Origin: Gammaproteobacteria bacterium
Lineage (GTDB): Bacteria; Pseudomonadota; Gammaproteobacteria; UBA4575
Reading direction: 5' to 3'
Assembly (NCBI GenBank): GCA_965221955.1
Contig: CBDCTA010000028.1
Coordinates: 64,001 to 128,000 of the forward strand
Length of the DNA: 64,000 nucleotides
In this document: positions 1 to 64,000 of the stretch, one piece after another
Layout of the letters: each line of letters begins with the position of its first letter
How positions within the stretch are numbered: the first letter of the stretch is position 1
The notes under the pieces: generated by a model
Databases searched by the model: none
What the model was told of the DNA's origin: nothing
The model's input: only the letters and a program-made list of their open reading frames with translations
Made by a program: the position numbers and the translations under genes

Positions 1-1042
1 TACTGCCTGCGTATTTCCAGTTTCTACTGACGTGCGCAAATCTTTAATCCGAGATTGGTCTAACACGTAAGAACGAATCTGGCTTCCCCAACCAATATCT
101 GCCTTGCTATCTTCAACAGCCTGCTGCTCACCTTGTCGCTTTTGAATTTCTAACTCGTATAACTTGGCTTTAAGTTGTTTCATCGCAACATCTTTATTTT
201 TATGCTGCGATCGATCATTTTGACATTGTGTCACAACACCAGTGGGTAAGTGTGTAATTCTAACTGCAGACTCGGTTTTATTAACATGTTGGCCACCTGC
301 CCCGCTGGCTCGATAAACATCTATACGTAAATCCGCAGGGTTAATATCGATTTCGATATCGTCATCTATTTCAGGCGAAACAAAAACGGCCGCAAATGAT
401 GTGTGTCTGCGATTCCCCGAATCAAAGGGTGATTTCCTAACTAAACGATGCACACCTGTTTCCGTACGCAACCATCCAAATGCATAGTCCCCATCAAACT
501 TAATGGTTGCACTTTTAATCCCAGCAACTTCTCCAGGTGACACTTCAATCAATTCCGTTTTAAAGCCTTTTTGCTCACCCCAACGTAAATACATCCGTAG
601 CAACATTTCTGCCCAATCTTGCGCTTCGGTTCCTCCTGAGCCGGATTGCACATCTAAAAACGCATTATTTGCATCCATCTCACCAGAAAACATACGACGA
701 AATTCTAATTCAGCAACGCGAGAATCTAATTGCTGTAGATCTTTTTCTATGGATTGCAGCGTTTCAACATCACCCTCATCAGAAGCTAGTTCTAATAAAT
801 CGCTTGCATCACTCACTCCTGCCTCAACTTCTTCTATAGTTCTCACAACAGCTTCAAGGTTTGAGCGCTCCTTGCCTAGCTTTTGCGCAAGGTCTGGTTG
901 ATTCCAGACTTCTGGATCTTCTAATTCTCGACCGACTTCATCCAATCGCTCACGTTTAATTTCGTAGTCAAAGGTACCCCCTTAGACTTGCCGAGCGAGA
1001 TTGTAAGTCTTCAATAAGGTTTTGTAAGGGATTAATTTCCAT
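1..1042 (-). CDS. prfB: Peptide chain release factor 2, programmed +1 frameshift; 3' end runs off the window
   Basis: ATG at 1042 reads [24 protein letters not shown] then CTT-TGA-C; the +1 frame contains [17 protein letters not shown] (SPF) and [10 protein letters not shown] (GGQ). Missing from the ORF track. Confidence 0.97.
967..982 (-). promoter_or_regulatory. RF2 autoregulatory frameshift site
   Basis: Minus strand AGGGGG-TAC-CTT-TGA-C: internal SD 3 nt before the slippery CTT, followed by UGA. Confidence 0.95.
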
Positions 1043-1101
1043 ATAAACAAATTCTTTGATGTGTTAGCGCGCGCGTATAGTAACGCAACTATAGCTTAAG
1101 T

Positions 1102-2829
1102 CTAGAGAGACTCTAAATATTGAATAATTAATTGTGGAGAACGCATGCCACGAAATTCATTCACACTGAGCTGGTACGCAATATGAACTTCACCAGATTC
1201 TTTATTCCATTGATGTTTATCGATGTTAAATGCAATTGCATCAATCTTCTGACACCCTCCTGTAGGCGTTACATTTAACTTTAAATGATGTTTACCAACG
1301 ATCCGATGTTCGTTTACATCAAACACGCCATCAAATATGGGCTCTGGAAAACCCTGCCCCCATGGGCCTGCTTGAAAAAGGAGCTCGGCAATATCTAATG
1401 ACAATTCCTTTTCCGCAAGTTCACCATCAGAAAGTAAAATGGCTTCTAATTGTTCGGGAGTTACAAGCTCCTCAATAATTTGATTAAAAGCTTCTGAAAA
1501 CTCAGCATGCTTATCAATTGGAATGGAAAGACCTGCAGCCATAGCATGGCCACCAAAAGTATTCACCAATTGAGGATTTCGTGTAGCAAGTAGATCTAGT
1601 GCATCACGAATATGTAAGCCTGGTATCGATCGCGCCGAGCCTTTTAACTCTGTTTCATTCGTTTGTGCAAAAACTATTACCGGTCGATGAAATTCTTCTT
1701 TTATGCGTGCAGCAACAACCCCTATGACACCTTGATGCCATTCTGGATCATATAACGCTATACCAAAACGATGTGCGTCAACATTTTCGAATTTATTAGA
1801 TTTTAATACCTCCAGAGCCTCCATCTGCATCTCTCGTTCAATTTGTTTGCGCTCTTCATTTAGATTGTTTAGTTGTTCTGCTAACTCAATTGCGTGTGAT
1901 TCATCGTTGCTTAGTAAACATTCAATTCCAAGCGACATATCATCTAAACGACCTGCAGCATTTAACCGTGGGCCTACAACAAAGCCAAGATCAGCTGAAC
2001 TAATTCTATAAAGTTTTTTACCTGCAACCGTTAATAAGGCTCGAATACCTGGGCAACATTTATTGGAACGAATACGTCTTAATCCTTGTTCGACTAAAAT
2101 ACGATTGTTGTAATCTAGCTTGGCAACATCAGCAACGGTACCTACGGCAACAATATCCAAGAATTGCGCAAGATTTGGTTCTTGAATATTTCTTTCATTA
2201 AACCAATTATTATCCCTTAACAGTGCGCGTAGAGCTGACAACACATAAAACACCACACCCACACCTGCTAGGTGTTTACTAGGGAATTCATCATTCGCTT
2301 GATTAGGATTAATGATGACATCGGCATTCGGAAGCTCTTTACCGGGCAAATGGTGATCGGTAATAATTACATCAATTCCGTTTGCCTTGGCTGCTGCAAC
2401 GCCCTCTATACTCGATATCCCATTATCAACCGTGATAATCAAATCAGGTTCTAGATCAAGGGCTACCTCAACGATTTCTGCTGTTAAACCATAGCCATAC
2501 TCAAATCGATTCGGGACCAAATATTGGATGTTCGCATAACCAAAACTATTTAATGCACGCACAAATAAAGCAGTGCTGGTCGCTCCATCTGCATCGAAGT
2601 CTCCTACAATCAGAATACGTTGATCGTTTTGCATACAGTGATAAATATGCTGTACTCCAGCATCCACATTCAGCAATTTACCTGGAGGTAGTGTTTTAGT
2701 CAGTGAATGATTAATTTCTTCTTCACTATTAACCCCTCTTTGAGCATAAATACGCTGGAGGATCGGAGGCAGATCGGCAAACTCCTCACTGATCGCAACA
2801 TCAGGACGACGTTTAATGGTAGTTAACAT
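1102..2829 (-). CDS. recJ: Single-stranded-DNA exonuclease RecJ
   Basis: GDFDADG, ITVDNG, TDHH (DHH), GSARS and GGHAMAAG motifs; upstream of prfB. Confidence 0.97.
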   Translation of the reverse strand: MLTTIKRRPDVAISEEFADLPPILQRIYAQRGVNSEEEINHSLTKTLPPGKLLNVDAGVQHIYHCMQNDQRILIVGDFDADGATSTALFVRALNSFGYANIQYLVPNRFEYGYGLTAEIVEVALDLEPDLIITVDNGISSIEGVAAAKANGIDVIITDHHLPGKELPNADVIINPNQANDEFPSKHLAGVGVVFYVLSALRALLRDNNWFNERNIQEPNLAQFLDIVAVGTVADVAKLDYNNRILVEQGLRRIRSNKCCPGIRALLTVAGKKLYRISSADLGFVVGPRLNAAGRLDDMSLGIECLLSNDESHAIELAEQLNNLNEERKQIEREMQMEALEVLKSNKFENVDAHRFGIALYDPEWHQGVIGVVAARIKEEFHRPVIVFAQTNETELKGSARSIPGLHIRDALDLLATRNPQLVNTFGGHAMAAGLSIPIDKHAEFSEAFNQIIEELVTPEQLEAILLSDGELAEKELSLDIAELLFQAGPWGQGFPEPIFDGVFDVNEHRIVGKHHLKLNVTPTGGCQKIDAIAFNIDKHQWNKESGEVHIAYQLSVNEFRGMRSPQLIIQYLESL

Positions 2830-2954
2830 GTATGAGCAGACAAGATGAAATATAATTGCCGTTAAAGCATAAGGAACGATGTCATTCTAAACAAGAACAC
2901 TAGCGTAAAGCACTTTTATTTATTGGTTAACCATAAAAATCATGACTCCTTCAG

Positions 2955-2984
2955 TTAACAAAGCTGTTTAACTAACCCTATAAT
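2955..2984 (+). promoter_or_regulatory. Candidate sigma70 promoter for the orf20 operon
   Basis: TTAACA (2955-2960), 18 bp spacer, TATAAT (2979-2984), about 55 nt before the ATG at 3041. Confidence 0.45.
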
Positions 2985-3040
2985 AATCATATTTATTAGC
3001 TAGTTATTCACACTATCTTAAGCAATTACTTCATAAAATA

Positions 3041-4453
3041 ATGGCTGAGCACATTTTATTTTTAACCGGCAAACTGGCTGAAAAAAGTTTACATCGCGTA
3101 CTGGAGTCTATGCAGCCTACTGATTTTACTTATGAAGTACGACAACTAGGCGTTAGTGTTGCAGCACTGATGACCACCAACCTAATTGAAAAACGCTTAA
3201 CTGATACCGGGCATGCACAGAGAATTATTCTTCCAGGACGATGCCGTGGCGATATCGATGAGTTAGCAGAAGTATTAAATGTACTTGTAGAACGTGGGCC
3301 TGAAGAGCTCAAAGATTTACCTGCCTATTTCGGCCAAATCGACCGCAAAGCGGACTTAACACAATATGATGTACAAATTTTTGCTGAAATTGTTGACGCT
3401 CCCAATATGTCTGTTAAAGACATTGTCAAAAGAGCACAAATTTATAAACAAGATGGTGCCAACGTCATTGATCTAGGTTGTCTACCCAACACACCTTTCC
3501 CCCATCTACCTGAGGCAGTTCAAGCACTTAAATCAGAAGGCTTTAAAGTGAGTGTGGACTCACTCACTCCCAAAGACTTAGTTACCGGGGGTAAAGCAGG
3601 TGCAGACTTTTTACTTAGTATCAGTGAAAAAACGCTATGGATATTAAACGAAGTGGAATCCGTACCCATTTTAATTGGCAACACTCCATCTGATGCCCGC
3701 TCTTTATATCGCGCAATTGAAATACTACTCAAACAAAATCGCAGATTTATTGCGGATTCTATTTTAGATCCGATCCATTTTGGCTTTACCGAATCGATTG
3801 TTCGTTATCGAAATTTACGCAACCGTTATCCTGAAATTGAAATAATCATGGGGATTGGTAATTTAACTGAACTCACACATGCTGATTCTGCAGGCACCAA
3901 TGCACTTTTACTTGGCGTTATCTCTGAATTAGAAATTAACCATGTACTTGCAACAGAGGTAAGTGAACACTGTCGTTGTGCCGTACGTGAAGCTGACCTT
4001 GCCCGACGAATTATGTATGCCTCAAGGATCGATCATATTCCACCCAAAGGTTATGACAATGGCTTAATGGCATTACATGAACGCAAAGCATTTCCATATA
4101 CATTAGAAGAAGTAAAAGAATTTGCAGCCGAAATCAAAGATCCAAATTTTCGTATTCAAGTGAGCGAGGATGGCATCCATACTTATAATAGAGATGGTCT
4201 CCATACTACGACAGATCCATATGAGATTTATCCAGTATTAAATGTAGAAGATGATGGTGGGCATGCATTTTATTTAGGAGTTGAACATGCACGTGCTCAA
4301 ATTGCTTGGCAGTTAGGTAAACGTTATGAACAAGACGAAGAGCTAGACTGGGGCGTAGCGGTTAAAAAAGATGAACAAGATTTAAATACACAAAAACAAG
4401 CGGGTACTACTATGCATACTCGTAAATCTAGAAAGAATAAAAGGAAAAAGTAA
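3041..4453 (+). CDS. Dihydropteroate synthase-like methanopterin biosynthesis protein (Orf20)
   Basis: N-terminal LFLTGKLAE, pterin-binding barrel (IFAEIVDAP, IDLGC, SVDS), C-terminal HAFYLGVEHARA; H4MPT cluster context. Confidence 0.85.
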   Translation: MAEHILFLTGKLAEKSLHRVLESMQPTDFTYEVRQLGVSVAALMTTNLIEKRLTDTGHAQRIILPGRCRGDIDELAEVLNVLVERGPEELKDLPAYFGQIDRKADLTQYDVQIFAEIVDAPNMSVKDIVKRAQIYKQDGANVIDLGCLPNTPFPHLPEAVQALKSEGFKVSVDSLTPKDLVTGGKAGADFLLSISEKTLWILNEVESVPILIGNTPSDARSLYRAIEILLKQNRRFIADSILDPIHFGFTESIVRYRNLRNRYPEIEIIMGIGNLTELTHADSAGTNALLLGVISELEINHVLATEVSEHCRCAVREADLARRIMYASRIDHIPPKGYDNGLMALHERKAFPYTLEEVKEFAAEIKDPNFRIQVSEDGIHTYNRDGLHTTTDPYEIYPVLNVEDDGGHAFYLGVEHARAQIAWQLGKRYEQDEELDWGVAVKKDEQDLNTQKQAGTTMHTRKSRKNKRKK

Positions 4454-4454
4454 A

Positions 4455-5018
4455 TTGCCGTTTATAAGAGAATGTATCGTCACCACCCTTCGAGAGGATA
4501 AATCTGTACACATTGCACCAATGGGCATTCACGAAGATGGCGAAAAGTTAATCATTTTGCCATTTAAACCCTCTGCAACCTTAGATAATCTCGAAAGCAA
4601 TGGCACCGCAACACTCAATTATACGGATGATGTACGCATCTACGCAGGTTGTCTAATCGGACATCAAGATTGGCCCACTTGCTCCACCGATCAAATTAAA
4701 GGAGCACGTTTAGAAAACTGCCTATCCCACACAGAGTTAGAAGTTATTAATAAAGTAGAAGATGAGGTAAGGCCGCAATATATATGCAAAACTGTTCATG
4801 AAGCTACACACCAAGCATTTCATGGTTATAATCGTGCACAATCTGCCGTTTTGGAACTAGCCATTTTAACCAGTCGTTTACATATGCTACCTCCCGAAAA
4901 AATTCAACAAGAGATTGAATATTTATCAATTGGTTACGAAAAAACTTCAGGTCCGCGCGAACAAGAAGCATGGGGATGGTTGATGGAAAAAATTCAAGCC
5001 TATTCACATAAGACGTAA
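4455..5018 (+). CDS. DUF447 family protein (Orf19 of H4MPT clusters)
   Basis: ECIVTT, HIAPMG, PFKPSATLDN, NRAQSAVLE motifs; TTG start right after orf20. Confidence 0.8.
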   Translation: MPFIRECIVTTLREDKSVHIAPMGIHEDGEKLIILPFKPSATLDNLESNGTATLNYTDDVRIYAGCLIGHQDWPTCSTDQIKGARLENCLSHTELEVINKVEDEVRPQYICKTVHEATHQAFHGYNRAQSAVLELAILTSRLHMLPPEKIQQEIEYLSIGYEKTSGPREQEAWGWLMEKIQAYSHKT

Positions 5019-5036
5019 AAGTAAGGAAATACAAAC

Positions 5037-5744
5037 ATGACAGGTATGTTAGCCAGCGTACGCGACCTTGAAGAAGCAAAGCTAGTCTACGAAGGTGGCG
5101 TTAACATCATTGACTTAAAAGAACCCAACGATGGTGCTTTAGGAGCAGTTCCATTACAACAAATACATCGTGTAGTAGATGATTTATGGGAAAAATGTGT
5201 GATCAGTGCAACAATTGGCGATCTTCCTGCCGATTACGTCAAAATTAATGAAAAAGTCATTCAAACTGCTGAGACTGGAGTCGACTATGTCAAAGTTGGC
5301 ATGTTTAGTGAGCGTCACATTGAGACTTGTTTGCCAAACTTAATCCATTGCGCAAATAAAGGTATCGCCATAATCGCCGTATTTTTTGCCGACATGGATT
5401 TTGACGTTGACTTTGCAATTCGCATTGCAACGGACGCACGTTTAAAAGGTGTAATGTTAGACACAGCACGTAAAGGCTCAGGAGGCTTATTAACATATAA
5501 AAATATCATGCAACTAGAGTACTTTGTTAATCGTGCTAAACAAAATGATTTGCTCACAGGACTTGCCGGATCTTTAGTTATTGACGACATCCCTACTTTG
5601 TTAAAAGCATCACCCGACTACATCGGTTTTCGAACCGCATTGTGTGACAGCAATTTAAGGATGGGCTCCTTAAATCAACAAGCTATAGAATCTGTACGAC
5701 AATCCATTCCTGTTCCTGAAAAATTGCAACGCAAGCTTGCTTAA
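5037..5744 (+). CDS. mfnB: (5-formylfuran-3-yl)methyl phosphate synthase (Orf22/DUF556)
   Basis: MLASV, IIDLKEP..GALGA, SATIGD, DYVKVG, MLDTARK, GLAGSL, GFRTALC. Confidence 0.88.
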   Translation: MTGMLASVRDLEEAKLVYEGGVNIIDLKEPNDGALGAVPLQQIHRVVDDLWEKCVISATIGDLPADYVKINEKVIQTAETGVDYVKVGMFSERHIETCLPNLIHCANKGIAIIAVFFADMDFDVDFAIRIATDARLKGVMLDTARKGSGGLLTYKNIMQLEYFVNRAKQNDLLTGLAGSLVIDDIPTLLKASPDYIGFRTALCDSNLRMGSLNQQAIESVRQSIPVPEKLQRKLA

Positions 5745-5763
5745 TATTTAATTCAAAAGCTCT

Positions 5764-6024
5764 ATGAAAAAAATAAAAAATGAAGCAGAGCTCGTCAAAA
5801 AAGCCATACGTGTTGGAATGATTTATGCTCAAAAGCGTGGCGTGGTCAAATTTGAAGCCACAGACTCGGCGAATGAAAAAATCGAATATCTATACAGACT
5901 ACTTGTTCACGACAAACTCATACAACCCCTAGCAAAAGATCAATTGGGATTGCCCGGCATGAAACACAAACTTGCCATATGGGTCTCTAAGCAATTACCA
6001 AAAGATCATCCATTATTACAATAA
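5764..6024 (+). CDS. Small conserved protein (DUF5062-like)
   Basis: 86 aa, MKKIKNEAELVKKA...YLYRLLVHDKLIQPL pattern. Confidence 0.65.
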   Translation: MKKIKNEAELVKKAIRVGMIYAQKRGVVKFEATDSANEKIEYLYRLLVHDKLIQPLAKDQLGLPGMKHKLAIWVSKQLPKDHPLLQ

Positions 6025-6095
6025 TTCTATACAAGCCTTAGTATAAACCGGGTTAACTGCTAGACTTATTCTCAGGATTAGCTAAATTATTTAGC

Positions 6096-7478
6096 ATGAA
6101 TGAGCCTGAAAATAAAACGACTGTTCGACCAACTCGCACAAAGCTTGCATTTCAAAAGTTTTGGTTCAAATTCTGCCGTTTAATCGTAAGTATTTTCTAT
6201 CGTAACTTTGAAATCTCTGGAAAGGAAAATATTCCTGAAAATACTGGTCTCTTATTATGTGCAAATCATGTTAATGCATTAGTCGATGTATTGGTCTTAC
6301 AAGCTTCTATTAACAAAGAGCTGCTACCACTTGCCAGAAGTGGTTTGTTTCTTAATCCTTTTTTAAAACCTATTTTAACTTTAATAGGCGCCATCCCAGT
6401 TTTTCGTCGTAATGACCCTGGAAGTGACACTGCTCGAAATGAAGATTCATTTATCAAATGTCATGAAGCTCTTGCAAACAATAAAACCATAATCATATTT
6501 CCGGAAGGACAAAGTCATTCTGATCCACATATAAATAAACTAAAAACAGGAGCTGCACGAATCGCATTGGGCGCATTGCAGAATAACGAAAAAACTCCAG
6601 TAGTACTCCCTGTAGGACTCACCTTCTCTCGAAAAGGTAAATTTCGTAGTGATGTGTTAGTGCAATATGGGACGGCTATAGATTTATCTACTCCAGACAA
6701 TTTAGAATATTTTTCATCTGTAGAACTTATTACTGATCGGATTAAACATGAGCTCGCCAAAGTCACTTTAAACGCAGACTCATGGGAAGATCTTTATTTA
6801 ATTACACGCTTAGAAAAGTTTTTTACTTTACGGCGTGGCAAATACAAAAAAGGTCATTTAAAGAACCGTTTTCAAGCTTTACAGCGATTAATTGACGCCC
6901 AACGCCTGTTAAGAATTTATGAACCTGATAAAGTGCGATCTTTGGTAACTCAGCTACGTGGATTTGAGCGACTATGCAAGTGTTGCGGCATACGCGATTA
7001 TCATTTAACTATAAAATATAAACCTATCTTAATTACCATCTACATCCTGCGCCTAACAATACTCATATTAATAGGGCTGCCCTTAGCGATCTGGGGACTT
7101 ATCAATAGTTTTATTCCTTATCAACTTACCCGAGATGCCACACGAAAAATTGCAAAAGGTCTAGATCAATATGATACTGCCAACGTCACATTTGGCCTGT
7201 TATTTTTTTTACTTTTTTGGTCAACTCAGACATATATCGTATATCGATATTTTGGAACAAGTGCTTCATTAATTTATCTCTCAAGCATTGTTATAACAGC
7301 ACCTTTTGCACTTAAACTAAGCAAGGAATATCATATTATTTACGATAATATTAAAATATTCTTTTTATTCTTACGCAAAAAACAGTTGCGCGAATATCTA
7401 GAAGCAAAACGTAAAGATATAGAAATAGAGTTGGCAAAATTAGTCAGAATCGTGAAGAGACTTCCGAATATTCAATAA
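6096..7478 (+). CDS. Lysophospholipid/glycerol-3-phosphate acyltransferase with C-terminal TM region
   Basis: NHVNALVD (HxxxxD), IFPEG, KTGAAR motifs. Confidence 0.85.
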   Translation: MNEPENKTTVRPTRTKLAFQKFWFKFCRLIVSIFYRNFEISGKENIPENTGLLLCANHVNALVDVLVLQASINKELLPLARSGLFLNPFLKPILTLIGAIPVFRRNDPGSDTARNEDSFIKCHEALANNKTIIIFPEGQSHSDPHINKLKTGAARIALGALQNNEKTPVVLPVGLTFSRKGKFRSDVLVQYGTAIDLSTPDNLEYFSSVELITDRIKHELAKVTLNADSWEDLYLITRLEKFFTLRRGKYKKGHLKNRFQALQRLIDAQRLLRIYEPDKVRSLVTQLRGFERLCKCCGIRDYHLTIKYKPILITIYILRLTILILIGLPLAIWGLINSFIPYQLTRDATRKIAKGLDQYDTANVTFGLLFFLLFWSTQTYIVYRYFGTSASLIYLSSIVITAPFALKLSKEYHIIYDNIKIFFLFLRKKQLREYLEAKRKDIEIELAKLVRIVKRLPNIQ

Positions 7479-7584
7479 ATACTAATAGTAATTCTAATAC
7501 TATATTTATAAGATAAATTCGATACGACACATAGCTTATAGTAGTTATTTTTTTAACTACTTCGACTAAAGGAGTTTAGTAATC

Positions 7585-8013
7585 ATGCAAACTATTAAAC
7601 AGCTTTTAGAAAACAAAGGTAAAGAGTTATTCACCATAAACCCTAATGACTCCGTCTATGATGCTATTAAATCTATGGCAGACCATCATATCGGTTCACT
7701 AGTGGTTATGGATAATGAAAAATTAGTTGGAATAATTACTGAAAGAGACTACTCCAGAAATGTAATATTAAAAGGAAAATCTTCGATTAACACCTTGGTT
7801 AAAGATATCATGACGAAAAATGTCTTATGCACCACTCCCGATAAAACTATCGAGGAAGCGATGGCATTAATGACTGAAAAACGTGTAAGACATTTACCTG
7901 TTGTAGAGAATAAAAATGTGCTCGGTCTGATTTCTATTGGCGACCTAGTGAAATCGATTATATCAGAACAAAAACACATAATAGAACAACTAGAACACTA
8001 TATTAATGGTTAA
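7585..8013 (+). CDS. CBS-pair domain protein
   Basis: LVGIITERD, RVRHLPVV, GLISIGDLVK; SD AAGGAG. Confidence 0.92.
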   Translation: MQTIKQLLENKGKELFTINPNDSVYDAIKSMADHHIGSLVVMDNEKLVGIITERDYSRNVILKGKSSINTLVKDIMTKNVLCTTPDKTIEEAMALMTEKRVRHLPVVENKNVLGLISIGDLVKSIISEQKHIIEQLEHYING

Positions 8014-8019
8014 CAATAC

Positions 8020-8586
8020 ATGCTTAGAGCAAGTGATGAAACCATTACATACCAATCTATCTTAAAGTTTTGGTTTTCTGAACCAGTAAATAAACTCTGG
8101 TTTAAATCTACACCTGAATTTGATGATGAAATATTAATCAAATTCCATTCTTTGTGGTTAGATGCTAAAAAAGAAAAACTTATAAATTGGGAAAAAACAG
8201 CGCAAGGCTGTTTAGCATTAACAATAGTGCTGGATCAATTTCCTCTCAATATGTTTCGTGGCACTGCTAAAAGCTTCTCAACAGAACAGCACGCAATTCG
8301 TATATCACGTCAAGCAATTGCAAATAAATTTGATAAGAAGCTTCCTTTATATCAGCGATCATTCCTTTATATGCCACTGATGCACAGCGAAAATATTAAC
8401 GATCAAAATCTTTCGGTTGAACTATTTACAGATAGTGGACTAAAAAATAACTTACGGTTCGCAAAACATCATCGCGATATTATTAAGGAATATGGACGTT
8501 TCCCACACCGAAATTCGATTTTAGGCCGTAACAGTACAGAGAAAGAACTTGAATATTTGAATTCCCCGCAAGCGTTTACAGGGTAG
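8020..8586 (+). CDS. DUF924 family protein
   Basis: LKFWF, LDQFPLNMFRG, FLYMPLMHSE, GRFPHRN..LGR. Confidence 0.92.
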   Translation: MLRASDETITYQSILKFWFSEPVNKLWFKSTPEFDDEILIKFHSLWLDAKKEKLINWEKTAQGCLALTIVLDQFPLNMFRGTAKSFSTEQHAIRISRQAIANKFDKKLPLYQRSFLYMPLMHSENINDQNLSVELFTDSGLKNNLRFAKHHRDIIKEYGRFPHRNSILGRNSTEKELEYLNSPQAFTG

Positions 8587-8596
8587 TTTTTTCACA

Positions 8597-9340
8597 ATGG
8601 CAAATAAATGGACGATTAACTGGCAAGACTCATTGATAGCCTCTTTATTAATCGTCTCTTTTGTGAGTTTATTTTTTGCAGCTCCAATTCCTCAAGATCT
8701 CTCATATCATGTGTTTGCAGACAATCGAAGCATACTAGGTGTGAACAATTTCTTTGATGTAGCTTCAAACTTACCCTTCTTATTCGTAGGCACTATAGGA
8801 CTAATTAGTATTTACAAAAATTGGGGAATAACTAGTTCGTGGAGCTGGTTGGTCTTATTTTTATCAGTCTTCTTAGTTGCATTTGGTTCTTCTTACTATC
8901 ACCTAAACCCTGAAAATAGAACTTTAACTTGGGATCGATTACCGATGGCAATTGGATTTATGGCCTTGTTTGTAATTACGATAGCAGATTATATAAGCCA
9001 AAAGCTCGAAAAATGGCTATTAATACCAATGTGTTTAGTTGGAATTATTTCAGTTTTATATTGGCATTTCACAGATGACTTAAGAATTTATGCATGGGTG
9101 CAGTTTGTATCGATGGCTTTGCTATTGATAATCATTTTTATTTATAAACCACACCATTTACAAACTAAGCACCTTCTTTATGCATTCTTCTTTTACATTT
9201 TATCTAAATTAGCTGAGCACTTTGATAAACAAATATTTGAGTTACTTGATCAAATTGTAAGCGGCCACACACTCAAACATTTGCTTGCTGCAATGGCCAC
9301 ATTTTTTTTCTATCTATTACTAATTCGCAGGAAAACCTAA
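8597..9340 (+). CDS. Ceramidase-like (CREST) membrane protein
   Basis: PQDLSYH..ADNR, SNLPF, GSSYYH, WDRLPM, SGHTLKH; multiple TM helices. Confidence 0.8.
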   Translation: MANKWTINWQDSLIASLLIVSFVSLFFAAPIPQDLSYHVFADNRSILGVNNFFDVASNLPFLFVGTIGLISIYKNWGITSSWSWLVLFLSVFLVAFGSSYYHLNPENRTLTWDRLPMAIGFMALFVITIADYISQKLEKWLLIPMCLVGIISVLYWHFTDDLRIYAWVQFVSMALLLIIIFIYKPHHLQTKHLLYAFFFYILSKLAEHFDKQIFELLDQIVSGHTLKHLLAAMATFFFYLLLIRRKT

Positions 9341-9366
9341 TTCGATATTTTATATAATAATCGAAC

Positions 9367-10272
9367 ATGGAACACTCGCATCAGCATCCCACTCCTAAAA
9401 ACTATAACTTGGCCTTTGCAATTGGCACTGCTTTAAATGTTACTTTTGTAGTGGTAGAAGCTATTTTTGGATTTTTATCAAATTCATTAGCACTCATAGC
9501 AGATGCTGGGCATAACCTAGGCGATGTACTCGCGCTTTTACTATCTTGGGGTGCAACCTACTTAGCGCAACGTAAGCCAACACGTACCAAAACCTATGGC
9601 TTACGAAGAGGTACAATTTTGGCTGCATTTATCAGCAGCTTGATATTACTCATGACCATGAGCATCGTCGCATGGGAAGCAATAGGCAGATTCACATCAC
9701 CATTAGAAGTGAACTCAATGACCATTATCATCGTTGCAGCAATTGGCGTGGTAATTAATACTGCTACGGCTTTACTTTTCTTATCCAGTCAACATGAAGA
9801 CCTAAATATCAGGGCTGCATTTATACATATGACGGCTGATGCTGGAGTATCGCTAGGTGTTGTACTTGGAGGAATTGCAATTTTATACACAAGTTTATTT
9901 TGGATCGATCCTGCTGTGAGTTTGATCATTGTTGTTGTCATTATCATCAGCACCTGGGGTGTATTTAGAGATTCATTCAACCTTGCGCTGGATGGAGTTC
10001 CCAAAGGCATTGATATCGATGAAGTAGAAAAGTTTATCCTACAACAAGAAGGTGTAAGCGCAGTGCATGACTTGCATATTTGGGCCATGAGTACAACACA
10101 AGTTGCACTCACCACGCACCTCGTACGTGATTCACATAAACTTGATGATCAATTTGTCCATCAACTAAGTAAAGCGCTGCATGATAAGTTCGGAATCATC
10201 CACCCAACTATACAAATAGAGTCAGGAAACCAAGCACAACTCTGTGATCAGGCTCATCATGACAGTATTTAA
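9367..10272 (+). CDS. Cation diffusion facilitator (CzcD/ZitB-like)
   Basis: SLALIADAGHNLGD, NIRAAFIHMTAD, VHDLHIW, HPTIQIE. Confidence 0.93.
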   Translation: MEHSHQHPTPKNYNLAFAIGTALNVTFVVVEAIFGFLSNSLALIADAGHNLGDVLALLLSWGATYLAQRKPTRTKTYGLRRGTILAAFISSLILLMTMSIVAWEAIGRFTSPLEVNSMTIIIVAAIGVVINTATALLFLSSQHEDLNIRAAFIHMTADAGVSLGVVLGGIAILYTSLFWIDPAVSLIIVVVIIISTWGVFRDSFNLALDGVPKGIDIDEVEKFILQQEGVSAVHDLHIWAMSTTQVALTTHLVRDSHKLDDQFVHQLSKALHDKFGIIHPTIQIESGNQAQLCDQAHHDSI

Positions 10273-10463
10273 TAAATCGAGAATATTTAGGTAGTGTAAG
10301 GCCTCTAATCGTTCAGTCTCATTTTTTTAGTATAGGTGGAAACAGCATTCGCTTATCACAAGTTAGCTGTTACAAAATATAGCTCCAATACTATCATGTG
10401 ACTACACACGCTACGATAATATTTACTTAATAATAATCTGTATTCAACAATTTTATTGTTGAC

Positions 10464-12965
10464 TTAAATTCTTGATGCTTTCATCGCTGTAAGCAATAAA
10501 GGGATAATACTAAAAGTGGCAAAAATGGAAATTAACATGGCCAAACATGTAAATAATCCAAAATATATTGATGGAGTGAAATTAGAGAATATAAGTAGTA
10601 CAAAACCAGACGCTATAGTTATCGAAGTAAACCATAGCGCTTTACCTACTGTAAGTTGTGAAGCTGAAATTGATTTGTAGACATCTTTTTTTTGCGCGAA
10701 TTCTTTCCTATAACGATGAATATAGTGAATTGCATCATCCACTCCAATACCTATTGTAATTGCTGCAATAGTTATAGTCATAATGTTTAAAGGTATTTTT
10801 AATAAACCCATTATTCCTAAGACTAGTATGGCTGTAAAAATATTGGGTAATATTGCAATGAATGCATACTTAATATTTCGAAACAAAATCGAAAGCACAA
10901 TAAATATACTTACAAAGACAAACCCAAGTGTAAGAATTTGAGAACGATACAAACTTTGCAATACATTATTATATAGCACACCAATCCCCGTGATATTTAC
11001 ATGTATCCCCATTTTCTCCGGGAAAAGGCTTATTAAATGTTTTTCTATATTATTTAGTAAATCGTTTCGGACCAAACTATGATCTGAATCTTTTAGTCTC
11101 GCAACAATTCTAGCCTGATCCCCTGCTTTTGAAAGATATGGATGTATTAAAATTGGCAAAGTATTTTCGGGTAGTTTTGAATAAATCAATGATAACTGAA
11201 AATCTTCTAGCTCCTTATCTCGCACAATATGTCTAAAGATATTTTCGGTGCTATATAAAGACAATACTTTACCTATTTGAGGTAATGACTCTAAATAAGT
11301 ATGAATTGTTCTGATTTTTTCTATACCTCTTCTATTGTACCAATAGCTTTGCGATGCAAAACCTTCGGAAGATTCATCCAGATCTTCTAAATAATCATCA
11401 AACTCATCTAATTCATCATCTATAAGTTCAGGCTCATCACTTTCTATAGGCGCATCTAAGACAACTTCAATCGGCACTGTTCCGCCTAGCTTTTGATCTA
11501 TAAATGCCAATCCCCTGTGTATCTCAGTAGTTTCTTTAAAGTAATCTATAAACCTATTCTCAACCGTTAGTTTTATTATACCAAGACCACTAATTAATAA
11601 ACTAATCGATAAAATAATTATCACTGTAGCTTTGTTATTTAGAATAAGCGCCAATGATTTTTCTAGAAAATTATGCGAGTAATGCTCATGCAAAGGTTTT
11701 GACTTAGGCTTTAATAACTGAATGAGCAATGGAAGAAAGGTGAAAGAGATCATATATGCTCCACACAAACCAATAACCATAATATAGCCAAATACAATTA
11801 CTGGTTTTATATCGCTTATAATTAAGGACAAAAATGCAATCGTAGAAGTTACCACCATAAATAAACATGGAGTACTAATATGTTCTATTGAAATACACAA
11901 CCTATCTCTAAAACTCGAGATGTTTTGCGATGCATCTTCTTCTTGATATCTAACTACGACATGTATGCTAATTGCTAAAGAAAATATTAATAAAATAGCT
12001 ACATAATTTGATGAGACAACTGTTAACTTATAATCAAGGAGTCCTATTAAACCAGAGACCATCAAAACATTAACAAATGCACTAAAAAGGGTTATCCCAA
12101 CCCAAGCCACATTATGAAATATGACAAATAAAATAATTGCCATCGCTAGAATGGCAACAACACCAAACACTTTTATATCATTTAGTACATAACTCTTCAT
12201 ATCGTGCGCTATCAACGGTGCGCCGCTAATATATGATTCAAATGAGTTCTCATTTGTGTATAAAATATTTCGTATCTTTTTTAATACCGATTTAATACGT
12301 TTATTATCAAGGTCTCTGAGCTGTTCTAGCCTATCATTTATTATTTCGATATCAATTTTGTCTTGTCTAGATTGAAGATTATTCTCTCGCTTCTCTATCA
12401 GTAAATATCGTTGGTCAAAAAGATCCTTATATTCACGCCTTTCTTCAAAATCGAGCTTAAACGCTGCTATTTTCAAATCCTTGCTAACAATATTTCTTTC
12501 ATACAAAGGATTGGTTAAAAACTCATTTTCTACTTTATCAAAATCTATATTTTTAGATGTTAAAAAAGGGAAAAGAATCTCTGTATTTTCATCTTTATTC
12601 GAAGATTGATATATCAACGGCACATTAGAGATACTCGTAACACTTGATATCTCTTCAAGTTCGCCGAATTGTTTCGTTAATTCTTCAATTTTACTTACAG
12701 AGGTGGGAGAGAGAATCGTATCAGCGAGATGAACAGCTACAACCATATAAACATCTGTTCCATACTCGTCATGTATAGAACGGTAAAACTTTAGATCTGG
12801 GTCACTCTCTAGCAATAATGAATCTGGTGATGCATCAATAGTCAGGTATTTTATTGGCCATGACATTAATATCATTACCAAGAACATAAGGACTAGAGAT
12901 AGATAGGGTCGCTTCGTTATAGCATGAACAACATAACTCGCTGAAGTTTCCCAGAGTTTCATCAA
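10464..12965 (-). CDS. MMPL/RND family transporter, copy 1
   Basis: Two periplasmic plus TM repeats, IGIGVDDAIHYIHRY motif. Confidence 0.88.
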   Translation of the reverse strand: MMKLWETSASYVVHAITKRPYLSLVLMFLVMILMSWPIKYLTIDASPDSLLLESDPDLKFYRSIHDEYGTDVYMVVAVHLADTILSPTSVSKIEELTKQFGELEEISSVTSISNVPLIYQSSNKDENTEILFPFLTSKNIDFDKVENEFLTNPLYERNIVSKDLKIAAFKLDFEERREYKDLFDQRYLLIEKRENNLQSRQDKIDIEIINDRLEQLRDLDNKRIKSVLKKIRNILYTNENSFESYISGAPLIAHDMKSYVLNDIKVFGVVAILAMAIILFVIFHNVAWVGITLFSAFVNVLMVSGLIGLLDYKLTVVSSNYVAILLIFSLAISIHVVVRYQEEDASQNISSFRDRLCISIEHISTPCLFMVVTSTIAFLSLIISDIKPVIVFGYIMVIGLCGAYMISFTFLPLLIQLLKPKSKPLHEHYSHNFLEKSLALILNNKATVIIILSISLLISGLGIIKLTVENRFIDYFKETTEIHRGLAFIDQKLGGTVPIEVVLDAPIESDEPELIDDELDEFDDYLEDLDESSEGFASQSYWYNRRGIEKIRTIHTYLESLPQIGKVLSLYSTENIFRHIVRDKELEDFQLSLIYSKLPENTLPILIHPYLSKAGDQARIVARLKDSDHSLVRNDLLNNIEKHLISLFPEKMGIHVNITGIGVLYNNVLQSLYRSQILTLGFVFVSIFIVLSILFRNIKYAFIAILPNIFTAILVLGIMGLLKIPLNIMTITIAAITIGIGVDDAIHYIHRYRKEFAQKKDVYKSISASQLTVGKALWFTSITIASGFVLLIFSNFTPSIYFGLFTCLAMLISIFATFSIIPLLLTAMKASRI

Positions 12966-13127
12966 AATTTTACAATATATCCAGTTCTAGTAATGCATGC
13001 ACAATTACTAATAGATGTTATTAGATATATAAAATAAAGACTTCTAAAGAAGAATTTAATGAGCTGTGTCAAACATACTCTAAGTTTTTATAATTTAAGA
13101 TAAACACTACATTGCGGACCAATAGCC

Positions 13128-15617
13128 TCATGACTCTAGAGGTCTCATGGTAGATAGTAGTAAAGGAATAATACTAAACGTTGCAAAAAGAGCTACTAGC
13201 ATCGCTATACTAGTAAGCATGCCAAAATATATAGAAGGAACAAAATTCGACAAGACCAATATAACAAAGCCCAGTGTTATGGTTATTGAAGTAAAATAAA
13301 GTGCTTTACCAACCGTTGTTTGTGATGTATGTATGGCTTGAAAATTATCTCTATTTTGCGCGAACTCTTTCTTATAGCGGTGTATATAATGGATAGCATA
13401 GTCTACGCCAATTCCTATTGTTATCGCTGCTATAGTTATAGTCATAATATCTAAGGGAATATTTAACACGCCCATTAACCCTAAAATAAATAAAGCTGTG
13501 AATATATTTGGCAATGTGCCTATTACTGCTAGCTTGAAATTACGAAACAAAATAATAAGCATAATAAAAATACATACAAAGACAGTACCAAGTGTCAAAA
13601 TTTGAGAACGAAATAGACTTTGTAAAACATTATTGTAAAGTACACTAATACCTGTTAAGCGCACAGTTTCACCATTTTTTATAAACTCTTCATTTAAGTC
13701 TGCTTTAATCTTATTTAATAAATCGTTACGTATAAGTGTATGATCAGAATCTTTAATGCGCGCTAAAATACGTGCTTGACCACCATCAGTTGACACATAT
13801 GGCGAAATTAGCACCTGTTTTACATTATCTGGAATTTTTGTATAGACAAGAGAGAGATGAAAATCTTCTAGTGGTTCACCCTTATTAATTGTACGAAATA
13901 CTTCTTCTGTACTCGATAAAGACAATACTTTTCCTACTTGAGGCAAACCCTCTAAATATTTATGAATTTTGTTGATTTTTTTAATCCCACTTCTGTTATA
14001 CCAATAACTTTGAGCTGTGAAATCATCTTGAGTGCCTTCTAAATTAGCCAAGTAATCTCCAAATTCTTCATCTTCCTCTGCATCTTCATCCTCTTCTTCC
14101 TGGCTCTCATCGATCTCTAGCATCACTTCTAATGGAACAGTGCCTCCAAGCTCTTGATCTACTAGTTCTAAACCTTGGTATATATCCGTGGTCTTCTTAA
14201 AGTAATCAATAAATCGATTCTCAACAGTTATTTGACTAATACCAATGATATTTAGTACAAACATGCCCACTACAATAGTAATTGTTAGTGCCTTATTTTT
14301 GATTATAACGTTAAGCAGATTTTCTAAAAGTACAGCAGAATTATCTTGTTCGAGTTCTCTCGATTGAGGCTTAATGAGTTTTATCAAAGCGGGTAATACA
14401 GTGAAAGTAAGTAAAAACGCACATATAAGACCAAGAATCATAATATAACCAAATATGATTACTGGATTAATGTCACTTACTATCAAAGAGAAAAATGCAA
14501 TAGCTGAAGTCAAAATCATATAAAAACATGGCGTGATAATTTGTGATAAAGCAATTTTTAGATTTTCGTCTACTGCATTATTTGGCTGTAGTTTTTGAAT
14601 TTCTTGATATCGAATAATTACGTGTATAGACAAAGTAATTGAAAATATAATAAGCAATGCTACAAAATTAGACGATATAATGGTTAATTGAAAACCCAGC
14701 AAGGATGTTAAACCTGCTACTAGCAATACATTTAAAATCGCACAAATAAGCGCCAAAAATATCCAAGCAGGTTTTCTAAAAAATACAAATAACACTAAAA
14801 TCATTATTGATAAAATTGCGACACCAAAGGTTCTAATATCTTTTCCAACAAACACTTTCATATCATTGCCAATCAAAGGAGCACCTGCTAAATAAAATTC
14901 TCCCGCATTATCAGCATTTCCGATTATTTCGCGCACTTCTCGAAGTACATCTGTATATCTTTTATTAATATTCTGTCTTTCTAATAAGATATTAGCTCGA
15001 AGTCTTTCGAGTTCAGAACTGTCTTCTTCAGTTAATTTCTGATTGTTTTGTTTTTCAAGAAATACATATTTATCTTCAAGTAGACCAATCAAGGTTGTAT
15101 TTTTTTGTATATCAATCTTTATTGCAGTAGTGCTTAAATTTTCATCAACAAGATTATTTAAATAGATAGGACTCGTAGTAAACTCTGTCTTGGCTTTATC
15201 AATGTCTACTTGAGACGAAAGCAGGTTAGAAAAACTTGTCTCCCCTGTTTTCTTATCTCTTTGTATTTGAAGCAATAAAGGAACATTACTTAATGATGTT
15301 ACAGAAGATACTCCTTTAATTTTTCTAAATTTTTCAGAAATATCATCAATAAATTTAATTGTAGTGTCTTTTAAAAGTTCATTATTTGGCTTATAACCAA
15401 CAATAATAAATTCGTCGGTACCATAGTGCCGGTGCACTTCACGATAATATTTGAGGTCTGGATCACTCTCTAGCATGAGAGAATCAGGCGATGCATCAAT
15501 ATTTAAGTCTTTTATGTAAACGCTAGATGCTGCAATTAGGGCTAACATGAAAACCAATACCACAATTGGTTTGCGAATAATAAAAGCTGTCATCGCATTA
15601 ATAATATTTTGAAACAT
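13128..15617 (-). CDS. MMPL/RND family transporter, copy 2
   Basis: Paralog of the neighbour: IDASPDSL.LESDPDLK, YNNVLQSL.RSQILTLG, IGIGVDYAIHYIHRY. Confidence 0.88.
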   Translation of the reverse strand: MFQNIINAMTAFIIRKPIVVLVFMLALIAASSVYIKDLNIDASPDSLMLESDPDLKYYREVHRHYGTDEFIIVGYKPNNELLKDTTIKFIDDISEKFRKIKGVSSVTSLSNVPLLLQIQRDKKTGETSFSNLLSSQVDIDKAKTEFTTSPIYLNNLVDENLSTTAIKIDIQKNTTLIGLLEDKYVFLEKQNNQKLTEEDSSELERLRANILLERQNINKRYTDVLREVREIIGNADNAGEFYLAGAPLIGNDMKVFVGKDIRTFGVAILSIMILVLFVFFRKPAWIFLALICAILNVLLVAGLTSLLGFQLTIISSNFVALLIIFSITLSIHVIIRYQEIQKLQPNNAVDENLKIALSQIITPCFYMILTSAIAFFSLIVSDINPVIIFGYIMILGLICAFLLTFTVLPALIKLIKPQSRELEQDNSAVLLENLLNVIIKNKALTITIVVGMFVLNIIGISQITVENRFIDYFKKTTDIYQGLELVDQELGGTVPLEVMLEIDESQEEEDEDAEEDEEFGDYLANLEGTQDDFTAQSYWYNRSGIKKINKIHKYLEGLPQVGKVLSLSSTEEVFRTINKGEPLEDFHLSLVYTKIPDNVKQVLISPYVSTDGGQARILARIKDSDHTLIRNDLLNKIKADLNEEFIKNGETVRLTGISVLYNNVLQSLFRSQILTLGTVFVCIFIMLIILFRNFKLAVIGTLPNIFTALFILGLMGVLNIPLDIMTITIAAITIGIGVDYAIHYIHRYKKEFAQNRDNFQAIHTSQTTVGKALYFTSITITLGFVILVLSNFVPSIYFGMLTSIAMLVALFATFSIIPLLLSTMRPLES

Positions 15618-15657
15618 TTTTAGATTTTTTATTTTTATAAGAAATAATTTAAATCGA

Positions 15658-16254
15658 CTAATTGTGTTCGATTAAATTTTTGAATTCGCTTATCTGTGAT
15701 TTATGTAAAATATGAGGGTTTATTTTAGCCTTTTTTATAAACTTATTAAATTTAGCATCGACACAATTACTACTAGTTAAGCTTTCTATATTCTTTTCTT
15801 CTATTACTTTTTCACTAGATTTAACGAGTATTAAATTTTTCAACTCAAGCTCTTGTGCAAGCCAAACTGCCAAGCTGTCTGATGTTACATTCCATGATTT
15901 TTCTATTTCATTATTATCTCGCAACATCTCATAAGGTTCCCAAATCGCAATCTTTGAATCTTTCCAGGCACTGTAAATTTCTTCTTTCGAGTTTGCCTTG
16001 ATCATGCTTGAACAGAGAGATACCAGCAAAGTGCCGTATTGCTGCATCGCCATTAGTGCCATGTTGTGAGCCTGTTCTTGAGGTAAACTAAATTTCTCAT
16101 CTGCCTGCCTAACCTGATCAGCAAATGGGCCCCCACCAGGAACAATAATTACATTTTTATTTGCAAAATGATCGATTGCTTTCAGCCACTCTACTAGATA
16201 TTTACTCCCATACAAACTACCCCCTATTTTTATTCCCCAAGCATCCATGAACAC
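15658..16254 (-). CDS. Amino-acid-kinase family protein (Orf21, MfnE-like methanofuran kinase)
   Basis: IKIGGSL, IVPGGGPFADQVR, SWNVTSDS, LVKS. Confidence 0.82.
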   Translation of the reverse strand: MFMDAWGIKIGGSLYGSKYLVEWLKAIDHFANKNVIIVPGGGPFADQVRQADEKFSLPQEQAHNMALMAMQQYGTLLVSLCSSMIKANSKEEIYSAWKDSKIAIWEPYEMLRDNNEIEKSWNVTSDSLAVWLAQELELKNLILVKSSEKVIEEKNIESLTSSNCVDAKFNKFIKKAKINPHILHKSQISEFKNLIEHN

Positions 16255-16255
16255 A

Positions 16256-17662
16256 TTACTCAGTAGTTTGAGCGTACCGTCTATCCTGACTCAGCACTTG
16301 CATCATAGCCGCCGCTTTATCGAAGGTTTCTTGATATTCTGAACTGACCTCAGAATCATGCACAATCCCACCGCCTGCATAAAAATACATCTGCTGCTGT
16401 TGATGTAAAATAGTACGAATAGCAATATTTGTATCCATATAACCATTATTGCTGATATAACCAATTGCCCCACAATAAACACCTCGTCTATGTGGTTCCA
16501 ACTCTTCAATAACCTCCATAGCACGCAACTTCGGCGCACCCGTAATCGAGCCCCCAGGGAAACTGCCACGCAAAAGATCAATAGCATTACGATTTTGCTC
16601 TAATTTTCCTGTAATCGTACTCACCATATGATGCACGTTTGGAAAACTTTCAATATCAAATAATTTAGGTACTTTTACTGAACCCAAAGCACAATTTTTA
16701 CTAATATCATTCCGCAACAAATCAACAATCATTACATTTTCAGCTTGATCTTTTTTACTGTTTTTAAGTTCTTGCAACAAAACATCATCTTTAGTTTGTT
16801 CCTTGGAACGCGGACGTGTTCCCTTAATCGGCTTAGTTTGCACAATTTTATCTTTTACTGAAAGAAATCTTTCAGGCGAATTACTGAGAATTTGAAATTC
16901 CGGATAATTTAAGTAAGCACTAAATGGTGATGGATTAATTGTTCTCAACATGCAGTACGCCAACCAAGGATCTCCTTCGACTACAGCACTGAAACGCTGA
17001 GCAAGATTTACCTGGTAACAATCACCCTCTTTAATATAATTTTTGATCTTATTAAATGCTTCAGCATAAAAAGACTCTGTCATATTTGAGCGCACTTCGC
17101 TCAAAACATTAAATTCTTGTCGAGTTTTCAGAAAGTTTACATTATCAGTAGCATATTGAACTAAATCATCCCAGTCTCGCTGCAGACGCAGATCACTTTT
17201 ATCTCCAACAATAAAAGTTTTTTTCTCAGCATGATCAACAATGATTGCCCATGAGTAAATTCCAACCTTCATATCTGCTAACTGCAAATCGTCCACTGCA
17301 GTTTCAGGTATTTTCTCGATACTTCGGCCTAAATCATAACTAAAATAACCTAAAGCTCCACCTACAAATGGTAACTTGTGATCTGTATTATTTCCGCCTA
17401 GATCTAAAGGAAGATAGTCTTTAAGGATTGCAAATGGATCCCCGGGGACAGTTAAAGAATCAGAACTCGAATCTATTTTATTTATTCTATCGCGGCTAGT
17501 AATACAAACTTTTGGGCGCGACGAAATAATATCATATCGGCCATGAATACTATTAGGTTGATTGCTGTCTAAAAATATCGACCAAGGCTCATCAGCAAAT
17601 TTATCAAACAACAAACTACTGTCAGCTTGATATGGGATTTCAACTAATAAATAGTCACTCAT
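16256..17662 (-). CDS. pabB: Aminodeoxychorismate synthase component I
   Basis: GDCYQVNLAQRF, SPERF, TKPIKGTRPR (PIKGT), FPGGSITGAPK. Confidence 0.93.
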   Translation of the reverse strand: MSDYLLVEIPYQADSSLLFDKFADEPWSIFLDSNQPNSIHGRYDIISSRPKVCITSRDRINKIDSSSDSLTVPGDPFAILKDYLPLDLGGNNTDHKLPFVGGALGYFSYDLGRSIEKIPETAVDDLQLADMKVGIYSWAIIVDHAEKKTFIVGDKSDLRLQRDWDDLVQYATDNVNFLKTRQEFNVLSEVRSNMTESFYAEAFNKIKNYIKEGDCYQVNLAQRFSAVVEGDPWLAYCMLRTINPSPFSAYLNYPEFQILSNSPERFLSVKDKIVQTKPIKGTRPRSKEQTKDDVLLQELKNSKKDQAENVMIVDLLRNDISKNCALGSVKVPKLFDIESFPNVHHMVSTITGKLEQNRNAIDLLRGSFPGGSITGAPKLRAMEVIEELEPHRRGVYCGAIGYISNNGYMDTNIAIRTILHQQQQMYFYAGGGIVHDSEVSSEYQETFDKAAAMMQVLSQDRRYAQTTE

Positions 17663-17675
17663 GAAATCACTCGCA

Positions 17676-18725
17676 TTAACTGTTCATCGCTAGACATGCA
17701 ACAGCCGCCGCAGGCCCACAATCACCAACCCCAAATCCTTCACCGTCAGAATCGATAGTAAAAAGACTTTCATAATCAACATATTCACGTCCAAGTTGCG
17801 AAGCGACATCTTTCACCAAGAAACGCCCAACCCCTGCTCCTACTACAGGTGCATCAAGAGATATTTGTTTTTGCATAAGCTGATGACGACATGCATCTTT
17901 AATCATCTGTACTTGCATGCTGCGCACTTGCTTTGCGACTGCATTCCAAATATCTAATTCAGATGAATCTGCATCATTAGCAAACATTCTGGCAAGTCGC
18001 TTAACACTGCTCAGGCAATCTTTTGCACGACTATCCAGTGTTTCACCTACATCTACATATTCTTCTAATTCACCTGTTATACGATAAACATCCGCAGTAT
18101 TAGAAAAATACTCATTAATTACAGGCACGCTTTGTGTTTTAACAATCGCACTTTTACAAATGGCAAAAATGGGGGTCCTAACCACACCACAATAAACAAG
18201 TTCTTTTGCAATAAGCCTTTGCTCATCTGTATAGCCATTGTAAATTACTTTACCATCTTTAATAGGAATAATATCTGTTGTAGTACTACCAATGTCTATA
18301 AACAAAGCATGTTGAAGTTTTTCAGCTGTGTAACAAGCACTGGCTAACCAGTTCGCAGAAGCTACTTTTTTATATTCAACGATAGCTCGTTCAGCATTTA
18401 TGAAACCTAGCTCACCGGCATAGTAGAACACTTTATCTTCAGATAGTTTTGCGTTTAATTCATTAATGATAGAAATTGTACCCTGCTCACGGTTTTCGAA
18501 GTAGTCAACTAATTCTCCCGTCATCGTGACTGCATGTTTACTATGAGATAAATTTATTCTTTCATGAACAGTTTCAATACACATTCTTAGTTTATCTATA
18601 CCTTTCCATAAAGGGCATGCAAGCTGAAGAACTTCTATAATCGCTTGCTTATTTGCTCGCACAATTTTTACATGCGCACCACCTATATCCCAGCCAACCA
18701 TATTTTGCGTATTATTAAGCGACAC
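17676..18725 (-). CDS. Hydantoinase/oxoprolinase-family H4MPT-linked protein (Orf9, MfnF-like)
   Basis: GWDIGGAHVK, TMTGEL.D.F, ASANW, DIGSTTTD, GVVRTP. Confidence 0.87.
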   Translation of the reverse strand: MSLNNTQNMVGWDIGGAHVKIVRANKQAIIEVLQLACPLWKGIDKLRMCIETVHERINLSHSKHAVTMTGELVDYFENREQGTISIINELNAKLSEDKVFYYAGELGFINAERAIVEYKKVASANWLASACYTAEKLQHALFIDIGSTTTDIIPIKDGKVIYNGYTDEQRLIAKELVYCGVVRTPIFAICKSAIVKTQSVPVINEYFSNTADVYRITGELEEYVDVGETLDSRAKDCLSSVKRLARMFANDADSSELDIWNAVAKQVRSMQVQMIKDACRHQLMQKQISLDAPVVGAGVGRFLVKDVASQLGREYVDYESLFTIDSDGEGFGVGDCGPAAAVACLAMNS

Positions 18726-19710
18726 GCTCTTCTCTTACATCTACAATAACGCTACTGCCACTTTTTAATTCAATATTCGGCAATCTTTTATTCATAAACG
18801 TTTTCAAAATAAGCTCTGCTGGATTACAACCTAAAGCTGAATGAAGTCCGGCATAAGATGTAGTCAACCTTGGGTTGATTTCAACCAGAAACGTTTCATC
18901 TTCAGTAATTAAGATGTCGATACCTACATAGCCCCTCAAACCTGGTAAGGCTTTTACAAGCTGATTACTAAAGCCGATAAATTGTTCTCGTTGCAAGCTA
19001 TTTACTACACATTGATTTAATTCAAAGTAATTATTTTCTTTGGCTAATATCTGTTTATTTGCACAAAGCAAAATACATTCCCCTTCCCAACATAACAAAC
19101 TTAAACTTGCATTCAATCCTGTTAAATATGGTTGAGCTAGATAATTTTTTTTCTCAGATTGGTTAATATATTTATCAGGATCATCTGCTTGATCTAGCAA
19201 ATGCAGATTCTCACAGCCCACCCCACTTCTAGGCTTAATCATGATCTTATCGGCTTGGATAGAAGATATATCTTCTAAGCTAAAACTAGGAACCTGCGCA
19301 ATATTATGTATTTGCAAAAATTTATAGGTTTTCAACTTATCACTAGTTAAAGAGATGCTGTCTAAAGAACTATTTAAAAGTAAAAATTCTCGTTGGGAAT
19401 ACTTCCTACATAAGTCAGTTAAAATATTGTCAGACTCAGGCGCAATAATTAATAAGGCATCAATTTCATGTGCAATATTTTCTATTATTTGTTCTACATT
19501 TAACTCGGTGCTCACAATATATTCATGAATATTCTGCTCACTACTTGCAAGTCGACAATCTTTCAGAGCGCTTACTTGTATATTTTCAATTTTTGCAAAA
19601 TCATCTGTTATAGCATTTAGCATTAACTCGCCCTCTTTCACCAAAGAAGCCGGCAATGGCTCACCTAACATACCACCACCAGTGATATACTCAAAAATTA
19701 AAATGTTCAT
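18715..19710 (-). CDS. ATP-grasp ligase (Orf1, MfnD-like tyramine-glutamate ligase)
   Basis: MNILIFEYITGGG, EGELML, IIAPE, GYVGID, EINPRLTTSY; start moved to the ATG at 19710. Confidence 0.85.
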   Translation of the reverse strand: MNILIFEYITGGGMLGEPLPASLVKEGELMLNAITDDFAKIENIQVSALKDCRLASSEQNIHEYIVSTELNVEQIIENIAHEIDALLIIAPESDNILTDLCRKYSQREFLLLNSSLDSISLTSDKLKTYKFLQIHNIAQVPSFSLEDISSIQADKIMIKPRSGVGCENLHLLDQADDPDKYINQSEKKNYLAQPYLTGLNASLSLLCWEGECILLCANKQILAKENNYFELNQCVVNSLQREQFIGFSNQLVKALPGLRGYVGIDILITEDETFLVEINPRLTTSYAGLHSALGCNPAELILKTFMNKRLPNIELKSGSSVIVDVREERVA

Positions 19711-19719
19711 AATATACAA

Positions 19720-20430
19720 ATGAAGATAATTCCCGTTATAGACCTCTATAAAGGTCTTGTCGTTCATGCTGTAGCAGGAAATAGAAAAAATTATAAAACA
19801 ATTGACTCCAAGATTTGCTCATCAGCAAATCCATTTGATGTAGTAGAGGGCTATTTAGACTTATTTAGTTTCAAATCAATATATATCGCTGACTTAGATG
19901 CTCTTGAGCAACAAGGTGACAATACGAAAATCATTAAATTATTATGTAATAAGTATCCTAATATAGAAGTATGGTTAGATTGTGGAACATCAACAGAAAA
20001 ATATTTACAACAAGAAATCTACAACAACTTACGTTTAATTTTATCCTCTGAATCAATTACCACTACATCAGTCTTCACCACTTTACTTGATCAATATTCT
20101 GAGCATCGTTTTATTTTATCTTTAGACTACAAAGCTAACGAATTACTCGGAACGAATGACTTATTTAATACTAAAAAATACTGGCCCAAAGATCTAATTG
20201 TACTAAATTTAAATAATGTTGGTGTTAAGCAAGGGTTCAAATACCCACTTCAACTTAAGCAGCACAACCTTATTAACGATTTTAATGTTTATTATGGTGG
20301 CGGAATTCGAAATACAGACGATATTGAAAAGTTAGCTTCAATTGGGTTTTCAGGCGCACTTATTTCGACTGCTTTGCATTCTCAAACCATCTCAAGCACT
20401 GAAATCCTTTCTCTCAACCAATTACTTTAA
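19720..20430 (+). CDS. HisA/HisF-related TIM barrel protein (Orf17)
   Basis: MKIIPVIDL..G.VVHA..G.R..Y, YIADLDA, WLDCG, GGGIR, STALH. Confidence 0.87.
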   Translation: MKIIPVIDLYKGLVVHAVAGNRKNYKTIDSKICSSANPFDVVEGYLDLFSFKSIYIADLDALEQQGDNTKIIKLLCNKYPNIEVWLDCGTSTEKYLQQEIYNNLRLILSSESITTTSVFTTLLDQYSEHRFILSLDYKANELLGTNDLFNTKKYWPKDLIVLNLNNVGVKQGFKYPLQLKQHNLINDFNVYYGGGIRNTDDIEKLASIGFSGALISTALHSQTISSTEILSLNQLL

Positions 20431-21634
20431 GCTTACGCTGTATACTTTGGTCTAAAAGATTGCGTAACTGTGACTTGCCCAATTCATCCGAAGAAAAATG
20501 CTTTAATAAAGCACTACTGCCTTTCTTCTGCAGCTCATCTAAACTTGGCCCTACAAAACAACAATGCGATTGACTGGTTTCATAGATTTGTAATTCCGTT
20601 AAACCAGGAAGATATTCAATAAGCCTCTCCCAAATAAAAATGCTTAATAGTTCTGTACTAGAGCGCCAAGATAGCTCAGCAGATACATAGTTAAGATTAT
20701 GATGGTCTAGTTGCTCAATAATTTTTTCCTTCGCAATGCGTTTTAAATATCCATAATCCAGCACAAACCCAGTCAAAGGATCAATTTGATCTTTGACTTT
20801 CACGTTCATAGTGTATCTACCACCATGAAGATTTACACATTTATCTGGATGATCCGTTATAAAGTGCGCTGAATCAAATACTAGCTCTTTGGACACGAGT
20901 GCTTGTTCGTATTGCCCAAAAAACCGCTCTGATGCACTAGGAATATCTTTTAAGTACTCATCCAAAAGCACTAACAAACGCGTTGTGTCTTCTAATGTCT
21001 CGCAACGCATTAACTGTCCAGTCTGATGCTCGGATGCTAACAGTGCTTTTAAACGAACTTGATGATTGCTTGCCAATTCTTTCTCAATGCGTTCAGCGTC
21101 CTCTTTATTTGGGAAGTCAATAAACAAATAAGCTGAGTGTAATTCACCTACATGCGCAATCAATACGGCTAATTGTTGTAAAAACGATGTGCTCGAGCTC
21201 GATATAATCCTGGGAGGAAGAAATACGGTTGGAATTTTTAGAGTATTTCTAGCTATCACTCGATGACTATCATTCTCATAAAAGTATTCTTGTTTGAATT
21301 GAAAACCCATCGATTGCAATACATTTTGGTACCACAATAATTGTTCTAATCTACGAACACCTAAAGCAATATAGGTAAAATCACCTTCTTGTTGAATCGC
21401 ATCCGCCATATATAAGCCATTCAATAAGTCTTGTGCTTGTGAACTAGGGGGTAAGCTTGGCTTAGCATATGCTGCAACATCATCTTGCTGATTAATTTGA
21501 TCAGAATTTAAAAGCAAGTCTAACGGCATATGATGACGTAAGGCATACTCTTGCAAGGTTAAACCACAACAAGCATATAAATGCTCATTGCTAATTTGGT
21601 TACCAAGCTCTTTGCCGCATTCCCTACATTGCAT
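20414..21634 (-). CDS. Multidomain protein: N-terminal Zn finger, LAGLIDADG-like middle region, C-terminal QueD/6-pyruvoyl-tetrahydropterin synthase-like domain
   Basis: CRECGK..HLYACCGLTLQEY; LNGLYMADA and LAVLIAHVG helices; FDSAH..KCVNLHG, GFVLDY, LDHHNLN, STE, YET. The QueD domain is confident, the N-terminal calls are tentative. Confidence 0.75.
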   Translation of the reverse strand: MQCRECGKELGNQISNEHLYACCGLTLQEYALRHHMPLDLLLNSDQINQQDDVAAYAKPSLPPSSQAQDLLNGLYMADAIQQEGDFTYIALGVRRLEQLLWYQNVLQSMGFQFKQEYFYENDSHRVIARNTLKIPTVFLPPRIISSSSTSFLQQLAVLIAHVGELHSAYLFIDFPNKEDAERIEKELASNHQVRLKALLASEHQTGQLMRCETLEDTTRLLVLLDEYLKDIPSASERFFGQYEQALVSKELVFDSAHFITDHPDKCVNLHGGRYTMNVKVKDQIDPLTGFVLDYGYLKRIAKEKIIEQLDHHNLNYVSAELSWRSSTELLSIFIWERLIEYLPGLTELQIYETSQSHCCFVGPSLDELQKKGSSALLKHFSSDELGKSQLRNLLDQSIQRKLKVIG

Positions 21635-21688
21635 GTTGCTATTACATCCAGGTTAGATCTTGTACATTATAGAGAAAAACACACGTGC

Positions 21689-21720
21689 AAAAAAATGCCC
21701 CGAACATATGTCGGGGCATT
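21689..21720 (-). terminator. Intrinsic terminator after fae
   Basis: 10-bp stem AATGCCCCGA/TCGGGGCATT with a T-run on the minus strand. Confidence 0.85.
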
Positions 21721-21745
21721 CTTATACTTTGCTTTAAAAAGTAGC

Positions 21746-22273
21746 TTAGAAACCTTTGAATGGGTGCTCTGCGCTGTCTTTTTGTGCAACAACAGTTGAA
21801 GCTTTTGGCTCGTCCTTAACAGCACGCTCTAATGCTTCTTTAGTTGCTTTGTAGTTATTTTCATAGATAGCTTCGTTGCTCTTGGCTTCCCAGTGAATGA
21901 AAACACCAACACAAACGTATACATCATCCGCTTCATCAGCTGGAATGGTGCCATCTTCAACACTATCCGCAACCGCTTTAGCAACCGCTGCTTGAGCTGG
22001 ACCAAACATTTGAACCGCTTGCTCAGCACCTTTGATGGTCACTTTATTGAACATCATAGTGTTAGGCTTACAAGGTAGATTTGGTGCAATTACAGCTAAT
22101 AAAGTTGAAAAGCCATCCTTGTTGTTCACCAAGCCATTACAAAAAGCAGTTTCAACAGCAGAACCACGAGGACCAACTAGTAAGTCGATATGCGCAATTT
22201 CTGCCATAGTGCCGGAAGGATCGTTATCATTAACGAGTGACTCTCCGACCATTACTTTATTAATTAATGCCAT
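21746..22273 (-). CDS. fae: Formaldehyde-activating enzyme
   Basis: [39 protein letters not shown]; SD AGGAG. Confidence 0.96.
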
Positions 22274-22408
22274 TATTATTCTCCTAAATTATATTTCTAA
22301 TTTGTCGACAAACTACAAGCTCGGCATCAAATGCTTCACTTGCAAATCCACCTTGGAAAACCGTAGACAACGTCTGGGGCCTACTGCTGTTTCACTTCTA
22401 GTCCAAGC

Positions 22409-23245
22409 TTAACTTAGACCAGCTGCGAAAATGCTAGCTGCAGTGAGATCCGCTGTGGTTCCCGGGTTGATTAGGTCATACTTGAGTTGGCGGTCAATTT
22501 CTAATAATTGTGCCTCGTACCTACCCGGTGAGTCCGAACGGCAGAGCTCCATCTCAAGATCGGAGATCATATCACTAATTTCTCTAGCTTTTAACTGCCC
22601 ATACTTGCGTTCAATTAAACTATCTGGGTAATGAGCCAAAAAGGCTAAAAACAAACCAGTAACTGCCCATTTTTCTTCTTCCCACTTGGCAAGCAGATTT
22701 CGATAGCGGCCTATTCCAAAACTGAAAATATCTTCAAAATTGGTCGCATATTGAGCAGCAATTAGATCCCTATCTGCAGCAATTTCCATTGTATTTAAAA
22801 GAGTTACGTTAGGTTCTTCAGATATATCTTGATTATCTTGCTCCCCCATTCCGCCCGGATTCGCCAATCGAATGGCGCTGTAAACATCATGCGCATCCTG
22901 AACCGAAGTTAGTTGCAAAACTTCCTGCAGACTTTGTTGAATTTTAGTTACATCTTTTGCTGCATATCTAGCATGAATGAGTGGTGCGATTAGTAATACC
23001 ATGCCTAAATTAGTATTCGTGTTTACCGCTTCTTGAGTCGCCTCTACAGCCTGCAAAATACGCTTTCCGAGTGTGATATTAGGCTGCGTAATCGGAGCTG
23101 CACTGACCTCAGCGCTGTTCAAAAAATCATCAACACGGAGGTCTTTCGCTTCTGAATATACACTGATGTTTCCAGGCTTGAGTGACTGAACATCTAAATT
23201 GCATACATGAAGATACAAAATAGTCAGTTCTTCCTGAAGAGTCAT
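22409..23245 (-). CDS. CitG-like triphosphoribosyl-dephospho-CoA synthase family protein (Orf7)
   Basis: KPGNI, NTNLG, AIRLANPGGMG, PDSLIERK, NPGTTADL. Confidence 0.87.
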   Translation of the reverse strand: MTLQEELTILYLHVCNLDVQSLKPGNISVYSEAKDLRVDDFLNSAEVSAAPITQPNITLGKRILQAVEATQEAVNTNTNLGMVLLIAPLIHARYAAKDVTKIQQSLQEVLQLTSVQDAHDVYSAIRLANPGGMGEQDNQDISEEPNVTLLNTMEIAADRDLIAAQYATNFEDIFSFGIGRYRNLLAKWEEEKWAVTGLFLAFLAHYPDSLIERKYGQLKAREISDMISDLEMELCRSDSPGRYEAQLLEIDRQLKYDLINPGTTADLTAASIFAAGLS

Positions 23246-23300
23246 AGTATTCGTTTGAATTTTCGAGTTGCGCCAAAAATCATTGAAAAAACTTATTCAA

Positions 23301-24533
23301 CTAGTTTTGAGAAAAAGCTAACACTTTCTTGATGGTAAGTCCTTGCACAAGAATTGAGAAAACTACAACAAAGTAAGTAATCACCAGCAAAGGTTCCCTT
23401 GCAGGCACAGCAGGGATAGAAAGTGCTAAAGCCACTGAAATGCCACCACGCAGCCCACCCCAAGTCAGAATAGTCACTGCATAAGGACTGAAAGTTCTAA
23501 ATTTTTTCATAATTTGTACAGGAATACCCACACAAATCCACCTGGATAACAAAACGATAGGAATAGCAACCAAGCCCGCTATCATAAATTGATTGGTAAA
23601 CGTTAAGATTAATAACTCCACACCAATTAATAAAAATAAGATCGCATTTAGAATCTCATCAATGAGCTCCCAAAAATCATCTAAGCGCTCACGTGTATTA
23701 TCTGACATCGCCAAAGTTCGGCCTTGGTTCCCAATGAATAAACCCGCGACTACAATGGCAATCGGTGCAGAGATGTGAATTGACTCCGCAAACGTATAAC
23801 CACCCGAAACTAATGCCAAGGTGATTAATGCTTCAACTTGATAATTATCAACCCCACGGAGCATGAAAAAACCTAGCAAACCTAACCCCAGACCAAAAAA
23901 CACGCCTCCCAATGCTTCAACAGCAAACAAATTAATTACATGCAACGCAGTCACCTCATCACCACCGGTTGCAATGCCTAATAGCACTAAGAAAACCACA
24001 ACGCCTACACCGTCATTAAACAATGATTCACCAGCAATTTTTGTCTCCAGCGTTTTTGGCGCACCTACTATTTTTAAAATACCCATCACTGCAATAGGAT
24101 CAGTTGGTGAAATTAATGCACCAAACACCAAACAATAAATATACGCAACCGGTATTCCTAACCATTGCATCACGTAATACATGATCGTTCCTATAATAAA
24201 AGTAGAACTAATCACACCCACTGTAGCGAGCGTTCCTATCACCCATTTTTGCTCGCGTAGATCATTTAAATTTACATGTAATGCACCCGCAAAAAGTAAA
24301 AAGCTTAACATTCCATGCAAAAGCGCTTCATTAAAATCAATACTTTTAACCAGCGCTGTCGCTTGTTCATCGAGTGAAATTCCAAATTCACCAAACAAAA
24401 TCAACGCAAGAGAAAACAACAAACTCAACAACATAATGCCAATAGTTGTTGGCAGTTTTATATATTTATAATTGATATATGCGAAGACTGCAGCTAAGCA
24501 GAGCAATAATGATACAATTTCAAATAAACTCAA
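23301..24533 (-). CDS. Na+/H+ antiporter (CPA1/NhaP family)
   Basis: FGALISPTDPIAV, GESLFNDG, WGGLRG; likely TTG start at 24533 overlapping the orf5 stop. Confidence 0.92.
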   Translation of the reverse strand: MSLFEIVSLLLCLAAVFAYINYKYIKLPTTIGIMLLSLLFSLALILFGEFGISLDEQATALVKSIDFNEALLHGMLSFLLFAGALHVNLNDLREQKWVIGTLATVGVISSTFIIGTIMYYVMQWLGIPVAYIYCLVFGALISPTDPIAVMGILKIVGAPKTLETKIAGESLFNDGVGVVVFLVLLGIATGGDEVTALHVINLFAVEALGGVFFGLGLGLLGFFMLRGVDNYQVEALITLALVSGGYTFAESIHISAPIAIVVAGLFIGNQGRTLAMSDNTRERLDDFWELIDEILNAILFLLIGVELLILTFTNQFMIAGLVAIPIVLLSRWICVGIPVQIMKKFRTFSPYAVTILTWGGLRGGISVALALSIPAVPAREPLLVITYFVVVFSILVQGLTIKKVLAFSQN

Positions 24534-25462
24534 CTTGCTACCGTTATTTTGGTTTGTTCTTGCATACAAGAAATAAAGTTATCGACAAGTTGATCAGCCA
24601 CAACGAGATTATTCACACTCTGCAAACCTTTCCAAGCTGGAATACTATTTACCTCAGTCACCCATAGTTTACCTTCTACGTCCTGCATAAGATCTACTCC
24701 AGCATAAAACATATTTACTGCTTGCACCGCATCTTTAGCAATCTTAGTAAACTGGTCATTTACAACTGCTGAAAAGCATTTCCCACCATTGGCTACATTA
24801 CTAATCCAATCAACCCCTTCTCTTTTCATTGCAGCCACCACTTGGTCGCCTATTACAAATACTCTCCAATCAAAAGCGTTTTCTTGCTCGGTTTGCCTGC
24901 TTGTTTGAATGAATCGTTGTAAATAATAAATCTTGTTATAAACCGTAAAATTCGTAATATCTTCCGCTTGACTAATCAGTTGCAGATTTTTGCCTTGTGA
25001 CCCAAATAAAGGCTTCGCGACCACTTTATTCCCCATTGCAAGCTCACGACGCACAAATGAGTAAGCTTGATGTACATCATTTCCAACCCATGTAGGTGGT
25101 GTAGCGATGCCTGCATGGTCCAACAAAAAACTTGTCATCCCTTTATCAACACTGCGCTCAATCGCTCTCACATTGTTGTAAACAAGAATTTTTAACTCCT
25201 GTAATGCATGCAATACATCAAGATAAAAAACAACCTCTTCTAACGTACCACCGGGAACACCACGCACAAATACACCATCCGGCAAGGCATCTTCAAAACC
25301 CGGAATGTGTAAGCTTTTATTTTTGCCTTCGCTATTGCTAAATTGAAAGTAACAATCCGTTAATGAAACATTTGTACACTTGTACCCCTTACGTTCAAAT
25401 GCTTCATGCAATTCTTTGCCATGCCAACCGGGGTCGTCGGTAATGATCGCTATATGACTCAT
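24530..25462 (-). CDS. RimK-family alpha-L-glutamate ligase (Orf5, MptN-like)
   Basis: GWHG, VRGVPGGTLE, VDKGMTS, KPLFGSQG, EVNSIPAW; start moved to MSHIAII at 25462. Confidence 0.88.
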   Translation of the reverse strand: MSHIAIITDDPGWHGKELHEAFERKGYKCTNVSLTDCYFQFSNSEGKNKSLHIPGFEDALPDGVFVRGVPGGTLEEVVFYLDVLHALQELKILVYNNVRAIERSVDKGMTSFLLDHAGIATPPTWVGNDVHQAYSFVRRELAMGNKVVAKPLFGSQGKNLQLISQAEDITNFTVYNKIYYLQRFIQTSRQTEQENAFDWRVFVIGDQVVAAMKREGVDWISNVANGGKCFSAVVNDQFTKIAKDAVQAVNMFYAGVDLMQDVEGKLWVTEVNSIPAWKGLQSVNNLVVADQLVDNFISCMQEQTKITVAS

Positions 25463-25475
25463 AATTCTAAATAAA

Positions 25476-25655
25476 AGAAGTTCTGATTTATTAGTGAAGC
25501 GCTGGCCAGTTTTTGCTCCTGCAAAACTGGCATACAATACTTCCATGCATATAACGCTAGGCAAAAAATGTCGAGGAGAACGATGTGTATTAATTTATAC
25601 ATGGGTGATTCCGAGATCATTTTTTAACAACGCATCTGAATAAATCATAGCTTCT
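25476..25655. repeat. Palindromic MITE/RPE-like element, copy A, with nested hairpin insert
   Basis: Terminal inverted repeats AGAAGTTCTGATTTATT / AATAAATCATAGCTTCT (15/17); internal hairpin 25505-25531; similar to 58026-58147. Confidence 0.7.
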
Positions 25656-25658
25656 TGT

Positions 25659-26603
25659 TTATGAGAATGATTTGTTTAGCAACGCAGGATCTAACTCCCC
25701 ACCACGGAAAGTATTACCACTTTCCACAGCAGTCACCATGACAGAAGCAGGACTAAACAGCATCGGGTCTACTTTAAAAAAGTCATACTCATAATCTTTA
25801 AAAATTTGCGCAAAAGGCTTTCCATAATCCCGTGAAGAACTAGAAGGTAACTCATTAGCAAGCTTTTCGGCTGCAACATCATCTCCTTTCACAAACAACT
25901 GCACCCTACCCGCAAACAAAATAGCATCATTAGTACGTCCCATGGCCTTCACAAAATCTGGAATCGGCGGAGATAAAGGTGCACTTGCTGAACCATCCAG
26001 TACATGATCAAGTGGAAAATGTAATTCATGTGTTTTATGCATTGCCACTTCTAGTACACGCGCCACTACTTGCATACAGCCTGCGATTGAACTCGTCGGC
26101 GTTAAAATAAAAGTAATTGCGCTAGGCTCTAATTTACAAGTTTCAGCCACTTTATCCACCAGCTCTATGGGCGGCAACTGATCGACTTCCAATACAAACA
26201 CCGCACTATCACAGCTATCTTTATAGCCTAACTCTTCAAATAACGGCTCTTTTAATGCTATAGCACGCCCAGGACCTGAACCTAAAGCATGAAACTTTTC
26301 ATGCGACAAACTCCAACCAGCATACTGACTCGCCAAGCAAGCTAAAACAGGATGCGATGTATGCACATGCAAAGAGAGCGGCCATTCATCCACTGCAGAG
26401 GCATGATATAGATTGACCGTACCTAAACCTCCCATGCAGATCTCGCCAATTATTCTTCCGGCTTCTAAACCACCAACACAATCGATTCCAGCGTCAATAT
26501 AATTCGCTCCGTTAGAAAACGTGCCTACTTTTATACGCAAAGCTTCACTTTTAGTAACTAGCTCTTGCACTAATGGTTTGGCTAGTTCATTTACACTGAT
26601 CAT
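25659..26603 (-). CDS. mch: Methenyl-H4MPT cyclohydrolase
   Basis: [50 protein letters not shown]. Confidence 0.96.
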
Positions 26604-26625
26604 CTGGACTCCCTTTTAAAATTTT

Positions 26626-27735
26626 TTATTGAATTAATTTACTAATAATAGATTGCTTACGTGTTTTTATCATCTCACTCACTTGAGCACTATTCTTAGC
26701 GCCCGCAAAAACACTACATATTGGTTCGTATTGCAGAATCTGCTCACCATCGTGTGGGCGATCTGCTGTCCAAAGCGGCCATGACATGCTTTCTGGAATC
26801 TGTACGTCGTGTGGCGCATAGACAATTGCGTGTGCGCGCAACATAACTGGCCTTTTTTCTATGGGTAATGCTCGGCTTTTACAAACCTCGATATGCTCAC
26901 CCAGTAACTCACCGGACTTAGTTTCATAGAGTTCATAGGTAGCAGGAATTCGCGGGTTTATTTCCAATACATTGATCGAGTGACCATTGAAAATAAAATC
27001 GATACTGTTTAGGCCAATGAGCTTGAACTCTTTCGTTATAGTTTCTGTGTAATGCTGTGCAGATGCTAATACATCATTATTTAATTTTACTTGATTAATT
27101 GCACCCGCATAAACATATGGCATATTCTCGTTTAATGCTTCAGCCCAAAGTGTGTTAAAACCCAAAACAACTATTTCATTTGCATTAGCAAGAAAAGTTA
27201 CAGAAAAAGTTATACCCGATATTTTTTTCTGCAAATAGCAGCTTGCAAACGAATCACCTTTTTCCAAAAACGGGCTTACACCCACCCCACCGGTAGTGCT
27301 CTGCTCTTTTGCTAACCAAGTGTCACGATCAGAAACTGTGTCTTCAAAACTTACCTCAGGATAAGGAATAGAATGTTGATCTAGTTTTGTAAAAAATGTA
27401 GCCGGACTTTTACAATCATTCAAAGTTTGCCATGAGTTTCCATACACCGGTTCAATATTAAGCTTCTTTAATAAGTCAAAATTGGTTTCAATGGCAGCAT
27501 CGTAAAACAAACCATCATAGGAATATTCATTTGGCAATTCACTAATAGCTTGTAAAACTTCCGTTTCATCTAAACCATGGCGTGTACGTTTTACTTTTAT
27601 ACATACTTTAGTTGCTGCTAAAGTATCCAGGTCAGCAAACCCATCAATTACCGCACAGGAATGTCCAAGCGCCTTTAACCCCTGTGCGATTGCACGACCC
27701 GAAGTAGCAATTACGAGAAAAATAGACTTATAAAT
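26626..27735 (-). CDS. ATP-grasp protein OrfY; conserved N-terminus extends to a probable ATT start (27735 or 27723)
   Basis: GLNSIDF..LEINPR in the tracked ORF; upstream in-frame FLVIATSGRAIAQ..AVIDGFADLDT is open to a TAG at 27739-27741. Confidence 0.78.
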   Translation of the reverse strand: MYKSIFLVIATSGRAIAQGLKALGHSCAVIDGFADLDTLAATKVCIKVKRTRHGLDETEVLQAISELPNEYSYDGLFYDAAIETNFDLLKKLNIEPVYGNSWQTLNDCKSPATFFTKLDQHSIPYPEVSFEDTVSDRDTWLAKEQSTTGGVGVSPFLEKGDSFASCYLQKKISGITFSVTFLANANEIVVLGFNTLWAEALNENMPYVYAGAINQVKLNNDVLASAQHYTETITKEFKLIGLNSIDFIFNGHSINVLEINPRIPATYELYETKSGELLGEHIEVCKSRALPIEKRPVMLRAHAIVYAPHDVQIPESMSWPLWTADRPHDGEQILQYEPICSVFAGAKNSAQVSEMIKTRKQSIISKLIQ

Positions 27736-27773
27736 ACTCTAATTGATCTTAATAATTGCAAAACACGCAACTT

Positions 27774-28670
27774 CTATTCGTTAACGACTTCTCTGGCAAT
27801 TTCAAATGCGCGCTCAAAGTGAAGATAGATAGGCTCATCTCGGTCATGCATTTCTTGCAGCATTCTATGCTGAGTTTGGTATTTCACATTTCCAATCGCT
27901 AATGCACCAATACCAAAAGCATTTTTAGAATCTTTAATCGGCTCGCATGCACCCATTAGATCTAAACCATAAATACCAGAAGGTGGAACCGCATTTACAT
28001 CTGCGGCCACTTTTAAGTTATCTGCAACTTTAATATGCTCTTCAGTAATTACTTGAATACCAGCTGCTGCACAAGCAAGTACTACATCTGCCATCTGCAC
28101 AATGCCATCAATCATGTCATTCGCTTCACCTTTAATTCCCGTAAGGTCTGCACCATACTCTGTACACATTGCCGCAACGCGCTGTGACTTATCTTTTTTA
28201 CGTCCGAGAATACTTACTTCTGCGCCAGCTTTTGCTGCTAACACCGCAGCAGTAGAACCCACAGGCCCGGTACCACCCATCACGATGACCGTTTTGTCTT
28301 TTAAATCCGTATCGTGTTTCTCTTTAAGTGCATGCTCAACACTAGCAACCATACCTGCAGCGGTAGTGAATGCACCACTAGGATCAGCAAAACAAGAAAC
28401 TTGGAATGGAGGCACCATAGACTCTTGAACAATCTCCATCATGTCCATCGCCATATGCATATCACGACCTCCTAAGAATAAACCAGATCGTTTAGCTCCT
28501 GAGGGTCCACGTGAAAAGATAGCATCCTGCACTAATGCCTGTACTTCATCTTTTTCCACGTTTGTATAACCAATTGCATTATCCCAGCCCGCATCGAGCG
28601 CCATATTCACATCGAATGGGCTCAAATTTTTTGCAGGGGTAATCATATGAAGGATGTATGGCTTTTCCAT
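27774..28670 (-). CDS. mtdB: NAD(P)-dependent methylene-H4MPT dehydrogenase
   Basis: LHMITP..NLSPFDVNMALDAG, QDAIFSRGP, DPSGAFTTAA, GGTGPVG, DVNAVPP. Confidence 0.92.
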   Translation of the reverse strand: MEKPYILHMITPAKNLSPFDVNMALDAGWDNAIGYTNVEKDEVQALVQDAIFSRGPSGAKRSGLFLGGRDMHMAMDMMEIVQESMVPPFQVSCFADPSGAFTTAAGMVASVEHALKEKHDTDLKDKTVIVMGGTGPVGSTAAVLAAKAGAEVSILGRKKDKSQRVAAMCTEYGADLTGIKGEANDMIDGIVQMADVVLACAAAGIQVITEEHIKVADNLKVAADVNAVPPSGIYGLDLMGACEPIKDSKNAFGIGALAIGNVKYQTQHRMLQEMHDRDEPIYLHFERAFEIAREVVNE

Positions 28671-28774
28671 TTTTCTCTCTCTACTTGAAAATTTTAATTA
28701 ATAAAAATTATTTAATACCTTACCGACGCATAGCATAAGTATGCATATGCATCATAATTCTTCGTTTGAATGGT

Positions 28775-29779
28775 TTAGGATCTACGAGTTTTGGAAAAAG
28801 AAGTAGAAGCGTCTTGCTCGAACTCCTTTTCTAATATCAGTGCCCCAGTATTTCTTCCTGAAACAATCTTAAAATTAAGATCTTTATTATTTTCAAACTT
28901 AGATTGTAATTTTCGCAACATGCTATGAGCTTGAGTCTCACTATCTACAAATGCAAACCCTGTTGGGCCCCAGGAGCTTTGACCAACACCCTTTACACCC
29001 AATGATTCCAGATACGCATTTGCCGCTGCTACGGACGGGCTAGTATACCGTCCTCCTTGAGCAGACGCGAAATATTCGCCAATACATCTTTGTAATTCAT
29101 ATATACCCTGATTAAATACATCAATATTCTGCTCGCTTAAGGCAGGAAGAATCTGCATCAGCACCAAACGGCATAAATCTGCTGCAGTTTGTGCCGAGAA
29201 CCCAGGCAAGGCTGCAAAGGATGCAGCTTCATCTTGACCATGAAGCCCACGCTGTGCCCTATCAAAAATCAAAATCACGCGCCAATTGGATGGAAATGCG
29301 ATTCGCGAAATGATTGGCGGCACATTACTGTCGGAATTCCGACCCGCATCCACTAAAAATCCACCACGATCAAACGCCCCAATTCCAATTCCTGACCTTG
29401 CGCCACGATGTAAGAGCACCGCAATTTCAGCACTGGTGCAATCTAATTGATAAAGCTTTGAAATAGCCGTGCCAACTGCAATCGCCAATTGTGTACCCGA
29501 ACCTAAGCCCGAATGATCCAAGATTTGCTCAACCACTTGGATTTCGCAAGCACCTGCCAAACCTTTATAGGTAATAAATTGCTCTGCATACTTTTGAATA
29601 CGACCAGAAGGATCTCCAACCACGTTTAGTTGCTCAGAAGGTCGTGCAATAATTTTTGTTGCGATTTCATCAAGCGTTAGCCCTACACTGCCAAACCGTC
29701 TACCCAGCCCTCCTTCTAAGTCCAAAAAACCAAGGTGTAATCGCGCCGGCGCTTCTATATATACGGGTGAAGAATCCAT
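28775..29779 (-). CDS. mptG: Beta-ribofuranosylaminobenzene 5'-phosphate synthase (GHMP family, Orf4)
   Basis: APARLHLGFLD, HSGLGSGTQ, RGARSGIG, GQSSWGPT. Confidence 0.92.
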   Translation of the reverse strand: MDSSPVYIEAPARLHLGFLDLEGGLGRRFGSVGLTLDEIATKIIARPSEQLNVVGDPSGRIQKYAEQFITYKGLAGACEIQVVEQILDHSGLGSGTQLAIAVGTAISKLYQLDCTSAEIAVLLHRGARSGIGIGAFDRGGFLVDAGRNSDSNVPPIISRIAFPSNWRVILIFDRAQRGLHGQDEAASFAALPGFSAQTAADLCRLVLMQILPALSEQNIDVFNQGIYELQRCIGEYFASAQGGRYTSPSVAAANAYLESLGVKGVGQSSWGPTGFAFVDSETQAHSMLRKLQSKFENNKDLNFKIVSGRNTGALILEKEFEQDASTSFSKTRRS

Positions 29780-29847
29780 AACTGAATTCTATTCGATTCT
29801 GAGCAAAAAAGGACTAGCTATTTAATCTGAACCAAAACCTGGATACA

Positions 29848-29887
29848 TAAAAAAAACAGGCGCAATCGATAGATTAACGCCTGTTTT
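29848..29887 (-). terminator. Intrinsic terminator
   Basis: Stem AAAACAGGCG/CGCCTGTTTT with a long T-run on the minus strand, downstream of the 29923-30267 gene. Confidence 0.78.
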
Positions 29888-29922
29888 GACAGATTACTTA
29901 CCAGATAAGCATTTAAAATCGA

Positions 29923-30267
29923 TCAGTAAGGACAGTAATTGCGGTCACCACGATAGTACCCTCTGTTTTTATAGCGGTAATTATTTCCATAATACTTATT
30001 ACGATAATATTTCTTACCGTAGTAATGCTCACCATAACCTAAGCGGTGTTTATAGTTATATCGCGACTTATTGTAATATCGATGTTTAACAGACTGATCG
30101 TAGTGGTTGTAATATTTTTTGTGGCTCTTGTAGTAATGCTTACCATCACCATAGCCACCGATAATTATTTTAACGTCACCTGCCTGAACTTGAAATGAGA
30201 GCAACAAAAAGATAAAAACAAAAAGCGAAGCAAACAGAAACTTATACTTATAGACAGATTTATTCAT
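29923..30267 (-). CDS. Secreted Tyr/Lys/His-rich low-complexity protein
   Basis: Signal peptide ending VQA; SD GGAGGAG; mature part rich in HYY/KYY/RYY. Confidence 0.72.
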   Translation of the reverse strand: MNKSVYKYKFLFASLFVFIFLLLSFQVQAGDVKIIIGGYGDGKHYYKSHKKYYNHYDQSVKHRYYNKSRYNYKHRLGYGEHYYGKKYYRNKYYGNNYRYKNRGYYRGDRNYCPY

Positions 30268-30396
30268 AGTCTCCTCCAGAACCGAGTTTTCTGTGTACTA
30301 TGACCTTTTGTCAGTTGGAATGGTTGCATAAAAAATACAATAAGGTAGTTGGATAAGCGCACTTAATTACTGTCAATAACAGCGCCTTATAAATAT

Positions 30397-30675
30397 TTAT
30401 GCAAGCTCTAGCCACTCAACTAAATAATAAATATATTGCCCTTCGGAAGATTTTGATGGACCTAAGACTTTTGCAGGGTAACGATTAGCGATTTCATTTG
30501 CAGCAGTTTGCGCCTCTTCTTCGCTTTCCATTATTTCAACACAGTTTGCTGAAAAACGTTTATTGTTTCTCTTTGATGGTCTCTGTTTTTGTTTTCCGCG
30601 TTTAGGTTCATATACTACTGCAAACTGAACCTCAGAGACGCCTCCTTCAGGATCAGGAGGAACTAAACCATACAT
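30397..30675 (-). CDS. Hypothetical protein
   Basis: 92 aa, start overlaps the upstream stop (TAATG). Confidence 0.7.
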   Translation of the reverse strand: MYGLVPPDPEGGVSEVQFAVVYEPKRGKQKQRPSKRNNKRFSANCVEIMESEEEAQTAANEIANRYPAKVLGPSKSSEGQYIYYLVEWLELA

Positions 30676-31427
30676 TATTCTTTTAGCTTGATTTGCAATT
30701 TTCCATCTTGAACATTGATATATTCAACTCCTGCCGCAAAAGTTTTCCAAAATCCGCTTTGCAAACCAAACTCTGAGACCAGATCTACATTTTTTAAATT
30801 TCCTAACCAAGCATTTGGTATTGGCACACCCATGATACTCACACCTTTTAAAACCACTATAGGTCTATCTTTTGCAAAAGATAAGCCTAAACCTGCATTC
30901 ACGCGCAAAGTTTTACCACCGAGAATTGGAAAATCTGGATCCATAGGAATTAGCATTTTTGCGCTGGCAAGATTGCTAGATAAATCAATCGCAAGTCGTT
31001 TAGCCAAATCCGTATTATTGGCTAATAATGCATTCAGTTCTTTTTCTGTGAAGTTTATTTCTCGTTTGCTTGGATCTTCCTTATAAGGTTCAGGAGTTAA
31101 TGGTTGATCATTACCCTCCAGCTGTTCATCCACTTTTTCTTGATTACTATCTTTTTTCTTCCCAAAGCTCCATCCGCCCTTCTTTTTAGGCGCATTATTT
31201 ACTTCAGCAGTATCAGACTGAAATCCTAATACAGATAATTTTTCGTTTAATACAACTGCCTCAGACTGAGATAAGGAAACGGGTTTAAATTCTTTTGCAA
31301 ATACGAATTTTTGTAATACAAAATAGGTTCCTACTACTGCCACAAATAAAGTTAGCAGGATAATCAAAAGAACTTGTTTGCCACTAAAGCCTTTTTTTGA
31401 ATTCTCTTGAACAGTTGTCTCATTCAT
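30675..31427 (-). CDS. Membrane-anchored hypothetical protein
   Basis: Single N-terminal TM; ELNALLA, GVSIMGVPIPNAWLG; co-oriented with cysS. Confidence 0.75.
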   Translation of the reverse strand: MNETTVQENSKKGFSGKQVLLIILLTLFVAVVGTYFVLQKFVFAKEFKPVSLSQSEAVVLNEKLSVLGFQSDTAEVNNAPKKKGGWSFGKKKDSNQEKVDEQLEGNDQPLTPEPYKEDPSKREINFTEKELNALLANNTDLAKRLAIDLSSNLASAKMLIPMDPDFPILGGKTLRVNAGLGLSFAKDRPIVVLKGVSIMGVPIPNAWLGNLKNVDLVSEFGLQSGFWKTFAAGVEYINVQDGKLQIKLKE

Positions 31428-31447
31428 AATAATTTAAATTCAACTTA

Positions 31448-32827
31448 TTAAAGTTTGCGCCAGCTTGAGGTTCCATCTGGGTGATCTAATACTTGTATAC
31501 CCATTGCAGTTAGTTTATCGCGAATCTCATCTGCTAATTGGAAATTTTTATCTTTTTTAGCTTTGGCCCTTGAATTGATTAGTTTTTCAATCTCAGCTTC
31601 ATCAACATCTCCCATTCCTTTGAACCAATCAGCTGGGTTTTGTTGCAAAATACCTAACATATTGCCTGCTGCTAATAGTTGTTTTTTGACAAGTTTTTTT
31701 GCTTCGGGATCCGTTTCACTATTCGCTTGCTTTGCTAGCTTATGTAATTCAGCAAAAGCAGCCGGTGTATTTAAATCATCCTTAAGCGCATCAATGAATT
31801 CTTCTGGCACATTACTACTAGAAACTTCTACTTGTATATCTTGCAAGTCTTGCAAAGCACCATAAAGTTTATCGAGATTTCTCGATGATTGTTTAATCGC
31901 ATCATTCGTCCAATCCAAGGGGCTTCTATAATGTGTACTTAACAATGTTACGCGAATAGCCTCTCCTGGCGCTTGCTTGAGCAAGTCTTTTACCAGCAAC
32001 ACATTGCCAATCGATTTCGACATTTTTTCATGCTCGACATTTACAAACCCATTGTGCATCCAATAACGACAAAATAATTCGCCACCATGTACACAAGTTG
32101 TCTGTGCCCTTTCATTTTCATGATGTGGAAATACTAAATCCTGCCCACCTCCATGAATGTCAATGGTATTACCTAAATGTTTTTCAATCATCGTCGAACA
32201 TTCAATGTGCCAACCAGGGCGACCCCCACCCCATGGACTGTCCCATGAAGGTTGATCTTCAGTTGAAGGTTTCCATAAAACAAAATCTGCAGGATCTTTT
32301 TTAAACGGTGCAACCTCTACGCGTGCACCTGCAATCATTTCTTTTTGATTGCGACCCGATAATTTTCCATATTCTGAATAAGAAGGCACATGAAAAAGCA
32401 CATGCCCTTCTGCTTCATAAGCATGACCACTTTTTATTAGGCGCTGAATCATATCGATGATTTGTGGCATATGATCTGTTACACGCGGCTCTATAGTTGG
32501 CGGCAACACTGCCAATTCATTCATATCTTGATGATAGATTTCAGTAAAACGTTTACTGATAGTATCAATGGAAGTGTTTTCTTGAAGGGCCGCAGCATTT
32601 ATCTTGTCATCTACGTCTGTGATATTGCGGGTATAAACCACATTTGGAAATTCGTGCTGTAGCAATCTATAAAAAGTATCAAAAACCACTGCGGGACGTG
32701 CATTGCCAATATGCGCATGGCTATAAACTGTAGGACCACACACGTACATAGTGACACGATTAGGATCAGCCGGAATGAACTCCTCTTTTTTGCGCGATAG
32801 CGTGTTATAGACCTGAATCTTCATCAA
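31448..32827 (-). CDS. cysS: Cysteine--tRNA ligase
   Basis: YVCGPTVY, HIGN, GRPGWHIECS, FPHHENE, KMSKS. Confidence 0.98.
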   Translation of the reverse strand: MMKIQVYNTLSRKKEEFIPADPNRVTMYVCGPTVYSHAHIGNARPAVVFDTFYRLLQHEFPNVVYTRNITDVDDKINAAALQENTSIDTISKRFTEIYHQDMNELAVLPPTIEPRVTDHMPQIIDMIQRLIKSGHAYEAEGHVLFHVPSYSEYGKLSGRNQKEMIAGARVEVAPFKKDPADFVLWKPSTEDQPSWDSPWGGGRPGWHIECSTMIEKHLGNTIDIHGGGQDLVFPHHENERAQTTCVHGGELFCRYWMHNGFVNVEHEKMSKSIGNVLLVKDLLKQAPGEAIRVTLLSTHYRSPLDWTNDAIKQSSRNLDKLYGALQDLQDIQVEVSSSNVPEEFIDALKDDLNTPAAFAELHKLAKQANSETDPEAKKLVKKQLLAAGNMLGILQQNPADWFKGMGDVDEAEIEKLINSRAKAKKDKNFQLADEIRDKLTAMGIQVLDHPDGTSSWRKL

Positions 32828-33174
32828 TTTTTAATCTTTGTGACTTTAAAGCAAATATAGCATTAGAAAAGAAATGGTTATAGCGCCCGATGGGTTAGGA
32901 ATTGACCTGACTCACGTTTTACAAACTATCCTTGATTAATATTTCACTAGCAAGTACGTACCGCCAGCTATGCACCTGTTTAATAACCTACTGAAGAAAT
33001 ATGGCCTATTGCCATCATAGCATTTGCAAACGGATGTTTTTTTAAGGCTTCTAAATGATCCATAGCAATTTTTTTCATAGTCGTGACATAGAACAAAGAA
33101 CCTTATTAACGTATGCCATACACTAAACAAGCGAATTCACATGGAAGTGAATCCAATTCAAGGAGAGAGATGAG

Positions 33175-34887
33175 ATGCTTATTAAAAAGGCATTTAATAA
33201 GTTGTATTTTAACATCGGTTATCTATGCCGAAGCTGCTTTGCCGCGCTTATAGTCTTCATATTAAGCTGCAATACCTTACTCGCTAGCAACTTTCCCCAA
33301 TCAAAAAATATTGCCAACGTAGATCCAGATAATAAGCCTGCCTTAAACCTTAAATATGCTCTAGAGCATTCTTCATTACCTTTAATTAATGAAGTTACTA
33401 AACTGTATGAAAATAGAGGCTTCGATCTGTTATGGAGCAACGGCGAACAATATAATAATAAAGCACATGATCTATATCGTGTAATTCAAAATACCCGCAA
33501 ACTTGGACTCAATCCTCATGATTATGATTTAGAAATTATTGAGTATTTCCTAAACTCTACGATTGCGGATCCAAGCATCCTTAGCAAATCAGATATCACT
33601 TTTACACATGCTTATTTAAGACTCGCCAGCCATGTTGATCACAAACAATTTGACCAAAATAATGATTTATCCTCTAGTTATGGATTGCTAGACAATGAAG
33701 CATTTTTAGCAAATATTTTAGACGAATCTAAAACGAGCCCAGATCAAGCAAAACAAAGTCTAGAAAAAAATGAAAAAGAAAAAATTGCAAAGGAGCCACT
33801 TCAAAACAATGAGAGTCATTACATAAGGTTACTCAATGCCTTGGAAAAATATCGTTCTTTAAACGATAACTTTGAACCAATTCTATTGAGAAAAAAATCA
33901 TTGACGATTGGAGATGTCTCACCAGAAGTCATTAAAGCCAAAACACGACTTTATGAATTAGGAGATTATAAATATACAGACTTTAATAACGAGCTATTTG
34001 ATGAATTACTCGCTATCGCGATAGGCGATTTCCAAAGTCGGCATGGCTTAGAGGTGGATGGAATATTAGGCAAAAAAACTGCACGTGAAATTAACAAGTC
34101 TGCAGATAGTCGTGCGTTTCAAATTGAATTAAATCTTGAACGTGCTAGACAATTAGCCGAACTACAACATGATCGATACATTTTGGTAAATGTTCCTGAA
34201 TACAAACTTTATGTTATAGAGTACGGCAAAACGATTTACCAAACACGTGTGATCGTAGGTAAAAAGAAAAATAGAACCCCATCATTATCTTCAGAGATAT
34301 CTGAGTTTGTTCTAAACCCATACTGGAATGTACCAACTTCTATAACCAGAGACGAAATCATTCCCAAGCTCCTTGAGGATCCAGATTATCTAGTTAAAAA
34401 TGATATGAAGGTTATTTCTAAGCTCAGCAGCAATAATTATTTTATTGATCCTGGAGAAGTTGATTGGAGCAGTATCGACGCCAACAATGCACCATTACGC
34501 ATTCGCCAAGACCCTGGCAAGAAAAACGCTTTAGGCCGAGTGAAATTTTTATTCCCTAACCAATACAAAGTATATCTACACGATACCCCTTCACGCAGAT
34601 TGTTTGCTCGTCATTCGCGAGCTTTCAGTCATGGCTGTGTGCGAGTAGAAAACCCTATAGAATTTGCAGAAGTTTTATTATCCAATAGCCAGACCTGGAC
34701 CATCGAAGATCTTCACTTCTTCGCAAACCGTAAAAAAACTAAAGTCTTTAAATTAGATAAAGCCATTCCAATTCATATTACGTATATGACTGCCTGGGTC
34801 GATGATCAGGGCATCATTAATTTTAGACCAGACATCTACAAACGAGATAGCCATCTTGCCAGCACCTTGTATAATGCCTCCCACTAA
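33175..34887 (+). CDS. L,D-transpeptidase (YcbB/LdtD family)
   Basis: PG-binding FQSRHGLEVDG, NPYWNVP, YLHDTP, SHGCVRV. Confidence 0.93.
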   Translation: MLIKKAFNKLYFNIGYLCRSCFAALIVFILSCNTLLASNFPQSKNIANVDPDNKPALNLKYALEHSSLPLINEVTKLYENRGFDLLWSNGEQYNNKAHDLYRVIQNTRKLGLNPHDYDLEIIEYFLNSTIADPSILSKSDITFTHAYLRLASHVDHKQFDQNNDLSSSYGLLDNEAFLANILDESKTSPDQAKQSLEKNEKEKIAKEPLQNNESHYIRLLNALEKYRSLNDNFEPILLRKKSLTIGDVSPEVIKAKTRLYELGDYKYTDFNNELFDELLAIAIGDFQSRHGLEVDGILGKKTAREINKSADSRAFQIELNLERARQLAELQHDRYILVNVPEYKLYVIEYGKTIYQTRVIVGKKKNRTPSLSSEISEFVLNPYWNVPTSITRDEIIPKLLEDPDYLVKNDMKVISKLSSNNYFIDPGEVDWSSIDANNAPLRIRQDPGKKNALGRVKFLFPNQYKVYLHDTPSRRLFARHSRAFSHGCVRVENPIEFAEVLLSNSQTWTIEDLHFFANRKKTKVFKLDKAIPIHITYMTAWVDDQGIINFRPDIYKRDSHLASTLYNASH

Positions 34888-34914
34888 AAATCAGGATGCA
34901 AGCAAGGATTTTTC

Positions 34915-35484
34915 GTGGGTCATTCACGTAAGCGAGTTGTTGCGACTCAAAATACACGTCGAAATTTTTTAAAATGCACAACTGCTATCGCAGTTTCTAG
35001 TATTTTTCCTCAAGTAATTCATGCAAATAGCAGTTCTTTCTCAGAAAGAACTTTAGAGTTTATTAATCTACATACAGACGAATCCGTTCGTTGTTGCTAT
35101 TGGGAAAATGGTGAATATAATCACGAGAGTTTAGCTGAAATTAACCACACACTTCGCGATCATCGTGCCAATGAAGTTGCTGAGATGGACGTTAGCCTTT
35201 TAGATTTATTACACCTCATCCATAAAACAAGCGGTTCTCAAGCACCTTTCCATGTAATTTCGGGCTATCGCTCAGCACTTACCAATGAAAAATTACGCAA
35301 ACAAGGGAATGGTGTAGCCAAACGCAGTCTACATATGCAAGGCAAAGCTATTGACATACGTCTTCCAGATGTTGAATTACAGCAATTACGCGATGTTGCT
35401 CTCTCGCTAAAAGCTGGTGGCGTTGGCTATTATGCTAAAAGCAATTTTATTCACGTTGATATTGGTAGACCTCGCAGCTGGTAA
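34915..35484 (+). CDS. YcbK/DUF882 peptidase M15 with Tat signal
   Basis: RRNFLK, LRDHR, ISGYRS, SLHMQGKAID, FIHVD. Confidence 0.92.
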   Translation: MGHSRKRVVATQNTRRNFLKCTTAIAVSSIFPQVIHANSSSFSERTLEFINLHTDESVRCCYWENGEYNHESLAEINHTLRDHRANEVAEMDVSLLDLLHLIHKTSGSQAPFHVISGYRSALTNEKLRKQGNGVAKRSLHMQGKAIDIRLPDVELQQLRDVALSLKAGGVGYYAKSNFIHVDIGRPRSW

Positions 35485-35547
35485 CATTATCTTTCCTGTA
35501 GCATTCTTCACTTAGAATGCAAATTAAAATAGTTCACTCATAATCCG

Positions 35548-35931
35548 ATGAAAGTTTTTCATCTAATTTTCTTGTGCATGATGCTCGTTTTTGCTGTATT
35601 ACAGTGGAATGATGTTGACGCAAACACTTGGATTGTAATTTATCTAGCCACTGCAATTCTTGCGACCATTGCCTATAAAAATATTTGCCAGCCCTGCACA
35701 ATTACTTGGGCGTTTTTGGTATCTCTGTTTGCTATTTTCATGTTGATTGGTGTAGCACCTGGCTTAAGTGATTTAATAGCCAAGAATGCGTATACAGATA
35801 TCTTTTTCGCCATGGATGATAACAAGCCTTATATTGAACAAACTCGAGAAGCACTCGGGTTATTCATCATTTTGATATATTGTTTTAGTGTTTTAGTTTT
35901 TCAATTGAAAAATAATAGCAAAACCAAATGA
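35548..35931 (+). CDS. Transmembrane-220 family protein
   Basis: LQWND.D...W..IY, IEQTREALGL. Confidence 0.75.
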   Translation: MKVFHLIFLCMMLVFAVLQWNDVDANTWIVIYLATAILATIAYKNICQPCTITWAFLVSLFAIFMLIGVAPGLSDLIAKNAYTDIFFAMDDNKPYIEQTREALGLFIILIYCFSVLVFQLKNNSKTK

Positions 35932-36749
35932 GCATTTTAGATGTACCTTATGCTGCACCAAAAACCATCATTTTTGATTGGCACGCTACTTTGGTCGACA
36001 CCCATGATGCAATGTATCTAGCGGTGGATGAAGTTTTACCCAAACTTGCAGAATTAGGCTTAGATAAAGAAATTATTCCCATTGAACAAAGTAAAACGCT
36101 TGACGATGCTAAATTAGTTCAATATATAAAAGACAAGCGCAAGCTTCACCCAAAAATCAAAGAGGCAAAAAAAATCTCAAGAACAGACATTTTTGAAGTG
36201 CTCTTTGGAAACAACAAACAAGCTAAAAAAGCGGCACACAAAGCTTTCGACATTGCCTATCGAAATCATTTTGGGCACGTTACGGCACTTGAACCACGTT
36301 TTGAACATGTGCTGCATGATCTAAAAGCGCTGGGAGTAATTTTAGCTGTTCTCACCAATAGAAAACGTGAATTTATGGACCATGAAATCACTTGTGTCGA
36401 TGGACATGATTGGTCACATTTTTTTGACTCTGTTGTATGTGGTGATGATGTAGAACACCGCAAACCCTACCCCGATTTAATTCTTAAAGTTCTTGAAGAA
36501 TTAAAAATTGAGCCTGGCAGTCACGCCTGGTATGTAGGAGATAGTACTACCGATATCATTTCAGCTAGAGAAGCTAAAGTGACCGCTATTTTTTATAATG
36601 GAGCTCAATGGGATCAAGAATGGCTCGATAAAATTTTTCCAGGCACGACTAAACACCCTCATCAACCAGATTGTGTAGTCAACAATAGCCTTGAATTGCT
36701 TGGTATGGCAAAGAAATATGTCGAGAGCAGTAGTGTAATTGAAACTTAA
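35928..36749 (+). CDS. HAD-family hydrolase (phosphoglycolate phosphatase-like)
   Basis: FDWHATLVD, LTNR, KPYP, YVGDSTTD. Confidence 0.85.
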   Translation: MSILDVPYAAPKTIIFDWHATLVDTHDAMYLAVDEVLPKLAELGLDKEIIPIEQSKTLDDAKLVQYIKDKRKLHPKIKEAKKISRTDIFEVLFGNNKQAKKAAHKAFDIAYRNHFGHVTALEPRFEHVLHDLKALGVILAVLTNRKREFMDHEITCVDGHDWSHFFDSVVCGDDVEHRKPYPDLILKVLEELKIEPGSHAWYVGDSTTDIISAREAKVTAIFYNGAQWDQEWLDKIFPGTTKHPHQPDCVVNNSLELLGMAKKYVESSSVIET

Positions 36750-36760
36750 TAGTTATAACT

Positions 36761-37570
36761 ATGCCTCCAAAAGTTGTCGTATTTACTGACCTAGATGGTA
36801 CCTTACTTGACCATCATAATTATAGCTATGCTGCAGCTAAGCCTTGCATTAATTACATTTGCAAACATGGTATACCACTGATACTCACCAGCAGTAAAAC
36901 TAGCGTAGAGATCGAACAACTATGCATTGAATTAAACTATTTTCATCCATTTATTGCAGAAAATGGTGGAGTGCTCTGTACACCAAAAAACTATTTTACG
37001 AAAAATACTGAAACTGTTAACGAATATGAAAAAATTATAATTGGCGTTAGCAGAAATGATATCCAAATAGCTTTAGAACAACTAAAACCATCATTTCACT
37101 TTAAATCTTTTCTTGAAATGACTGCAGAAGAATTAATCTCCCATACAGGATTAACTAGACAACATGTTATTTATGCTAATCAACGTGATAGTACAGAGCC
37201 CTTATTATGGGCAGATGATGCAGAAAAGTTAAAAGATTTTGGATATCAACTTAAGCATTATAATTTAAGACTTGTAAGTGGTGGGCGCTTTCATCATGTA
37301 ATGGGAATACATGATAAAGCTTCTACAATGTTGAAATTAATAAATACATTTTCTAGCTACTTTGATCATGAAATCATCTCTATTGCGTTAGGTGACAGCC
37401 CAAACGACTTAGATATGCTTAAAACTGCAACATATGGCATCGTTATTCCTAATGACGATGCACCAAAAATGTGCATTGATAAACATGCTAACCTAAGGCG
37501 CGCAATTCATTCAGGGCCGCGTGGTTGGAATGATACATTATTGTCTTTATTAATGGAGTTAAACGAGTGA
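36761..37570 (+). CDS. Glucosyl/mannosyl-3-phosphoglycerate phosphatase (HAD-IIB)
   Basis: FTDLDGTLL, SSKT, ENGG, GGRFHH, LGDSPND..ML. Confidence 0.88.
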   Translation: MPPKVVVFTDLDGTLLDHHNYSYAAAKPCINYICKHGIPLILTSSKTSVEIEQLCIELNYFHPFIAENGGVLCTPKNYFTKNTETVNEYEKIIIGVSRNDIQIALEQLKPSFHFKSFLEMTAEELISHTGLTRQHVIYANQRDSTEPLLWADDAEKLKDFGYQLKHYNLRLVSGGRFHHVMGIHDKASTMLKLINTFSSYFDHEIISIALGDSPNDLDMLKTATYGIVIPNDDAPKMCIDKHANLRRAIHSGPRGWNDTLLSLLMELNE

Positions 37571-38778
37571 CTGATTTTTTCCAAAATGGCGTAATTGCAA
37601 CATTGCACAACTTAACTGATCGCAAAACGGAATCGATTGAAAAAGAACTACTGCAATGGAGCAAAAGCCGCCCAATGTCTTTAATCTTGCCTTGTTTATA
37701 TTCCGAATTACATGGCCCTGCACTTGAAAATATTATCGAAGAATTGACTGCAGCTTCATACATTTCAGAAATTATTATTGGTCTAGATGCTGCAAATAAA
37801 GACGAATTTGAACATGCCCGCGAATTCTTTAGCAAACTGCCACAACATCATGTCATTCTATGGAACGATGGACCAAACCTTAGAAAGATAGATCAAGATA
37901 TAAATGAGCATAGCTTAGCACCAGATCAAGCTGGAAAAGGTCGCAATGTTTGGTATTGCCTAGGCTATTTTCTTGCATCAGGAAAATCAAAAGCGGTTGC
38001 ATTACATGACTGCGACGTACTGACCTACGATCGAAGTATACCCGCAAAATTATTATATCCAGTAAATCACCCAACTTTTGATTATGTATTTTGTAAAGGC
38101 TATTACTATCGTGCACATGAAAATAATTTTTCTGGTCGTGTATCACGATTGTTAGTATTACCTCTTCTTACCGCACTAAAGCAATCCATTGCGCCACACG
38201 ATTATTTAGATTTTTTGGGAAGTTTTCGTTATGTGTTAGCAGGTGAGTTTTCAATGCGTGCAGGAGTTGTGAATTCTTTACGAATCCCTAGCGACTGGGG
38301 ATTAGAGATAGGCATACTTTCTGAAATGTATCGCAGATATTCAAATCAACGTATTTGTCAAGTCGATATTGCTGATTGTTATGATCATAAGCACCAAAGT
38401 CTTTCTGAAAATAACCCAGATGCTGGACTTTCAAAAATGAGCATAGATATCTCGAAAATTATTTTTCGTAAGCTTGCAACTCACGGTATTACTTTAACAC
38501 CTGAACAATTTCGCACGATTAAAGCCGCATATTACCGACGCGCATTAGATCTAATTGATAACTATTCAAATGACGCAGCAATGAATGAGCTTACTGTAGA
38601 TCGACATAAAGAAGAAAGCACTGTAGAGTTGTTTGCACAAAATATTATGAATGCAGGAGATAGATTTCTATCTAACCCAATGGAAACACCTTTTATGCCG
38701 ACATGGTCAAGAGTGGCAAGCGCAATTCCAAACATATTTGAAAATTTACACAAAGCGGTTACTGAAGATAACCTTTAA
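37567..38778 (+). CDS. Glucosyl-3-phosphoglycerate synthase-like glycosyltransferase
   Basis: DFFQNG.IATLH, GKGRNVW, LHDCD, GRVSRL, WGLEIG, YDHKHQ. Confidence 0.85.
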   Translation: MTDFFQNGVIATLHNLTDRKTESIEKELLQWSKSRPMSLILPCLYSELHGPALENIIEELTAASYISEIIIGLDAANKDEFEHAREFFSKLPQHHVILWNDGPNLRKIDQDINEHSLAPDQAGKGRNVWYCLGYFLASGKSKAVALHDCDVLTYDRSIPAKLLYPVNHPTFDYVFCKGYYYRAHENNFSGRVSRLLVLPLLTALKQSIAPHDYLDFLGSFRYVLAGEFSMRAGVVNSLRIPSDWGLEIGILSEMYRRYSNQRICQVDIADCYDHKHQSLSENNPDAGLSKMSIDISKIIFRKLATHGITLTPEQFRTIKAAYYRRALDLIDNYSNDAAMNELTVDRHKEESTVELFAQNIMNAGDRFLSNPMETPFMPTWSRVASAIPNIFENLHKAVTEDNL

Positions 38779-40529
38779 CCTTTATTTGTAATCCATAAGC
38801 ATTGGTATGGTTTCAAAATGATTGTTTCAGCAGAAAGGTCAATTACATCCCATTCAATTAAATCAATCCAGGTATCTGTACAAATAAGATTTATATTCGC
38901 CAACGAAAGAGGCTGATCTTTTTCAGTAACGTTATGAATCGCAAATATACTTTGTTCACGATCAACACTTTGACGCCAAAACCCGAATAAAGCATTACCT
39001 AGATGCAAAGTAAACTGAGTCGCATCTGGATGAAATGCCGCTTGCTTAGAGCGTATTGAAATCAGCCGCTTTAAATCATGAAAAATTTTACATAACTTAG
39101 AAGTATAGTCACTTAGCCTATGATCAATTTCTTCAAAATCCCACTGCCCTCTATTAATCGCACGATTATGATTTGTAACAGAGAGTTTTTCATAATCATT
39201 TTCACCAGCCAACAAGCTATGAATATAAAATGCTGGTATTCCCTCCAAACCTAACATTACCGTCTGTGAACATAAAAATCTTTCAATTTGATAATTATCT
39301 TTACCTACATGTGTGCCTTTCATAGCATCCATCCAAGTGATATTAAGCTCATAAGGACGTTCACCTGCATCTGTAATGGATCTCATAGTGACTTTTCCAC
39401 CAAACTGTTGCATACCCTCAGCCAATGAATCTATTGTTTCATTTGCCAAGATCCCTTCAGCTGGACGTAAACCAATCCCATCATGTGAAGCAGTGAAATT
39501 TAAATAGGTGCAATTTGCAGGCGCAGGCGGCAAACTCATCGACCAACGCACAAGATGTTCAGAAGTTCCTGCCCACATTGCATGCAGCAATAAAGGAGGT
39601 AAGCTGAAATTATAGATGATGTGTGCCTCATTAGAATTACCAAAATATTTCAAGTTTTCAATATTTGGTACATTCGTTTCAGTAATAAATAAAACTCTAG
39701 GAAAATAGCGTTCAATAAGCAGACGGAATACTTTTACAATTTCATGTGTTTCTGAGAGGTTGATACAGCTCGTGCCTATTTTTTTCCATATAAATGCGAT
39801 CGCATCTAAACGTATAACGCGTACTCCCTGTCCTATATAAAATTTAAGGATTTTAATAAACTCTAGCAATACCTCTGGATTTGAAAAGTCCAAATCAATT
39901 TGATCATGACTGAATGTACACCAAACATTCTTGTATCCATCTTTTGTTTTGATCTCTCTTAATAAACTACTAGATCGTGGACGTACAACTTTATTCAAGT
40001 CATCTTCTTCTTCTGCAGTTATAAAATAGTCACATCCTGGTTTTTTATTATCTAGAAACTGCTGAAACCATTCACTTTCAGAAGAAATATGGTTTATCAC
40101 TAAATCGGCCATTAAGTCGAACTGTTTAGATATTTTTTTAATATCCTGCCAATCTCCTAGCTCAGAATTAACACGTTTATAATCAATCACAGCAAAGCCA
40201 TCATCAGAGCTATAAGGGAAAAAAGGTAAAATATGAACAGTGCTTACCACATTCTTCAAATACTTCACTAAAAACTCATATAGCACTTTCAAAGGCTTAG
40301 CTGAATCCGAAAGAATTGAATTTCCGTATGTGATTAAATACACATCTTTTTCACTCCAAGCATCATGCACAAACGAGTCATCCACTTGCTCTATTGAGTT
40401 TTTTTCGTCGACAAATACGTTTGAAATCTTTTCAACTACTTGTTCAGCAATATCCTCGCCATAAACTTTTACGATATGTGAGTGCAATCGAGTATTGAAT
40501 TCTTGTTTTGTTAAGTATGAAACATCCAT
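38775..40529 (-). CDS. GH13_18 sugar phosphorylase (probable glucosylglycerate phosphorylase)
   Basis: HILPFFPYSSDDGF, RLDAIAF, TETNVP..EN..YFG, ASHDGIG, YELN. Confidence 0.87.
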   Translation of the reverse strand: MDVSYLTKQEFNTRLHSHIVKVYGEDIAEQVVEKISNVFVDEKNSIEQVDDSFVHDAWSEKDVYLITYGNSILSDSAKPLKVLYEFLVKYLKNVVSTVHILPFFPYSSDDGFAVIDYKRVNSELGDWQDIKKISKQFDLMADLVINHISSESEWFQQFLDNKKPGCDYFITAEEEDDLNKVVRPRSSSLLREIKTKDGYKNVWCTFSHDQIDLDFSNPEVLLEFIKILKFYIGQGVRVIRLDAIAFIWKKIGTSCINLSETHEIVKVFRLLIERYFPRVLFITETNVPNIENLKYFGNSNEAHIIYNFSLPPLLLHAMWAGTSEHLVRWSMSLPPAPANCTYLNFTASHDGIGLRPAEGILANETIDSLAEGMQQFGGKVTMRSITDAGERPYELNITWMDAMKGTHVGKDNYQIERFLCSQTVMLGLEGIPAFYIHSLLAGENDYEKLSVTNHNRAINRGQWDFEEIDHRLSDYTSKLCKIFHDLKRLISIRSKQAAFHPDATQFTLHLGNALFGFWRQSVDREQSIFAIHNVTEKDQPLSLANINLICTDTWIDLIEWDVIDLSAETIILKPYQCLWITNKG

Positions 40530-40620
40530 GTCTTCATTGTACTCTTATTAAAATATGTATCTTTTTGAACAATTAATTTAGCTAAGTTGTTTGTAACAAT
40601 CACATGATAAGCGTTAAAAT

Positions 40621-41160
40621 ATGCTTATGACACCTACTCAAAACGAAGGCGTACTGATCAGTCAGTCAGTCGCAATACTAATTGACGGCAATAATATTGA
40701 GCGCAGCATTCACAATGAGACTGGAGATGAAAACTCCATGCTCAATTTTGACACACTCATTCCTAAACTGTTAGATAACAGAGGTCTAAGCCGATTAATA
40801 TATTTTCGCGAAGGCAAACAAATTTCCCAGAAACTTCAGGAACGGTTACACGAGTTTTATCATGGCTCGGTACGTCCCTGCCATAAAAGTGCCGATATTC
40901 CACTTTCGATTAAAGCCACACAGGTCGCTAGTAAAGTCGACACCATTATTATCATGTCTGGTGACTCAGATTACATAGAGCTAGTACGACATCTAAAATC
41001 TGAGGGGGTACGAGTTGAGATTGCTGCAGTACCCAGTACCACCTCAAAATTATTAATCGACGAAGCAGATCATTTTCATGCTCTTAATAAAGAATATTGG
41101 TTCACCTTGGGCACGAAACGAGGTAAACGTAAATCTAGCCAAAAGAAAAAAAACAAATAA
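40621..41160 (+). CDS. NYN (LabA/DUF88) domain protein
   Basis: IDGNN, SGDSDY, GVRVE, L...AD.F; basic C-terminal tail. Confidence 0.87.
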   Translation: MLMTPTQNEGVLISQSVAILIDGNNIERSIHNETGDENSMLNFDTLIPKLLDNRGLSRLIYFREGKQISQKLQERLHEFYHGSVRPCHKSADIPLSIKATQVASKVDTIIIMSGDSDYIELVRHLKSEGVRVEIAAVPSTTSKLLIDEADHFHALNKEYWFTLGTKRGKRKSSQKKKNK

Positions 41161-41171
41161 CCTCAAGCACC

Positions 41172-41558
41172 CTATTCTGGCTCGCCCTGCCATAACATTT
41201 CATACCCTATTTCATAAGTTTCACTTGCGTAGTTACTTAACGCATCAAATTTTTCTTTAAAGACAGAATCTGCATGTGACTTTTCATGCTGTTCGAATGA
41301 CTGCCAATAAGTAACGATAGCGATGTGATCTTCTGTTTGTTTTTTTGATGCAATAGACCCTTCATCTGATACAAATCCTGAAAATTTATAGACTTGTCCA
41401 CCAATAAAGCCGCCCTTATCATCCCCATATTTATTTTTTACAACATTACACATTTCACCCAAAGCCAGCTGAACATCTACTTCAGAAACGTTATCTTTAA
41501 GTTTAACTACGTTGTATAACATGACACAGCCAAAAGGAATACTGAGTGGATTAAACAT
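41172..41558 (-). CDS. Small dimeric alpha/beta-barrel protein resembling the N-terminal half of sulfur oxygenase reductase
   Basis: GEMCNVV, GFIGGQ, TYWQSFEQHEKSH, YEIGYE; SD AAGGAG. Confidence 0.65.
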   Translation of the reverse strand: MFNPLSIPFGCVMLYNVVKLKDNVSEVDVQLALGEMCNVVKNKYGDDKGGFIGGQVYKFSGFVSDEGSIASKKQTEDHIAIVTYWQSFEQHEKSHADSVFKEKFDALSNYASETYEIGYEMLWQGEPE

Positions 41559-41831
41559 TTATTTTCTCCTTTTAAGTACATATATCCTCCTATATACATG
41601 GCACAAAGTCATGTTAAGAATACTCACATAGAGATAAACTCATCATTAATAGTTATTTGTACTATGATAGTTGCATAAAGATATCATTTACTCCTTTCAT
41701 CCTTCTACTTCTGCTTAAGTTAATTCGCACAAATTAAACTCCATAATCCTGCAATCTCACGCATGCTAGACACATTTTTCCAATAACGGTATGCTGAAAC
41801 TTCCTATATAATAATAGAGTGAGAATTAATC

Positions 41832-42263
41832 ATGGGACTATTTGAATTTGCTAAAGATTTCGGTAAAAAACTATTTGGAATAAAAGACAATCCAGCAGTC
41901 AAAATCAAAGAGCACATATTAGAATCCAATCCTGGGGTAGATCCTCTCGAGGTTGAGTACGATGATGGAAAAGTCACTTTATCTGGCGAATGTTCAAGTC
42001 GAGACGCTTACGAGAAATGCATTCTTCTTGCGGGAAATGTTGAAGGCGTAACAGAGGTATCTGCAGAAAACCTCAACGCTCCTGAACCAGAAATAAAAGT
42101 GGAATATTATGTAATCGAAAGTGGTGACACATTATCAAAGATTGCAAAACAATATTACGGAAATGCAATGGATTATCCAAAGATATTTGAAGCAAATCGT
42201 GAGGTAATTAAAGATCCAGATTTAATTTATCCAGGACAAAAAATTCGCATCCCACTTGAATAA
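41832..42263 (+). CDS. BON-LysM protein (Kbp/YgaU-like)
   Basis: MGLFEFAKDFGKKLF, AGNVEGV, GDTLSKIAK, DPDLIYPGQKIRIP. Confidence 0.92.
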   Translation: MGLFEFAKDFGKKLFGIKDNPAVKIKEHILESNPGVDPLEVEYDDGKVTLSGECSSRDAYEKCILLAGNVEGVTEVSAENLNAPEPEIKVEYYVIESGDTLSKIAKQYYGNAMDYPKIFEANREVIKDPDLIYPGQKIRIPLE

Positions 42264-42271
42264 ACCTCAGC

Positions 42272-42300
42272 AGCCCTTACAAAATCTGTAAGGGCTATTT
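42272..42300 (+). terminator. Probable intrinsic terminator
   Basis: Stem AGCCCTTACA/TGTAAGGGCT followed by ATTT. Confidence 0.6.
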
Positions 42301-42329
42301 ATGCACTCTACTTTTGCAAGAAACACATT

Positions 42330-43070
42330 ATGAAAAAATCTCGGCAAATCCTATTCATCTTTGTATTAGTTTGCCTAATACAAACTGTTCAAAGCCAAGA
42401 AATTAAGTTCTCAAGTGGAAAAAAACAAGTAGCGTTAATTGAACTCTATACTTCACAAGGGTGCAGTAGTTGCCCTCCTGCCGACGAATGGCTAAGTGAT
42501 CTTAAAAATGAGCCTGGCTTATGGGAAGAGTTTGTACCCGTTGCATTTCACGTCGACTATTGGGATTATCTTGGCTGGAAAGATAGCTTTTCTAATGAGA
42601 AGTTTTCCAATCGACAGCGACTTCACAGAGCACAAGGTAATGTAAAAGTCGTTTACACGCCAGGTTTTTTTCTTAATGGAAAAGAATGGAGAACTCGCTT
42701 TGGTCGCAATACTCCTTCGCTAGGCGATAGTAGAGGTACCCTTGAAGCAACACTCAACGGTAGCACCTTAAAAGTTATCTATAACACCACTAACAAACAT
42801 GACTCTATAACATTGAATGTAGGCGTCTTAGGTTTTGGCTATCAGACCCCAATTAATGCAGGTGAAAATTCGAATCGAGTATTGCATGAGGACTTTGTCT
42901 TACTATCGCATTCAAAACACGTAAGTTCCAATCAAGCATGGAAAGTTTCTATGCCTGAAAAAGCTATTCCAAATGCGGATAAATATGGCCTGGCCATATG
43001 GGTAAGCAATGGAGCAGACTTAAAACCATTACAAACTACTGGTGGATGGTTACCAGATAATTATTATTAA
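42330..43070 (+). CDS. DUF1223 thioredoxin-like secreted protein
   Basis: ELYTSQGCSSCPPAD, FHVDYWDYLGWKD, VYTP. Confidence 0.92.
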   Translation: MKKSRQILFIFVLVCLIQTVQSQEIKFSSGKKQVALIELYTSQGCSSCPPADEWLSDLKNEPGLWEEFVPVAFHVDYWDYLGWKDSFSNEKFSNRQRLHRAQGNVKVVYTPGFFLNGKEWRTRFGRNTPSLGDSRGTLEATLNGSTLKVIYNTTNKHDSITLNVGVLGFGYQTPINAGENSNRVLHEDFVLLSHSKHVSSNQAWKVSMPEKAIPNADKYGLAIWVSNGADLKPLQTTGGWLPDNYY

Positions 43071-43079
43071 TTAATATAT

Positions 43080-43304
43080 TTAGTAATGCGGCGGCTTTTC
43101 ATCACCCGCTATGCTATCAGGTAAATTTGCATGCACTTCTTTGAGTTGCTGTTTCAATATTTCACACAGATTAGTTAATTGATCAATTTGGTTTTGTTGA
43201 CTAATTACATGTTTATTAAACTCTTGAATTAAGTCTTCTTGATAAGATATTTTAGTTTCTAACTCAATTATTCGCTCTTCGAAATTTTCACTTTTCATAA
43301 TCAA
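43080..43304 (-). CDS. slyX: SlyX protein
   Basis: RIIELETKISYQE, C-terminal EKPPHY. Confidence 0.92.
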   Translation of the reverse strand: MIMKSENFEERIIELETKISYQEDLIQEFNKHVISQQNQIDQLTNLCEILKQQLKEVHANLPDSIAGDEKPPHY

Positions 43305-44314
43305 TATCCAAAAACGCTTAATGGCGGCTCATTTATCTCGCCTAATTGCTCACGCAAGTCTAGAATATGTTGTTCCCAATATTGCGTAGTATTAAACCAA
43401 GGAAAGGCACGCGGAAAGGCTGGATCATCCCAACGCTTGGCTAACCACGCACTGAAATACATGATGCGCAAGGTTCTCAGCGACTCAATATATTTGAGTT
43501 GTTGTAATGGAAATTCTGCAAATTCATTATAACCTTCTATAATTTCGTTTAACTGTGCAGTTTGTCTTGCACGATCACCAGATAACAACATCCACACATC
43601 TTGAATTGCTGGCGCCATTCTTGAGTCGTCAAAATCAATAAAATGTGGCGCTTCATCACGCCATAAAATATTCCCCACATGACAGTCTCCATGTACACGA
43701 ATATATTCTGCATCCTCACCGTCAATATAGATGGTATCTATGACTTTTAATAGCTCACTTACCACAGCTTGATAAGAAGCACGAATATGCCCAGGCATGA
43801 ATTCTTTTTCAATTAAGGCTGCACTTTCGTGCCCGTAATGCTTACATGTGATTGTGGGGCGATGCTGAAACTTTTGCGTTGCCGCAATCGCATGCATACG
43901 ACCTAAGAACCGCCCCAAAATAAATAGATTATCTAAATTATCCAACTCAGGTGCGTGACCACCTTTTCTTGGATACAACGCTAAGCGAAAATCACCAAAT
44001 TGAAATAAGGTATCACCATTGATTTTCAAGGGCGGAACTACAGGTAGTTCTTGTTCAACTAATTCAGCACAAAACTGGTGTTCTTCGAGAATTTGCACAT
44101 CACTCCAACGACCCGGGCGGTAAAATTTTGCTATGATAGGTTCGCTATCTTCTATACCAACTTGGTAAACGCGATTTTCGTAGCTATTCAGTGCAAGTAT
44201 TCTCCCATCACTCACATAACCTTGATGATCAACTGCATTTAAAACGAAGCTTGGATTGAGAGCGTCAAATGGATGTTCACAAGTTTCAATCTCTGAATCG
44301 TTTGAGGTATCCAT
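43301..44314 (-). CDS. srkA: Stress response kinase SrkA/RdoA
   Basis: LNSYENRVY, KFYRPGRW, HGDCH.GN, DFDD, RWDDPAFP. Confidence 0.94.
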   Translation of the reverse strand: MDTSNDSEIETCEHPFDALNPSFVLNAVDHQGYVSDGRILALNSYENRVYQVGIEDSEPIIAKFYRPGRWSDVQILEEHQFCAELVEQELPVVPPLKINGDTLFQFGDFRLALYPRKGGHAPELDNLDNLFILGRFLGRMHAIAATQKFQHRPTITCKHYGHESAALIEKEFMPGHIRASYQAVVSELLKVIDTIYIDGEDAEYIRVHGDCHVGNILWRDEAPHFIDFDDSRMAPAIQDVWMLLSGDRARQTAQLNEIIEGYNEFAEFPLQQLKYIESLRTLRIMYFSAWLAKRWDDPAFPRAFPWFNTTQYWEQHILDLREQLGEINEPPLSVFGY

Positions 44315-44372
44315 CGCGTTACGTTAGCTGATTATGGCAATACACGCTAACTTAATTAATCCAATAACTCTC

Positions 44373-44747
44373 TTAAGCCAATAAATCATGAAGATATGCT
44401 TGAATATCTTTATCCCCTGCCCGCCATTTTTTAACCACTTCTTTTCCTGCTTGCATACAATCTTGTCCAAATTCTCTTTTAGTAAATTCATCACGAGTAC
44501 GGTCAACAATCGTATGCGCCTGCTCGGCACGCAAACCGCCACCCATTAGATAGCGCAAATATATGTCATCTTCGTGGACCTCATGGTCAGTAGACAATTC
44601 TATAATTAAGCTGTAAGTAAACACTGAAATCATTTTGCGCACATCACGGACTTTTTCTTCACTAGGAATGGGCAAATCCTTTGTAGCAACCTGCAAAATA
44701 TCATGCGTCTGACTACAAAGCTCTTCTAAAATATGAATCTCAGCCAT
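44373..44747 (-). CDS. Hypothetical protein
   Basis: 124-aa ORF between rapA and srkA, same strand, close spacing. Confidence 0.7.
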   Translation of the reverse strand: MAEIHILEELCSQTHDILQVATKDLPIPSEEKVRDVRKMISVFTYSLIIELSTDHEVHEDDIYLRYLMGGGLRAEQAHTIVDRTRDEFTKREFGQDCMQAGKEVVKKWRAGDKDIQAYLHDLLA

Positions 44748-44753
44748 CGCTTA

Positions 44754-47645
44754 CTAACGGCGCGATACCGCAACGCGTATTGCGTCTAACTTCAATTGTG
44801 CATGTTGCATATATTCTTCTACTTGTACTTTAGTTGCTTCTAGGTAATCAATTTCTTCTTGGCGAATATTAGGATTTACTTTAGATAATGAAATTAACCG
44901 CTGTAATTCTGAATCTTGTTTTGCCAGCATAGCTTGAGATGCTTGTGTGATAATATCTGCCATTTCGGCTTCTGCCATTGTAGTTGCATGTTCTATTAAT
45001 TCGCTAATTTGTTGACGTGCATGTCGAATAATATTTTGCCCAATATTTTTCTTTACGCGCTCAGCCAAACGATCTACATGCTCCGTTGTGAGCACTTTAC
45101 CTAAATCATTATGGCTTTGATCAATCAAGATACGAATAACAGCTTGAGGAAAATAGTTGTCGATTCGTAACACTTGTGGAGCGGCACATTGAATAGTAAA
45201 AACACATTCAAGCAAAATCGTACTGGGCTTTAATGATTGCAACTTGAGAGTGCATAGAGTCGCATTGCCAAAATCACTGGAAAGAATCATATCCATGCTT
45301 CCCATCACCATAGGGTGTTCCCAAGTATGGAATTGCATATCTTCCCGCACCAATGCTTTACCTCGATCATAAGTTGCCGTTAGACCATCCTCAGGCAAAC
45401 CCGGAAAACTATGGCCATGCATATGATCACCTGGTTGTAACACTACACTGTGCAAACTATGATATTGTTGTTCAACGCCAAATTGGTCACACACACGTTC
45501 CATATAATCTGCCAACTCTAATTGGTCCGTTGCATTCAATATATCTTCAACTACTTCTGCAGCCTGCTCTGGATTACAAGAGTTTAACTCTAACAAACGA
45601 TCCCTACCTTTCTGTAAAGTTTGTTGCATCTCTTTAGCTTTGGCTTTTGTCTCATCTATCAACTGCTCAAAGAGTTGATCACTCTTTTGTCCTAATAAAC
45701 ACTCTTGTAAACGTTCTGCATAAATTTGATAAATAGCTTGCCCAATTGAACATACTTGACGAAATGCATTCAGACCCTCATCGTACCAACGCAATAATTT
45801 TTCTTGAGCACTGTTTTGATAATAGGGAACATGGATTTGTACTGTATGCATTTGTCCAATTCGATCTAAACGCCCAATGCGTTGCTCAAGCAAGTCTGCA
45901 TTAATGGGTAAATCAAATAAAACCAAATGATGTGCAAACTGAAAGTTACGCCCTTCACTACCAATCTCAGAACAAATGAGTACTTGAGCACCCTCTTCCA
46001 TATCTGAGAAATATGCCGCTGCACGATCTCTGGCAATTAAATCTAAATTTTCATGAAATACCGCTGAACGAATCGCATAGTGCTGTTGTAAATAGCTCTC
46101 TAACTCACTTGCAGTACTTCCTCGCGCGCAAATTACTAGCACTTTCTTATCACGATTTTCTAACAACCACCTAGCTAACCACGATACTCGTGTGTCTAAC
46201 TCCAACCAATCAACGCCTAATTGAGTTTCAGTCTGCAAACAAGAGGTCAATACCTCATCACCTTTCTCTTGAAGATTTTTATTAGGAATGATTTCAATGA
46301 TTCTTTCAGGTTGTTCAAGAGCATGTTTATGCAATTCACGTTGTGGAAAACCTTCCACCGCATCACGTGTGTTACGAAATAGCACACGTCCTGTTCCATG
46401 ACGATCTAAAATCGTTTGAATCATTTCATCGATAATTTGTTTTACACCCCCTTTACTTTGTAATGCAGACTTAAAATTGTTTGCAGCTACATCACCTAAA
46501 AATACAGCTATTTCATCTATCAAACCTGTTTTTAACAGCATCTCTTCAGAATTTTCAGTAGCTAATATCTTTTGTACTAACTCATTTACAGGTTTATAGC
46601 TTTTCTCTTCTTCTCGATATTTGTCTAAATCATAGTAGCGGTCAGGATCTAATAACCGTAATCGAGCAAAATGTCCGTCTATACCTAATTGCTCAGGCGT
46701 TGCAGTTAATAGTAATAATCCCACAACGTTACGCGCCAAGGTTTCAATACATCGATATGCATCGCTTACATGGTCTTTTGACCAAGTGAGATGATGTGCT
46801 TCATCAACAACCAATAAATCCCATTCAACAGAAAGTGACTGTTCAAAACGTTCAGCGTTTTCAGTTATAAATGAAAGTGCACATAACACACATTGCGCGG
46901 ACTCAAATGGATTTCCATGTTCAGCTTCCTCAAGTGCTTGGCAACGCTCTTCATCGAGGATCGTAAATTGCAAATTGAAACGCCGCGACATTTCCACCAG
47001 CCATTGATGTACCAAACTATCTGGAACAACAATCAGTACTCTACTTGCTGCGCCGGTAATCAATTGCTGATGTAAAATTAATCCCGCTTCGATAGTTTTC
47101 CCCAAACCCACTTCATCTGCTAATAACACTCTTGGTGCATATCGTTTAGCAACTTGTGAAGCAATATAGAGCTGATGCGGAAGCAATTGAACACGCGGGC
47201 CAAGTAATCCATAACATGGGGATTTTTGTAGACGATGCTGATGATGTATTGTTTCAACCCGTAGCGCAAAGTTTTTAATTTTATCGATTTGCCCTGCAAA
47301 TAACCGATCTTGAGGTCGGCTGAATTGAACAAAACTTTCTAGATCAATTTCTTCAATACTATGTTGGTTCCCACATTCGTCGGAACCTTGATAAATTAAA
47401 TAGCCACCTTGCTCTACAACCTCTGTAACAGTAAGACTGACACCGTCAGCGTTACTGATTTTCTCTCCCACTGTATAGTGAATGCGGCTAAGTGGAGCAT
47501 TATCTAAAGCATAGGTTCTACGTTCACCTACTGCTGGAAAACTGACTGTTACACGCCGATTGGCAGTATCCATAACAATACCTAGACCAAGCTCTGACTC
47601 CGTATTACTAACCCAACGTTGCCCAGGTACAAATTGAATATCCAT
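44754..47645 (-). CDS. rapA: RNA polymerase-associated SWI2/SNF2 protein RapA
   Basis: GQRWVSNTESELGLG, LADEVGLGKT, DEAHH, SEGRNFQ, QRIGRLDRIGQ. Confidence 0.97.
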   Translation of the reverse strand: MDIQFVPGQRWVSNTESELGLGIVMDTANRRVTVSFPAVGERRTYALDNAPLSRIHYTVGEKISNADGVSLTVTEVVEQGGYLIYQGSDECGNQHSIEEIDLESFVQFSRPQDRLFAGQIDKIKNFALRVETIHHQHRLQKSPCYGLLGPRVQLLPHQLYIASQVAKRYAPRVLLADEVGLGKTIEAGLILHQQLITGAASRVLIVVPDSLVHQWLVEMSRRFNLQFTILDEERCQALEEAEHGNPFESAQCVLCALSFITENAERFEQSLSVEWDLLVVDEAHHLTWSKDHVSDAYRCIETLARNVVGLLLLTATPEQLGIDGHFARLRLLDPDRYYDLDKYREEEKSYKPVNELVQKILATENSEEMLLKTGLIDEIAVFLGDVAANNFKSALQSKGGVKQIIDEMIQTILDRHGTGRVLFRNTRDAVEGFPQRELHKHALEQPERIIEIIPNKNLQEKGDEVLTSCLQTETQLGVDWLELDTRVSWLARWLLENRDKKVLVICARGSTASELESYLQQHYAIRSAVFHENLDLIARDRAAAYFSDMEEGAQVLICSEIGSEGRNFQFAHHLVLFDLPINADLLEQRIGRLDRIGQMHTVQIHVPYYQNSAQEKLLRWYDEGLNAFRQVCSIGQAIYQIYAERLQECLLGQKSDQLFEQLIDETKAKAKEMQQTLQKGRDRLLELNSCNPEQAAEVVEDILNATDQLELADYMERVCDQFGVEQQYHSLHSVVLQPGDHMHGHSFPGLPEDGLTATYDRGKALVREDMQFHTWEHPMVMGSMDMILSSDFGNATLCTLKLQSLKPSTILLECVFTIQCAAPQVLRIDNYFPQAVIRILIDQSHNDLGKVLTTEHVDRLAERVKKNIGQNIIRHARQQISELIEHATTMAEAEMADIITQASQAMLAKQDSELQRLISLSKVNPNIRQEEIDYLEATKVQVEEYMQHAQLKLDAIRVAVSRR

Positions 47646-47837
47646 CTTTGCCTTAGAAAGTATTAATTTCTGACTAAAAAACCAAACAAATTAAACAGCT
47701 TGAGCGCGCGCCTCAAACTGTAATCTAATATTATTTAAACAGGTTTGGAAATAGAAAAATGTATTACTATCGAGTAATAGCTTCTAAGGAAATATAAATC
47801 TAGAACGTTAAAAACGCTTTATTTTATAATCAAGCAA

Positions 47838-48002
47838 TTAGCTTGAAATTGCTTTATAAAATTGCTCTTCAGAGATTTCTTTACGATCAAAATAAAGTCG
47901 AAATAACTGCTTAGAACGTTGATCATTATTAACAATTTTCTTTAGAAAATTACGCATTAATATTGATCTATCTTCAGCCTCTAGAGGTATAGCACTTGAC
48001 AT
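47838..48002 (-). CDS. Small hypothetical protein (54 aa), not in the ORF track
   Basis: MSSAIPLEAEDRSILMRNFLKKIVNNDQRSKQLFRLYFDRKEISEEQFYKAISS; GGAG 8 nt before ATG. Confidence 0.55.
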   Translation of the reverse strand: MSSAIPLEAEDRSILMRNFLKKIVNNDQRSKQLFRLYFDRKEISEEQFYKAISS

Positions 48003-48165
48003 AACTCAAACTCCATTTGAGCATATGAGAGAAGATTTTAAATTACCCTATATCACTTTATATTGAAGCCCTTGCAGGGGCTAAATGACAAGATTTACCG
48101 ACAAAAAAGCGGCCGGAGACCTAGCCGCTGATACCAAAAGACAGGTCTAATTATGGATTACAAGA

Positions 48166-48927
48166 TTAGTTATAATTGCAGAAAACCGCTTTAGGGAATT
48201 TTTGGCAATAACGCTGCGTAAACGTTCTACATTCATTAGTATCGGGATTCTTTTTACAGTTTGCAGCAATTTTTGCTTTTTTACATTTATACGCATTTGG
48301 AAAAATACCACAAAATCGATCAAACTTTTCTAATTCACTCTTGCAGTCTATTGATTGAGGGTCTTTTCTACACAAGCTTAAATATTTTGACAGTAAGCAC
48401 TCCCTTGCATAGGGGTTCTGCTGACAAAAAACGGGCCCTGACACCGCGTTGGCAGCAGTACCTGTTTGTGTAATTTGTACATCGGGTGCTTCAATCACTA
48501 CTATTTCACTCTCATCCGGTTCAAGTTCAATAACCTCAAAATCCTCTTGCACCTCGGCATGCTCACTTCGTGCAGGTGTCTCATTATTTGTGGCTACTCT
48601 ATCGTTGATACTATTATCAGAGCGTGCTTCTGTAGATGCATGTGTCGTTTGCTCAGCCGGCACCACTTCATATAACTCACTGCCATCAGCCGTCTCTACT
48701 CTTCGATACTTAACCGTTTGAGGTTGGAGCACTTCATGACTTTGACCATTCTCATCGATGACAACCTCCACAGGTTGACCAATAATCGTGTCTGAATTTG
48801 AGATTTGTGTACTACTTGTACCTGGTAAATCCTCTAAATAGGCATCCAAAAGTTCTGCTTCTTCAGCAAACGCCCACGTTGATAATACGAACAAAAAGGA
48901 ACACAGAAACACGTATACGTTTTTCAT
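48166..48927 (-). CDS. Secreted protein with acidic linker and Cys-rich C-terminal repeats
   Basis: Signal peptide (AFA), five CxxxPxxxxC units; ATG at 48927 after AGGTGG. Confidence 0.78.
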   Translation of the reverse strand: MKNVYVFLCSFLFVLSTWAFAEEAELLDAYLEDLPGTSSTQISNSDTIIGQPVEVVIDENGQSHEVLQPQTVKYRRVETADGSELYEVVPAEQTTHASTEARSDNSINDRVATNNETPARSEHAEVQEDFEVIELEPDESEIVVIEAPDVQITQTGTAANAVSGPVFCQQNPYARECLLSKYLSLCRKDPQSIDCKSELEKFDRFCGIFPNAYKCKKAKIAANCKKNPDTNECRTFTQRYCQKFPKAVFCNYN

Positions 48928-49113
48928 ATAAACCACCTGCCTGGAATGATAAATACCTTACTTATTGTACCCTTATTTATAGAATTTCATCAAATACTAC
49001 ATATCTATTGCTATAAATTTTTGAAGCCGAGTATTTAATAAGACTACACCCATTGAAAAGGTTCATAATAAGCAAATCGCCTATCCACTATATTAAAAAT
49101 ATGGAGTTTAAAT

Positions 49114-49635
49114 ATGAATAAATATTTAATAGTTTTTTGGGCGGCACTCATCATGCCTTGGTCAATTACTTTTTCTGAGGAACCCAAACACCAAGCACAG
49201 CCCGCGCCCATGGCACTTAAGCACTTTATTGCGCTTGAAGGTGAATGGTTAGGCACACATATCAATCACGAAGGTGAAGAAGAAAAAGTCAATTTGATTT
49301 ATCGCACTGTGTCTGGTGGTACTGCAGTAGAAGAAAGAATATTTGCAAACACACCAAAAGAAATGGTCACCATGTATCACGGTGATCAAGATGGATTACT
49401 CATGACCCACTACTGCATGCTTGGTAATCAACCTCGATTAAAGCTTGAAAATACACACGAAAACACTTTTAAATTTACTTATCTTGATGGAGTTGGCATA
49501 GACAAGGAAACCACTGGGCATATGGGAAGCATGAAAATGACCATTCTTGATGAAAATACTTTTGAACAAGAATGGGCATATTACGAAAATGGTGAAAAAC
49601 AAAACTCCGCAACATTCACTTTCACAAGAAAGTAA
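49114..49635 (+). CDS. Secreted hypothetical protein, probable beta-barrel
   Basis: Signal peptide; LEGEW.G, EMVTMYH, THYCMLGNQPR. Confidence 0.75.
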   Translation: MNKYLIVFWAALIMPWSITFSEEPKHQAQPAPMALKHFIALEGEWLGTHINHEGEEEKVNLIYRTVSGGTAVEERIFANTPKEMVTMYHGDQDGLLMTHYCMLGNQPRLKLENTHENTFKFTYLDGVGIDKETTGHMGSMKMTILDENTFEQEWAYYENGEKQNSATFTFTRK

Positions 49636-49659
49636 AAATTTTTCTAATGATCTATCGTT

Positions 49660-50127
49660 TTAGTGCAATAACGAAAATCTTGCGATCTTAGGCTCCACTA
49701 AACTCATATAGTCCTGATAAGAAATTTTAACGAGCTCAGTATGCGAACCCGCATTAAATGCAATTTCTTTATCATTTAGCAAGCATTCCTCTACATAAAC
49801 ATCCATTTGATACAAATTACCAAAGGGTGGCATCGCACCTGTATCACAACCAGGGAAAAAACCTCTAAAATCATCCTCTGAGGCAAGCTCTACTTTTTTA
49901 GCTCCAGTTACCTGCTTCAAAAGTCCCAGATGAACCCTGTATTGTGCAGGTAATACAGTCATTACCATTTTATCGTCGACTTTAACAATTACTGTTTTTG
50001 CGAATTCAAGCCCAGGAATATGTGCCGACGCCGCAGTTTCTTGTGCCGTATAAGTCGTAGGATGTGGGATGGTAATGTAGTGGATATGCTTATTACATAG
50101 CAGATCAGTAAGTCTAGTTACCGGCAT
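49660..50127 (-). CDS. YbaK/EbsC aminoacyl-tRNA deacylase family protein
   Basis: AKTVIVK, LASE, GAMPPFG, FNAGSH. Confidence 0.92.
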   Translation of the reverse strand: MPVTRLTDLLCNKHIHYITIPHPTTYTAQETAASAHIPGLEFAKTVIVKVDDKMVMTVLPAQYRVHLGLLKQVTGAKKVELASEDDFRGFFPGCDTGAMPPFGNLYQMDVYVEECLLNDKEIAFNAGSHTELVKISYQDYMSLVEPKIARFSLLH

Positions 50128-50165
50128 AATTACCTCCTCATGTTATTATCCAAATTAGCTTTAAT

Positions 50166-50483
50166 TTATGCTTCGTGCAAATGTCTTACTTTATCTATAG
50201 ATTCAACATCTACTACATTAAAGGAACAGGTGCCTTTATTCTTTAATAAATTTGTATCACATCGAAGCTCAATAAACCCATCTTCTAGTAATCGATCATC
50301 CGTTTGAAAATACCAGCGGTAAGCAGAAAGTGTATGCGCTGTAAGGCCATTCTCTTCAGCAAACTTTTCAACAAATTCGTTGGCTTCTTTTTCGATATCG
50401 CGGACTGGATGTTCTAGAAAATGCTCGGTTTTAGCTTTGTACATTAAGCCAGAGCAGATATGTTTAATGTTATCAGTTTGCAT
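50166..50483 (-). CDS. Hypothetical protein
   Basis: 105 aa with SD AGGAGG. Confidence 0.7.
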   Translation of the reverse strand: MQTDNIKHICSGLMYKAKTEHFLEHPVRDIEKEANEFVEKFAEENGLTAHTLSAYRWYFQTDDRLLEDGFIELRCDTNLLKNKGTCSFNVVDVESIDKVRHLHEA

Positions 50484-50708
50484 GGCACGCCTCCTGATTG
50501 TTGTAGTTAATAATAAAAAGTATACGCCTTAGATACTAGCGAATACAGTATTGCTACAATCTAATTAATTAATGAGAAGTATTGAAATAATAGATAAATC
50601 TCCATGCTTACTTATAAATTTTCAACATGTTTTTTATAAATAATTTCATATGCCAAGCCGGTGAATATCGTAGTACATTAGAAGCAGTCTAAAGCGAGGG
50701 CTACTGTT

Positions 50709-50807
50709 ATGGATAAAGATGAATATAAGAAATACGATATGATCGCGCTCATAGTAGGCGTTGTGCTTGTATTATATGCACTTATTATGGCTTTCGTCTT
50801 TCCGTAA
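50709..50807 (+). CDS. Small single-TM protein (32 aa), not in the ORF track
   Basis: MDKDEYKKYDMIALIVGVVLVLYALIMAFVFP; GAGGGG 8 nt upstream. Confidence 0.6.
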   Translation: MDKDEYKKYDMIALIVGVVLVLYALIMAFVFP

Positions 50808-50842
50808 AAGCGTAAATAACCCACAACTAAAGCTAGTTCGTT

Positions 50843-51604
50843 TTATTGTTTTAAACGATATCCTGTCTTAAACATCCACCAGACGATAGTCAAACAAACG
50901 GATGCGAACAACAACACCATCAACAAACTGATTTCAATACTGACATCAGACACTTCATAAAAACTCCAACGAAATCCACTCACCAGATACACCACCGGAT
51001 TAAATAAACTTACGGTTTGCCATGCTGGTGGCAACATATCAATTGTATAAAAGCTTCCGCCTAGAAATACTAACGGCGTAATCACTAATAATGGAATCAG
51101 CTGGAGTTGTTCAAAACTTTCCGCCCATAATCCAATAATAAAACCGAGCAAGCTAAACGAAATACAAGTCAACACCAAGAAACTTAACATCCAAATTGGA
51201 TGAGCAATTCTTAGTTCCACGAAAAATCCTGCTGTAGCCAGGATAATCAACCCAATAATAAAAGATTTACTTGCCGCAGCCCCTACATAACCCAAGATAA
51301 TCTCTATAAACGATATAGGTGAAGATAAAACCTCGTACATCGTGCCCGTAAATCTAGGAAAATAGATACCAAATGAAGCGTTAGAGACACTTTGTGTAAG
51401 TAATGCCAGCATCATTAAACCTGGAACAATAAAGGCTCCATACGAAACACCTTCTATACTTTCTATGCGACCACCAATAGCAGAGCCAAACACTACAAAA
51501 TACAACACTGTAGAAATTACGGGTGACGCAAAGCTTTGCAACAATGTGTCCCATGCTCGCAACATTTCATATTTGTAAATGACTTTTACTGCTTGAACAT
51601 TCAT
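50843..51604 (-). CDS. ABC-2 type permease (YadH-like)
   Basis: LYFVVFG, FIVPGL, FLGGSFY, NPVVY. Confidence 0.92.
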
Positions 51605-52539
51605 GCGACATTCCCAGACGAAGAACTCACTAAATTAATGAAAATGTCTTCTAAAGAACTTTGTGAAGTATTCACATCTTTTAGCAACAATCCTGCTTTA
51701 TCAATAGCGCGCAATAATTCAGCAATACCAGTATGCTCACTATGACTATCATAGTTATAAGTAAGATGATTTCCTTCGGCAGATAGCTCTAATGACCATA
51801 AAGTTAGCGAAGTTGGTATAGATTCTATAGCATGCTCTAATTCAATCGTCATTTGGCGTTTGCCGAGCTTATGTTTTAGTGCCTCTTTCTCATCTATTAC
51901 AATCAACTCACCTTTATTGATCACTCCTACACGATCCGCTATTTCTTCCGCTTCTTCTATATAGTGAGTCGTTAAGATAATAGTTACACCAGATTGCCGA
52001 AGTTTTTCAACCAACTCCCACATATCTTTTCGTAACTCAACATCTACACCAGCTGTAGGTTCATCTAAAAATAGAATTTCTGGCTCATGCGACAAAGCCT
52101 TTGCGATCAACACTCGGCGCTTCATGCCGCCAGACAAGGTCAGAATGTCGTTATCTTTCTTATCCCATAAAGATAGATCTTTAAGCAATTGCTCAAGATA
52201 TGCTGGATCAGGTTTTTTACCAAATAAGCCACGACTAAAACAAATCGTATCCCAAACACTTACAAACATGCTTAAGGTTAATTCTTGTGGAACTAAACCA
52301 ATTTTACTGCGGGTAATTCGATATTCATCAATAATGTCGTGACCATCTACTTTCACGAATCCTTTTGTTGGATTTACAATTCCACAAATAATGGAGATAA
52401 GTGTAGTTTTGCCAGCACCATTTGGGCCAAGCAATGCAAGAATTTCGCCCGAACGAATATCCAAGCAGACATCGTTGAGCGCACGATGCCCACTTGAATA
52501 AACTTTGGATAAATTCGTTACAGAAATGACGGAACTCAT
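51601..52539 (-). CDS. ABC transporter ATP-binding protein (YadG-like)
   Basis: [30 protein letters not shown]. Confidence 0.95.
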
Positions 52540-52606
52540 GTTCCGTTTATAACACGTTATGACGCCATACTAAAAACTTCTCTAAATTAACCTTTGCTTT
52601 ACTAAT

Positions 52607-53035
52607 TTATGATGTAGCAGCTTTTATATTTTCTTGAATGATAGTAGCTATTTCTTTTGCGTCATATTTTGTAGTAATCCGTGCTAGTTTTTCACCTGTA
52701 TCAGCATTAAATAACAACATAAATCCTGTTTTGCCTGCATTGGCTTCATAGGCTTGACCCAAGCCAAGCACCGCAGCCATCATTTCTGCTTGGTGCTGAG
52801 TGGTTTCATTAGTTAGGTCCCAGCGAACAAATAAAATATCTTGTTGATCAAGTCCAGCCTCTTTTCTTGCTTGCGCAATTTTTGGGTCCAACGCTTTACA
52901 ACTTCCACACCAGTCTGCATACATGAGCACACCATATACGGCTGGTTTATTCCCAGCCTTAGACTGCTCTCCAAAAGAGATGAATGGTGCTGTTATAAGA
53001 GCGATGGATATGAGTAAAAAGGCAAGTTTTTTCAT
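52607..53035 (-). CDS. Secreted thioredoxin-like protein
   Basis: Signal peptide, ADWCGSCK. Confidence 0.85.
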   Translation of the reverse strand: MKKLAFLLISIALITAPFISFGEQSKAGNKPAVYGVLMYADWCGSCKALDPKIAQARKEAGLDQQDILFVRWDLTNETTQHQAEMMAAVLGLGQAYEANAGKTGFMLLFNADTGEKLARITTKYDAKEIATIIQENIKAATS

Positions 53036-53080
53036 GTTTTCTCCAAATTTTTTATTTAAGCCTGAAGAGTAGACCGTAGA

Positions 53081-54367
53081 TCATGTGGCTTTATTACACG
53101 ATGAATTAAAATTAGTAATCATTTTAGAAAGAATAATACTTGCCAAAAGCCCAAGCAATGCGAATGCCCCTAGAAACATAAAAAAGTGCTGATGCCCTTC
53201 TAAGCCAGGTGAACCATCAATTAACAAACCCGCCACATATAAAACGAATACATCTGGCGTAAAACCTATAACCGATACTAAGCCTACTGCACTACCTGTC
53301 ACTGCTAGCGACAATTTAGTTTCTTCAAAAATAGCAAAATAAAGACTACGCAAGCCAAAAATAGCAATGCAGGTTAACAACACATTAATTAACAACATCC
53401 ACGTAAAGTTGATATCCGGCGTGATAAAGGCAAAATAGCTGTCTGTACATAAAAGCAGAAAAAAACATATAGATAGCATTTTGGTTGCATGGAATCTATC
53501 CGCTAACAAGCCTATAGCGATAGCAATAATTGGCCGTAACCACGAACCCAGTGTGATCAGTTTGGCTGCTTCTATATCATCATACCCATAGACATCCACC
53601 GCATAGAGGGAATAATTGTCAAACCCTTTATAACCTACGTATGCGCATATTACGATTATTGACTGTAACCATACACTTGATTTAGAAAATACATGTTTAA
53701 TATTGTTTGTTAACTGTGCCAGGAATGGATTTTCTTTTGATATTTTCTGGGCATGAGAAAAATTTCTAAACACTACCCACACATAAATCCCAACTAATGC
53801 CGTGACAAGTGAGTAACCAAAAATAACGGTTCGAAAAACATTTTGTTTTTCGCTGAAGCTTGCTGTGTCGTAACCCACTGGGAAAGAAAGTTGAAACAGT
53901 AAAATACCAAGTGAAGCCAGACTTACCGCTAATAATCCTCTGCCTCCTTCCAATAAACCAAATGCTAAGCCTTGTTCGTTTTCACTACCCCATTCTCTTG
54001 TAGCACGTATCAGCGCTCCCCATAACAACATAATGGTGGAAAGACCAAAAAACCCAAACAACAATACCATTTCAAAATAATTGGGAAAAGTAGACATGTA
54101 TAGTCCACCTAAAGCAGTCATCCATAAAGACAGCGACATCAACTTATAGGCAGGAAATCGATCTGCTAACAAACCTCCTGGAAAGTAAGCAAGCATGGCA
54201 ACAATCCCATAGATTCCCTGTGCAACTCCCAACTGTGTTGCTGTGAGGTTAAACATCTCAAGCATAGTGGGCCTAAAAAAACGGCCCAAATGAAATGGCA
54301 AAGCAAAAATGACTTCGCCGGCTAAGATTAAGCCTAAAATTAGGAAAATTCTTTGCTTAACAATCAA
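53081..54367 (-). CDS. MFS transporter
   Basis: GGLLADRF motif A in both halves, about 12 TM helices. Confidence 0.9.
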   Translation of the reverse strand: MIVKQRIFLILGLILAGEVIFALPFHLGRFFRPTMLEMFNLTATQLGVAQGIYGIVAMLAYFPGGLLADRFPAYKLMSLSLWMTALGGLYMSTFPNYFEMVLLFGFFGLSTIMLLWGALIRATREWGSENEQGLAFGLLEGGRGLLAVSLASLGILLFQLSFPVGYDTASFSEKQNVFRTVIFGYSLVTALVGIYVWVVFRNFSHAQKISKENPFLAQLTNNIKHVFSKSSVWLQSIIVICAYVGYKGFDNYSLYAVDVYGYDDIEAAKLITLGSWLRPIIAIAIGLLADRFHATKMLSICFFLLLCTDSYFAFITPDINFTWMLLINVLLTCIAIFGLRSLYFAIFEETKLSLAVTGSAVGLVSVIGFTPDVFVLYVAGLLIDGSPGLEGHQHFFMFLGAFALLGLLASIILSKMITNFNSSCNKAT

Positions 54368-54373
54368 TAGTAC

Positions 54374-55729
54374 TTACATTACGAAGGAATAGAGCCAACC
54401 AAAAATTGCACATGCAATAATAACTTTAACGATATCTAATTTAAATTTATATAGCGCAATAAATGCCAAAACCCCTACTACAAGCGAGACCCAGTCAAAT
54501 AAGCCTTCAAACCCATTTGGCCATAGCACATGATAAGCAAAAAACATAGCAAGGTTAACAATTACACCCACGACCGCTGCAGTAATACCTAACAAAGGTG
54601 CAGTAAAGTGCAAATCTCCTCGTGTGGCTTCAATCGCTGGACCGCCAATAAAAATAAATAAAAACGAAGGCAGGAATGTAAAAAATGTAACGACACAAGC
54701 TGCAACAATTCCTGCTAAAGGCAATAGTTCTGGACCGAATAACTCTTTCGTCCAACCTCCTACAAAACCTACAAAGGTCACAACCATGATTAACGGCCCA
54801 GGCGTTGTTTCGCCCAAGGCTAACCCATCAATCATTTGTGTTGCAGTAAGCCAACCGAATTGATCTACTCCACCTTGATACACATATGGCAATACCGCAT
54901 ACGCACCACCAAAAGTTACCAATGCGGCTTTGGTAAAAAATACTCCCATTTGAGTCAGTGGATTATCCCAACCAAACTTAAAATAAAGTGCAGCTAAAAC
55001 TGCAACTCCAATCCCTACTCCTATAACAATAAATGTAAGCGACCTCAACCAACTAAACTTTGCATAATCTGGTATAGGTGTATTGTCATCAATGATCGCT
55101 GGCCCATATGAGTCCTGTGCTTCAGTTTTATGTAGCTCCGCATTGAAAGAATCAGGAATAGTTTTGGAACCAATAAAACCTAGAATGCCTGCACCAATTA
55201 CAATTAACGGAAAAGGTACATGAAAATAAAAAATAGCAATGAATGCAATTAAAGCTATCGCACGTAACACATTATTTTTTAAGGCTCGAGAACCAATTCG
55301 GTAGGCAGCGAATAGCACAATCGCTGTTACAGCAGGTTTTACACCATACAATACTCCTGACACAATTTGAGTCTGCCCATATTCTAAATATATCCAAGTA
55401 AGTGCTATAAGAATAAATAACGAGGGCAATACGAATAAACCACCTGCAATCAATCCACCTTTAACACCATGCATCAACCAACCTATATAGGTTGCAAGTT
55501 GTTGAGCCTCGGGACCCGGCAGCACCATAGTGTAATTCAATGCATGCAAAAAACGATGCTCAGATATCCAACGACGTCGCTCCACTAACTCTTGGTGCAT
55601 CATACTAATTTGACCTGCAGGTCCACCAAAGCTTATGAAACCAAGCTTTAGCCAGTATAAAAATGCTTCACTAATTTTAATCTTGGCTGGAATATTTACC
55701 ATTTCAGCTTTTGAATAAGTAGCCATAAT
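54374..55729 (-). CDS. chrA: Long-chain chromate transporter
   Basis: GFISFGGPAGQ, LPGPEAQQ, TFGGAYAV, ETTPGPL; exact start uncertain. Confidence 0.92.
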   Translation of the reverse strand: MMATYSKAEMVNIPAKIKISEAFLYWLKLGFISFGGPAGQISMMHQELVERRRWISEHRFLHALNYTMVLPGPEAQQLATYIGWLMHGVKGGLIAGGLFVLPSLFILIALTWIYLEYGQTQIVSGVLYGVKPAVTAIVLFAAYRIGSRALKNNVLRAIALIAFIAIFYFHVPFPLIVIGAGILGFIGSKTIPDSFNAELHKTEAQDSYGPAIIDDNTPIPDYAKFSWLRSLTFIVIGVGIGVAVLAALYFKFGWDNPLTQMGVFFTKAALVTFGGAYAVLPYVYQGGVDQFGWLTATQMIDGLALGETTPGPLIMVVTFVGFVGGWTKELFGPELLPLAGIVAACVVTFFTFLPSFLFIFIGGPAIEATRGDLHFTAPLLGITAAVVGVIVNLAMFFAYHVLWPNGFEGLFDWVSLVVGVLAFIALYKFKLDIVKVIIACAIFGWLYSFVM

Positions 55730-55949
55730 GAACGATATATACAGGAAAACTACAGGCAATGTCCGTTTATCTACTTATGCACTCTTCCTATCATGATATT
55801 TATATACATATAAATTAATTTTTAATACTTTAAATGTCACTTGGGAAAGTGTTTGTAGATATTTAGGAATTGCAATCAAAAGCTCGAAACATGAGTACCT
55901 ACTGGTTTCTAAATATTATTAATAATCAAAGATTATTGAAGAAACACTT

Positions 55950-56525
55950 ATGGAAGATCTCATCGAAGAAATTCACTATGACCACATTAAATTTAGCAAG
56001 GTATTAGACATTCTTGCTGAGCAGCTCGAATGCATGCGTGATAACAAATCTGCTGACTATCCTCTAATGCTGGATGCAATAAATTATATCGAAAATTATA
56101 CTGAATTTGCGTTAGCCCCTAAAGAAGATGCAATTTTTAAAAGATCTTCAGAAGATGATAGTTTTGTAGACCTGAGAGGTACAATTAAGCTACTGCGTTC
56201 AGAAAACCGTGAACTGAAAACACTCTCTCGCAAGTTGCACGGCTATATCAATGCAGCATTAGAAAGCTCTATATTTGAAAAAGACAAGTTTGAGCGCAAA
56301 CTTGAAGCTTGCATTAAACGACAACGTGATCACATGCATATGGAGCAAATTATTATCTTTCCTCTTTTAAGGAAAAGATTAAGCGCTAAACAAATCGAAA
56401 AGTTAAGTTCCGATTACAAAGCCAAATCAGATACTAAAATTTCTGAAGATTTTTGCGAAAAATATAACGAACTCTATAAAAGAATTACTCATACAAGCCA
56501 TTCAGACACTAATAGTATTCATTAG
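55950..56525 (+). CDS. Hemerythrin-like domain protein, degenerate metal ligands
   Basis: DH..F..VL..L, PKEDAIF, HMHMEQ..IFP pattern. Confidence 0.7.
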   Translation: MEDLIEEIHYDHIKFSKVLDILAEQLECMRDNKSADYPLMLDAINYIENYTEFALAPKEDAIFKRSSEDDSFVDLRGTIKLLRSENRELKTLSRKLHGYINAALESSIFEKDKFERKLEACIKRQRDHMHMEQIIIFPLLRKRLSAKQIEKLSSDYKAKSDTKISEDFCEKYNELYKRITHTSHSDTNSIH

Positions 56526-56548
56526 TCTTTCCGCAATATAAAAGCTGC

Positions 56549-57925
56549 CTAGCCATTAGCAATGGAGAGCATTTCTTCACGGCGCGTAAATTTCTCTCGA
56601 GGTTTATTTTTGGGTTCTCCTGCTGCGACTTCTGCTGCATCAATTTTCATCCATTGGCCATAATTGATGTATTGCACACCATTGCCATCCAAAATTTTAT
56701 ACAAAGCTTCTCGACCAGGTTTATTTGCATCTAATTTCGACACATCTTCTAGCAACATATCTACTGACTCCACTGCGCATGCGCGGTTGGTACCTATAAT
56801 TCCAGAAGGACCACGCTTAATCCAACCTGCTGTATATAAACCTGGCACCACATCCCCTCCATGTTCAGTCGTAATACGTCCATTTTCATTAGGGATGGTG
56901 CCCCAACGATCATAGAAAGGTACACCTGGAATAGGCACACCATTGTAGCCAATACTGCGGAATAAAATTCCGCAGTCAATTTCCATGGTTTCACCAATTC
57001 CTTTACAAGATTGTTTAAATGGCTCTCCATCAAGAGTATTAATTTCAAATACAACTTTCTCTAAGCGACCATCACCTTCCAATCGAATAGGGCTTTTTAG
57101 AAACGTAGAAATACAGGTACGCGGCTTTCCTGTGTCTTCAGATTCTGCAAACTTTTGAAAGATTTCGACATTCTTTTTATTCCCACGCCCTTCTTTCATT
57201 TCCAGTTCTTGCAAACTCGTCTCGTTCAGCTCTAATTCCTTAGGATCAATATAGGCACGACAGTTTTCAATTTCTAAGAATTCTTTTAATTCTTTAGAAG
57301 CAAATTTGGCTTGCGCTGGACCTCGTCGCCCAACCACATAAATCGTTTTAATTTTACTCTCAGCTAATGCATCCAGTGCATGTTGCGAGATATCAGTATG
57401 TTTCAATTCGTCTACAGACTTCGCCAGAATTCGTGACACATCTGCTGCAACATTCCCTTGACCAATCACAATTGCAGTTTCGTGTGAAAGATCAAATGTA
57501 CGGTCCCGGTAATCTGGATGTCCGTTATACCAACCTACAAACTCTGTTGCCGTGTAACTACCTAATAAATCTTCGCCAGGTACGCCTAACTTACGATCGG
57601 TTTCAGCACCACAGGTATAAATTACGGCATGGTGTGTTTCTTGTAATTCTTCTGCCTTAATATCCTTACCTACCGTTACATTGCCGACAAAATTAAACTC
57701 AGGATTTTGTGCGATTTTCTTATATACTTCGATCGCCTGCTTGAGTTTTGGATGATCAGGAGCCACACCACTGCGCACCAGACCAAATGGTGCAGGCAAC
57801 CTTTCAATCAAATCGATTTCAACATTGAGGTCAGACTTAATTAATGCTTCGGTTGCATAGAAACCACTTGGACCACTTCCAACAATGGCTACACGTAATG
57901 GGTTACTTTCGCTTCCAAGACTCAT
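56549..57925 (-). CDS. Ferredoxin--NADP+ reductase, adrenodoxin-reductase/FprA type
   Basis: VGSGPSGFY, GLVRSGVAPDH, WYNGHP, GQGNVA.DV.R, GRRG, GWIKRGPSGIIGTN. Confidence 0.92.
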   Translation of the reverse strand: MSLGSESNPLRVAIVGSGPSGFYATEALIKSDLNVEIDLIERLPAPFGLVRSGVAPDHPKLKQAIEVYKKIAQNPEFNFVGNVTVGKDIKAEELQETHHAVIYTCGAETDRKLGVPGEDLLGSYTATEFVGWYNGHPDYRDRTFDLSHETAIVIGQGNVAADVSRILAKSVDELKHTDISQHALDALAESKIKTIYVVGRRGPAQAKFASKELKEFLEIENCRAYIDPKELELNETSLQELEMKEGRGNKKNVEIFQKFAESEDTGKPRTCISTFLKSPIRLEGDGRLEKVVFEINTLDGEPFKQSCKGIGETMEIDCGILFRSIGYNGVPIPGVPFYDRWGTIPNENGRITTEHGGDVVPGLYTAGWIKRGPSGIIGTNRACAVESVDMLLEDVSKLDANKPGREALYKILDGNGVQYINYGQWMKIDAAEVAAGEPKNKPREKFTRREEMLSIANG

Positions 57926-57970
57926 TCAAAACTCCTCATCATTAATCTATTTCTTATATTTATTTACTAC

Positions 57971-58000
57971 AAACAAAACGCACAGGAAATTGCTGTGCGT
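57971..58000 (-). terminator. Terminator-like hairpin between the ferredoxin and FNR genes
   Basis: Stem ACGCACAG/CTGTGCGT followed by TTTGTTT on the minus strand. Confidence 0.55.
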
Positions 58001-58025
58001 AATTAAAGTCTATATATTTTCTAGC

Positions 58026-58147
58026 AAAAGTTCTGATTTTTTCTGAGACGAGACAAAAAATGTTGCAAAAAACGGAGCTTACTAATCAGTAAATGAGTAT
58101 TTTTAAAACATTTTTTAACGAAGTATTCAGAACAAATCAGAGATTCT
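58026..58147. repeat. Palindromic MITE/RPE-like element, copy B
   Basis: Terminal inverted repeats AAAAGTTCTGATTTTTTCTGA / TCAGAACAAATCAGAGATTCT (17/21); inner AAAAAATGTT...AACATTTTTT. Confidence 0.7.
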
Positions 58148-58153
58148 TGAGCT

Positions 58154-58459
58154 TTAGAATCCTAATTCTGATTTGCGATCTTCAGCACCAGGCAATGGAT
58201 CCATGGGCTCTTCAATTAAAGGCAGGTCACCGCATTTTTCAGCGTTGATTTCAACCCAGCCTTCTTGGCCTTCAGGAATGTCATCTTCTTCATAAATAGC
58301 CTCTACTGGACATTCTGGAATACATGCACTGCAATCAATACAAACCTCAGGGTCGATATAAAGCATTTCATCATCGTAGTGAAAACACGCAACTGGACAA
58401 ACCGAAACACAATCTGTGAATCGACAGCCCTTACAATTTTCAGTTACAACTGTAGTCAT
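58154..58459 (-). CDS. Dicluster ferredoxin (Azotobacter FdI/FdxA type)
   Basis: CKGCRFTDCVSVCPV and CIDCSACIPECP; start MTTVVTENC at 58459 after AGGAG. Confidence 0.93.
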   Translation of the reverse strand: MTTVVTENCKGCRFTDCVSVCPVACFHYDDEMLYIDPEVCIDCSACIPECPVEAIYEEDDIPEGQEGWVEINAEKCGDLPLIEEPMDPLPGAEDRKSELGF

Positions 58460-58546
58460 TAGTTTGTCTCCTATATTATTAAGATAATTTAACCACAAAT
58501 ATAGAAAACGCGATGAGTGTTCCGAAGCAAGTGATGTTTTCGAGTA

Positions 58547-59365
58547 TTATTTTGAAAACAATAAAACCTCGCCACGATTGAGTTCAATCCCGTCTCCGCT
58601 ATAACGTTTGTAGATACCATTTAGGTGTTTATCTTGAATTTTCCTCTTGAAGCCATGGTCTTGCAACTTCCTAAGATAAAATCTTAAAAATAGTGGGCGA
58701 TATGTGCACGCATACTCGAAGCTAGGTAACATCTGCGCATCTTCTAATGATGCAATAGTGCCACGTTTCATACCTGCACCCGTTCGAATACCTAATTCAC
58801 CCAAAACAATAATCGAACCTGCCAACATATTTACACCTGTGAAATCACCTGCGTTTCCACCAATCGCAATAAAACCACGGCGCATGGCACTACCAATCTC
58901 GTTTTTTGCATCGCCATGAATAAATATTTCTCCACCTGTAATACCTACGGTATGACCTCTGTATGCAGCTCCAACCATGTGGCCAGCATTCTTTTTAACA
59001 ACAATACGACCACCCGACATTTCAGGGCCCACCCAATCTCCAGCATTACCTTCTACGACAATTTCTCCACCTGACATTCCTAATCCAAGGTGCATGCCTA
59101 CATCACCTTCAATGATGATTTTGCCCTCTGACATACCGGCACCAATCATTTTTACATTGGATAAATCGCCCTCGAGTAAAATTTCAGAATTGCCTTTACC
59201 TGTTACTGTAAAGAAATCGCCTAAATTTGCTTTTACATTGCCATGCATTACAGGTAAATGCTCAATACCTGATTGTGATAGACCAGATAGTGTTGCCGTG
59301 TTAAGCACTTCAGCTTCCAACGGTACATCTGGTTGAGTGTGCAATTTTAAATGCGCTGTAGACAT
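58547..59365 (-). CDS. fwdC: Formylmethanofuran dehydrogenase / Fhc subunit C
   Basis: Repeated G..M.GG.I.V.G.AG beta-helix units, GNVKANLGDFF. Confidence 0.92.
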   Translation of the reverse strand: MSTAHLKLHTQPDVPLEAEVLNTATLSGLSQSGIEHLPVMHGNVKANLGDFFTVTGKGNSEILLEGDLSNVKMIGAGMSEGKIIIEGDVGMHLGLGMSGGEIVVEGNAGDWVGPEMSGGRIVVKKNAGHMVGAAYRGHTVGITGGEIFIHGDAKNEIGSAMRRGFIAIGGNAGDFTGVNMLAGSIIVLGELGIRTGAGMKRGTIASLEDAQMLPSFEYACTYRPLFLRFYLRKLQDHGFKRKIQDKHLNGIYKRYSGDGIELNRGEVLLFSK

Positions 59366-59418
59366 AATATGTTACTTTATATCTGACTTATTTCTTGTTG
59401 TATTTAATGTAAAAAAAT

Positions 59419-60309
59419 TTATCCAACTAATTCATTTAAGTGGAATTTATACTTACCTAGCTCTCCACCGTAATTACCTGCCGAAATCATTGTGGCACCT
59501 TTTTCTGCTGCCGCCTTTATACCTCGTCGCATGGCTTCTTTAACGGCATCTTCAGTGAGACCATCGATCACGATCTCATAAATGGCTTCGACATTTTCAG
59601 GCACAACTGTATTATTACTAATTGATCGAAGCGTTGGACAATATGCGTCATTTGTTGATGCAATCATGCCTTTATATTTTGCACCGATTTTACTTCCCGA
59701 TCGCACGACCCCCTGCGGGAAAGGCAAAAATACGCCACCCACTTCACGCATTGCATGAGTTGCTGCAATCGACGCGCGTAATGCGATGCCTCTTGTTGAA
59801 CCAAATATAATTAAATTACCCCCGCCTACTGCGGGTTTAATTCCGAATTGATCATCAATGAGAAACTCACCTGACATTACAGGAATCCGCCACAAGCGAA
59901 TGTCATCAATAAGCTTACTAATTTGATAACCATCACCAAAGAAACGTAATTTACCACCAACAGAAACAGAATCTTCAGATTCCAAACCGTTGTAACAGGC
60001 TGATGTCGGACAAGTCATCACACACTGACCGATACGATCAATTAATTGACCTGCAATGGTTTTAGAACTCATAGTGAATAACAACACGCTTATTCCAGGA
60101 CGACCATCTGGTGTATCTGATTCAGGTATTTCACACTCCACTGCAGCTTCTAATTTGCAACGAATTACAGATGTAGCAAACCCTGTCATAGAAGCCGCCG
60201 CCGCACGCGCCCATTGTTTCGTATCAGCAGTGATAATCACTCGCGAGCCACACATTTCAAATGCTTCTGCAAATGTATCTACAATTTCAGTTTTACCAAT
60301 TTTCATCAT
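59419..60309 (-). CDS. ftr: Formylmethanofuran--H4MPT N-formyltransferase (Ftr/FhcD)
   Basis: DTFAEAF, GFATSVI, TPDGRPG, RIGQCVMTCPT, VRSGSK, AGNYGG. Confidence 0.95.
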   Translation of the reverse strand: MMKIGKTEIVDTFAEAFEMCGSRVIITADTKQWARAAAASMTGFATSVIRCKLEAAVECEIPESDTPDGRPGISVLLFTMSSKTIAGQLIDRIGQCVMTCPTSACYNGLESEDSVSVGGKLRFFGDGYQISKLIDDIRLWRIPVMSGEFLIDDQFGIKPAVGGGNLIIFGSTRGIALRASIAATHAMREVGGVFLPFPQGVVRSGSKIGAKYKGMIASTNDAYCPTLRSISNNTVVPENVEAIYEIVIDGLTEDAVKEAMRRGIKAAAEKGATMISAGNYGGELGKYKFHLNELVG

Positions 60310-60322
60310 GTTGATAACTAAA

Positions 60323-61969
60323 CTAAGCTTTAGGGTTTACAGGAACCACTTCATGTTTGTGTAAATATTCTTCACCAATTGCATAGTTGCTAAACTTAAC
60401 CGAATAATAATCTTCAAAGAATGGCTCAATTTCACCCGCAATATCTTCGTTATAACCTGGTTTAGAATGCAGTAGTTTGCCCTTATGGTCTGTTGCAAAT
60501 TCATGATCTTTAATTACCGTTACACCATCTTTGATGACATAACGTGGTGCATTAAACATCGCTTCTTTATCATCTTCTTCAGTGTAGATTGTAATGTCCG
60601 CATCAGCGCCGTTTCCAAGATGACCTTTATTCGCCAACCCCAAGGCTCTTGCAGGGCCAGCACGAGTAATAATGGCAATTTCATTTAAAGTATATTCACG
60701 ATCTAAGTCACGCAAACTAGATTGGTCAATTGCTTTTTGATTTACATGTTTCAGTGCTTCTTTTCTATAACCACTATCCATTAATAACTTAATCAGTTTT
60801 GGATAACTCATAAATGAACCACCATTTGGATGATCTGTTGATAGCAAAACACGCCATGGGTCTTTTGAATGCAGAAACAATTCTAAACCCATTGCCCATT
60901 GCAAGGCGTGGGTGTACACACTTTCTTGATAAGAAAACGGAATAATTCCACACCCACTTTCACATTCTGTATCAGCATTTACCCACTTCGCAGGTTTTAC
61001 GTTTCTTAACATCCACGCCAAGGGGGCATCTGCAGTCATTGCAGTCGCTTTACCAAACATGACCTGACCCACATCACAGGTGATGTTTTCGTTATCATTT
61101 ACGTAATCAATTATATCTTTTACACCAGACTTGGCGTTTTTATTTAACTCTCCCCCAAAACTATGAAACTGGATATGCGCCATGTGTACTCGACGACCTT
61201 GTGCAGCTTTCATCGTGTCCAGCGTGGTACTGATGTTTCCGCTGTGACCCAAATTATTACAATGCACGTGTGGCGGATGAGGCAATCCTAATTCATGCGC
61301 AGCTTCAATAAAGCTTTCGATAACATGATTTGGCGTGATATCGTAGTGATCGATTTTCTCATTAACGTTGGTAATATTTGCATTTTTACGTCCCTTCCAT
61401 AATTCATCACTACCCACGTTTACTAGCTTAAGTGTGTGTGCATGCACGGAATTAATCCACCATGCAATTGCTTCTTTAAATTCGTTCTTGCGACCTTCTT
61501 TAAGTAGTTTATATAAAAATGCATTATTCCCAAGCAACACATAGAAACCTTTATCAATAACTGGTGTGTCATCTAATTCTTCTAAGGTATGTCTTGCAGA
61601 TATCGGTGGAACTGCTGCTTCCATTGCTGTGGTGTATCCCATGGTGGCATATCGATACCCAGTCGCAAAAGTAGAAGGCACAATACCTCCTGTTCCGGAA
61701 CGTGTAATCGCAGTTTTTGGATGCACATCTAAACGATGATCTTCAGGTTGAAGTTTTCGTGCTAGATTTACTTTTGCACCTGCAATATGACAATGAATAT
61801 CTACTGCGCCTGGCATAATCACCATGCCATGTGCATCTATTTTAGTTGCTGAACCCGAAACTGAATCAACGACCTTGCCGTCTTTTACACAGACGTCTTG
61901 AACTTTACCATCGATATTGTTTGCAGGATCGTATACACGACCATTTACAATTCTTAACTCTGAAGACAT
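60323..61969 (-). CDS. fwdA: Formylmethanofuran dehydrogenase / Fhc subunit A (binuclear amidohydrolase)
   Basis: DIHCHIAG, KLVN, HVHCNNLG, HIQFH, STDHPNG, TRAGPA. Confidence 0.95.
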   Translation of the reverse strand: MSSELRIVNGRVYDPANNIDGKVQDVCVKDGKVVDSVSGSATKIDAHGMVIMPGAVDIHCHIAGAKVNLARKLQPEDHRLDVHPKTAITRSGTGGIVPSTFATGYRYATMGYTTAMEAAVPPISARHTLEELDDTPVIDKGFYVLLGNNAFLYKLLKEGRKNEFKEAIAWWINSVHAHTLKLVNVGSDELWKGRKNANITNVNEKIDHYDITPNHVIESFIEAAHELGLPHPPHVHCNNLGHSGNISTTLDTMKAAQGRRVHMAHIQFHSFGGELNKNAKSGVKDIIDYVNDNENITCDVGQVMFGKATAMTADAPLAWMLRNVKPAKWVNADTECESGCGIIPFSYQESVYTHALQWAMGLELFLHSKDPWRVLLSTDHPNGGSFMSYPKLIKLLMDSGYRKEALKHVNQKAIDQSSLRDLDREYTLNEIAIITRAGPARALGLANKGHLGNGADADITIYTEEDDKEAMFNAPRYVIKDGVTVIKDHEFATDHKGKLLHSKPGYNEDIAGEIEPFFEDYYSVKFSNYAIGEEYLHKHEVVPVNPKA

Positions 61970-62050
61970 ATATTTTAGTTGTTATTTTTTACAACAACTC
62001 CATCGCTGCAGTTGCTCTAAATTTATTAATTATGTTATCCGTTTTAAAAT

Positions 62051-63424
62051 TTACGCAGCAACGCGTGCTTTACTTCCCTTAAGCTTTTCTTTAACGCGTT
62101 TGCGAATCGCCTCTAATACTTCTTGGTCGGATGGATAGGTCGATTCAAATGCAGGGCGCAAAGAAATCGGCACATCATCCATTCTATAAACTGTACCACC
62201 TGTGTTAATGCCATAAGTTGAAACTGCAAAACGCACTTTAGCAATACTACTTGTCACTGTGTCTTTTGTATCTAATGAAATAATTGGAATTTTCTTCATA
62301 TGTTCAATTGCAGCTTTAGGAAAATTTGACGCAGGATCAGAAGCAATAATCATCGCCGCATCCGCCTCTCCACGTGAAAGCAAATCAGTCGTTGTAAATT
62401 CACCTGGATTAAAACGAGGGTAGCCGCGATTGAAATTCACACCAAAAGGATATCCTGTTTGCCAAGACACAACATTATCAGCTCCTGTCACATTACCATG
62501 GCCACGTACAGGTTTAGCTACGAAGTGAGTAAATTCATTTAAATCTGCCGCTAATGACAATAACGCTCCCGAATTAAAATGCCGCCCTCTCGTCATCGTT
62601 AAACCCATACCAAAAAACAACACGCCAAATTGGCAGTTCTTCATGCGATCAACTAAGTCATCTAATACATCTCGTGATACGCCTGTTTGTTCTTCAATGT
62701 CGTTACTAATCTTTTTACCTTTAACCAACGCACGCAACGCCCATAGTACTTCAAAGTCTTTACCAGGTTTAAGTTTTACAAAGATATCCGCTACAGGCGC
62801 ACTTGGTGTTTTACGCACATCAAATAACACTACAGTACGATCTTTTTTCCCATTTGGAATGTACATACCTTTTGGTGTTACCGCATAACGTGTGAAATGT
62901 CGTGGATGTGATTCAGCTGGATTACCACCCCAGTAGATAATTAAATCTGCACGGTTCTTAACTTCACCTAATGTTGCAGTACTCTCCCCTACTCCTTGGA
63001 AGGCCATACCCGATGGACCGTGACAAACTGACGTTGTGGTATCAATGTTCCCGTTTATCGTATCCATGATATCTACGGTGACACGTTGTGCTTCACAAGT
63101 TGAATCACTCATTCCATACGTGATTGGAAACTTTGCATCAACTAAGATCTTTGCTGCTGCTTCAACACCTTCTTCAAAACTGGCTTTTTTACCATCAATT
63201 AACACTTCTGGGCGCGTATCTAAAGTGTGTTCGTAAAACCAGGCACGGCCTAAAACACACGCTTTTTTAGCTTTGGTAATTTTATGTTGATCTAGATCGA
63301 CTGTGAGTTCCATATCGTCACAAACACAACCACAAAAGGTGCACGTTGCGTCTTTAACGATTTTAATATTTTTATTTTCTTCTTTGGTTTTTACGGGTGC
63401 TTTTGCAGGCGCTGTTTCACTCAT
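62051..63424 (-). CDS. fwdB: Formylmethanofuran dehydrogenase subunit B with intact Fe-S and Mo/W motifs
   Basis: CTFCGCVCDD...KACVLG, TTSVCHGP, EVKNRAD, HPRH, RGHGNV.G, YRMD. Confidence 0.93.
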   Translation of the reverse strand: MSETAPAKAPVKTKEENKNIKIVKDATCTFCGCVCDDMELTVDLDQHKITKAKKACVLGRAWFYEHTLDTRPEVLIDGKKASFEEGVEAAAKILVDAKFPITYGMSDSTCEAQRVTVDIMDTINGNIDTTTSVCHGPSGMAFQGVGESTATLGEVKNRADLIIYWGGNPAESHPRHFTRYAVTPKGMYIPNGKKDRTVVLFDVRKTPSAPVADIFVKLKPGKDFEVLWALRALVKGKKISNDIEEQTGVSRDVLDDLVDRMKNCQFGVLFFGMGLTMTRGRHFNSGALLSLAADLNEFTHFVAKPVRGHGNVTGADNVVSWQTGYPFGVNFNRGYPRFNPGEFTTTDLLSRGEADAAMIIASDPASNFPKAAIEHMKKIPIISLDTKDTVTSSIAKVRFAVSTYGINTGGTVYRMDDVPISLRPAFESTYPSDQEVLEAIRKRVKEKLKGSKARVAA

Positions 63425-63455
63425 AACAAATATTCCAAATAATTAAGTAATAAAT

Positions 63456-63800
63456 TTATCTTGCTTTAGTAACGGTAACTTCCATATGTTTAGACAATGG
63501 CATACCTGTTCCAGCAGTATCCGATGCCATCAATTCACTTGAAGGTGGCCCATACGGAATAAAAATCATTCCTGAGGGAAGGTCTTCATCTTTTTTACTT
63601 TTACAGGTCACTACAGTTTGGCCAACCTCTGACTTCAAACGAATTTTGTCACCATCTTTCAACTTAAGTCGCTTCATGTCTTTTTCATTCAGCTCAGCAG
63701 TAGAGGTTACTTTCTTATATTCGTCTTTAAGCTTGCCTTCATTTAGAGATGTCCCCTGGCTTTGTGACCGGCCGGGTACAAGTATCATGGTCTCCGCCAT
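63456..63800 (-). CDS. fwdD: Formylmethanofuran dehydrogenase subunit D (molybdopterin dinucleotide-binding)
   Basis: GRSQSQG, GMIFIPYGP, TAGTGMP.SK; immediately upstream of B. Confidence 0.88.
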   Translation of the reverse strand: MAETMILVPGRSQSQGTSLNEGKLKDEYKKVTSTAELNEKDMKRLKLKDGDKIRLKSEVGQTVVTCKSKKDEDLPSGMIFIPYGPPSSELMASDTAGTGMPLSKHMEVTVTKAR

Positions 63801-64000
63801 CTAGGATTCCTTATAAATACAAAAAGTAATAAGTTTTTACTGTAAGCGAGAGAAAATAGATCTTAGGCCAAATTTCGTTCCACCAAACGTATTCGATGAG
63901 AAAAACCGCCAATTGTCTACCCCAAATTTAAGGTAAAGAGGTAGTGTGTGCTAACTCTGCAGAGATATAATGTTAGCATATTTAACTTAATTTACACCTG

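Follow-up and report, generated by a model that had tools for sequence, protein, structure and literature searches.

A degenerate LAGLIDADG homing endonuclease fused to a QueD-like T-fold behind fae in Gammaproteobacteria

Enzymes of the PTPS/QueD family (COG0720) work with a catalytic cysteine, an Asp-His pair and a glutamate that anchors the pterin. WhiA, the precedent for a LAGLIDADG fold in host service, carries a C-terminal helix-turn-helix (HTH) domain that binds DNA. In the H4MPT gene islands of methylotrophs, a short PTPS-like gene lies beside afpA, and we take this gene to be the one called 'orf20'. The gene order orf19-orf20-afpA has been described (PMC3615186), and the signature of QueD/PTPS-I is given as CxxxHGH (PMC5041015). 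Here, we analyze a gammaproteobacterial gene from a 64,000-nucleotide stretch of DNA (the window) whose product joins a zinc finger, a degenerate LAGLIDADG domain and a QueD-like T-fold. Our literature search found no paper on this LAGLIDADG-QueD architecture and nothing linking LAGLIDADG proteins with methanopterin; databases label several hundred such proteins '6-carboxytetrahydropterin synthase', a name that reflects the last third of the protein only. We propose, with our confidence about evenly divided for and against, that this COG0720 member still works as a pterin enzyme and has an exapted fossil homing endonuclease attached to it.

Architecture and locus

The fusion ORF opens with ATG on the minus strand, and its parts and upstream neighborhood are as follows.

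20414..21634, minus strand: whole ORF of 406 aa, with zinc finger, degenerate LAGLIDADG domain, PTPS/QueD-like T-fold and C-terminal tail (ORF call, homologs, model)
21500..21634, minus strand: aa 1-45, Ros/MucR-like C2HC zinc finger with C3, C6, H18, C22 and a GLTLQEYA helix (invariant ligands, profile match to Ros 2jsp)
20906..21451, minus strand: aa 62-243, degenerate, nuclease-dead two-motif LAGLIDADG domain of the LAGLIDADG_2 type (fold, clade profile, lost acids, deletions)
20540..20905, minus strand: aa 244-365, PTPS/QueD T-fold with C266-x3-H270-G-G272, D310-H311 and E352 (Pfam, structure alignment, invariant residues)
20414..20539, minus strand: aa 366-406 and stop, C-terminal helical tail (ORF, model)
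21666-21671, minus strand: TATAAT-like hexamer, a candidate promoter seen by eye only and absent from the scan listing
21689..21720, minus strand: terminator-like hairpin and T-run directly after fae and upstream of the fusion ORF (hairpin scan and sequence reading)
21746-22273, minus strand: fae, for formaldehyde-activating enzyme, the conserved upstream neighbor of the fusion ORF (TIGR03126, 233.7 bits against a cut-off of 118)

An earlier, sequence-only reading of the window had proposed this three-part architecture and the position behind fae. The ORF call, Pfam and the structure model confirm the first and the TIGR03126 match the second, and the residues and motifs it had named (C3, C6, H18, C22/C23, LNGLYMADA, LAVLIAHVG and CVNLHGG) are all where it had put them. 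The full-protein model, whose underlying alignment took in intact LAGLIDADG relatives, has a pLDDT of 93.9 and a pTM of 0.89; co-folding of two full-length copies scored 0.21 against a mark of 0.42 and is evidence neither way. We found 503 homologs of the 406-aa protein, and nearly all of the best 120 are similar in length. Conservation within the window's clade peaks in the PTPS domain, where mean pairwise identity reaches 70%; it is 62% in the zinc-finger region and 39% in the C-terminal tail. The hairpin on the fae side has a 10-bp stem with 6 G-C pairs and is palindromic (the scan reported it on the plus strand), and at the other end the ORF's final 17 bases overlap the 3' end of a convergent HisA/HisF-related gene (19720-20430, plus strand).

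The neighborhood is conserved well beyond the window: fae lies directly upstream of the fusion gene at 71 of 80 gammaproteobacterial loci from several orders, and the same 80 loci hold a HisA/F-related gene in 69 cases and pabB in 67. Carriers include lucinid-clam symbionts (Ca. Thiodiazotropha), Sedimenticola and marine methylotroph-like Gammaproteobacteria. When the class is drawn evenly, Fae is found in 14 of 18 fusion carriers versus 44 of 382 non-carriers; the Fae count takes in four genomes not yet published, all of which lack the fusion. The fusion is missing from 44 of the 58 Fae-positive genomes in this draw, and Fae is in turn missing from 4 of the 18 carriers. Three genomes that all keep fae, G001 (complete, and of the same genus), G016 and G017, cleanly lack the fusion gene, with the cluster order retained in G001 and G017. 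As these close relatives manage without the fusion, H4MPT synthesis does not require it.

A LAGLIDADG domain without catalytic acids

The model of the middle domain consists of two alpha-beta-beta-alpha-beta-beta-alpha halves (aa 65-230), the layout of the LAGLIDADG family, in which the halves pack through their two LAGLIDADG helices. VIA-align gives Z scores of 10.2 to I-SceI, I-WcaI and PI-PfuI, 9.6 to I-DmoI and 9.0 to WhiA, and Foldseek returns I-SceI with E 1.9e-5 and WhiA with E 1.1e-5. PF03161 (LAGLIDADG_2) has no match in the window protein at E values up to 1, nor in the window's genome up to 0.01; a profile built from aa 60-243 of 40 clade members nevertheless finds the Pfam-verified LAGLIDADG_2 proteins P0134 (E 1.4e-18) and P0139 (E 1e-9), with E values computed at Z = 1e6. 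Protein Atlas assigns the N-terminal part to its own family at 0.84 and to a LAGLIDADG_3 cluster at 0.82, both below 0.9 and to be taken as leads only. Fold and clade profile together vindicate the assignment of this region to the LAGLIDADG family.

In LAGLIDADG homing endonucleases each motif ends in a conserved acidic residue, and the two acids form the metal-binding catalytic pair. The two motifs lie at aa 71-79 (LNGLYMADA) and aa 155-163 (LAVLIAHVG), and in the alignment LLGDGY pairs with LYMADA and WYMDDG with LIAHVG. Here A77 and H161/V162 occupy the catalytic columns, with no acid conserved there among 40 clade members, while D78 falls one column past the motif-1 catalytic aspartate at a position that varies in the clade (D, N, Q, R or G). 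With alanine in the motif-1 column and D78 both misplaced and variable, both catalytic acids have been lost. The sequence-only reading had recognized the loss in the second motif, but its acidic residue 'kept' in the first is not the catalytic one. Two stretches are also missing from the clade, one of 6 residues within the first beta-hairpin and one of about 15 residues ahead of motif 2.

At the N-terminus, three zinc ligands (C3, C6 and H18) never vary in a set of 22 sequences, and the fourth, C22, is kept in at least 90% of them. Searched against the PDB, a profile built on residues 1-50 matches Ros (2jsp) best, if marginally (E 0.0043, profile positions 2-39), in agreement with the proposed Ros/MucR-like N-terminus. 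The window protein itself has no match to the Ros/MucR model PF05443 in Pfam; ROS_MUCR matches occur in 14 of 28 relatives, and all seven inspected score below the Pfam cut-off, the best of them at 24.1 bits against 25.4. So strongly conserved a finger implies that the N-terminal module does something, which could be nucleic-acid binding.

These features bear on the function that the sequence-only reading had preferred, a one-component regulator of the fae/H4MPT cluster that would act in the manner of WhiA, its endonuclease and finger binding DNA or RNA and its T-fold sensing a pterin. The WhiA match, one among several, and the highly conserved Ros/MucR-like finger speak for such a regulator; a position past the fae terminator, perhaps with a promoter of its own, would suit its low-level expression, its loss in some relatives would be easily tolerated, and one zinc ligand of the enzyme is gone. 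Charge points the other way. Both N-terminal regions are acidic throughout the window's clade: in the window protein the zinc-finger region has a net charge of -3, the LAGLIDADG region -7 and the would-be DNA-binding strands -3, whereas most of the 15 intact relatives are basic in these regions and their strands average +3.7. The hairpin deletion falls within the DNA-contacting sheet, and lost acids, deletions and acidic N-terminal regions together count against DNA reading. No HTH family matched the window protein, in which only the PTPS T-fold and a short tail follow the LAGLIDADG domain, so a WhiA-like HTH is lacking. A mere sensor, moreover, need not keep the catalytic cysteine, Asp-His pair and glutamate that are invariant here, and HGG-type relatives lie beside QueE-like genes, as expected of enzymes. 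We consider a regulator of this kind quite unlikely: as far as sequence and model comparisons go, the structural part of the sequence-only reading stands, and its DNA-binding pterin sensor gained no support and is not favored. Its second option, an altered pterin enzyme with a captured mobile domain, fits the evidence better.

The HGG-type T-fold, its descent and its genomic company

The C-terminal domain scores 87.9 bits on PF01242 (PTPS; aa 247-359, E 6.5e-25, cut-off 22.4 bits) and aligns with QueD (2oba) at Z 16.2, with an rmsd of 1.0 over 118 residues; identity to QueD structures is 30-36%. CVNLHGG occupies aa 266-272, where KCvnLHGgry aligns with KCgrLHGhsf of QueD. One histidine ligand is therefore missing and the cysteine, Asp-His pair and glutamate remain, just as had been read from the sequence; H257, C266, H270, D310, H311 and E352 are invariant in 58/58 sequences. 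With the third zinc ligand gone the metal site may be broken, and the score on the NCBIfam QueD equivalog TIGR03367 (72.1 bits) falls below the cut-off of 89.25. Position 272 holds G in 25/25 HGG-type and H in 90/90 HGH-type sequences. Further changes correlate with HGG, namely R273, Y294 and the stretch W323-R324-S325-x-T327, and the residues so linked are conserved in 20-25 of the 25 HGG sequences, against no more than 15 of 90 on the HGH side. On these sequence features we define the HGG proteins as a distinct, uncharacterised subfamily of COG0720 with the signature CxxxHGGR...Y...WRSxT.

The altered metal site could also mean that the protein is a non-catalytic scaffold, whose T-fold would hold H4MPT or a precursor while the dead endonuclease docks onto an enzyme of the cluster. 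An N-terminal module that is conserved but acidic, the tight cluster position and the dispensability of the gene would all agree with a scaffold. The full catalytic set bar one histidine is invariant, however, no candidate partner emerged, and some HGG proteins stand alone with no N-terminal module (P0149 and P0155), which makes a pure scaffold very improbable. We see it as a rather unlikely further possibility that the fossil endonuclease serves as a nucleic-acid- or partner-recognition module, with the pterin T-fold coupled to the control or assembly of the C1-cofactor pathway, which would make the protein an enzyme-regulator hybrid of phage homing-endonuclease origin; alternatively or additionally, HGG might mark a new catalytic variant of the T-fold, in which Arg273/Arg324 and Tyr294 replace the lost histidine.

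Relatives with intact endonuclease domains reveal where the fusion came from. PF03161 matches 10 of 28 aligned relatives, and nine of 10 distant relatives scanned singly score above the LAGLIDADG_2 cut-off, at up to 105 bits. In a PTPS-domain tree of 125 rows, the window's clade (SH-aLRT 98) is nested in the HGG group (89), and that group in turn falls within a larger clade (96) of LAGLIDADG fusions, some of which are HGH members. Two intact full-length relatives are found in viral contigs from IMG/VR: L009 also encodes an intein-bearing RNR, a PD-(D/E)XK protein and a second PTPS, and L010 encodes Ku, a PD-(D/E)XK protein and a QueE-like radical SAM gene. A metagenome scan added three short fusion contigs (L169, L170 and L172; by its coordinates L171 looks like L010 again), and L169 has a QueE-like gene immediately downstream of its HGG-type fusion. 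The intermediate type, with intact LAGLIDADG domain and HGG, is represented by P0139, encoded on a 45.6-kb contig; a QueE-like gene, an intein and a ThyX neighbor are what suggests that this intermediate group is viral. Judged from these alignments and the tree, the whole protein evidently goes back to proteins in which an intact homing endonuclease was joined to QueD. We also considered a free-standing phage ancestor made of zinc finger and LAGLIDADG domain, and dropped it when the CxxC...H motif was found in 0 of the 9 viral LAGLIDADG_2 ORFs read.

Such a history raises the question of whether the protein is a plain QueD, a CPH4 synthase for queuosine that came to lie behind fae by history only, with an inert N-terminal module as baggage. 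The fusion is the sole PTPS-family gene in the window's genome (96.6% complete), which has queE, queC and tgt, and likewise in nine further genomes (G010, G014, G339, G276, G075, G105, G171, G187 and G337); QueC is present in six of the seven of these that were checked and was not found in G337. HGG relatives adjoin QueE-like genes, and because queuosine is dispensable, losses of the gene would be no surprise. Against a plain QueD, G001, G016 and G017 have no PTPS-family gene and yet keep intact queE and queC, their QueE being 66-72% identical to that of the window's genome and free of stops, so CPH4 must come from elsewhere in these genomes. Moreover, eight of the 18 carriers in the class draw have three PTPS-family genes, and all eight retain the fusion. 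The strongest extra gene has CxxxHGH in each of the three that were read, and in one of them adjoins, by eye, a FolE2-like gene. A separate canonical queD, which the sequence-only reading had thought worth looking for, is thus absent from the window's genome and has a CxxxHGH candidate in the three carriers read. Retention of the fusion beside such genes argues for a role distinct from queuosine synthesis. Synteny with fae across several gammaproteobacterial orders and the clear constraint on the N-terminal module also speak against a plain QueD, which we hold to be unlikely.

We also asked whether the fusion is the orf20 of methylotrophs, and rejected this identity. Sedimenticola selenatireducens (DSM 17993) has, besides the fusion and a two-domain PTPS, a separate short PTPS-like gene (165 aa, CENIHGH) adjoining an afpA-like gene, which is the weaker of its extra PTPS-family genes; since both the short gene and the fusion occur in one organism, the fusion is a different gene. 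In the window's genome the short S. selenatireducens protein matches the fusion only, and weakly (E 0.001), and an afpA-like gene was found neither there nor in the 12 genus-mates searched.

Proposed history and comparison with known systems

We propose a phage-type ancestor in which an active LAGLIDADG endonuclease was fused to QueD. In one branch the third zinc-ligand histidine would have been lost (HGH to HGG), together with the correlated changes described above, and a sub-branch would then have taken its place behind fae, within the H4MPT/C1-cofactor cluster that sulfur-oxidising and methylotrophic Gammaproteobacteria carry. There the endonuclease would have shed both catalytic acids, some of its loops and the positive charge. 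The T-fold would still bind and cleave a dihydroneopterin-type substrate as QueD does, and the dead endonuclease may have been kept as a structural or partner-binding domain and not as a DNA reader. The product could be an accessory pterin supply for C1 cofactors and, in streamlined genomes that have no other COG0720 gene, possibly CPH4 for queuosine. Against a working enzyme we count the missing zinc ligand, the QueD scores below cut-off and the relatives that lack the fusion. In this family the stages by which a selfish element turns into a piece of a host protein still coexist: viral contigs hold an active endonuclease with canonical QueD, other members pair an active-looking endonuclease with an altered metal site, and in a core C1-metabolism cluster the endonuclease is dead and fixed in place.

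The fusion shares with QueD/PTPS-I (COG0720; 4ntk, 4ntm, 2oba) the T-fold, the cysteine, the first two histidines, the Asp-His pair and the glutamate. It differs in its size (406 versus about 120 aa), in CxxxHGG and its own signature of R273, Y294 and WRSxT, and in its location, which does not adjoin queC or queE in the window's genome. Like 'orf20' it is a COG0720 member inside an H4MPT gene island; unlike that gene it is neither short (about 165 aa) nor adjacent to afpA. With the Ros/MucR regulators (PF05443; 2jsp) it has in common the CxxC...H...(H/C) knuckle followed by a (G)LT..EY helix, but its finger is without the basic residues expected of a DNA binder.

The middle domain resembles I-SceI-type LAGLIDADG_2 endonucleases (PF03161; 1r7m, 6x1j) in its monomeric two-motif fold, with 177 residues aligned at Z 10.2, and departs from them in its missing catalytic acids, its two deletions and its acidity. 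Whereas LAGLIDADG_2 homing endonucleases are mobile and insert sporadically at specific sites, within introns or inteins or free-standing beside a target, the fusion gene is fixed in the chromosome after fae and bears no sign of mobility. It shares with WhiA (3hyi, 8dy7) a domesticated LAGLIDADG fold without nuclease residues, and differs from it in having a C-terminal enzyme fold and an N-terminal zinc finger. The fusion would thus represent a second kind of LAGLIDADG domestication beside WhiA, one in which the fossil endonuclease is joined to a metabolic enzyme.

The fusion and the decay of its endonuclease

The window protein shares the opening M-x-C-x-E-C with its aligned homologs, so its start codon is sound. 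The fusion and the signals ahead of it lie as follows:

20414-21634, minus strand: fusion ORF, ATG start, 406 aa
21694-21720: terminator-like hairpin 3' of fae
32 bases ahead of the fusion ATG: TATAAT-like hexamer, seen by eye

This arrangement suggests that the fusion is expressed separately from fae, at a lower level.

Every residue and motif listed in an earlier, sequence-only reading was located in the sequence as described, and the three-part architecture it proposed is borne out. An AlphaFold2 model built from an alignment of 58 homologs is confident along its whole length (pLDDT 93.9, pTM 0.89). Its C-terminal T-fold (residues 243-363) superposes on QueD and PTPS (Z 16.2, rmsd 1.0, 118 residues); PTPS is also the sole Pfam domain seen in the protein (aa 247-359, E 6.5e-25), hits to the NCBIfam models for QueD and PTPS score under their cut-offs, and C266-VNL-H270-G-G272 aligns where solved QueD chains have CxxxHGH. 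Residues ~62-243 form two alpha-beta-beta-alpha-beta-beta-alpha halves that resemble the monomeric LAGLIDADG proteins I-SceI, I-WcaI and PI-PfuI (each Z 10.2), and more weakly I-DmoI (Z 9.6), WhiA (Z 9.0) and bI3 maturase (Z 8.9). Pfam finds no LAGLIDADG domain in the window protein itself; LAGLIDADG_2 is matched by 10 of 28 aligned relatives, these being more distant and full-length, and nine of ten distant relatives scanned one by one exceed its cut-off (40.8-105.2 bits against 25). Since a profile of aa 60-243 from only the 40 close homologs forming the window's clade (Z set to 1e6) recovers verified LAGLIDADG_2 domains (P0134, E 1.4e-18; P0139, 9.9e-10; P0135, 8e-9), homology of the middle part is independent of the PTPS domain. 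Within the first 45 residues, zinc-finger ligands C3, C6 and H18 never vary and C22 hardly does. Searched against the PDB, an N-terminal profile matches the Ros zinc finger 2jsp best (E 0.0043, positions 2-39), and Pfam matches ROS_MUCR in 14 of 28 relatives and in seven of the ten singly scanned ones, all seven under its cut-off; the Ros/MucR resemblance is real, if marginal.

The endonuclease motifs have degenerated, from LLGDGY in canonical relatives to LYMADA in the window (motif 1) and from WYMDDG to LIAHVG (motif 2), leaving A77 and H161/V162 in the catalytic columns. D78, previously taken for a retained catalytic acid, lies one column past the catalytic position and varies within the clade, and we abandon that assignment. 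Two deletions mark the clade as well, of 6 residues in the first beta-hairpin and of ~15 ahead of motif 2. Charge was compared with an intact group of relatives bearing canonical LAGLIDADG motifs.

Charge of the N-terminal regions in the window protein, its clade (40) and the intact group (15)
Zinc-finger region, net charge: window -3; clade -1 to -7; intact group, pI ~8 or more in 13 of 15
LAGLIDADG region, net charge: window -7; clade -9 to +6; intact group -2 to +14, positive in 13 of 15, pI 6.4-9.8
DNA-contacting strand columns, mean net charge: window -3; clade -0.7; intact group +3.7

A conserved enzyme domain and the queuosine question

H257, C266, H270, D310, H311, N315, E328 and E352 are invariant in 58 of 58 sequences, and mean pairwise identity within the clade is 70% for the PTPS domain, 62% for the zinc finger, 45% and 38% for the first and second LAGLIDADG halves, and 34% for the linker. 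A signature of G272, R273, Y294, W323, R324, S325 and T327 is conserved in 20-25 of 25 sequences of the HGG type, which has lost the third zinc-ligand histidine, and turns up in no more than 15 of 90 HGH-type sequences; from this pattern the HGG active site looks remodelled rather than decaying. On the reading that fits the evidence best, the protein is a functioning COG0720 enzyme that represents a new HGG subfamily, its catalysis and substrate being what we infer. The nuclease-dead endonuclease and zinc finger that it carries would be exapted, the role of the N-terminal module being likewise putative. The DNA-binding, pterin-sensing regulator that the sequence-only reading preferred is not favoured, though zinc-finger conservation calls for explanation. 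Public names of the family refer to the synthase only, and a search of the accessible literature found no paper linking LAGLIDADG with QueD, PTPS or methanopterin.

A less likely alternative is that this enzyme is simply the cell's QueD. At 96.6% completeness, the window's genome includes queE-queC, tgt and folB, with the fusion as its only PTPS-family gene, and the same holds for the fusion in nine further genomes (G010, G014, G339, G276, G075, G105, G171, G187 and G337); QueC was present in six of the seven of these searched and missing in G337. Against this, three relatives (G001, G016 and G017) retain intact queE and queC, and genome searches found in them neither a homolog of the fusion nor any PTPS-family gene whatever. 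Eight carriers, moreover, have three COG0720 genes, and in all three carriers read the strongest extra one has CxxxHGH. At one locus (L254) the CxxxHGH gene adjoins a gene resembling FolE2 by eye. In G001, G016 and G017, which are complete or near-complete, CPH4 for queuosine would have to come from another source.

Probable descent from phage-type fusions

Among the 271 gathered proteins with a full PTPS domain, long forms are HGG in 160 cases and HGH in 18, and short forms HGH in 59 and HGG in 4. In a quick maximum-likelihood tree of this domain (125 rows thinned at 70% identity, 123 columns; SH-aLRT support only, midpoint root of untested placement, many forks unresolved), the window's clade (98) is nested in an HGG group (89) that also includes two stand-alone HGG proteins and fusions whose LAGLIDADG motifs are intact; this group is nested in turn in a clade (96) whose remaining members are LAGLIDADG fusions with HGH. 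Change ran from intact to degenerate, because LYMADA cannot regain the canonical motif.

The ancestors would be phage-type endonuclease-QueD fusions. Intact fusions occur on two IMG/VR viral contigs: L009 (37 kb), with an intein-bearing ribonucleotide reductase, a PD-(D/E)XK protein, a second PTPS gene, glycosyltransferases and a DUF366 protein, and L010 (131 kb), with Ku, a SIS-domain protein, a QueE-like radical SAM gene and a PD-(D/E)XK protein. On L009 the reductase lies just upstream of the fusion, which is of HGH type (7977-9326), and a stand-alone 166-aa PTPS gene follows directly (9336-9836). Metagenome contigs of 24-27% G+C bear HGG-type fusions with LAGLIDADG motifs intact or partly decayed. 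On L169 such a fusion lies directly upstream of a QueE-like gene whose product is 28% identical to QueE of the window's genome (E 1e-25), and on L172 another precedes ThyX; on L170 (24% G+C) an intein end with LAGLIDADG_3 (3-470) lies immediately upstream of a decayed-endonuclease fusion (535-1602), and its C-terminal extein resembles, by eye, the end of QueC. Other modules have also joined PTPS: P0297 has an HTH-rich N-terminus (HTH repeats plus LAGLIDADG), and P0178 (291 aa) an N-terminus that is HNH-like by eye only, Pfam detecting PTPS alone. Recurrent fusion of endonuclease genes to queD in 7-deazaguanine gene sets therefore seems likely.

Association with the C1-cofactor cluster

A one-genome-per-species scan yielded 417 relatives, of which the best 80 all belong to Gammaproteobacteria (uncultured Thiotrichales, Ca. 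Thiodiazotropha, Sedimenticola, Sedimenticolaceae, Chromatiales, Arenicellales, Thiogranum and Thiohalobacter).

Neighbours of the fusion in the loci of the best 80 of 417 relatives
fae, directly upstream: 71
HisA/HisF-related gene: 69
pabB: 67 (directly after the fusion in 7)
CitG-like gene: 67
ATP-grasp gene (MfnD-like): 66
TIGR03123/MfnF-like gene: 63

Among the fae-less loci read, L144 has the fusion between pheT/MerR-like genes and recJ, and L151 has it after an MTHFR-like gene; on L105 pabB is followed by a ~350-aa protein of no Pfam family and recJ. That ~350-aa protein is conserved between fusion or pabB and recJ (L144 7285-8343, L105 8611-9705). When 400 genomes were drawn evenly from the class (G270 left unscored), the N-terminal module occurred in 18, always within a 410-817-aa frame; Fae is present in 14 of these 18 carriers and in 44 of 382 non-carriers, a tally that takes in four unpublished genomes (G062, G164, G318, G330), none a carrier. 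The tie to the H4MPT cluster is therefore strong, with exceptions on both sides: four carriers lack Fae, and 44 Fae genomes lack the fusion, which may serve the C1-cofactor cluster as an accessory.

Further features of the cluster are:

15658-16254, minus strand: MfnE-like kinase
17676-18725, minus strand: MfnF-like/TIGR03123
18715-19767, minus strand: MfnD-like ATP-grasp
20414-20430: 17-base convergent 3' overlap of the fusion (minus) and HisA/HisF-related gene (plus)
23301-24569, minus strand: membrane protein, cation/proton antiporter-like by eye, between CitG-like and MptN-like genes

The best family matches of the first three are to methanofuran biosynthesis (only TIGR03123 above cut-off), and the cluster probably has a role in making the furan cofactor of the formyltransferase/hydrolase complex as well. 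The tail-to-tail overlap recurs in most related loci (7 to 25 bases). The antiporter-like gene has counterparts in just 6 of 80 and is thus a lineage-specific insertion. A second fae paralog lies on another contig (G000:C22:63672-64166); most relatives likewise have two.

In the window's family, Fae is present in 18 of 18 relatives and the fusion in 12. One genome without it, G001, is of the window's genus, a single contig and 100% complete; there and in G017 the cluster is otherwise collinear, with 70 and 161 bases from fae to the HisA/HisF-related gene. Across G001, G016 and G017 the fusion has been lost two or more times, in separate genera, and it is not essential.

Nor is the fusion the 'orf20' of methylotrophs, a short PTPS-like gene beside afpA, since the two coexist in Sedimenticola selenatireducens. 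Neither a counterpart of that short gene beyond the fusion itself was found in the window's genome, nor an afpA-like gene there or in 12 genus-mates searched. Weak PTPS matches in a single 320-334-aa frame in S. selenatireducens (G031 C2:14844-15590) and a Sedimenticolaceae genome (G033 C1:1064986-1065369) mark a further COG0720 paralog beyond the fusion and the afpA-linked gene; with two matches, the G031 frame looks like a two-domain PTPS. The S. selenatireducens island encodes, besides the fusion, a separate 165-aa PTPS-like protein with CENIHGH, CExxHGH being a hybrid motif described in PMC5041015. Its gene adjoins an afpA-like flavoprotein gene, a dihydropteroate-synthase-like gene and fhcA/B, in the same order as the Methylosinus orf19-orf20-afpA genes in PMC3615186.

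What the first reader, a model, noticed from the sequence alone, without database searches (positions are those of the whole stretch)
56549..63800. Archaeal-type, apparently redox-active formylmethanofuran dehydrogenase (fwdDBA-ftr-C) next to a ferredoxin and a ferredoxin-NADP reductase
Seen: the B subunit keeps the [4Fe-4S] motif CTFCGCVCDD..C, the metal-ligand Cys in TTSVCHGP (TGT, not Sec) and RGHGNV; a separate fwdD precedes it; a dicluster ferredoxin gene starts 87 bp after fwdC and an FprA-type FNR follows on the same strand. Known: the Methylorubrum extorquens Fhc has a degenerate B subunit without Mo/W-pterin, has no FwdD and releases formate, whereas methanogen Fwd interconverts formyl-MFR and CO2 using FwdF/G polyferredoxins. 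Inference: this bacterium, which has proteobacterial-type fae/mtdB/mch, may oxidise formyl-MFR straight to CO2 and pass electrons via the small Fd to NADP+, a compact Fwd-Fd-FNR module (no fwdF/G in this window). fwdD-containing clusters occur in some other bacteria, so the novelty is mainly the Fd/FNR coupling. Caveat: a terminator-like hairpin (57971-58000) separates fdx from fnr.
Basis: partly seen in the sequence, partly recalled or inferred. Interest (0 to 1): 0.82.

Follow-up and report, generated by a model that had tools for sequence, protein, structure and literature searches.

The report
Bacterial formyl-methanofuran dehydrogenase with own ferredoxin-NADP chain
An uncultured marine gammaproteobacterium carries a seven-gene block that looks like a working, methanogen-type formyl-methanofuran dehydrogenase joined to its own ferredoxin and ferredoxin-NADP reductase, which may burn one-carbon units straight to CO2 instead of releasing formate as known bacterial systems do.

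Summary
On the minus strand lie fwdD, fwdB, fwdA, ftr, fwdC, a 7Fe FdxA-type ferredoxin and an FprA-type ferredoxin-NADP reductase.

- **FwdB looks catalytic.** It keeps the four [4Fe-4S] cysteines, the Cys-His metal site (TGT codon) and RGHGN. It matches methanogen FwdB at 378-389 bits, against 56 bits for the degenerate Methylorubrum FhcB.
- **Gene order is conserved.** In 58 related loci with enough sequence, fwdC-fdx-fnr is directly adjacent in 55 and nearby in 2. Flanking genes vary.
- **The parts co-occur.** In the 56 genomes of the organism's order, FwdB-type, this ferredoxin paralog and the reductase occur in exactly the same 38.
- **Some genomes have only this route.** Sixteen genomes lack the classic Fhc, and 15 of these lack the NAD-formate dehydrogenase ortholog. 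All 16 keep Mch, MobA and an FdhD-like gene.
- **This genome has both routes.** A classic fhcBADC-FDH cluster lies 9 kb beyond the window.

Best reading: formyl-H4MPT is oxidised to CO2 and the electrons pass through ferredoxin to NADP+. No enzyme, metal or RNA data exist. I rate it a new variant of a known kind.

The parts
63456..63800 (-). fwdD (114 aa), the molybdopterin-binding cap subunit (the 'fourth domain')
   Evidence: PF01568 at E 9.6e-13 and NF042908 FwdD at E 8e-25. Best solved relatives are FwdD chains 2ki8_A, 9sfi_S and 5t5i_D. Found upstream of fwdB in 79 of 80 loci.
62051..63424 (-). fwdB (457 aa), the Mo/W-bisPGD plus [4Fe-4S] dehydrogenase subunit
   Evidence: TIGR03129 at 506 bits against a cut-off of 328. 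It scores 378-389 bits to archaeal FwdB chains and 56 bits to M. extorquens FhcB 6s6y_B. It is 25% identical to the genome's own FhcB.
63314..63343 (-). Codons for C28-x2-C31-x3-C35-D-D, the N-terminal [4Fe-4S] motif. The fourth Cys, C56, is at 63257-63259.
   Evidence: Aligned to the 5t5i_B motif. C28, C31, C35 and C56 are invariant in 59 of 59 sequences.
63020..63025 (-). Codons TGT CAC for C134-H135, the metal-ligand Cys and catalytic His
   Evidence: Read directly from the sequence. Aligned to Cys118-His119 of 5t5i_B (residue roles from PMC6926001 passages). Invariant in 59 of 59.
62492..62506 (-). Codons for R307-G-H-G-N311; the Arg is the equivalent of FwdB Arg288
   Evidence: Aligned. 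Invariant in 59 of 59. Replaced by 'GGSKG' in the genome's own FhcB.
60323..61969 (-). fwdA (548 aa), the amidohydrolase (formyl-methanofuran hydrolase/synthase) subunit
   Evidence: TIGR03121 at 702 bits. It scores 436-485 bits to the five archaeal FwdA chains listed and 346 bits to FhcA 6s6y_A.
59419..60309 (-). ftr (296 aa), formylmethanofuran:H4MPT formyltransferase, lying between fwdA and fwdC as fhcD does in fhcBADC
   Evidence: PF01913 plus PF02741, and NF002554 at 422 bits. It scores equally to FhcD 6s6y_D (301 bits) and archaeal Ftr 1ftr_A (300 bits).
58547..59365 (-). fwdC (272 aa), the beta-helix scaffold subunit, with an FhcC-like C-terminus
   Evidence: TIGR03122 at 252 bits. Alignments to archaeal FwdC end near residue 223. 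M. extorquens FhcC aligns over residues 9-268, including the C-terminal RYSGD..L..GE stretch.
58154..58459 (-). fdx (101 aa), a 7Fe FdxA/FdI-type ferredoxin; a dedicated paralog
   Evidence: ATG with AGGAG upstream. Azotobacter FdI chains match at E about 1e-27. Nine Cys are invariant in 59 of 59 sequences. It occurs in the same 38 of 56 genomes as FwdB, while a second paralog at 48-56% identity lies elsewhere.
57978..58000 (-). Terminator-like hairpin plus T tract in the 228-bp fdx-fnr spacer
   Evidence: Scan hit with 8 pairs, 5 of them G-C. The spacer folds with z -2.9. The hairpin is not found in any of the 99 loci held.
56549..57925 (-). fnr (458 aa), an FprA/adrenodoxin-reductase-type NADPH:ferredoxin oxidoreductase
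   Evidence: 1lqt_A at E 1.5e-108 and 1cjc_A at E 5.8e-98, both full length; the GRRG segment is conserved. One copy per genome, in the same 38 of 56 genomes as FwdB.

Best explanation
The seven genes fwdD-fwdB-fwdA-ftr-fwdC-fdx-fnr form one module: a bacterial, redox-active formyltransferase / formyl-methanofuran dehydrogenase with its own electron outlet.

Proposed path:
1. Ftr moves the formyl group from formyl-H4MPT to the furan coenzyme.
2. FwdA hydrolyses it to formate.
3. FwdB-FwdD oxidises the formate to CO2 at a Cys-ligated Mo- or W-bisPGD centre.
4. Electrons leave through the FwdB [4Fe-4S] cluster to the dedicated 7Fe ferredoxin.
5. The FprA-type flavoprotein passes them to NADP+.

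The net reaction would be formyl-H4MPT + NADP+ -> CO2 + NADPH, with no free formate. That replaces the Fhc plus formate dehydrogenase pair of known bacterial methylotrophs.

Shown here: gene content, intact catalytic motifs, conserved gene order, identical genome distribution of the parts, and genomes that have only this route.

Inferred: cofactor loading, activity, the direction of electron flow, that the ferredoxin docks on FwdB, and that Ftr is a bound subunit.
For: **FwdB is archaeal-type and intact.**
- It scores 378-389 bits to solved archaeal FwdB against 56 bits to FhcB.
- The Fe-S cysteines, Cys134-His135 and Arg307 are invariant in 59 of 59 sequences.
- The genome's own FhcB has lost the last three.
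- FwdD is present.

**Synteny.**
- 80 loci were kept out of 479 relatives found.
- 22 are uninformative: 15 end before fwdC, 6 have under 400 bp after it, and 1 ends just after fdx.
- Of the other 58, 55 have fwdC-fdx-fnr adjacent, with median gaps of 78 and 55 bp. Two have them 1.4-2.3 kb downstream, and one has none in the remaining 1375 bp.
- The nearest flanking ORFs fall into 25 similarity clusters upstream (66 loci) and 21 downstream (51 loci), so the block itself is the conserved unit.

**Phylogenetic profile in the order (56 genomes, 11 genera).**
- FwdB-type at 77% identity or more, FNR at 69% or more and the in-cluster Fdx at 79% or more are in the same 38 genomes and in none of the other 18.
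- In genus g9 only 1 of 16 genomes has them, G026. There they form one block, with fdhD directly after fnr.

**Natural knock-outs.**
- 16 genomes, all at least 90% complete, have no FhcB-type gene.
- 15 of the 16 lack an FdsA ortholog, against 38 of 40 Fhc-bearing genomes that have one.
- All 16 keep Mch, MobA and an FdhD-like gene.

**Partner identities.**
- The ferredoxin is FdI 7Fe type.
- The reductase is FprA type with the GRRG segment kept.
- The role of those arginines in binding the NADPH 2'-phosphate, and FprA reducing a 7Fe ferredoxin in mycobacteria, are recalled from memory and not from a call.

**Thermodynamics (recalled values).** Formyl-MFR/CO2 is about -530 mV, the FdI [3Fe-4S] cluster about -425 mV and NADP+ -320 mV, so the chain runs downhill in the oxidative direction.

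**Precedent.** An archaeal Fwd is wired to a bound flavin F420 reductase for oxidative operation (PMC11493965, abstract).
Against: - There are no biochemical, metal or expression data. No RNA run holds the stretch.
- All carriers seen are uncultured MAGs.
- Related genomes are not independent, so the 38/38/38 profile rests on few gain or loss events.
- In this strain fdx and fnr are separated by 228 bp with a terminator-like hairpin.
- AdR/FprA-type reductases are usually described as working from NADPH to ferredoxin (recalled).
- Three of the 16 Fwd-only genomes carry an ambiguous Fdh/Nas-like molybdoenzyme: 550 bits to Fdh-alpha, below its 666 cut-off. One, G051, has a true Fdh-alpha.
- Metal-free formate dehydrogenase could not be excluded, because the control genomes were also silent.
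- The ferredoxin scores below the NCBIfam FdxA cut-off, 110 against 135.
Confidence: 0.6

Rival explanations
1. The Fwd complex is active, but the ferredoxin is a general low-potential electron carrier feeding other consumers. The reductase then only equilibrates the ferredoxin and NADP(H) pools, possibly in the NADPH-to-ferredoxin direction, rather than being the obligatory outlet.
For: In this strain a terminator-like hairpin and 228 bp separate fdx from fnr. FprA/AdR enzymes are usually described as NADPH-to-ferredoxin reductases (recalled).
Against: FNR is absent from all 18 Fwd-less genomes of the order and present in all 38 with Fwd. The median fdx-fnr gap is 55 bp in 55 loci. A separate housekeeping FdxA paralog exists in 50 of 56 genomes.
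Confidence: 0.15
2. The module runs in reverse: NADPH, FNR and ferredoxin drive CO2 reduction to formyl-methanofuran for C1 assimilation or cofactor formylation, as in methanogens.
For: Archaeal Fwd works reductively with ferredoxin (PMC6926001 passages). FprA-type enzymes take electrons from NADPH (recalled).
Against: NADPH at -320 mV cannot reduce CO2 to formyl-MFR at -530 mV without energy coupling (recalled values), and no bifurcating or membrane-coupled partner lies in the block. The genome has Fae, MtdB-type and Mch genes and methanethiol oxidase, which yields formaldehyde. No RuBisCO was found.
Confidence: 0.07
3. FwdB-FwdD is an Fhc-like scaffold without a working metal site. The complex releases formate, and fdx and fnr are neighbours by descent only.
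For: That is how the only characterised bacterial enzyme, M. extorquens Fhc, works (PMC6926001 passages). This genome has an NAD-formate dehydrogenase that could take the formate.
Against: All residues lost in FhcB are invariant here. FwdD is kept. 15 of 16 Fwd-only genomes lack the FdsA ortholog. The fdx/fnr distribution matches Fwd exactly.
Confidence: 0.05
4. The ferredoxin, and perhaps the reductase, are permanent subunits. The ferredoxin would take the place of FwdG, giving one NADP-dependent holoenzyme rather than a diffusible chain. This is a structural variant of the best explanation.
For: Archaeal complexes carry small bound ferredoxin subunits, and an archaeal Fwd carries a bound flavin reductase (PMC11493965 abstract). 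Gaps between the genes are tight in relatives.
Against: The ferredoxin is FdI type and matches FwdG only at E 2e-4. Nothing tested here tells bound from diffusible.
Confidence: 0.13

Closest known systems
Archaeal tungsten/molybdenum formylmethanofuran dehydrogenase FwdABCDFG (e.g. Methanothermobacter wolfeii, PDB 5T5I)
   Same: The A, B, C and D subunits are all present. FwdB keeps the [4Fe-4S] motif, the Cys-His metal site and the Arg. FwdA and FwdB score higher to archaeal chains than to Fhc chains.
   Different: There are no FwdF or FwdG polyferredoxins. Instead there is a free-standing 7Fe FdI-type ferredoxin and an FprA-type flavoprotein. ftr sits inside the cluster, and FwdC has an FhcC-like C-terminus. 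The host is bacterial, and oxidative operation is presumed.
Formyltransferase/hydrolase complex FhcABCD of Methylorubrum extorquens (PDB 6S6Y)
   Same: The gene order is B-A-(ftr/fhcD)-C. The C-terminus of the C subunit aligns full length with FhcC. The context is the bacterial H4MPT pathway.
   Different: FhcB lacks the metal-site Cys, His and Arg and has no FwdD, and Fhc releases formate (PMC6926001 passages). Here all of these are kept. The same genome also has a true Fhc-type cluster whose B subunit is 25% identical and degenerate at the active site.
F420-reducing Fwd complex of Ca. Ethanoperedens thermophilum
   Same: It is an Fwd run oxidatively, with a dedicated flavin-dependent reductase as electron outlet instead of free low-potential ferredoxin (PMC11493965 abstract).
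   Different: That reductase is bound and reduces F420. Here the outlet would be a 7Fe ferredoxin plus an NADP-type reductase, in a bacterium.
FprA plus 7Fe ferredoxin (FdxA) redox pair of mycobacteria; Azotobacter FdI
   Same: FNR is full-length FprA type, E 1.5e-108. The ferredoxin has the FdI cysteine pattern.
   Different: Those pairs are described as NADPH-to-ferredoxin suppliers for other enzymes (recalled). Here the pair is genetically tied to Fwd and is proposed to run from ferredoxin to NADP+.

Membership tests
Formylmethanofuran dehydrogenase (Fwd/Fmd) | B subunit with N-terminal CxxCxxxC...C [4Fe-4S] motif | tested here: met
   Aligned to 5t5i_B. C28, C31, C35 and C56 are invariant in 59 of 59 sequences.
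Formylmethanofuran dehydrogenase (Fwd/Fmd) | Metal-ligand Cys/Sec followed by His, plus the conserved Arg | tested here: met
   C134 (TGT), H135 and R307. Residue roles are from PMC6926001 passages.
Formylmethanofuran dehydrogenase (Fwd/Fmd) | Separate FwdD cap subunit | tested here: met
   PF01568, and NF042908 at E 8e-25 (87 bits, below that model's 175-bit cut-off). Best solved relatives are FwdD chains.
Formylmethanofuran dehydrogenase (Fwd/Fmd) | FwdA amidohydrolase and FwdC beta-helix subunits | tested here: met
   TIGR03121 at 702 bits and TIGR03122 at 252 bits, both over their cut-offs. Individual zinc ligands were not checked.
Formylmethanofuran dehydrogenase (Fwd/Fmd) | FwdF/FwdG polyferredoxin subunits | tested here: not met
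   No such ORF lies in the block. The ferredoxin matches FwdG only at E 2e-4.
Formylmethanofuran dehydrogenase (Fwd/Fmd) | Mo/W-bisPGD content and formyl-MFR dehydrogenase activity | not testable with these tools
   Only indirect evidence: MobA in 53 of 56 genomes, an FdhD-like gene in 51 of 56, and a TupABC-like operon in the genome.
Formyltransferase/hydrolase complex (Fhc) | B subunit without the metal-site residues, and no FwdD | tested here: not met
   The residues are kept and FwdD is present. The genome's separate FhcB shows the degenerate state.
Formyltransferase/hydrolase complex (Fhc) | Formyltransferase gene inside the cluster (order B-A-D-C) and an FhcC-type C-terminus that docks it | tested here: met
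   Gene order. Full-length alignment to 6s6y_C. The docking role is from PMC6926001 passages. Binding itself was not tested.
7Fe ferredoxin (Azotobacter FdI / FdxA) | Cys pattern CxxCxxxxCxxxCP ... CxxCxxCxxxCP and the C-terminal extension | tested here: met
   Aligned to FdI chains at E about 1e-27. The cysteines are invariant. The NCBIfam FdxA equivalog score is 110, below its 135 cut-off.
FprA / adrenodoxin reductase-type NADPH:ferredoxin reductase | Full-length two-domain FAD/NADP fold with the Arg-Arg NADPH 2'-phosphate site | tested here: met
   1lqt_A over residues 9-456 at E 1.5e-108; the GRRG segment aligns with FprA R199-R200. The residue role is recalled.

The most novel reading that the evidence does not exclude
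This is the first NADP-linked formyl-methanofuran dehydrogenase. It is a self-contained, mobile seven-gene module that oxidises formyl-H4MPT directly to CO2 in oxic marine Gammaproteobacteria, and in whole genera it has replaced Fhc plus formate dehydrogenase.

It would also be a living intermediate between archaeal Fwd and bacterial Fhc: the formyltransferase is already recruited and the C subunit is already Fhc-like, but the dehydrogenase is not yet lost.
Probability: 0.4. Interest if true: 0.82.

Novelty: new variant of a known kind. Interest (0 to 1): 0.72.

Why it matters
Textbook bacterial C1 oxidation ends the H4MPT pathway with Fhc releasing formate. The only characterised bacterial enzyme has a dead dehydrogenase subunit (PMC6926001 passages). 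A review passage states that fwdD is not present in Proteobacteria (PMC5020050).

Here an intact Fwd with FwdD is found in 479 genome stretches, of which I examined only the best 80; those carry mainly Gammaproteobacteria MAG labels. It is always tied to its own ferredoxin and NADP reductase, and in 16 genomes it is the only route.

If it is active, three things follow:
- Carbon and redox budgets for marine and sponge-associated C1 and methylated-sulfur oxidisers change, giving NADPH instead of formate plus NADH.
- It would be an oxygen-exposed Mo/W CO2/formate catalyst with a simple NADP-linked electron chain, of interest for biocatalysis.
- It offers a testable intermediate for the Fwd-to-Fhc evolutionary path proposed from the Fhc structure.

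Tried and rejected
- **Expression.** The look-up of sequencing runs listed no RNA holder, only three runs of one study held as contigs. Read laying was therefore not used, and co-transcription is untested.
- **Complex prediction.** FwdB + FwdD + ferredoxin as partner gave weak support. The score was 0.43 (runs 0.43, 0.52, 0.16) against a best control of 0.00. Partner pLDDT was at least 86, and the runs agreed in at least 90% of contacts. In the tool's calibration the mark was reached by 58 of 80 solved complexes and 2 of 110 mismatched pairs, but only 7 of those 80 passed at 0.60 or under. No interface was given. I do not count this as evidence.
- **Metal-free NAD-formate dehydrogenase (NF005750).** 0 of 56 genomes matched, but the control genomes were silent too, so this is inconclusive.
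- **Molybdate binding protein ModA.** Not found in the own genome, which is 96.6% complete. A TupABC-like operon was found instead, below the curated cut-offs. W against Mo stays open.
- **Hairpin conservation.** The exact stem pattern occurs in none of the 99 loci held.
- **Names for close and distant FwdB relatives.** These returned only 'MAG Gammaproteobacteria bacterium' and one Pirellulales cluster. No cultured carrier was seen.
- **Rooted phylogeny.** The representative library gave 661 proteins at E 1e-30 or better but no names, so I built no rooted tree of archaeal against bacterial B subunits.
- **Donor of the G026 block.** Affinities were mixed and no clear source emerged.
- **Earlier findings.** The tool was not open.
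- **Literature.** Searches found no paper describing an Fwd-ferredoxin-FNR module. The lists behind the 149 bacterial FwdB of PMC10100899 may include this clade.

Full report
**What is there**

Window bases 56549-63800 carry seven genes on the minus strand.

| Gene | Coordinates | Size | Family evidence |
|---|---|---|---|
| fwdD | 63456-63800 | 114 aa | Molydop_binding; FwdD model E 8e-25 |
| fwdB | 62051-63424 | 457 aa | TIGR03129, 506 bits (cut-off 328) |
| fwdA | 60323-61969 | 548 aa | TIGR03121, 702 bits |
| ftr | 59419-60309 | 296 aa | FTR and FTR_C domains |
| fwdC | 58547-59365 | 272 aa | TIGR03122, 252 bits |
| fdx | 58154-58459 | 101 aa | small ferredoxin |
| fnr | 56549-57925 | 458 aa | flavoprotein |

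The ferredoxin's real start is the ATG at 58459, behind an AGGAG, which leaves 87 bp after fwdC. A 228-bp spacer with a terminator-like hairpin (58000-57978) separates it from fnr. The window is G000:C28:64001-128000, from a 2.69-Mb, 96.6%-complete assembly.

**The B subunit is archaeal-type and looks catalytic**

- Against all solved structures, FwdB matches archaeal FwdB chains at 378-389 bits (9sfi_Q, 5t5i_B, 8rja_B). It matches the degenerate FhcB of Methylorubrum extorquens (6s6y_B) at only 56 bits.
- Its CTFCGCVCDD...C motif, TTSVCHGPS and RGHGNV align column for column with 5t5i_B. The ligand cysteine is a TGT codon.
- The Fhc structure paper (passages read) names the features lost in FhcB: Cys118, His119, Arg288, the N-terminal [4Fe-4S] domain and FwdD.
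- All of these are present here. C28, C31, C35, C56, C134, H135 and R307 are invariant in an alignment of 59 relatives.
- FwdA is also nearer to archaeal FwdA than to FhcA (436-485 against 346 bits). Ftr scores equally to both kinds.
- FwdC is mixed. Archaeal FwdC aligns only to about residue 223, but FhcC aligns over 9-268, including the C-terminal segment. The Fhc paper says that segment holds the formyltransferase.
- The gene order B-A-ftr-C is that of fhcBADC. The block therefore reads as an Fhc-like architecture that has kept a working dehydrogenase.

**The two small partners**

- The ferredoxin is of the Azotobacter FdI 7Fe type (E about 1e-27). All nine FdI cysteines are invariant. It resembles FwdG only at E 2e-4.
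- The flavoprotein is a full-length FprA/adrenodoxin reductase homolog (1lqt_A at E 1.5e-108).
- The GRRG segment aligns with FprA R199-R200. That these residues bind the NADPH 2'-phosphate is recalled.

**A second, classic route outside the window**

The same contig carries fhcB-A-D-C 9.3 kb beyond the window end, on the other strand (L012:11134-15796). It is followed directly by a NuoE/NuoF-like fusion and a 928-aa Fdh-alpha, that is, an NAD-formate dehydrogenase. This FhcB is 25% identical to FwdB. It keeps the N-terminal cysteines but has lost the Cys-His site and the RGHGN segment. Methanethiol oxidase genes lie between the two clusters.

**Synteny**

A scan of one genome per species found 479 stretches encoding a relative; the best 80 were kept. 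All are MAGs, labelled mainly Gammaproteobacteria. The labels include Ca. Porisulfidus, Ca. Oxydemutatoraceae, a USC-gamma bin and sponge-derived bins.

- fwdD precedes fwdB in 79 of 80 loci; the other locus starts at fwdB.
- 22 of the 80 are uninformative for what follows fwdC: 15 end before fwdC, 6 have under 400 bp after it, and 1 ends 312 bp after fdx.
- Of the remaining 58, 55 have fwdC-fdx-fnr directly adjacent (median gaps 78 and 55 bp). Two have the pair 1.4-2.3 kb downstream on the same strand. One has no fdx in its last 1375 bp.
- This holds down to 74% FwdB identity and 59% FNR identity.
- In 18 loci the classic fhcB-type cluster follows fnr within 1 kb on the same strand.
- The nearest flanking ORFs fall into 25 similarity clusters upstream (66 loci) and 21 downstream (51 loci). 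The seven genes, not the neighbourhood, are what is conserved.

**Phylogenetic profile**

The organism's order holds 56 genomes in one family and 11 genera.

| Feature | Genomes (of 56) |
|---|---|
| FwdB-type, at least 77% identity | 38 |
| FNR, at least 69% identity | the same 38; none of the other 18 |
| In-cluster ferredoxin, at least 79% identity | the same 38 |
| Second FdxA paralog, 48-56% identity, elsewhere | 50 (14 of the 18 Fwd-less genomes) |
| FhcB-type, at least 48% identity to own FhcB | 40 |

- The in-cluster ferredoxin is therefore a dedicated copy, not the housekeeping one.
- In genus g9 only one genome of 16, G026, has the block. There fdhD follows fnr directly. That adjacency was seen in 1 of 82 loci only.
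- Combining the FwdB and FhcB results, 22 genomes have both systems, 18 have Fhc only and 16 have Fwd only. The 16 are genera g3, g4 and g11, all at least 90% complete.
- The FdsA ortholog (at least 62% identity) is in 38 of the 40 Fhc genomes. The two misses are 82% and 77% complete. It is in 1 of the 16 Fwd-only genomes.
- Of the other 15 Fwd-only genomes, 11 have no hit at E 1e-40, one has only a 26% hit, and three have a 34% hit.
- In G003 that 34% hit scores 550 bits to Fdh-alpha (cut-off 666) and 500 to NasC, so it is ambiguous.
- All 56 genomes keep Mch. MobA passes its cut-off in 53 of 56; the misses are incomplete genomes.
- An FdhD-like gene (120-143 bits, cut-off 141) is in 51 of 56, including 16 of 16 Fwd-only genomes.
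- Kin are not independent, so these counts reflect a few gains and losses, not 56 trials.

**How it most likely works**

Formaldehyde enters through Fae, an MtdB-type dehydrogenase and Mch, all in the window. One likely source is methanethiol oxidase.

1. Ftr passes the formyl group to the furan coenzyme.
2. FwdA hydrolyses it.
3. FwdBD oxidises the formate to CO2.
4. The FwdB cluster reduces the 7Fe ferredoxin.
5. The FprA-type enzyme reduces NADP+.

Recalled potentials (about -530, -425 and -320 mV) make this downhill, and make the reverse infeasible without coupling. An archaeal Fwd with a bound flavin F420 reductase is a precedent for an oxidative Fwd with a dedicated outlet (PMC11493965 abstract).

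The genome lacks PQQ methanol dehydrogenase and RuBisCO. The pathway therefore looks dissimilatory. The metal is open: a TupABC-like operon is present and ModA was not found.

**What is known**

- A 2016 review passage says fwdD is absent from Proteobacteria.
- A 2023 survey counts 149 bacterial FwdB and ascribes them to transfer from Archaea, without describing partners.
- Five full-text searches found no description of an Fwd-ferredoxin-FNR module. Supplements were closed.

**Verdict**

I rate it a new variant of a known kind. My confidence in the full mechanism is 0.6.

Noticed in passing
beyond the window: G000:C28:137134-146352 (L012:11134-17581, L013:43-2355): A classic fhcBADC cluster is followed directly by a NuoE/NuoF-like fusion and a 928-aa Fdh-alpha (NAD-formate dehydrogenase), divergent from the fwd block. 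Its FhcB keeps the N-terminal CxxCxxxCDD...C motif, unlike the M. extorquens FhcB described in PMC6926001.
   Followed up: partly
beyond the window: L012:6446-9477 (G000:C28:132446-135477): There are two methanethiol oxidase (MtoX) genes. One is intact (459 aa). The other is split into 278-aa and 134-aa ORFs, so it is probably broken. Next to them lie an MbnH/MauG-like di-haem enzyme and thiol-disulfide oxidoreductases.
   Followed up: no
window 57926-58153: The fdx-fnr spacer is 228 bp here against a median of 55 bp in relatives. It folds unusually well (z -2.9) with long imperfect inverted repeats. It may be a small inserted element specific to this strain.
   Followed up: partly
L035 and L014 (close relatives of the window genome): The alleles are mosaic. 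In L035, FwdD, Ftr, FwdC, Fdx and FNR are 90-96% identical to the window, but FwdB is 78% and FwdA 66%. Those two are closest to the G026 block (88% and 84%). This suggests recombination inside the cluster.
   Followed up: partly
window 3041-31427: This is a dense island of H4MPT and methanofuran biosynthesis and C1-transfer genes. It includes MfnD-, MfnE- and MfnF-like genes, beta-RFAP synthase, MptN-like ligase, Fae, Mch, an Mpt_N dehydrogenase, DUF447 and a CitG-like protein.
   Followed up: no
window 35928-40529: Compatible-solute genes: glucosyl-3-phosphoglycerate synthase, a mannosyl/glucosyl-3-phosphoglycerate phosphatase-like gene and a sucrose-phosphorylase-like gene.
   Followed up: no
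G000:C3:86754-90422 (L094): A TupABC-like oxyanion transporter is present (TupA model at 248 bits, below its 400 cut-off), while ModA was not found in the genome. This hints at tungstate uptake.
   Followed up: partly
window 55950-56525 (+): A hemerythrin-domain protein lies convergent to fnr and a ChrA-type chromate transporter lies beyond it. A hemerythrin-like match was seen in 1 of the 80 loci (L017) and ChrA only in the closest relatives, so neither is part of the block.
   Followed up: partly
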